From a virus (lineage: Duplodnaviria > Heunggongvirae > Uroviricota > Caudoviricetes): a stretch of DNA of 16,215 nt. Below, piece after piece: positions 1 through 16,215 of this stretch. The number at the start of each line of letters is the position of its first letter. The first letter of the stretch is position 1. The stretch is from the IMG/VR virus record IMGVR_UViG_3300034107_000364; one strand, given 5' to 3'. The translations under genes and the position numbers were made by a program. The notes under the pieces are model-generated. The model had not been told where the DNA came from and made no database searches. It was given only the letters and a program-made list of their open reading frames with translations.

Positions 1-2
1 CG

Positions 3-479
3 ACTGCAACGCCAGTTCCTGAAGGATCATCTACATTCTGGTTCCACTGGAACGGAAATGGAGGTTATCCAGGAGTTAATTCATTAACTACACCTTCTTC
101 TGATTATTACTTAAACGATAATACAACTACAACTAATTTTGATTTAGTATTTGTCGATATGTTAGCGAATGAAGGAACTGCTAATAATGTAGAACAAATT
201 TATTTTGATACATTTAGTGCTATAAATAATACTGAAATACCTAACGGTACATTGTATTTTGCGGCTAATGTGGCTTCTTCACAAAGATATTACATTGCAA
301 TTCCAAAATCAGTTAGTACAACTGACTATGTAACGACAGCTAAATTCGCAGATGCTGCGAATGGAATTCCATTTACATTTGTATCTAAATTAGATTTCAC
401 ACATTTAGGAAATGCATACACTTTATATGAAGTATTTGACCAACCTCTATCTGGTGCATTAACACTAAACGTAGTATAA
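3..479 (+). CDS. 5'-truncated putative virion structural/fibre-associated protein with Pro/Thr linker (C-terminal 158 aa visible)
   Basis: The frame of the 159..479 ORF is open back to position 3 (TATPVPEGSSTFWFHWNGNGGYPGVNSLTTP...), so Met159 is probably internal. It begins with a TATPVP linker like the PTATP linkers of the 4398 protein, is beta-rich (YYIAIPKS, YTLYEV) and ends at TAA 477-479. Confidence 0.75.
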   Translation, partial: TATPVPEGSSTFWFHWNGNGGYPGVNSLTTPSSDYYLNDNTTTTNFDLVFVDMLANEGTANNVEQIYFDTFSAINNTEIPNGTLYFAANVASSQRYYIAIPKSVSTTDYVTTAKFADAANGIPFTFVSKLDFTHLGNAYTLYEVFDQPLSGALTLNVV

Positions 480-499
480 TAAAAATAATATAAAATAAA

Positions 500-3400
500 A
501 TGGGATTTACTAGACCAGTTTCAACACAATACGCCTTTGGTAATTTTATTTCGCCAAGTTCATCATTAAGTCCTTATGAAGGAATTGTACATGCACAACA
601 TGTAAAGGGTGGGTATCAAAAGGTATTTACAATTGAAGAAAGAAATGCCTTACCTATTTGGGGTGAAGCACCTGCACCAGTTACACATATTGGTTTTACA
701 GTTTCAAACGATGGTGGATATACAACGGGTATTCGATCAGTTGGTATGCTAGTTTATGTCATTGAAGAAAATAAATTTTATGTCTTAATACCTAAAGGAT
801 ATTGGGGCAATAATGGTGTTTTAGGTGATACTGAATGGCAAGCGTTACCACAATGGGTTCGCGCAGGTCTTTTAAAACCTAATAGTACACAAATATACAC
901 AAATGTTATAGGTGGACCTCCAACATTTTTACCACAATTATATACACCATCTTCAACTAATGGTAATGATCCATGGGTAGAAGTTAGTTTAAACGGTTTA
1001 GATGGTACTAATGGTACTTCTGGAATTGATGGAACAAGTGGTACTAATGGTACATCAGGAATTGATGGAACTTCAGGTTCAAGTGGAGTTAATGGTTTAC
1101 AAGGAGAAGCAGGTTATAGCACTGGTCAAATATTCTATATGAATGAATCAGTTACTGTAGTTAATAATGGTGGCGGTGCAAATGATCTTAATGAAATTTC
1201 ACCAATCCCAGTATCTAGTGTACAACAAATAGTAACTACTGATTTAACTCCGTTGCAATCAGATGTATTAGTTACTCAATTTATAACTCCAGTTGGATTA
1301 GGTGTTGCAGTAGTATCTGCTGGTATTCAATCATTTTTAATGCACTTCACTAAAGAAGTAGATTCACATGCTATTCAAGTATATGTTAAGGTTACTCGTA
1401 CAGATGCAGGTGGAATACCAATTGCTGTGTGGGGAACAACTACACCTACATTAATAGGATGGGACACTTCTACTGCAATTCCAGTGGATGTATATCAAGA
1501 CTTATTTTTAGAACAACATTATATAAGTCCTACTGATAAAGTATTAGTTCAAATTTATGCTATTAACGATGATAATCAAAATAGAACTATTAAATTTTAT
1601 ACAGAAGGCGTTTCAAATTATTCACATATAGTTTCATCTTTAGGTGCAACTGAAGGACCTGCGGGTTCTAATGGTACATCTGGAACAAATGGATCTAATG
1701 GTTCTTCAGGAACAAATGGTTCTTCAGGAACTAATGGTTCTTCTGGAACAAATGGTTCTTCTGGAACAAATGGAACAAATGGAACAAGCGGTGTAACTGG
1801 AAATCCTGGAACAAGCGGTTCTTCTGGAACAAATGGAACTAATGGTTCTTCTGGAACAAATGGAACTAATGGAACTAATGGTTCTGATGGATCTTCTGGA
1901 ACAAATGGAACAAATGGTACAAATGGATCTGATGGAACTTCAGGAACTAATGGTTCTTCAGGAACTAATGGAACTTCAGGAACTAATGGAACTTCAGGTT
2001 CAAATGGAACTGATGGAACTTCAGGTTCAAGAGGTAATGATGGATCTTCTGGTATTAATGGTACTAGTGGAATGGATGGATCACACGGAACTTCAGGAAC
2101 TAACGGAACTTCAGGAACTAATGGTAATAATGGTACATCTGGATTTGATGGTGCTGATGGTTCTTCAGGAACTAATGGTTCTTCTGGAACTAATGGTACA
2201 TCTGGTACTAATGGAACTTCAGGCGCTAAAGGTGATACTGGAACTTCTGGAACTAATGGTTCTTCTGGAACTAATGGTACATCGGGTTTAAATGGTTCAA
2301 ATGGCACAAGCGGTGCTAATGGTACATCAGGAACTAATGGTTCTTCTGGAACAAACGGTACGAGTGGTACTAATGGTTCAAATGGAACTTCAGGAACTAA
2401 TGGTTCTTCTGGAACAAATGGAACTAGTGGAACTAATGGTACATCTGGTACTAATGGTTCTTCTGGAACAAATGGAACTAATGGTTCTTCTGGAACAAAT
2501 GGAACTAGTGGTACTAATGGTTCAAATGGCACAAGCGGTATAAATGGAACTTCTGGAACTAATGGAACTAGTGGTATTGATGGTCGTAATGGATTAGATG
2601 GAACTTCTGGAACTGATGGTTCAAGTGGTATAAATGGAGAACGTGGTACATCAGGTACTAATGGTTCTTCTGGAACAAATGGATCTTCAGGAACTAATGG
2701 TTCTTCTGGAACTAACGGAACTTCAGGTACACATGGAACTAACGGAACTTCAGGTGCAAATGGAACAAGTGGAACTAACGGAACTTCAGGAACTAATGGT
2801 ACTAGTGGTACAAATGGTTCTTCAGGTAGAGATGGTACTAACGGAACTTCAGGTGCAAATGGAACAAGTGGAACTAACGGAACTTCTGGAACTAATGGTA
2901 CTTCAGGTACACATGGAACTAACGGAACTTCAGGAACTAACGGAACTTCTGGAACTAATGGTACTAGTGGTATAAATGGAACAAGTGGAACTGATGGTAT
3001 AAACGGAGAGCGTGGAACTTCAGGTACAGATGGTTCTTCAGGTAGAGATGGTATAAATGGAACTTCAGGTGCAAATGGTTCTTCTGGAATTAATGGTACT
3101 AGTGGTTCTTCTGGAATTAATGGTACTAGTGGTACTAATGGTTCTTCAGGAACTAATGGAACATCTGGTTTAAATGGTACTAGTGGTACAAACGGAGAGC
3201 GTGGAACTTCAGGAACTAATGGAACTAATGGAACAAGTGGTACTAATGGAACATCAGGAACTAATGGAACATCAGGAACTAATGGTTCTTCAGGAACACA
3301 TGGAACTAACGGTACAAGTGGTACTAATGGTTCTTCAGGAACTAATGGTACATCTGGCGCAAATGGTACTTCAGGAACTAATGGTTCTTCAGGTACAAAT

Positions 3401-4384
3401 GGAACTAGTGGTACAAACGGTGAGCGTGGAACTTCAGGAACTAATGGATCTTCAGGAATAAATGGTTCTAATGGTACAAGCGGTACTAATGGAACTTCTG
3501 GAACTAATGGAACTTCAGGAACACATGGTACTAATGGTACATCTGGAACTAATGGAACATCAGGAACTAATGGTTCTTCAGGAACTAATGGTACTTCTGG
3601 TACAAATGGTTCTTCAGGTAGAGATGGTACAAGCGGTTCAAGCGGTATTAATGGTACATCTGGAACTAATGGTACAAGTGGTACTAATGGTACATCTGGA
3701 ACTAATGGTTCTTCAGGAATTAATGGAACTAATGGAACATCAGGAACTAATGGTACTTCTGGTTTAAATGGTACGAGTGGTACTAATGGAACTTCAGGTA
3801 AAGATGGTACAAGCGGTTCTTCTGGTAGAGATGGTACAAGTGGTACTAATGGAACTTCAGGAACACATGGTACAAATGGTACATCTGGAACTAATGGTTC
3901 TTCAGGAACAAATGGTACAAATGGTTCTTCAGGAACAAATGGTACATCAGGTATCAATGGACAACCTGGACAACCTGGAGAAGCGGGCATAGGATCATGT
4001 TATGAACATGTATCAATTTGTGCAACTCCAAGAGATGAAAAAATTACAAATCAATCACTTCAAAAATCATTTGTATTAATACCATATACATTTGCTTTAG
4101 AAGGTATGATTTTAACTGGAATTGAGTCTTCATACGGTGTAAGTGATAATACACAAGAAGTTAGATACACTCTATGGGGTGTAGATGCAACTGGAACCGC
4201 ATCAGTATTATTAGTTTGGGATCATGCAAGTAATACTAAATTTGCAGAAAGCATATACAATAATGTCGCTGCTCAATTATGGGATAATAAATATGTATAT
4301 GTTACTGGTAATCAATCAGACTACGATGGAGTTGGATTTACAGTAACTGCAATATTTACTAACTCAAATTGTACACCGAAATAA
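500..4384 (+). CDS. Collagen-like (Gly-X-Y) fibre protein, 1294 aa: N-terminal globular module, 14-triplet collagen segment, central globular domain, about 260-triplet collagen segment, C-terminal globular domain
   Basis: Long ORF with an A-rich TAAAA start context. Gly occurs at every third residue over 995-1120 and 1655-3994. The non-repetitive domains have normal protein composition. Tail-fibre or virion-appendage function is inferred from architecture and neighbours. Confidence 0.9.
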   Translation: MGFTRPVSTQYAFGNFISPSSSLSPYEGIVHAQHVKGGYQKVFTIEERNALPIWGEAPAPVTHIGFTVSNDGGYTTGIRSVGMLVYVIEENKFYVLIPKGYWGNNGVLGDTEWQALPQWVRAGLLKPNSTQIYTNVIGGPPTFLPQLYTPSSTNGNDPWVEVSLNGLDGTNGTSGIDGTSGTNGTSGIDGTSGSSGVNGLQGEAGYSTGQIFYMNESVTVVNNGGGANDLNEISPIPVSSVQQIVTTDLTPLQSDVLVTQFITPVGLGVAVVSAGIQSFLMHFTKEVDSHAIQVYVKVTRTDAGGIPIAVWGTTTPTLIGWDTSTAIPVDVYQDLFLEQHYISPTDKVLVQIYAINDDNQNRTIKFYTEGVSNYSHIVSSLGATEGPAGSNGTSGTNGSNGSSGTNGSSGTNGSSGTNGSSGTNGTNGTSGVTGNPGTSGSSGTNGTNGSSGTNGTNGTNGSDGSSGTNGTNGTNGSDGTSGTNGSSGTNGTSGTNGTSGSNGTDGTSGSRGNDGSSGINGTSGMDGSHGTSGTNGTSGTNGNNGTSGFDGADGSSGTNGSSGTNGTSGTNGTSGAKGDTGTSGTNGSSGTNGTSGLNGSNGTSGANGTSGTNGSSGTNGTSGTNGSNGTSGTNGSSGTNGTSGTNGTSGTNGSSGTNGTNGSSGTNGTSGTNGSNGTSGINGTSGTNGTSGIDGRNGLDGTSGTDGSSGINGERGTSGTNGSSGTNGSSGTNGSSGTNGTSGTHGTNGTSGANGTSGTNGTSGTNGTSGTNGSSGRDGTNGTSGANGTSGTNGTSGTNGTSGTHGTNGTSGTNGTSGTNGTSGINGTSGTDGINGERGTSGTDGSSGRDGINGTSGANGSSGINGTSGSSGINGTSGTNGSSGTNGTSGLNGTSGTNGERGTSGTNGTNGTSGTNGTSGTNGTSGTNGSSGTHGTNGTSGTNGSSGTNGTSGANGTSGTNGSSGTNGTSGTNGERGTSGTNGSSGINGSNGTSGTNGTSGTNGTSGTHGTNGTSGTNGTSGTNGSSGTNGTSGTNGSSGRDGTSGSSGINGTSGTNGTSGTNGTSGTNGSSGINGTNGTSGTNGTSGLNGTSGTNGTSGKDGTSGSSGRDGTSGTNGTSGTHGTNGTSGTNGSSGTNGTNGSSGTNGTSGINGQPGQPGEAGIGSCYEHVSICATPRDEKITNQSLQKSFVLIPYTFALEGMILTGIESSYGVSDNTQEVRYTLWGVDATGTASVLLVWDHASNTKFAESIYNNVAAQLWDNKYVYVTGNQSDYDGVGFTVTAIFTNSNCTPK
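995..1120 (+). repeat. Short Gly-X-Y segment (14 triplets, GLD...GYS)
   Basis: GLD GTN GTS GID GTS GTN GTS GID GTS GSS GVN GLQ GEA GYS, read directly. Confidence 0.9.
1655..3994 (+). repeat. Long Gly-X-Y coding repeat (about 260 triplets; 9-nt period; mostly GTN, GTS, GSS)
   Basis: Runs from GPA (1655) to GIG (ends 3994). Gly codons checked at 2636, 2726, 2825, 3005, 3194, 3419, 3617, 3860 and 3977 are all multiples of 9 nt from 1655, and no break was seen in the translation. Confidence 0.95.
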
Positions 4385-4397
4385 AATAAAATAAATA

Positions 4398-7118
4398 ATG
4401 GCATTATCTGTAAGCTCATATGGGCAATCTTGTGTACCACCGACTAGTTTTGTAAGTTTAGCTTATGATCCATTAAGTCCTAATAATATTAACAATTCAA
4501 ATGTTTTTAAGACTTATTCTACAAATGGTCTAGCTATAAACCAAAATAAATTAACTATTCCAACTCAATGTACTACAGGGTTAGATATAGTATTTTTAGT
4601 TGACTATACTGGATCTATGGACGGTGCAATCAATGGTGTTAAAGCTGGTATTGCTAATATTTTAAGTACTATCGATAGTGAATCATTAGGTAATTATAGA
4701 GTAGGACTTTGCATATTTGATGAATATGCCGGTAATCTAACATCTCCACCGTCAAACAACTATGGACAGACATCTATATACTTAAATTTACCAGCATCAC
4801 AAAAAGCTGTGATAAACACATTTAATAATAGAACTCAATTTATTACATGTATGCAACCATTAGGTAATGTTGGTTCAATTACTGATTTTCAAACAAAACT
4901 TAATTTATTAGCTACACCTAGTTTTCCTTTAGGATATGGTCAAGGTGCGCCAGAACCCGGTGGTTTAGGGATCAATGAAATATTGTCTAATAATATTGCA
5001 GGATCATTTAGATCTGATGCAATTAAACTTATTATTTTAATAACTGATGATGTTCCAGGTGGAAATGACGATGTTAATAATTCAACAGATCAAACTTATT
5101 TTGAATATAATTTATTAGGTATTTGTAATTCATACGATGCACAATTAATGGTACAAAGTTCATTAGCATCAACATATCCTGGTAATTATTATTATGGCTT
5201 ATCTACTGCAACTACTCCAGTTGGAAGATACGATCAAGTTACATTTGATAGTAACGGTAACTGGATCAACACAGGCTTAATCTCTGGCATACAAACTTTA
5301 TGTGACAATAGTTATATAGCTACGTGTGAAACAGCGCCCAGTGGATGGTATTATGAAGCAGGATCAGCATATGCTGTATACTACGATAGTGTACTTGGTT
5401 ATGTAACTGATGAGTATTGGTTTCCACCTACTTATAGTATTTCTGCTAATAAAACACAAGTCAATGAAGAAAATGTAAAAATTACATTTGTAGTTGACAC
5501 ACAATATTTAAATGCATCACCAACAACACTTTGGTGGGAATTAGGACCATATAATGCAAATGCAAGTGATTTGGTTGAAGCTATCAACAATGGTTATGTA
5601 GTAATTACTACTACTTCGGGTGTAAATGGTCAAGGTGTATTTGAATTAACCACAAAATCTGATAATTTAACAGAAGGTGATGAATGGTTGATTGTAAAAC
5701 TTACTAATGCTAGTAGTATTGTATTAGATACAGTTAATGTAAGAATACTTGACAGTTCGTTAAACCTACCAACGGCAACGCCAATTCCACCAACAGCAAC
5801 AGCTGTACCTTGTTATACTTATAATTTTCAATTAACAGATAGTTGGAATAGTGGTTACATACAATATACAATGTGTGATGGTAGAAGTGATACAGTGTAT
5901 TTAACACCATATTCTCAACCTGTTGTTTTATGTGTAAAAGCAATTGCATATTATCAAAATATTATTATAACACAAATTGGATCTCAATGTTATTCATCTT
6001 CGGGTGCAGGTGCAGGTTATCCAACAGCAACACCGATTCCACCAACACCAACTACATATATACCAGAACCGACCTTAGTTCCTCCGACATCAACTCCGAG
6101 ACCAACTGATGCACCTTCGGGTACATGTTATCATGTATGGGTAGCTGATACAGTGGACATATTTAGATATGGATTAGGTTATAATTTTGGAAGTTATATA
6201 CAAAGAACATTTAATGAAATGCTAGCTTCACCTTATTATTATAATGGAAGATCTGGAGCAGTATATTCAGTATGTAGTAGTTCAGTGCCAAGTACATGGG
6301 ACTCATCAGAAATGGTATTTATAATTTCAGATGATATTTTCGTAATTGACCAAACTATTGGATGTACAAGTGAATTTGGATGTAGTTACAGCGAATATAT
6401 TCCAAATCCTACAGCAACACCAGATAAACCTACTCCAACTGTATATAGATCATGGTTAGCAGAAAGAAATGATGGAGGTGTATATTCGTATGTGGGACCA
6501 TATAGTGATTTATATAATCTTGATCAATTAGTATATGTAGACGATGCATCTGGAACGTGTTGGAGATTAGTTCAGCCTGATACAACACCACCTGAGTATA
6601 CTATATTTGAATTATGTGCCGGAACTCCAGGAGGATGTTTACTAGAAGGAACTTTAGTTAAATTATCAAACGGTACTCACGCTACAATAGAATCGTTAAC
6701 AATTGGTATGGAATTATCTTCAATGATAATAGGTAATATGCCAGATGGAGATAATTATCAGAATTTAATACAATGGTCTCAAACAAATCCAACTTTATCT
6801 AATACATCGGCTACAGTTACTCAAAATACTGAACACATTGTAAATAGCGTGTTAAGTTTTAATGATGGTTTATTAACTTCAAGTGAAGATCACGTGCATA
6901 TTATAAAAAGAAATTCAGTATGGTCTGTAATGAAAGCTAATGATATTTTAGTTGGCGATTCATTTATTAATCAAGATGGATATGAACATCTAATTACTTC
7001 TATTGTAAAAAATAGTGGATCATTTAAAGTTTATAAATTAGACGTAGAGTCTAATGATGTATACGTAGCAAATGGTATAATTACACACAATAGAAAAGAA
7101 GATCCTATAGCACCATAA
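4398..7118 (+). CDS. Multidomain adhesin-like protein, 906 aa: VWA, Calx-beta-like domain, Pro/Thr linkers with Cys-containing modules, C-terminal Hint domain
   Basis: MIDAS-like LDIVFLVDYTGSM and IKLIILITDD; YSISANKTQVNEE...DNLTEGDEWLIVKL...VRILDSS; PTATP linkers; CLLEGT...SEDH...VYKLDVESNDVYVANGIITHN. Confidence 0.88.
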   Translation: MALSVSSYGQSCVPPTSFVSLAYDPLSPNNINNSNVFKTYSTNGLAINQNKLTIPTQCTTGLDIVFLVDYTGSMDGAINGVKAGIANILSTIDSESLGNYRVGLCIFDEYAGNLTSPPSNNYGQTSIYLNLPASQKAVINTFNNRTQFITCMQPLGNVGSITDFQTKLNLLATPSFPLGYGQGAPEPGGLGINEILSNNIAGSFRSDAIKLIILITDDVPGGNDDVNNSTDQTYFEYNLLGICNSYDAQLMVQSSLASTYPGNYYYGLSTATTPVGRYDQVTFDSNGNWINTGLISGIQTLCDNSYIATCETAPSGWYYEAGSAYAVYYDSVLGYVTDEYWFPPTYSISANKTQVNEENVKITFVVDTQYLNASPTTLWWELGPYNANASDLVEAINNGYVVITTTSGVNGQGVFELTTKSDNLTEGDEWLIVKLTNASSIVLDTVNVRILDSSLNLPTATPIPPTATAVPCYTYNFQLTDSWNSGYIQYTMCDGRSDTVYLTPYSQPVVLCVKAIAYYQNIIITQIGSQCYSSSGAGAGYPTATPIPPTPTTYIPEPTLVPPTSTPRPTDAPSGTCYHVWVADTVDIFRYGLGYNFGSYIQRTFNEMLASPYYYNGRSGAVYSVCSSSVPSTWDSSEMVFIISDDIFVIDQTIGCTSEFGCSYSEYIPNPTATPDKPTPTVYRSWLAERNDGGVYSYVGPYSDLYNLDQLVYVDDASGTCWRLVQPDTTPPEYTIFELCAGTPGGCLLEGTLVKLSNGTHATIESLTIGMELSSMIIGNMPDGDNYQNLIQWSQTNPTLSNTSATVTQNTEHIVNSVLSFNDGLLTSSEDHVHIIKRNSVWSVMKANDILVGDSFINQDGYEHLITSIVKNSGSFKVYKLDVESNDVYVANGIITHNRKEDPIAP
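4581..5303 (+). other. VWA (von Willebrand factor A) domain
   Basis: Hydrophobic strand followed by D-Y-T-G-S (DxSxS-type MIDAS variant; Asp codon at 4602), later the APEPG loop and the LIILITDD strand typical of VWA. Boundaries approximate. Confidence 0.8.
5430..5760 (+). other. Calx-beta-like / Ig-like beta-sandwich domain
   Basis: TYSISANKTQVNEE start, D-x-L-T-E-G-D-E-x-L-x-V-x-L core and V-x-I-x-D-S-S end resemble Calx-beta repeats. Recognised by eye only. Confidence 0.55.
6636..7091 (+). other. Hint (intein-like, BIL-type) autoprocessing domain, 152 aa, no endonuclease
   Basis: N-terminal Cys747 in GG|CLLEGTLV (block A), S-E-D-H matching the block B TxxH, VYKLDVESNDVYVANG (block F) and terminal His897-Asn898, followed by the 8-aa tail RKEDPIAP. 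Confidence 0.88.
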
Positions 7119-7140
7119 TTATAGTTTAACATAAAATATT

Positions 7141-7169
7141 AAAGGGACGCAAAGCGACCCTTTTTTTTT
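7141..7169 (+). terminator. Intrinsic (Rho-independent) terminator
   Basis: AAAGGGACGC-AAA-GCGACCC followed by T9. The GC stem has one A.A mismatch. It lies 22 nt after the stop of the structural block and is the only such hairpin noticed in the window. Confidence 0.8.
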
Positions 7170-7186
7170 GCTATAAACAAAAACCC

Positions 7187-7196
7187 GATATATAAT
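7187..7196 (+). promoter_or_regulatory. Candidate phage promoter motif GATATATAAT
   Basis: Lies between the terminator and the first glycosylation gene. An identical 10-mer precedes the leader-peptide array at 12283. Confidence 0.45.
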
Positions 7197-7221
7197 ATAA
7201 CAATTAAAACTATTATATCAT

Positions 7222-8469
7222 ATGGAAGAAACCATATTTATTCAAATTGCAAGTTACAGAGATCCAGAGTTATTGAATACTCTTAAGGATTGTTTACTAA
7301 ACGCTGAATTTCCAGATCGTCTTAGATTTGGTATATGTTGGCAACATTCCGAAGAAGATACATGGGATACATTAGATCAATATAAAAACGATTCGCGATT
7401 TAGAATTTTAGATGTAAATTATAAAGATTCAACTGGAGCATGTTGGGCACGAAATAGCATTCAACAACTTTATCAAGGTGAAACTTATACATTTCAATTA
7501 GATAGTCATCATAGGTTTATTAGAAACTGGGACACTGAATTGATTAATATGCTAAGGGGTTTACAAGCTAAAGGTCATGCTAAACCATTACTTACAAGCT
7601 ATATTTCATCATATAATCCAGAAATCGATCCAAAGGGCAGAACTCAAGCACCATGGTTAATGAATTTTGATAGATTTACTCCAGAAGGTGTAATATTCTT
7701 TTTACCTGCTACAATTCCAGGATGGGAAAATATGACAGAACCAATTCCTTCAAGATTTTATTCAGCACACTTCGCATTTACAGTAGGTCAATTTGCAATA
7801 GAGGTACAACATGATCCAGAATTCTATTTTCATGGTGAAGAGATTACTATTGCAGTTAGAGCATTTACACACGGATATGATTTATTCCATCCACATAAAA
7901 TTATTGCGTGGCATGAATATACTCGTAAAGGTAGAACTAAACAATGGGATGATGATTCAGAATGGGGTAAGAGAAACACAAGAACTCATGAAAAAACTCG
8001 TAAACTATTAGGAATTGATGGAGAGTCATTTGATTCAGAAGAAGATATTTATGGTAAATATGGATTAGGTAGAGTTAGAACTATTGCAGATTGGGAAAGA
8101 TACGCAGGTATTAGACTTAGAGATCGTGCAGTACAACAATGGACCACATCTAATAAACTTGCACCTAATCCTCATGTAGAAGATTATGATAATAGTTTTC
8201 ATCATATATTCAAACACATTATAGATGTGCATAGATCTGTGCTTACTGAAACAGACTACACTTTTTGTGCAGTGATTATGGAATCAGAAGATGGTACTTC
8301 AGTTTATAGAAAGGATTTAAACGACCATGAGATTTCTCAGAAATTACAACAACCTGGTGATTGGATACACATTCATGTAGACTTGCAAGGACCAAAACCA
8401 TATAAGTGGATTGTTTGGCCACATAGCGCATCAAAAGGTTGGTGTACAAAAATAGAAAGAGTTTTATGA
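7222..8469 (+). CDS. GT60 / GlcNAc-transferase-like glycosyltransferase (Pfam GlcNAc-type) with C-terminal extension
   Basis: TIFIQIASYRD N-terminal strand, GACWAR, QLDSHHRF (DSH metal-binding motif), AHFAF and FYFHGEEI...RAFTHGYDLFHP...WHEY are characteristic of the Skp1/polypeptide alpha-GlcNAc-transferase family. Confidence 0.8.
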   Translation: MEETIFIQIASYRDPELLNTLKDCLLNAEFPDRLRFGICWQHSEEDTWDTLDQYKNDSRFRILDVNYKDSTGACWARNSIQQLYQGETYTFQLDSHHRFIRNWDTELINMLRGLQAKGHAKPLLTSYISSYNPEIDPKGRTQAPWLMNFDRFTPEGVIFFLPATIPGWENMTEPIPSRFYSAHFAFTVGQFAIEVQHDPEFYFHGEEITIAVRAFTHGYDLFHPHKIIAWHEYTRKGRTKQWDDDSEWGKRNTRTHEKTRKLLGIDGESFDSEEDIYGKYGLGRVRTIADWERYAGIRLRDRAVQQWTTSNKLAPNPHVEDYDNSFHHIFKHIIDVHRSVLTETDYTFCAVIMESEDGTSVYRKDLNDHEISQKLQQPGDWIHIHVDLQGPKPYKWIVWPHSASKGWCTKIERVL

Positions 8470-9071
8470 CAATAGAAGCAGTTGTTGCTAAATACAATGA
8501 AGATGTATCTTGGACAAAAAAACTTAAGTATAAAGTAACTATTTACAATAAAAATGCAGCAGATAATCATTTATTTGAAAGAAATCTGTTAAATTATGGT
8601 AAAGATGCGCATACACACCTACATCATATTGTAACAAATTGGTACAATTTAGCTGATTACACAATATTCTTACAAGGAAATCCATTCGAACATGATTGTG
8701 AAACTTGTGTAGAATTTATCAATGATTGTGATTTTACAAAACCATTTTATCCAATTGGACCAACTTATATCAGAGATAATGATGGTTGTATTAAGCAAGC
8801 TATTGATTACTGTGAAAAAATGGAAATTGAATATAAATTGCCATTTATGTTTATAGGTGGTATGCAATGTATTGTAAAGAAAGATCAAATTAAGAAAAGA
8901 TCATTAGATTTTTACGTAAAACTAATGGAAAGTATAGCAAAAAATATATCAACTTCTTCATTTTCTGGAGGAGCACATGGAAACGATCCACAAATATGGG
9001 CACTAGAGTATAGTTGGCCTACAATATTTGGTGTAAATGAAATGTTGACACATAAATTACATAATTGTTAA
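8466..9071 (+). CDS. DUF3431-like protein (probable glycosyltransferase-related), 201 aa
   Basis: VVAKYNEDVSW and NYGKDAHTHLHHIVTNWYNLADYTIFLQGNPFEH motifs. Start moved from 8439 to ATG 8466, which forms an ATGA overlap with the upstream TGA. Confidence 0.7.
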   Translation: MTIEAVVAKYNEDVSWTKKLKYKVTIYNKNAADNHLFERNLLNYGKDAHTHLHHIVTNWYNLADYTIFLQGNPFEHDCETCVEFINDCDFTKPFYPIGPTYIRDNDGCIKQAIDYCEKMEIEYKLPFMFIGGMQCIVKKDQIKKRSLDFYVKLMESIAKNISTSSFSGGAHGNDPQIWALEYSWPTIFGVNEMLTHKLHNC

Positions 9072-9072
9072 A

Positions 9073-9894
9073 ATGAAAAAAGTATTAACAGGAGTTAGCA
9101 ACAATGTAACCAATAATATCGATAAAATTAGGGTTTGGGCTAATAGTTTTAAAAAACATGTAAAAGACGGTGAAGTAGTACTTATTGGAGCTGATATGAA
9201 TGCTCAAGATAGAAATGTTTTAAATCTAAATGGAATTAAATTCCATGCTATTGAATCAGATCCAGGATTAACAATTAATGATAGTAGATTAATTCATACT
9301 GCAAATTGGATAGAGAATAGTCCTTATGATTTATTTATGGTAACCGATGTATTTGACGTTTGCTTTCAAGCAGATCCATTTGAAATGTTAGAACTAGACA
9401 AATATGATTTCTTTGCTGGATCAGAAGGTGTATTACATAATGAAGAGCCTTGGAATATGGATGTTATGAATAAAGCATTTCCAGAATATGTAGATTTTAT
9501 TAGACAATATGAGGTGGTTTGTAGTGGAGTAATGTGTGGTAAAAAAGATTCATTAGTAAAAACATTAAGAATGCAACAACACTTAGTAGATGGTTCATTA
9601 AAAGGCCATGATATAAGGGATCAAGCTGCATTTAATATTTTAATTTATAAGAACTTAATTGATAATTGTAAAATCTTTAAACCTAATGAAGGTTGGGTAG
9701 TTCACTGTTCATTATCAGGTCCTACGTTTCAACATATAGAATGGGGTTTAGGAAAAGCTATTGATAAAAAATATGGTTTACCTAAATTACAAGAAAATGT
9801 TTTGATTGACTCAAACAACATAGTGTACAAAATTGCACATCAATATAATAGAATTCCTGAATGGAATGAAAAAATAATTGAACAATATGTCTAA
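9073..9894 (+). CDS. Putative GT-A fold glycosyltransferase
   Basis: FMVTDVFDVCFQADPF (TDxxDV metal/nucleotide-sugar motif), VCSGVMCG, DQAAFN and HQYNR motifs typical of GT-A enzymes; lies inside a glycosylation cluster. Confidence 0.65.
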   Translation: MKKVLTGVSNNVTNNIDKIRVWANSFKKHVKDGEVVLIGADMNAQDRNVLNLNGIKFHAIESDPGLTINDSRLIHTANWIENSPYDLFMVTDVFDVCFQADPFEMLELDKYDFFAGSEGVLHNEEPWNMDVMNKAFPEYVDFIRQYEVVCSGVMCGKKDSLVKTLRMQQHLVDGSLKGHDIRDQAAFNILIYKNLIDNCKIFKPNEGWVVHCSLSGPTFQHIEWGLGKAIDKKYGLPKLQENVLIDSNNIVYKIAHQYNRIPEWNEKIIEQYV

Positions 9895-10612
9895 AACAAT
9901 AGTATGTACATGTGCTAATACATTTAAATCATATGAATCGTATTGGAAAACTGTAGATTTTGACTTTGAATTTTTATCTGATAGAGCACCTATTGGAATA
10001 GAATATGATGAACAAAAAGTAAGAGATCTTTTTAATTTTAGAAGTGATGTTAGTAAATTACATTGGTGGAATCAACAAGGTAATAGAAATATTATTTGGT
10101 TCTATGCACATCTTAGAATGGCATATTATTATATGCTTAATCCCAATGAAGATTGGTATTGGTTTATGGATGATGACTTAGTATGTGATAATTGGTCAGA
10201 ATTCTTTAAAGCATTTGAAAATAACAATACTGATTTTATTTCTTATTACATATTTAAGAACAAAGGAGTGACTAGTCAACCTAACATTCCCGAAATTGAT
10301 GCTAACACATACAGTAATACATTATGGTTTGATAGATTTCCAGGTGATGGTGACCAAATCAATAAAAATGGTGAATTATTTGGATCATTCTTTCCAATTG
10401 TTAGATTCTCAAATAAAAGTCTACGTCACATAACAGATTTATTACTAAATGGTGTACATGGATATTCTGAAGGATTTGTGCCAACTATATTAAATAAAGA
10501 CGGATTTACACTTGACACTATTTTTAATAATCAAAGTAGATCAAATCATTTTGATGTAGATAAGATACATATTAAACATAAGGGCATTAGAGTAGAGTGG
10601 TCTTGGATATAA
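9887..10612 (+). CDS. Putative GT-A fold glycosyltransferase, 241 aa
   Basis: YWFMDDDL (DxD after a hydrophobic strand), FFPIVRFS and HGYSEGFVPT. The track start at 9878 is TTG; ATG 9887 overlaps the upstream stop by 8 nt and is the more likely start. Confidence 0.6.
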   Translation: MSKTIVCTCANTFKSYESYWKTVDFDFEFLSDRAPIGIEYDEQKVRDLFNFRSDVSKLHWWNQQGNRNIIWFYAHLRMAYYYMLNPNEDWYWFMDDDLVCDNWSEFFKAFENNNTDFISYYIFKNKGVTSQPNIPEIDANTYSNTLWFDRFPGDGDQINKNGELFGSFFPIVRFSNKSLRHITDLLLNGVHGYSEGFVPTILNKDGFTLDTIFNNQSRSNHFDVDKIHIKHKGIRVEWSWI

Positions 10613-10625
10613 ATAAAATTTAGCA

Positions 10626-11402
10626 ATGAAACCATTAGTTATTACGGCACTTTATGATATTGGTAGATCTGAATGGAAAGATTTCGCACAATCATATCAC
10701 ACATATTTACATTGGATGCAAAGAGCACTTAGTCTTAGGGCTAATATGGTGGTTTTTACAGAATCTAAGTTCGAAGAAAGAATTAGACAGATGAGATCTG
10801 AAGTAGATCCAACTGGAGAAATGACCACATACGTAATAAACTCAATAGAAGATTTAGAAGCATACAAGACTTGGTTCACTAAAATAGATCAAGTTATGCA
10901 TGATGATGAATTTTTAAAGAAAAGACATTGGGATCATGTACCTGAAATGAATTATCCTTTATATAATATAGTAATGTTCAATAAGATCTTCTTTTTAAAT
11001 GAAGCACTTAAATTACATAAAGACGCAACTCATTTAATATGGGTAGATGCAGGTGGTATTAGAGAAGATATGGATTATCCAGAAACTTGGCCTAATATAG
11101 AAAAACTATCAATGGATACTATAATGCATTTTACACACAATTTAGATTTTGCAATACCAGATCCAGAATGGCACACTCTTTCACAACAAAGACATATACA
11201 AGGTGGAGCATTCGTTTGTCCAGCATGGAAAATAGATTGGTACATGAATGAGATAAATAAGACAATAGGTTTTTGCTTAGATAGGAATTTTATTGGAAGC
11301 GATGAAAAGATTTTTGATCTAACATATTTAAGAGATCCTAAACAATTTACATTAGTCAAGCATGGATGGAGAGAATATTACAGTTGGCTAGGAACTAAAT
11401 AA
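10626..11402 (+). CDS. HtrL/YibB-like protein (putative glycosyltransferase)
   Basis: LVITALYDIGRSEW...TYL...NMVVFT, YNIVMFNKIFF, WVDAG, IQGGAF and SDEKIF match the HtrL_YibB pattern as I recall it. Confidence 0.7.
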   Translation: MKPLVITALYDIGRSEWKDFAQSYHTYLHWMQRALSLRANMVVFTESKFEERIRQMRSEVDPTGEMTTYVINSIEDLEAYKTWFTKIDQVMHDDEFLKKRHWDHVPEMNYPLYNIVMFNKIFFLNEALKLHKDATHLIWVDAGGIREDMDYPETWPNIEKLSMDTIMHFTHNLDFAIPDPEWHTLSQQRHIQGGAFVCPAWKIDWYMNEINKTIGFCLDRNFIGSDEKIFDLTYLRDPKQFTLVKHGWREYYSWLGTK

Positions 11403-11409
11403 TTAAAAT

Positions 11410-12291
11410 ATGTATACATTAGTAACAGGAGGAGCAGGATTCATCGGAACACATCTTATTAAGTCATTGCTTACTGAGAAACCGCATACAAAAATAGTTT
11501 CACTAGATGATTATTCTACTGGCCTAAAATCTAATCATATTCAAGGTGTACAGTATATAGAAGGTAGAACTCAAGATGCTCTTCGATTACTAGAAAGATT
11601 TGAGATTGATAAAATCTACCACTTTGGAGAATATTCTCGTATACATCAATCATATCAAGAAATAGAAAAGGTGCAATCTTCATGTGTTGAAGGAACTAGT
11701 CAAATTATAAGATTAGCTATAAATCAAAATGCAATCCTAATTTATTCAGCATCTTCATCACATTTTGGACAAAAAGATCAAGATCTTTCACCATATAGTT
11801 GGTACAAAAAACAAAATGTAGATCTTATTAAAAAGCACCAAAAATGGAGCAATCTTAAATCACACATATTTTATTTCTTTAATGCATATGGACCTGGACA
11901 AATTACAGAAGGTGCATACGCAACTGTCTTAGGTATATGGGAAAATCAAATCAAGAATCAACAAGCAATAACTATCGTTGAACCTGGAACTCAAATAAGA
12001 ATCTTTACAAGAGTAGAATCAATTGCATTAGCATGTACTCGTCATGATCTTTTACCTATTAATGGTGAATGGGCGCTGCACTCTGAAGACAAAGTAACTC
12101 TACTACAAATAGTAAAAAAGCTTAAAAAGAAAACCAAATGGTTAGAAGCCAGAGATGGTGATAGATTAAAAGTACCTAAACTAACCATACCTAAACCACC
12201 ATATTGGGAACACCCTTATAGATTAGAAGATTGGATAGGTGATCTTAGAAGATGGACTCGTCCTGAAACAATAGAAGATTATGATATATAA
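11410..12291 (+). CDS. NAD-dependent nucleotide-sugar epimerase/dehydratase (extended SDR)
   Basis: LVTGGAGFIG Rossmann motif, LDDYSTG, catalytic Ser in YSASSS, YxxxK in PYSWYK, FFNAYGPGQ. Substrate not assignable. Confidence 0.9.
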   Translation: MYTLVTGGAGFIGTHLIKSLLTEKPHTKIVSLDDYSTGLKSNHIQGVQYIEGRTQDALRLLERFEIDKIYHFGEYSRIHQSYQEIEKVQSSCVEGTSQIIRLAINQNAILIYSASSSHFGQKDQDLSPYSWYKKQNVDLIKKHQKWSNLKSHIFYFFNAYGPGQITEGAYATVLGIWENQIKNQQAITIVEPGTQIRIFTRVESIALACTRHDLLPINGEWALHSEDKVTLLQIVKKLKKKTKWLEARDGDRLKVPKLTIPKPPYWEHPYRLEDWIGDLRRWTRPETIEDYDI

Positions 12292-12292
12292 T
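12283..12292 (+). promoter_or_regulatory. Candidate phage promoter motif GATATATAAT (second copy)
   Basis: Identical to 7187-7196. Overlaps the epimerase stop and lies 20 nt upstream of the first leader-bearing gene. Confidence 0.45.
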
Positions 12293-12312
12293 AAAATAAT
12301 ACAGACAATCAA

Positions 12313-12597
12313 ATGAAATATGCAAAACTATACGAAGATTTTATTAACGAGTCTAATGAAGATAAATTAATAAAATCATTTACTGATCAAACTGAAGTTA
12401 AGACATGGGATAAGGTTAAAGTTGAAGGTGAAAAAGGTATTTGGACTGTAGTTAGATTGTGGTCTTCAACTGAATCAGGTGGTATGAACAAAGGTTTATC
12501 TATAGAATTAACACAAGGAAATTCGAGAGAACATTTTACGGTGATGGATGATAACGGAGAATTAACACCAAATGGTAAAAACATAAAAAAGAAATAA
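12313..12597 (+). CDS. Hypothetical protein with capsid-targeting-like leader (MKYAKLYEDFINE), 94 aa
   Basis: Shared leader. The body has a short beta-rich segment (KVKVEGEKGIWTVVRL), possibly SH3/KOW-like. TAATG overlap with the next gene. Confidence 0.8.
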   Translation: MKYAKLYEDFINESNEDKLIKSFTDQTEVKTWDKVKVEGEKGIWTVVRLWSSTESGGMNKGLSIELTQGNSREHFTVMDDNGELTPNGKNIKKK

Positions 12598-13190
12598 TGA
12601 AGTACATAAAACTATACGAAGAATTTATTAATGAAGCTAAGATGGATATTTTCCCAGGATATAATAATGGGTTAGATGTTGATGAGTATCAAAAACAATT
12701 TAAGAAAGAGCTTTCTAAAGTAAAAGGCGTTGAATTTAACATGTCATCGACTTCAATGATATATCTTAGAACCGAGCCAAATATGGCAGATGTGGATCTA
12801 ACTAAAGATATTCAGAAAGCATTAAAAGGTTTTGATGATAATTTAGATTTAGATAAAATCACTAGTAATATTGGAAAACCTGGACAAATTAGTCCAAATG
12901 ACCAACAAAAAGGAATTGTTTCATACACTATTCCTAAGAAAGTTGATTGGTGGACACTTAAAAGAGCAGCGGGTCCAGAAAAACCTAGCACTGAAACTGT
13001 TTTAAATCCTGAAATAATTGATTCTATTCTAGACAGAATGGCTCAAGTTTCAACAACACAAGACCAATTAGCAAATACAATGTGGACTTCTTTAGAAGAT
13101 TTGCTTAGAGCAGCTGAAGATCACATGTCTGGTACAAACTACAAGAAATTCTATAAAGAAATTAAGAAAAAATACCCAAAAATGACATAA
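12597..13190 (+). CDS. Hypothetical protein with capsid-targeting-like leader (MKYIKLYEEFINE), 197 aa
   Basis: Shared leader; TAATG coupling on both sides; no recognisable domain. Confidence 0.85.
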   Translation: MKYIKLYEEFINEAKMDIFPGYNNGLDVDEYQKQFKKELSKVKGVEFNMSSTSMIYLRTEPNMADVDLTKDIQKALKGFDDNLDLDKITSNIGKPGQISPNDQQKGIVSYTIPKKVDWWTLKRAAGPEKPSTETVLNPEIIDSILDRMAQVSTTQDQLANTMWTSLEDLLRAAEDHMSGTNYKKFYKEIKKKYPKMT

Positions 13191-13507
13191 TGAAGTACGC
13201 AAAATTATATGAAGAATTCGTAAAAGAAGGAAAATCTCAAGAATGGATAGTATTCCTTCCTATTAAAAAAGAAAACATCATTGATATAGAAAGTGATCAA
13301 TTTGGAGTTTATACAGAACAAGAATATGATCAATATGCACCATTTGATGTATATAGTGGACCAGATTATACAACTTCACTTCCATTTCCAGACATGAAAA
13401 CAGCTAAAGAGTTCGCAGAACTTGTTAAAAAAGCAAAAGGCGATATGAAGTCTTCGGCATATGCTAAAGTAACTGAATTTGAAAGCAAGAATAAAATATC
13501 TAAATAG
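13190..13507 (+). CDS. Hypothetical protein with capsid-targeting-like leader (MKYAKLYEEFVKE), 105 aa
   Basis: Shared leader; ends in the only TAG stop among the credible genes. Confidence 0.8.
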   Translation: MKYAKLYEEFVKEGKSQEWIVFLPIKKENIIDIESDQFGVYTEQEYDQYAPFDVYSGPDYTTSLPFPDMKTAKEFAELVKKAKGDMKSSAYAKVTEFESKNKISK

Positions 13508-13510
13508 AAC

Positions 13511-14059
13511 ATGAAACACATTAAATTATTCGAACAATTCGTAAATGAAAAAGCATATCAAATGACAGGTATGTATGGTGCTAAAGGTATCGCTGGAAAA
13601 GTGTTATTTGCATTTAAAAAAGAGGTTGAAAAAATAAAATTTGAAGGAGACGTTCAAGATACTCTTAAAGAAATTAATCAAGTTTGGTCAAAATGGGCTG
13701 ATAAAGAAGGAGCTGAGATTATTGCTGACGAAGTTATGAAACAAGTCAAAGATAAAGAAGCTATTGTTTATATTATGGCTGCATTAAGCAAACAAGAATG
13801 GGTAGATGATCAAATTAATGGTCTTAATAGACCAGATGGTACAGAGTTATTCGTTAGAATTCCTAGTGATTTTGTAATTAACGTTGGATTTGCAGATGAT
13901 GTAGATGCTGGTAAATATGTAAGAAAACTAAGTGGAATGCAAAACGACGCATTAGTATCTGGAATTGAAACTATCATAGCAGGAGAATATATGTCGAGTG
14001 TTGGTCAAAACAACATAGAGATTAGACAAAGCCTATTCTTATCAATAGACGCAAAATAA
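13511..14059 (+). CDS. Hypothetical protein with capsid-targeting-like leader (MKHIKLFEQFVNE), 182 aa
   Basis: Shared leader; no recognisable domain. Confidence 0.85.
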   Translation: MKHIKLFEQFVNEKAYQMTGMYGAKGIAGKVLFAFKKEVEKIKFEGDVQDTLKEINQVWSKWADKEGAEIIADEVMKQVKDKEAIVYIMAALSKQEWVDDQINGLNRPDGTELFVRIPSDFVINVGFADDVDAGKYVRKLSGMQNDALVSGIETIIAGEYMSSVGQNNIEIRQSLFLSIDAK

Positions 14060-14069
14060 TAAAACAGAT

Positions 14070-14813
14070 ATGAAGAAGATTAAATTATTTGAACAATTCA
14101 TTAATGAAGGTGAAGTAAATCCTGAAGAAGTTGCATTAGTACAAGATTTCGAAAAAGCTTTATTATCAAACCTTTCAGATGTAGGTTACCAAAGAGGTGG
14201 TAAAGATTCTAAAACATATGACTACAGTAATGGATATGTGCAAATAACTAATTCATATGAGGCTCCTGATTGGTCATGGATTGACAAAAAACGAGCAAAG
14301 ATATTACAAGACTGTAATATAAGTCCAATGTATATTAAAGCTTCTTATACGTATTTTGAAGTTATTAGTAAAGCACAACCAAAACCAGGTAGAGCTAGTA
14401 TAGGTGTATCTGGACAAGATTACATAAATTATTACACAGCAATTGATGTATCAAATCCAAAGAAAGTTAATTTCGCTAAAGATATTAAAAATTGGATTAA
14501 ATCTACACAAAAAGAAGCTCTAACCAGCGATATGATCCAACGTATACTTGCATTTTGGAAAGCAGATAAAGCAGAGTATAAACAAATTGGATCAAGAGAT
14601 CAAGGTTACGGAAGTCAAGCATCAGTACACATCACAAAATCTTACGATAAAGCATACAAAATAAAAGATCTTAATATTGCATTAGGTTTATCAGAAGAAG
14701 AAACTGAATCTATTATTAAATTACATTACATGTTCAAAAAGGATCGTTTAGATTTTGATTGGCAACAAGGAGTAATGTTAGTAGGTGGTACATACACTGA
14801 AGTTTGGGACTAA
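14070..14813 (+). CDS. Hypothetical protein with capsid-targeting-like leader (MKKIKLFEQFINE), 247 aa
   Basis: Shared leader; TAAAA upstream; no recognisable domain. Confidence 0.85.
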   Translation: MKKIKLFEQFINEGEVNPEEVALVQDFEKALLSNLSDVGYQRGGKDSKTYDYSNGYVQITNSYEAPDWSWIDKKRAKILQDCNISPMYIKASYTYFEVISKAQPKPGRASIGVSGQDYINYYTAIDVSNPKKVNFAKDIKNWIKSTQKEALTSDMIQRILAFWKADKAEYKQIGSRDQGYGSQASVHITKSYDKAYKIKDLNIALGLSEEETESIIKLHYMFKKDRLDFDWQQGVMLVGGTYTEVWD

Positions 14814-14848
14814 TTAAATAAAAACAAAAATAAAAACAAAATACAAAC

Positions 14849-15535
14849 ATGAAACATATTAAACTATTTGAACAATTTATTGGTGAGGCTAGTAATGACA
14901 AAAAAATCAAAGATCTTCAAAATGATCTAACTGAACTTGATGATAGAATGGAAGAAATTCAGTCTGCTGTAGAAAAAGGAGACATGGATGAAGATGAAGC
15001 TGAGCTTCAATTATCAGACTTGGATGCACAGAAAGTTGAAATGGAAGGTGAATTAGCAGAACTACAAGGTGGAGCTGATGCCAAAGAGGAATATGGTCAA
15101 CTTGCTAAATTTATAAACAAATATAACACGCTCATAAATAGTAGACAATCTTTTAGATGGTCTTATATGAAAAACAATTGTCCAGCTGAAGAAGAAAGAA
15201 TGATGGACGGTCTTGCTAAAAGAGACAAAGCTATCGAAGATGAAAATGAAGTTAATGCAAAAAAACTTGAAGATAAAATGCAAAAAATAAGCAAAGATTT
15301 TTCTGCAGAAACTAAAGCTTGGCTTTCATATTACATTACTGAGTACAAAAATGCTGGGGCAGCATTTAGTGAAGCAGCACATTCTTTAACAGGAGCACAA
15401 TATTCTTGTAGTGATTATAAGATTGGTTGTGATAATGTTAAAGAAAAAAAAGAGGTCTATAAAAAAACAGAAAAAGGACAAAAAGAAGCTGAAGCAAAAC
15501 TTAAAGAATTGCAGAATGCAATGTTAGATAAATAA
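14849..15535 (+). CDS. Hypothetical helical/coiled-coil protein with capsid-targeting-like leader (MKHIKLFEQFIGE), 228 aa
   Basis: Shared leader; acidic heptad-like segment (IKDLQNDLTELDDRMEEIQ...LAELQ) and a Lys/Glu-rich C-terminus. Confidence 0.85.
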   Translation: MKHIKLFEQFIGEASNDKKIKDLQNDLTELDDRMEEIQSAVEKGDMDEDEAELQLSDLDAQKVEMEGELAELQGGADAKEEYGQLAKFINKYNTLINSRQSFRWSYMKNNCPAEEERMMDGLAKRDKAIEDENEVNAKKLEDKMQKISKDFSAETKAWLSYYITEYKNAGAAFSEAAHSLTGAQYSCSDYKIGCDNVKEKKEVYKKTEKGQKEAEAKLKELQNAMLDK

Positions 15536-15552
15536 AATAAAATAAAAATAAA
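15529..15552 (+). promoter_or_regulatory. A-rich TAAAA tandem translation-initiation region (representative of most intergenic gaps)
   Basis: TAAA TAAAA TAAAA TAAAAA TAAA directly before ATG 15553. Similar tracts precede 500, 4398 and 14849. No AGGAG-type site was seen before these starts. Confidence 0.5.
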
Positions 15553-16215
15553 ATGGCAAAAGTATATTACGTAGCAGAAAATGCACCTGATTATTCTCAA
15601 GTAAATTTCTATAAAACAGAAAAAGAGGCTCTAAAATTTGGACTCTCACAAATACCTAACTTCGAAATGGGTGAAGAACCAATGAATGACGAAGAAAATG
15701 ATGGTGAAGAATGGTTCCATGGAGCTGAATTAACATTTGATAAAGGAATCTTATACATAGTATACAATGGTGATGTTACAGTTGAAGCCATCGATGAAGA
15801 TGCTGCAAGAGAAAAAGCTCAAGAGCTTGAAGACAATGGAGTTGCTATATTCTTTGATGGATTTACAAAAGGAATGTATGGTTATCAAGGTACAGCTGCT
15901 GATGGTAAAGGTTACAAATGGGACTGGGATGGATACGATATTAATGAATCAAACACATCGAGTACCAAACACGGAATGAAACACATTAAACTATTCGAAC
16001 AATTTTCTAAAACATTAAACGAAAAGAAAAAATGGTCTGATATTGACTCTTATAATATTGGAGATGAATTTATGGATGAATTTCCAAAAAACAAAGACTG
16101 GAAAGATAGTATGTGGTCTTCATTAGAAGATTGGATGGATCAAGAATGGGGACCTAATGCTGGTGTTGAATCTTCTAAAGGATTTGAAGATGCACTTAAC
16201 GATGTTACAGACTAT
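15553..16215 (+). CDS. 3'-truncated acidic hypothetical protein (at least 221 aa) with an internal leader-like peptide; missing from the ORF track
   Basis: ATG at 15553 after a TAAAA tandem. My translation is open to the window end: MAKVYYVAENAPDYSQ...DGYDINESNTSSTKHG-MKHIKLFEQFSKTLNE-KKKWSD...VTDY. Codon usage and composition are like the neighbouring genes. Confidence 0.85.
   Translation, partial: MAKVYYVAENAPDYSQVNFYKTEKEALKFGLSQIPNFEMGEEPMNDEENDGEEWFHGAELTFDKGILYIVYNGDVTVEAIDEDAAREKAQELEDNGVAIFFDGFTKGMYGYQGTAADGKGYKWDWDGYDINESNTSSTKHGMKHIKLFEQFSKTLNEKKKWSDIDSYNIGDEFMDEFPKNKDWKDSMWSSLEDWMDQEWGPNAGVESSKGFEDALNDVTDY

Follow-up and report, generated by a model that had tools for sequence, protein, structure and literature searches.

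The last 160 residues of a 906-residue fibre-like adhesin from an uncultured lake jumbo phage are probably a self-excising cassette resembling A-type BIL domains, set between a Gly linker and a short conserved tail. The gene lies in a window of 16,215 nucleotides (IMG/VR record IMGVR_UViG_3300034107_000364). All catalytic positions are invariant in the relatives, and self-processing is the best reading of this conservation; autoprocessing of some kind appears highly likely. That the tail is joined back to the adhesin stands at a little under an even chance, and a Lys acting as the nucleophile is doubtful.

The gene and its product

The open reading frame is judged real from the list of reading frames and its translation (Table 1). 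In related phages the adhesin gene holds a conserved position between a collagen-like fibre gene and a glycosyltransferase cassette. The anatomy given in the initial annotation, namely a VWA domain with a terminal Hint domain, Cys747, a block B His, His-Asn898, Arg at +1, a tail of eight residues and no endonuclease, agrees with the reading frame, codons, structural model and profiles. No PHROGs family matches the 906-residue protein, and a promoter and terminator scan gave results at chance level. Contigs from RNA libraries span only parts of the gene and are not proof of transcription. The phage occurs in many studies of lake water. The GC content of the Hint part is 28.5% vs. 32.8% for the gene, a gap too weak to argue for a foreign origin.

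Table 1. Features of the adhesin gene, in positions of the window
Feature	Position	Strand	Basis
Whole gene, VWA adhesin-like with C-terminal Hint module	4398..7118	+	ORF list, translation; 73 homologues; conserved locus position
VWA / integrin beta I-like domain, about aa 58-300, MIDAS-like D69-x-T71-x-S73	4569..5297	+	AF2, Foldseek, invariant residues
Beta-sandwich region (predicted), aa 305-456	5310..5765	+	All-beta secondary structure in AF2 model
Pro/Thr linkers and Cys-containing beta modules, aa 457-736; variable, exchangeable part	5766..6605	+	Linker positions, identity drop
Gly/Pro linker ahead of junction, aa 742-746, last two Gly-Gly	6621..6635	+	Gly run in Hint-bearing and Hint-less orthologues
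Hint domain (A-type BIL-like), Cys747-Asn898, 152 aa	6636..7091	+	Model, Foldseek, profile vs. PDB sequences, invariant residues
Eight-residue tail (mini C-extein), +1 Arg899 variable, +2 Lys900 invariant	7092..7115	+	Alignments; homologous tail on Hint-less orthologues
Gly746 codon	6633-6635	+	Codon check
Cys747 codon	6636-6638	+	Codon check
Ser829/His832/His834 codons	6882-6899	+	Codon check
His897-Asn898 codons	7086-7091	+	Codon check
Arg899 codon	7092-7094	+	Codon check
Lys900 codon	7095-7097	+	Codon check
Pro906 codon	7113-7115	+	Codon check
Stop codon	7116-7118	+	Codon check

The assignment of the head to the VWA family holds at the level of the predicted fold, which is Rossmann-like with a MIDAS D-x-S/T-x-S motif. 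The AF2 model (pLDDT 85) matches integrin beta chains of the beta I-like type in Foldseek (E 1e-10), and D69, T71 and S73 of the MIDAS-like motif are invariant in the alignment of homologues. At the level of Pfam the assignment fails for the 906-residue protein itself, which scores 18.6 bits vs. a threshold of 23.8, but Pfam VWA is a precomputed match on several of the homologues. The Calx-beta domain named in the initial annotation was not recovered: residues 305-456, predicted to form a beta sandwich, have no Pfam match, and the sole lead is a language-model atlas score of 0.79 to Calx-beta clusters. An atlas search with residues 570-746 gave no match. Identity to homologues, about 50% in the head and in the Hint domain, falls to 31-42%, or to no match, over residues 457-736.

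The Hint domain

The presence of a Hint domain is supported far beyond chance. Residues 731-906 were modelled by AlphaFold2 with a pLDDT of 89, the tail being poorly modelled (pLDDT about 57). In Foldseek the model matched BIL and intein structures with E values from 5e-10 to 1e-6, led by BIL2 (6Y75/6TMM), the Clostridium thermocellum BIL (2LWY) and mini-inteins, and every one of the 61 PDB matches at E<=1e-3 is a Hint domain. A family profile searched against PDB sequences also found BIL2 as its best match (E 4e-7); searches of the same sequences with single sequences returned only noise. The curated cut-off of NCBIfam intein_Cterm was passed (17.5 vs. 15.6 bits). The score for Pfam PT-HINT was 14.1 bits vs. 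a cut-off of 27.7, and Hint_2 was not listed; among 76 relatives these two models were matched at E<=1e-3 by only 13 and 5, respectively. The initial annotation had likened the pairing of VWA and Hint to that of cellular Vint proteins. The likeness stands in outline, since the eukaryotic proteins share the domain order, VWA first and Hint last, but Pfam Vint is absent among the matches at E<=1. The same Hint domain caps fn3, BACON, PKD, CBM, collagen, fibre PHROGs and other N-terminal parts, so the pairing with VWA is incidental. This Hint domain is common to 782 clusters, which almost without exception represent the ends of phage fibre-type proteins, and it always lies at the far end.

Conservation of the catalytic residues in homologues, on which the earlier proposal had been staked, is complete in the sequences aligned. 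C747, G751, T752, H832, H834, K837, E884, D887, T896, H897 and N898 do not vary among 21 close sequences, nor do the catalytic Cys, His and His-Asn among 76 distant ones. The block B His, previously left without a number, can be identified as His832 of Ser829-x-x-His832 by alignment with T-x-x-His69 of BIL2, whose Cys1 aligns with Cys747. Gly746 is not conserved, Gly being the residue at -1 in just 40 of 119 representatives.

These observations leave little room for an inactive Hint domain retained for structure or binding, with the full-length protein as the functional form. Curated intein models do score below threshold in the Pfam-type search, but Cys1, the block B His and the terminal His-Asn, exactly the residues that decayed Hint domains lose, are invariant across hundreds of clusters sharing only 20-40% identity, and we regard this explanation as very improbable.

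The domain is an A-type BIL-like Hint domain, and not an intein, a Hedgehog or a Vint domain. It has the N-terminal Cys, the T/S-x-x-His and the C-terminal His-Asn of A-type BILs, without Cys, Ser or Thr at +1; its carriers are variable, non-conserved proteins of the surface type; and no homing endonuclease was found in any family member seen. Curated Pfam models of the BIL type stay below threshold. Literature searches found no paper describing Hint or BIL modules of phage fibres; the phiCbK paper concerns ordinary inteins.

The tail and its lysine

For the tail that follows Asn898, a homologue survey for Lys or Arg at +1 had been proposed; instead, +1 is variable among relatives (R, Y, S, A, V, G, L, N, K), and it is the Lys at +2 that is invariant in the close family. 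In the wider family Lys occupies +1 or +2 in 129 of 145 representatives (89%), vs. a background of 3%. Ser is found at +1 in three of the 145, Cys or Thr in none. Tail lengths across the family range from 1 to 10 residues, many members have merely 'Lys' or 'x-Lys', and 32 proteins terminate at the conserved Lys.

The terminal His-Asn together with a tail is kept in 145 of 150 representatives. Such conservation of the C-terminal junction would be unexpected if only an N-terminal thioester mattered; the invariant His-Asn and the tail indicate that both junctions react in cis. The Lys could alternatively be structural, paired for example with the invariant Glu884 or Asp887.

It had been held that splicing cannot be completed without a nucleophile at +1. 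This is true of canonical inteins. A-type BILs, however, splice by means of the amine that Asn cyclisation sets free (PMC4031507), and in Tetrahymena BIL2 the flanks are joined through the epsilon-amine of a Lys, which converts the thioester to an isopeptide (PMC8616854).

Orthologues without the Hint domain

Positional orthologues that end in real stop codons and lack the Hint domain are present at loci L116, L117, L122, L125-L133 and L141. Their C-termini consist of a run of Gly, then Lys/Arg and an acidic tail, and the synteny of Hint-bearing and Hint-less loci is identical. When the Hint domain is deleted in silico, the proteins align to the Hint-less ones through the junction and into the tail, with 54-63% identity over about 160 residues; the junction falls where the Gly run ends. 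The comparison was built on metagenome loci; one key Hint-less comparator (P0013) was compared at the protein level. As with inteins, there are alleles without the Hint domain that have the same flanks at the same site.

The presence of the Hint domain has changed about seven times on the tree of head domains. Taken together with the Hint-less orthologues and the in silico alignment, these changes make the module look like a dispensable, exchangeable, self-excising cassette. Exchange of fibre ends is also seen between L119 and L122: their identity is about 95% as far as residue 570, beyond which the end cassettes differ, the recombination break falling at a Pro/Thr linker. Phages that share 78-94% identity in the neighbouring genes share about 50% in the adhesin. 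An estuary contig has a 12-nt in-frame length variant at the Gly/Pro linker (6621..6635). Among contigs from four runs none joins across 6636-7091, which would be a Hint-less DNA form of this same phage, though contigs cannot show absence. Loci L082-L114, retrieved from IMG/VR through the VWA head, have unrelated VWA architectures only and could not inform the junction comparison.

The Hint-less sequences show the tail to be ancestral to the adhesin family; its re-attachment after excision is what we infer. Sister phages with the same gene, in the same place, with the same type of tail and no Hint domain make self-excision likelier than a device that glues the adhesin elsewhere. The suggestion that Gly746 couples the adhesin covalently to a lipid or a protein of the virion thus found no support: the Hint-less positional orthologues keep the tail, and no conserved partner gene lies beside the Hint genes in 63 loci, where the largest neighbour family (17/63) is a baseplate or fibre protein.

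A possible mechanism and its alternatives

Every step of the following scheme is drawn from residue conservation and from what related domains do chemically. Cys747, aided by His832, would attack the carbonyl of Gly746 to form a thioester. Cyclisation of Asn898, aided by His897, would free the tail. An amine of the freed tail would then resolve the thioester in cis: this could be the Lys900 epsilon-amine, on the model of BIL2, or the alpha-amine that cyclisation exposes on Arg899, the route of bacterial A-type BILs. Plain cleavage by hydrolysis would be a side reaction. The products would be an adhesin of about 746 residues, with or without the eight-residue tail, and a free Hint domain of 17 kDa. 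The cassette would be dispensable for the adhesin and would move by recombination along with the last fibre module, as expected of an intein-like passenger or an optional end-cap rather than of a coupling device for an outside acceptor. Re-ligation of the tail may follow excision, with Lys as its possible nucleophile by analogy with BIL2. Tails consisting of 'Lys' or 'x-Lys' in many members are an odd thing to join back, which speaks against tail splicing.

The alternative that survives best, though we consider it unlikely, is that the Hint domain is a removable pro-domain, serving for instance as a folding or assembly aid or as a mask of the fibre tip, in analogy with the C-terminal chaperone that tailspikes cleave off themselves. 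The thioester would be hydrolysed, the tail discarded and the mature protein would end at Gly746. This is consistent with the mainly cleaved products of the A-type BILs that have been tested (PMC4031507), with the many family tails of only one or two residues, and with the invariable location of the module at the far end of fibre-type proteins. It leaves the near-universal Lys after Asn and the invariant His-Asn unexplained, and the Hint-less orthologues, judging by their sequences, fold and work without a cap and yet retain the tail.

Much less probable is that an external nucleophile attacks the Gly746 thioester, the adhesin becoming bound covalently to a lipid, a sugar or, for example, a Lys on another protein of the virion or of the host surface. 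As a warhead, a thioester at the tip of a fibre would be plausible, Hedgehog transfers to cholesterol, and the N-flank of BIL2 can be transferred to lysines of other proteins (PMC8616854). Against this, the Hint domain is missing altogether from orthologues at the same locus, no adduct-recognition region follows it, the 63 loci share no partner gene, a cis Lys is kept adjoining the active site, and a Hedgehog-type reaction makes no use of the conserved Asn. Coupling to an outside acceptor is accordingly unlikely, and self-excision in cis is preferred.

Comparison with known systems

The best structural match is BIL2 of the T. thermophila BUBL1 polyubiquitin-like locus (6TMM, 6Y75; E 5e-10, TM 0.67/0.78). 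Cys1, T/S-x-x-His and the terminal His-Asn align, and both lack Cys, Ser or Thr at +1; identity between BIL2 and the phage Hint domain is about 17%. BIL2, however, is a ciliate domain that lies between ubiquitin-like domains, its Lys being in a folded C-flank domain, whereas the phage domain belongs to a fibre protein and has a tail of 1-10 residues with Lys at +1 or +2. Next closest is the A-type BIL of C. thermocellum (2LWY; Amitai, 2003 and Dassa, 2004, both as cited in PMC4031507). A-type BILs are likewise small Hint domains with Cys1 and His-Asn, without an endonuclease or a +1 nucleophile, and reside in variable, non-essential surface proteins, where they cleave or splice through a free amine. 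Here, in contrast, the location is fixed at the extreme C-terminus, the Lys is conserved, the carriers are phages, and PT-HINT and Hint_2 are below threshold.

The mini-inteins (Ssp/Npu DnaB, gp41-1, RecA) share the fold, blocks A, B, F and G, and presence/absence alleles at a precise site. Unlike a canonical intein, the phage domain has Arg at +1 and a C-extein of eight residues, and does not occupy a conserved site of an essential enzyme. Hedgehog/Hog (1AT0, structural match E 4e-6) also has a C-terminal Hint domain whose Gly-Cys thioester frees an N-terminal functional domain, but there a sterol or adduct-recognition region follows and no catalytic terminal Asn is present, whereas the phage domain has an invariant His-Asn followed only by a short tail. 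The C-terminal intramolecular chaperone of phage tailspikes and fibres, Peptidase S74, cleaves itself off by means of a Ser-Lys dyad protease. As a self-removing C-terminal fibre module it is alike in position and outcome only, the fold and chemistry being unrelated, and it has no match on the 906-residue protein.

Significance

Hint domains underlie protein splicing, Hedgehog maturation and many tools of protein engineering. To our knowledge, splicing through the epsilon-amine of Lys has so far been reported for one ciliate BIL domain only. The family described here is a very large unstudied branch of Hint domains that caps phage proteins of the receptor-binding type, and is defined by a Lys where inteins have Cys, Ser or Thr. 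What is new, at the sequence level, is the existence of Hint-less positional orthologues with the same tail, the in silico junction alignment and the approximately seven changes of Hint presence on the head tree.

It is tempting, if rather speculative, to regard the family as a natural lysine-directed splicing module in which the conserved Lys at +1 or +2 takes the place of the Cys/Ser/Thr nucleophile and attacks the Cys1 thioester, so that the fibre ends in a mini-tail linked by a Gly-(N-epsilon)Lys isopeptide. If so, other fibre proteins with Lys-bearing, Gly-rich tails might capture the thioester in trans as well. Such chemistry could add a class of splicing in which no side-chain O or S nucleophile is required of the C-flank and the C-extein can be as short as one residue, an attractive property for traceless C-terminal processing or for ligation to Lys. 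The paired Hint-bearing and Hint-less orthologues constitute a natural control, and for phage biology the system would reveal how fibre tips are matured and swapped.

The Hint module of the adhesin

The lake-phage adhesin ends in an intact Hint domain of the bacterial intein-like (BIL) type. Every residue named in the initial annotation is present in the reading frame, and the absence of a homing endonuclease noted there is borne out, since the 152 residues from Cys747 to Asn898 are too few to hold one. The domain is almost overlooked by curated libraries. Pfam Intein_splicing scored 21.5 bits on the adhesin against a cut-off of 35.8, PT-HINT 14.1 bits and VWA 18.6 bits (cut-off 23.8). NCBIfam intein_Cterm was the sole curated model above its cut-off (17.5 vs. 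15.6 bits), and a PHROG search with the adhesin protein found no family.

Features of the adhesin gene and its upstream neighbor
Feature	Position (nt)	Strand	Remarks
Collagen-like fibre gene, 1294 aa	500-4384	+	upstream of adhesin gene
Adhesin-Hint ORF	4398..7118	+	uninterrupted, 906 aa; translation
Gly746-Cys747	6633-6638	+	codons checked
Ser829-x-x-His832 and His834	6882-6899	+	codons checked
His897-Asn898	7086-7091	+	codons checked
Tail: Arg899, Lys900, six further residues	ends before stop 7116-7118	+	codons checked
Stop codon of adhesin gene	7116-7118	+	codons checked

A model of residues 731-906 (pLDDT 89; 21-row alignment) had as its top Foldseek match in the PDB the BIL2 domain of the Tetrahymena BUBL1 locus (E 5e-10, TM 0.67/0.78), followed by the C. 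thermocellum BIL (2LWY), many mini-inteins and Hedgehog (1AT0). BIL2 was also the best PDB sequence for the Hint family profile (E 4e-7), with Ser829..His832 aligned to its T-x-x-His69 and the terminal His-Asn to its terminal His-Asn. The module has the sequence and structural characters of A-type BILs and BIL2, except that it falls below curated Pfam thresholds, and would be expected to work like one or the other. A canonical intein is ruled out by the lack of a +1 nucleophile. Hedgehog has an adduct region and no terminal Asn, whereas the phage module has a terminal Asn and no adduct region, which rules out that identity. The likeness drawn to Vint proteins extends to the pairing of VWA with Hint, both being present, but not to kinship: no Vint model matched, and the pairing is incidental.

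A model of residues 1-456 (pLDDT 85) matched integrin beta chains (E 1e-10; beta I-like/VWA with a flanking beta domain), which upholds the VWA assignment; the Calx-beta assignment of residues 305-456 is unconfirmed. A MIDAS-like triad (D69, T71, S73) is invariant in the alignment of the head.

Distribution and conservation

The same end module occurs in about 50 of 73 homologues of the adhesin. In 21 aligned sequences C747, G751, T752, H832, H834, K837, E884, D887, T896, H897, N898 and K900 are invariant, among them the catalytic C747, H832, H897 and N898. The alignment shows the catalytic set of both junctions to be conserved. A survey of homologues for Lys or Arg at +1 had been suggested; that position may be R, Y, S, A, V, G, L, N or K, and it is the +2 Lys900 that does not vary.

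When the Hint part was searched exhaustively, 782 clusters, counted as 50% identity representatives, matched at E<=1e-3, and 247 clusters reached E<=1e-10. In nearly every case the matched stretch runs to within a few residues of the protein's C-terminus. The proteins measure 128-1812 aa, and their N-terminal parts include fn3, BACON, PKD, CBM5/12, collagen, the gp10 C-terminal domain and tail-fibre PHROGs. The 145 representatives with a terminal His-Asn show a conserved Lys just behind the predicted scissile Asn: it stands at +1 or +2 in 129 (89%; background Lys frequency 3%), and 32 proteins stop exactly there. The +1 residue is Ser in three and never Cys or Thr. Gly is found at -1 in only 40 of 119 representatives. 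As a variant, the module is marked by its fixed place at the extreme end of phage fibre-type proteins, its mini C-extein and its conserved Lys.

In IMG/VR the family occupies at least 108 loci. Among 50,697 deposited phage records it was found only in Phage NCTB (258 kb, surface water), annotated as 'intein domain protein' in three genes of the tail-fibre cluster. The three genes are neighbors (L081; LT598654.1 90431-102901): one encodes a tail protein of 506 aa and another a protein of 1304 aa, both ending in Hint, and the remaining ORF, of 153 aa, is Hint alone. Tail fibre genes adjoin them. BFVD holds 'Hint domain containing' proteins of uncultured Caudovirales. A literature search for a fibre-end Hint module found no paper.

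Two variants deserve mention. In five homologues (P0179, P0186, P0196, P0167, P0187) and three loci (L029, L033, L041) a Cys-rich extension of 25-41 residues follows the conserved Lys; this small disulfide-type C-extein would give splicing or release something substantial to act on. In a further locus (L074:9050-12331) a single ORF has two back-to-back Hint units and then a third Hint-like end, so that a protein of the tail region contains Hint in tandem array.

Orthologues with and without Hint

Scanning metagenomes with the head domain gave 80 loci. In many of them the orthologue is flanked as in the window: the C-terminal domain of the collagen-like gene directly precedes it, and the same glycosyltransferase genes (78-94% identical) follow. 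Some of these positional orthologues have Hint and others lack it. Complete Hint-less ORFs with stop codons are found in L116, L117/118, L122, L125-L133 and L141; judged from these sequences, the module is dispensable at the orthologous locus. Beyond the last Cys in their final beta module, Hint-less proteins close with a Gly/Pro-rich run, then Lys or Arg, and a few acidic residues, often with Pro. In-silico deletion of Hint from proteins that bear it gives the same pattern, and one Hint-less orthologue has the last three residues of the window tail. With Hint removed, P0010, P0008 and L115 are 54-63% identical to Hint-less P0013, known here from its protein sequence alone, over about 160 residues across the junction into the tail, and the insertion point is exactly the end of the Gly run. 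These comparisons show the tail to belong to the adhesin family with or without Hint. Among contigs of four sequencing runs compared with the window, none bridged 6636-7091 as a Hint-less DNA form of this gene would; contigs of this kind do not establish absence.

In an estuary metagenome contig the Gly/Pro linker just before Cys747 is lengthened by an insertion of 12 nt that keeps the frame (window 6627-6629), a length polymorphism like that in homologue P0002. At 6633 a metatranscriptome contig (RNA-library run X17) has another linker, a Gly run, upstream of the Hint start at the same junction; this contig, which is no proof of transcription, suggests a related phage with the cassette behind another module.

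On a head-domain tree of 78 rows, 45 scored by pattern as having Hint, its presence changes about seven times (at least eight, five of them forced by well-supported branches, before correction of L135, mis-scored although it carries Hint). Up to residue 570, L119 (with Hint) and L122 (without) share about 95% identity; from a Pro/Thr linker onward their end cassettes are homologous but differ. Such linkers seem to serve as joints for recombination. In some pairs Hint is better conserved than the remainder of the protein, in others worse. It follows that recombination moves the module together with the last fibre cassette.

Proposed course of the reaction

We infer that Hint removes itself from the adhesin. 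Cys747 would form a thioester and Asn898 would cyclize. Because both the C-terminal junction and the tail are maintained by selection, re-joining of the tail is probable, either through its alpha-amine, as described for A-type BILs (PMC4031507), or through the Lys epsilon-amine, as described for BIL2 (PMC8616854). Hydrolysis in place of re-joining is the alternative. Ligation of the adhesin to an outside acceptor, proposed in the initial annotation, is unlikely because sister phages manage without Hint, no conserved neighbor gene was found across 63 dereplicated Hint loci that could supply a partner, the adduct-recognition region is absent, and the terminal Asn would have no role in a Hedgehog-type transfer.

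The fibre locus

At its N-terminus the collagen-like protein is globular; its long Gly-x-y runs contain much Thr, Ser and Asn, and about 130 aa at the C-terminus make up another domain. In every related locus the sequence for this last domain immediately precedes the adhesin gene. Downstream of the adhesin gene lies a glycosyltransferase cassette: Pfam GlcNAc (PF11397), DUF3431, HtrL_YibB and an epimerase. Because the GlcNAc-transferase family leads this cassette, the Pro/Thr-rich linkers (window 5766-6605) are plausible O-glycosylation sites. The adhesin N-terminus (4398-4460; Met-Ala-Leu-Ser, then Cys12 and Pro15) varies hardly at all throughout the family, including Hint-less members of 1000-1900 aa, and may be the virion-docking part.

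The window DNA was found in lake-water metagenomes of more than 12 studies. Between related phages (L115-L149) the adhesin (4398-7118) is only about 50% identical, compared to 78-97% for the adjacent glycosyltransferase genes (7222-12291). The adhesin gene is therefore fast-diverging and recombining, as would be expected of a host-range determinant.

Follow-up and report, generated by a model that had tools for sequence, protein, structure and literature searches.

A T4-like leader on a tandem array of dissimilar genes in an uncultured lake phage: a putative capsid-cargo locus

Introduction

Why do six neighbouring phage genes, the products of which are otherwise dissimilar, begin with the same short peptide? 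The question is raised by an uncultured lake phage of 261 kb, of which one stretch of 16,215 nucleotides (the window) was analysed. A preliminary description of the window had likened the peptide to the capsid-targeting sequence (CTS) of T4, and had seen in it a modular address tag for proteins that are packaged and injected. The T4 CTS has been described, as have its cleavage by gp21 and the packaging of foreign proteins with its help (PMC3012670, PMC5694885).

The leader array

On the plus strand, six tandem genes between 12313 and 15535 open with MK[YHK][AI]KL[YF]E[EQD]F[IV]xE in the ORF listing, and a seventh contains the peptide internally (Table 1), in agreement with the preliminary description. 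A degenerate nucleotide pattern that encodes K-L-[FY]-E-x-F-[IV]-x-E has six matches in the window and none in 200 shuffles. The leader peptide is charged, with neither a hydrophobic stretch nor a lipobox Cys, and its final residues in t1 to t6 are INE, INE, VKE, VNE, INE, and IGE. The stop codon of t1 and the start codon of t2 overlap (TAATG). The DNA ahead of the six starts is A-rich and shows no Shine-Dalgarno sequence, and promoter and terminator scans gave no excess over the shuffled expectation.

Among the six copies, DNA identity is 75% in the leaders, compared with 34% in the following 39 nt and 42% in the preceding 39 nt. Synonymous differences occur in 48 of the 195 leader codon pairs, and it is therefore the peptide and not the DNA that is conserved. 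Without their leaders, no two bodies resemble each other significantly (best BLASTP E 0.054). The earlier claims of selection at the peptide level and of otherwise dissimilar bodies are thus both borne out. The window DNA has no match among GenBank phages, and the exact start of t1 is absent from IMG/VR and JGI metagenome contigs.

The full length of t7 is 229 aa, as read from the source contig ERZ27272104 k141_203066. Its N-terminal part (residues 1-141) is untagged and acidic (pI 4.2), with an I-N-E site at 15940-15948. The gene can be read either as a fusion or polyprotein, or as two translation units.

Table 1. Leader-bearing genes of the window, with the mature starts predicted from the leader boundary
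Gene	Coordinates	Strand	Length (aa)	Leader	Leader coordinates	Predicted mature start	Remarks
t1	12313-12597	+	94	MKYAKLYEDFINE	12313-12351	SNEDK	body pI 6.5
t2	12597-13190	+	197	MKYIKLYEEFINE	12597-12635	AKMDI	
t3	13190-13507	+	105	MKYAKLYEEFVKE	13190-13228	GKSQE	
t4	13511-14059	+	182	MKHIKLFEQFVNE	13511-13549	KAYQM	
t5	14070-14813	+	247	MKKIKLFEQFINE	14070-14108	GEVNP	
t6	14849-15535	+	228	MKHIKLFEQFIGE	14849-14887	ASNDK	acidic body, pI 4.7
t7	15553-16215, open at window end	+		MKHIKLFEQFSKTLNE	15976-16023		internal leader, residues 142-157

Distribution of the leader and its boundary

A scan of relatives for the tag, as the preliminary description had advised, found the leader pattern in more than 120 stretches of IMG/VR viral contigs. 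Bacterial and archaeal genomes, 596 Gb in all, contain a single match, and for this reason the leader is not regarded as a host-type signal. The core motif lies at the start of an ORF in 152 of 161 occurrences. Leader genes number 13-33 per genome, and 20 leader ORFs are present in the 234 kb contig G006. The leader strings KLFEQF, KLFEEF, KLYEEF, and MKHIKLF were not found in the literature among the matches listed, all of which came from an unrelated 'iklfe'. The glycosyltransferase gene was considered as a tracer of the lineage and was rejected, because its relatives at 39 loci have no leader within 10 kb.

The boundary was studied in 167 distinct leader-bearing ORFs from IMG/VR, in which positions 11-13 lie outside the search pattern. 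These positions read [ILVM]xE in 132 leaders (79%) against a background of 1.7%, and conservation ends at residue 13. The t5 family (33 homologues) has leaders that vary, with MKNIPTFEDF, MKYVKTFESF, or shortened forms, and some members have a doubled site, FVNESSLNE/GT (a slash marks an actual or putative cut). Despite these changes in type and length, Glu13 is invariant in 31 t5 orthologues (alignment A1), and N12 and G14 are nearly so. In t2, which has 74 homologues, all unnamed and none with a Pfam family, M1, F10, and E13 are invariant (alignment A2). Internal [ILV]xE sites occur in the bodies at 0.95x the expectation from composition and in untagged ORFs at 1.21x, a low count that weakly favours a cleavable leader. 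The exact position of a cut is uncertain, because L-[FY]-E inside the leader fits the same motif.

Head genes of the carrier phages

A gp21-like protease and scaffold, which the preliminary description had proposed to look for, are present in relatives of the phage, and the finding applies to those relatives. PF03420 scores above its cut-off in 24 of 47 carrier records, where about 16 would be expected from the completeness of the fragments if each genome has one copy, and it is present in all five carrier records that are at least 75% complete. A gp23-type capsid gene is found in 5/5 large carrier records tested. The leader is confined to this phage clade, with its gp21-type protease and gp23-type capsid.

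The relatives' protease aligns with the T4 gp21 structure 5JBL and keeps the His and Ser at the DHP and SSR positions, which we take to be the catalytic pair. It forms the N-terminal domain of a larger protein, about 640 aa long, with a coiled-coil, scaffold-like region, in which internal [ILV]xE sites are enriched, as they are not in the tagged bodies. Metagenomes contain over 4,000 homologues of this protein. None of the 120 homologues listed for the G006 protease lies on a contig of 260,917 bp, the length of the source contig, or of 188,052 bp. Contig G006 comprises portal, protease-scaffold fusion, and capsid genes, the orthologues of t2 (78% identity) and t4, and, between portal and protease, a gene for a small acidic leader protein, MKIIKTFEEFTSSLQE. 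When residues 1-200 of the G006 protein, its protease domain, were modelled together with the N-terminal 40 residues of the t2 orthologue, the score was 0.00, which has no weight either way as to binding.

The relatives' capsid protein is 23% identical to T4 gp23. The expectation of similar x-x-E sites in head proteins holds in part: candidate [IL]xE sites are present in the capsid protein (LINE, residues 4-7, and KLYE, residues 40-43), but the alignment shows no conservation of the position where T4 gp23 is cleaved. The capsid start MANLINE/AEI was rejected as a matching cleavage site and is a candidate only, because the sequence that follows corresponds, in the alignment, to the first part of the T4 propeptide.

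Properties of the bodies

The bodies in the window have no match in Pfam and none of note in PHROG. The sole window match to an internal head protein family is that of t2 to phrog_2667 ('internal head protein') at E 0.015, and this family does not appear in the top 25 by number of matches for 70 other tagged proteins. No other homology to T4-like internal head proteins was found for the bodies, and such homology is not expected for a portable tag.

The model of t2 (pLDDT 81) is a compact globular domain. In the model of t5 (pLDDT 86), residues 1-12 fall below 50 and the fold begins at about residue 15; the leader is disordered in this model, and the body is a compact globular domain. The secondary-structure layouts of the two models differ. 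The Foldseek comparison that had been suggested was run on these two bodies, and neither of the confident models matched a known fold: the top-ranked PDB match of t2 has a TM of 0.17, and t5 has no convincing match (best PDB TM 0.16 with Foldseek; best Atlas TM 0.40; best VIA-align Z 6.4, within noise). The orthologues of t4 have 44-55% identity and lie at 8 IMG/VR loci, with two additional partial matches; the leader is on all of those with the N-terminus present. An Atlas feature search with t4 gave no match. A single 1.7 kb metatranscriptome contig, possibly DNA carry-over, covers t4 and t5 jointly. RNA runs with small word shares were left aside as evidence for habitat or expression.

Among tagged proteins in general, 175 bodies fall into 98 BLAST clusters. 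Outside the window, some tagged bodies are enzymes that have relatives in cells; a 2H phosphoesterase, a cytidylyltransferase, and an ATP-grasp protein are among them. The protein L066:773-1330:-, from a related contig, is leader-tagged and has both H-x-T motifs; it scores 32.9 bits with the Pfam 2H family (cut-off 27) and 22.7 bits with the Acb1 family (below 27). Body pI is 4.1-6.9 in the window, against 9.0-9.7 in the T4 internal proteins (IPs), and 35% of 167 bodies outside the window have a pI above 8.

Gain and loss of cassettes

Gains and losses of whole cassettes, at or near the leaders, are seen in lake contigs as well as in relatives with 92% DNA identity. One lake metagenome contig lacks precisely t1 (joint 12308 to 12596, side 255). 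The t3 gene is missing in the relative L181 and in a lake contig (joint 13177 to 13511), and in L076 another tagged gene stands in its position. Close relatives L180, L181, and L194 lack t6, and contigs join the t6 leader to the internal leader of t7 (14879 to 15976, short side of 21). The C-terminal body of t7 stands alone in L094, where it begins at the leader, and in L180 the t7 frame ends directly after the leader. These arrangements would be best explained by exchange of cassettes through recombination within or close to the conserved leader.

Proposed function and alternative explanations

The comparative evidence suggests that the leader is probably a T4-type capsid-targeting propeptide, cut after Glu13 by a gp21-family protease, and that the array is a cargo locus. 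The leader would take each protein into the scaffolding core while the prohead assembles, and the gp21-family prohead protease would then cut after the final Glu of [IV]-x-E and so remove the leader. The mature body would remain in the head, and at least some bodies may exit with the DNA at infection and act on the host, possibly against its defences. The locus would be hyperplastic, with cassettes swapped by recombination at or near the leader. The earlier idea of a T4-like cleavable leader on unrelated bodies is consistent with the clade restriction, the [ILV]xE end, the invariant Glu, and the cassette swaps. Because the leader looks and behaves like the T4 head-loading tag, the putatively packaged proteins of this phage can be read from sequence. 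A broader and more tentative proposal, on which our judgement is nearly balanced, is that this portable address would allow the whole packaged and probably injected repertoire of a clade to be listed from DNA alone. Each genome would contribute 13-33 proteins, and the small sample here already comprises at least 93 body families. The arrays would evolve as cassette arrays do, through recombination between leaders, and new effectors for host takeover or anti-defence would be recruited by gaining the 39-nt leader.

An alternative considered unlikely is that the leader does target the prohead core, but brings there assembly components (core or scaffold-like proteins) that are broken down or expelled ahead of DNA packaging and so never reach the host. 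The strongly acidic t6 (pI 4.7) and N-terminal part of t7 (pI 4.2) resemble the T4 core proteins gp67 and gp68, and the small acidic leader-like protein between portal and protease in G006 also suits this explanation. However, t2 and t5 are modelled as compact globular domains, the tagged 2H phosphoesterase and cytidylyltransferase have no obvious scaffolding role, and internal [ILV]xE sites are not enriched in the bodies, unlike in the scaffold. Essential assembly parts also fit poorly with cassette variation between near-identical phages. A descent of t1 to t6 from one fast-diverging family, in which the N-terminus alone is still recognisable, would suit small, co-oriented genes in tandem. 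Full-length homology of this kind, the alternative named in the preliminary description, is rejected by the lack of similarity between the bodies beyond the leader. The lengths of 94-247 aa, the different layouts of the t2 and t5 models, the separate orthologue family of each body (47-98% identity), and the unrelated Pfam families of some tagged bodies elsewhere make it extremely improbable.

Two other explanations place the leader outside the head. A signal for expression or turnover that has no connection with the capsid, and that tunes translation initiation on mRNAs without Shine-Dalgarno sequences or serves as a timing degron for a host or phage protease, agrees with the A-rich starts and with the position of the leader at the beginning of ORFs. 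It is nevertheless quite improbable, as the peptide is conserved while synonymous change is free, most genes of the carrier genomes have no leader, and cellular genomes hardly contain it; the terminal [ILV]xE and the sharp boundary are also left unexplained. A sorting signal to another destination (membrane, secretion, tail, baseplate, or an intracellular phage compartment) is very improbable. A short N-terminal peptide common to unrelated proteins is a general hallmark of sorting signals, but the leader is charged, has no hydrophobic stretch or lipobox Cys, and ends in a head-protease motif.

Significance

Should the leader function as its T4 counterpart does, it would mark the proteins that a large uncultured phage lineage carries in its capsid. 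The lineage is abundant, as indicated by the metagenome homologues of its protease-scaffold protein, and the portable-address proposal would concern very abundant uncultured jumbo phages of lake, estuary, and marine waters. Proteins that enter with the DNA are placed to act before any phage gene expression. Because such entry precedes phage expression, the tagged set would narrow the search for counter-defence and host-takeover candidates. The GmrSD inhibitor IPI* of T4 is a member of that class (PMC3012670). Most tagged proteins are without a known family or fold, and a few can be recognised as enzymes, among them the 2H phosphoesterase of a relative. The locus is also a natural example of tag-guided cassette exchange.

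Comparison with known systems

In T4 the CTS stands on IPI, IPII, and IPIII, and also on Alt. The T4 record confirms that IPII and IPIII open with MKTYQEFIAE/A, as the preliminary description had stated, and IPI opens with MKTFKEFTSTTTPVSTITE (MKTFKEFTS...ITE/A). In both T4 and the present phages, a leader ending in [LIV]-x-E is common to unrelated small proteins, and the carriers have both a gp21-family protease and a capsid protein of the gp23 family. The proposed alignment of the two leaders holds for [FY]-x-E-F-[IV]-x-E, a match that spans only a few residues of a short peptide. The leader here has 13 residues (MKHIKLFEQF[IV]NE), whereas that of T4 has 10-19 (MKT[YF]xEF...), and the genes that carry it number 13-33 per genome against about four in T4. 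In the window the bodies are acidic to neutral, in contrast to the basic IPI-III. The protease is fused to the scaffold-like region, and the capsid protein is distant from gp23. The array is known here from sequence alone, in contrast to the T4 CTS system.

T4 Acb1 (gene 57B) has no such leader and is not known to be packaged; the likeness to it lies in the tagged protein outside the window, a candidate 2H phosphoesterase.

In the phages phiKZ, 201phi2-1, and SPN3US, many head-internal proteins are cut after Glu by a gp21-related protease, and their propeptides are believed to direct proteins to the prohead (PMC5694885). Those propeptides mostly exceed 100 residues, are not uniform, and have the motif A/S/G-x-E (PMC5694885), whereas the leader here has 13 nearly invariant residues and ends in [ILV]-x-E. 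It therefore falls outside that class.

The closest parallel to the locus as a whole is in the T-even phages, where, according to a passage of PMC3012670 that cites Repoila 1994, the internal proteins are diverse and share only a conserved CTS. Of the modular address tag, the shared leader on dissimilar bodies stands, and its principle is not new, being already known from the T-even internal-protein loci (PMC3012670). In both, the content of the locus varies between close relatives.

Leader array in the window

The last 3.9 kb of the window contains six closely packed plus-strand ORFs (t1 to t6; 94, 197, 105, 182, 247, and 228 aa), all of which begin with the 13-residue leader MK[YHK][AI]KL[YF]E[EQD]F[IV]xE. 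A degenerate DNA pattern for the leader core has six matches in the window and none in 200 shuffles. DNA identity among the six leaders is 75%, whereas over the following 39 nt it is 34%, and 48 leader codon pairs differ synonymously only. The bodies, stripped of the leader, include no pair that is alike (best BLASTP E 0.054). This confirms, as written, the preliminary description of tandem genes with a common leader on dissimilar bodies, and likewise its claim of synonymous differences between leader copies.

The window matches, at 100% identity, a segment of ENA contig ERZ27272104 k141_203066 (260,917 bp), in which the seventh ORF, t7, comprises 229 aa and is the last gene of the array. The stretch is found in many lake-water metagenomes, with 14 runs holding at least 70% of sampled words. 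The 25 nt upstream of leader genes are A-rich and lack a Shine-Dalgarno sequence, and G+C in the leader-gene part is 30-33%, which fits a host of Bacteroidota type. In an estuary metatranscriptome (X15), a single contig of 1,705 nt spans t4 and t5 at ~98% identity, and portions of t5 and t7 are covered by a freshwater metatranscriptome (X16). These data hint at transcription of t4, t5, and t7, DNA in the metatranscriptome libraries being an alternative source.

Coordinates of the leader genes, their fusions, and associated features
Feature	Location	Strand	Remarks
Leader genes t1 to t6	window 12313-15535	+	
t7	window 15553-16215	+	Untagged acidic domain fused to tagged body, no stop between; internal peptide MKHIKLFEQFSKTLNE at residues 142-157
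A-rich upstream stretches	window 12288-12312, 13486-13510, 14045-14069, 14824-14848		
t4 and t5 in X15 contig	window 13511-14808		
Region with glycosyltransferase gene	window 7222-12291		
t7 frame in relative L180	L180 12033-12506		Stops right after leader
t7 C-terminal body in related contig	L094 6186-6465		Alone behind leader
Tagged 2H protein, 185 aa	L066 773-1330	-	Starts with leader MRTIKLFEDFIME; both H-x-T motifs
G006 760 aa protein	L076:5676-7958		Adjoins t2 orthologue; repeated ESVVNE-like junctions
G006 258 aa DUF3008 protein	L076:3319-4095	-	Internal FKSFEQFINE
G006 acidic protein, 116 aa	between portal and protease		Starts MKIIKTFEEFTSSLQE
G006 putative protease-scaffold protein, ~640 aa	L176:10399-12321	-	gp21-like N-terminal domain; rest is acidic coiled-coil with many [ILV]xE sites

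Leader in other viral and cellular sequences

The pattern scan of relatives proposed in the preliminary description was extended to IMG/VR, where the back-translated MKHIKLFEQF pattern occurs in more than 120 stretches (a lower bound). Across bacterial and archaeal genomes totalling 596 Gb, the same pattern has a single match. It is a 157 aa ORF starting MKHIKLFEQFVEG on contig SKFV01000236.1 (3.8 kb), probably a piece of phage DNA that was binned with a MAG labelled Pseudomonas sp. No leader occurs in the closest capsid relatives from GenBank, namely an uncultured phage of 462 kb (capsid 52%) and the Lak phages (38%), and the leader sequence is thus clade-specific.

The loci examined yield 167 different ORFs with a leader, 50-371 aa long. 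Leader ORFs number 20 in all in G006 (a 234 kb relative), while records of 246 kb and 482 kb have 13 and 33, with 0 for a reversed control pattern. Positions 11-13, which were left out of the search pattern, are [ILVM]-x-E in 132 of the 167 leaders, as against 1.7% at random body positions, and conservation is lost from residue 14 on. Of 161 occurrences of the start-independent core K[LIM][FY]ExF[ILVM]xE, 152 are at the beginning of an ORF. Every leader position shows free use of synonymous codons, and 175 bodies form 98 BLAST clusters.

Tagged bodies in related contigs include ordinary enzyme folds, namely a 2H phosphoesterase, cytidylyltransferases, and an ATP-grasp protein, which indicates that the leader was attached to pre-existing domains. 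The 2H protein scores 32.9 bits against PF13563 (cut-off 27) and a sub-threshold 22.7 bits against the anti-CBASS Acb1 family (cut-off 27); it may be a packaged enzyme that degrades cyclic nucleotides. Its 119 kb IMG/VR contig also encodes a gp21-type protease.

Junction and body structures

The junction is seen most clearly among the 33 homologues of t5, where the leader takes the forms MKKIKLFEQF, MKNIPTFEDF, and MKYVKTFESF, or is shortened, or has a duplicated site, FVNESSLNE. Across these forms Glu13 is invariant, N12 and G14 are nearly so, and the conserved body always starts directly after Glu13. The AlphaFold model of t5 (pLDDT 86) shows disorder over residues 1-12 and a fold from about residue 15 onward. 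A removable leader would be expected to behave in this way. Pfam has no match for any window body. The fold search suggested in the preliminary description, run on the confident models of t2 and t5, returned no convincing match in PDB or the ESM Atlas.

Head genes in relatives

All statements on head genes rest on relatives of the window phage. Leader records look like pieces of ~250-300 kb genomes, together with one complete record of 482 kb. Of 47 leader-bearing records, 24 have a hit to the T4 gp21 protease family (PF03420) that passes the curated cut-off, among them all 5 with CheckV completeness of at least 75%; for fragments, the rate agrees with a single copy in each genome (~16 expected). 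The gp23 family (PF07068) is present in 5/5 large records tested.

The head module of G006 consists, in order, of a portal, the 116 aa acidic protein, a 640 aa protease-coiled-coil protein, and the capsid protein. The acidic coiled-coil full of [ILV]xE behind the protease domain makes the third of these look like a fusion of gp21 and gp22 (protease and scaffold). At E <= 1e-20 this protein has 4,449 metagenome homologues, many carrying the source label 'methyl-accepting chemotaxis protein'. Its protease domain aligns with T4 gp21 (structure 5JBL), with His and Ser, the catalytic pair of gp21, kept at the aligned DHP and SSR. Both t2 and t4 have orthologues in G006 (78% and 53%), arranged as in the window.

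The capsid protein of the relatives has conserved [IL]xE sites, LINE (residues 4-7) and KLYE (40-43), and has no such site where T4 gp23 is cut. The preliminary description had coupled the leader to a gp21-like protease, a scaffold, and x-x-E sites in head proteins. The protease is borne out in relatives, and a putative scaffold is seen there; the sites occur in the scaffold-like region of G006 and in the capsid protein, and fail at the T4-aligned capsid position.

Cassette turnover and fusions

Close relatives differ in their set of cassettes (leader plus body). L180, with 92% DNA identity to the window, has two additional tagged genes (of 175 aa and of 246 aa) and no t6; t3 is missing from L181; and L194 has one 155 aa tagged gene in place of t1-t3 and two more after t7. 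DNA homology between the window and L180 breaks within ~30 nt of leader starts. Lake contigs show exact loss of t1 and exact loss of t3, along with weaker leader-to-leader joints (14879->15976 and 12318->14079). Judging from its layout here and in L180 and L094, t7 may be a polyprotein or the product of leader-to-leader recombination. In G006, the 760 aa protein has repeated junction-like peptides and the 258 aa protein an internal leader-like peptide.

Relatives of the glycosyltransferase, 49-63% identical, occur in 39 IMG/VR contigs (L132-L170), none of which has a leader gene within 10 kb of them. L132 and L147 share several genes of the glycosylation cassette, which thus seems to move between phage lineages.

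Comparison with T4 internal proteins

In T4, the capsid-targeting sequence (CTS) brings internal proteins to the scaffolding core, and gp21 cuts it off after Glu; T-even internal proteins are diverse, the CTS being their only common part (PMC3012670, PMC5694885). The T4 record agrees with the start given in the preliminary description: IPII and IPIII start with MKTYQEFIAE. IPI starts with MKTFKEFTSTTTPVSTITE, and in all three the next residue is A. The cut positions were taken from the literature and from that description. The T4 proteins and the window leader have in common MK, a short spacer, [FY]-x-E-F, and then [ILV]-x-E. This resemblance is short and weak alone, and its weight comes from context. 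L-[FY]-E within the leader fits the cleavage motif too, which makes the exact cut less certain.

The most probable explanation is that the leader is a capsid-targeting sequence of T4 type. It would send the proteins into the head, where the head protease would take it off, and the array would be a hyperplastic cargo locus. Internal [ILV]xE sites stand at 0.95 of the composition expectation in bodies versus 1.21 in untagged ORFs, a crude control. PHROG gives one hint for the window bodies, a hit of t2 to an 'internal head protein' family (E 0.015). With pI 4.1-6.9, the window bodies are acidic to neutral and differ from the basic T4 internal proteins (pI 9.0-9.7). Some of them, for example t6 and the N-terminal portion of t7, might belong to the core and not be cargo for delivery. 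It is plausible that bodies of the array would reach the host and act against its defences.

The leader principle is already established in T-even phages. Added here are the clade-wide link between leader and protease, the boundary statistic for [ILV]xE from positions outside the search pattern, a junction that stays invariant while the leader type changes, the cassette turnover at population level, and the source contig with its lake habitat.
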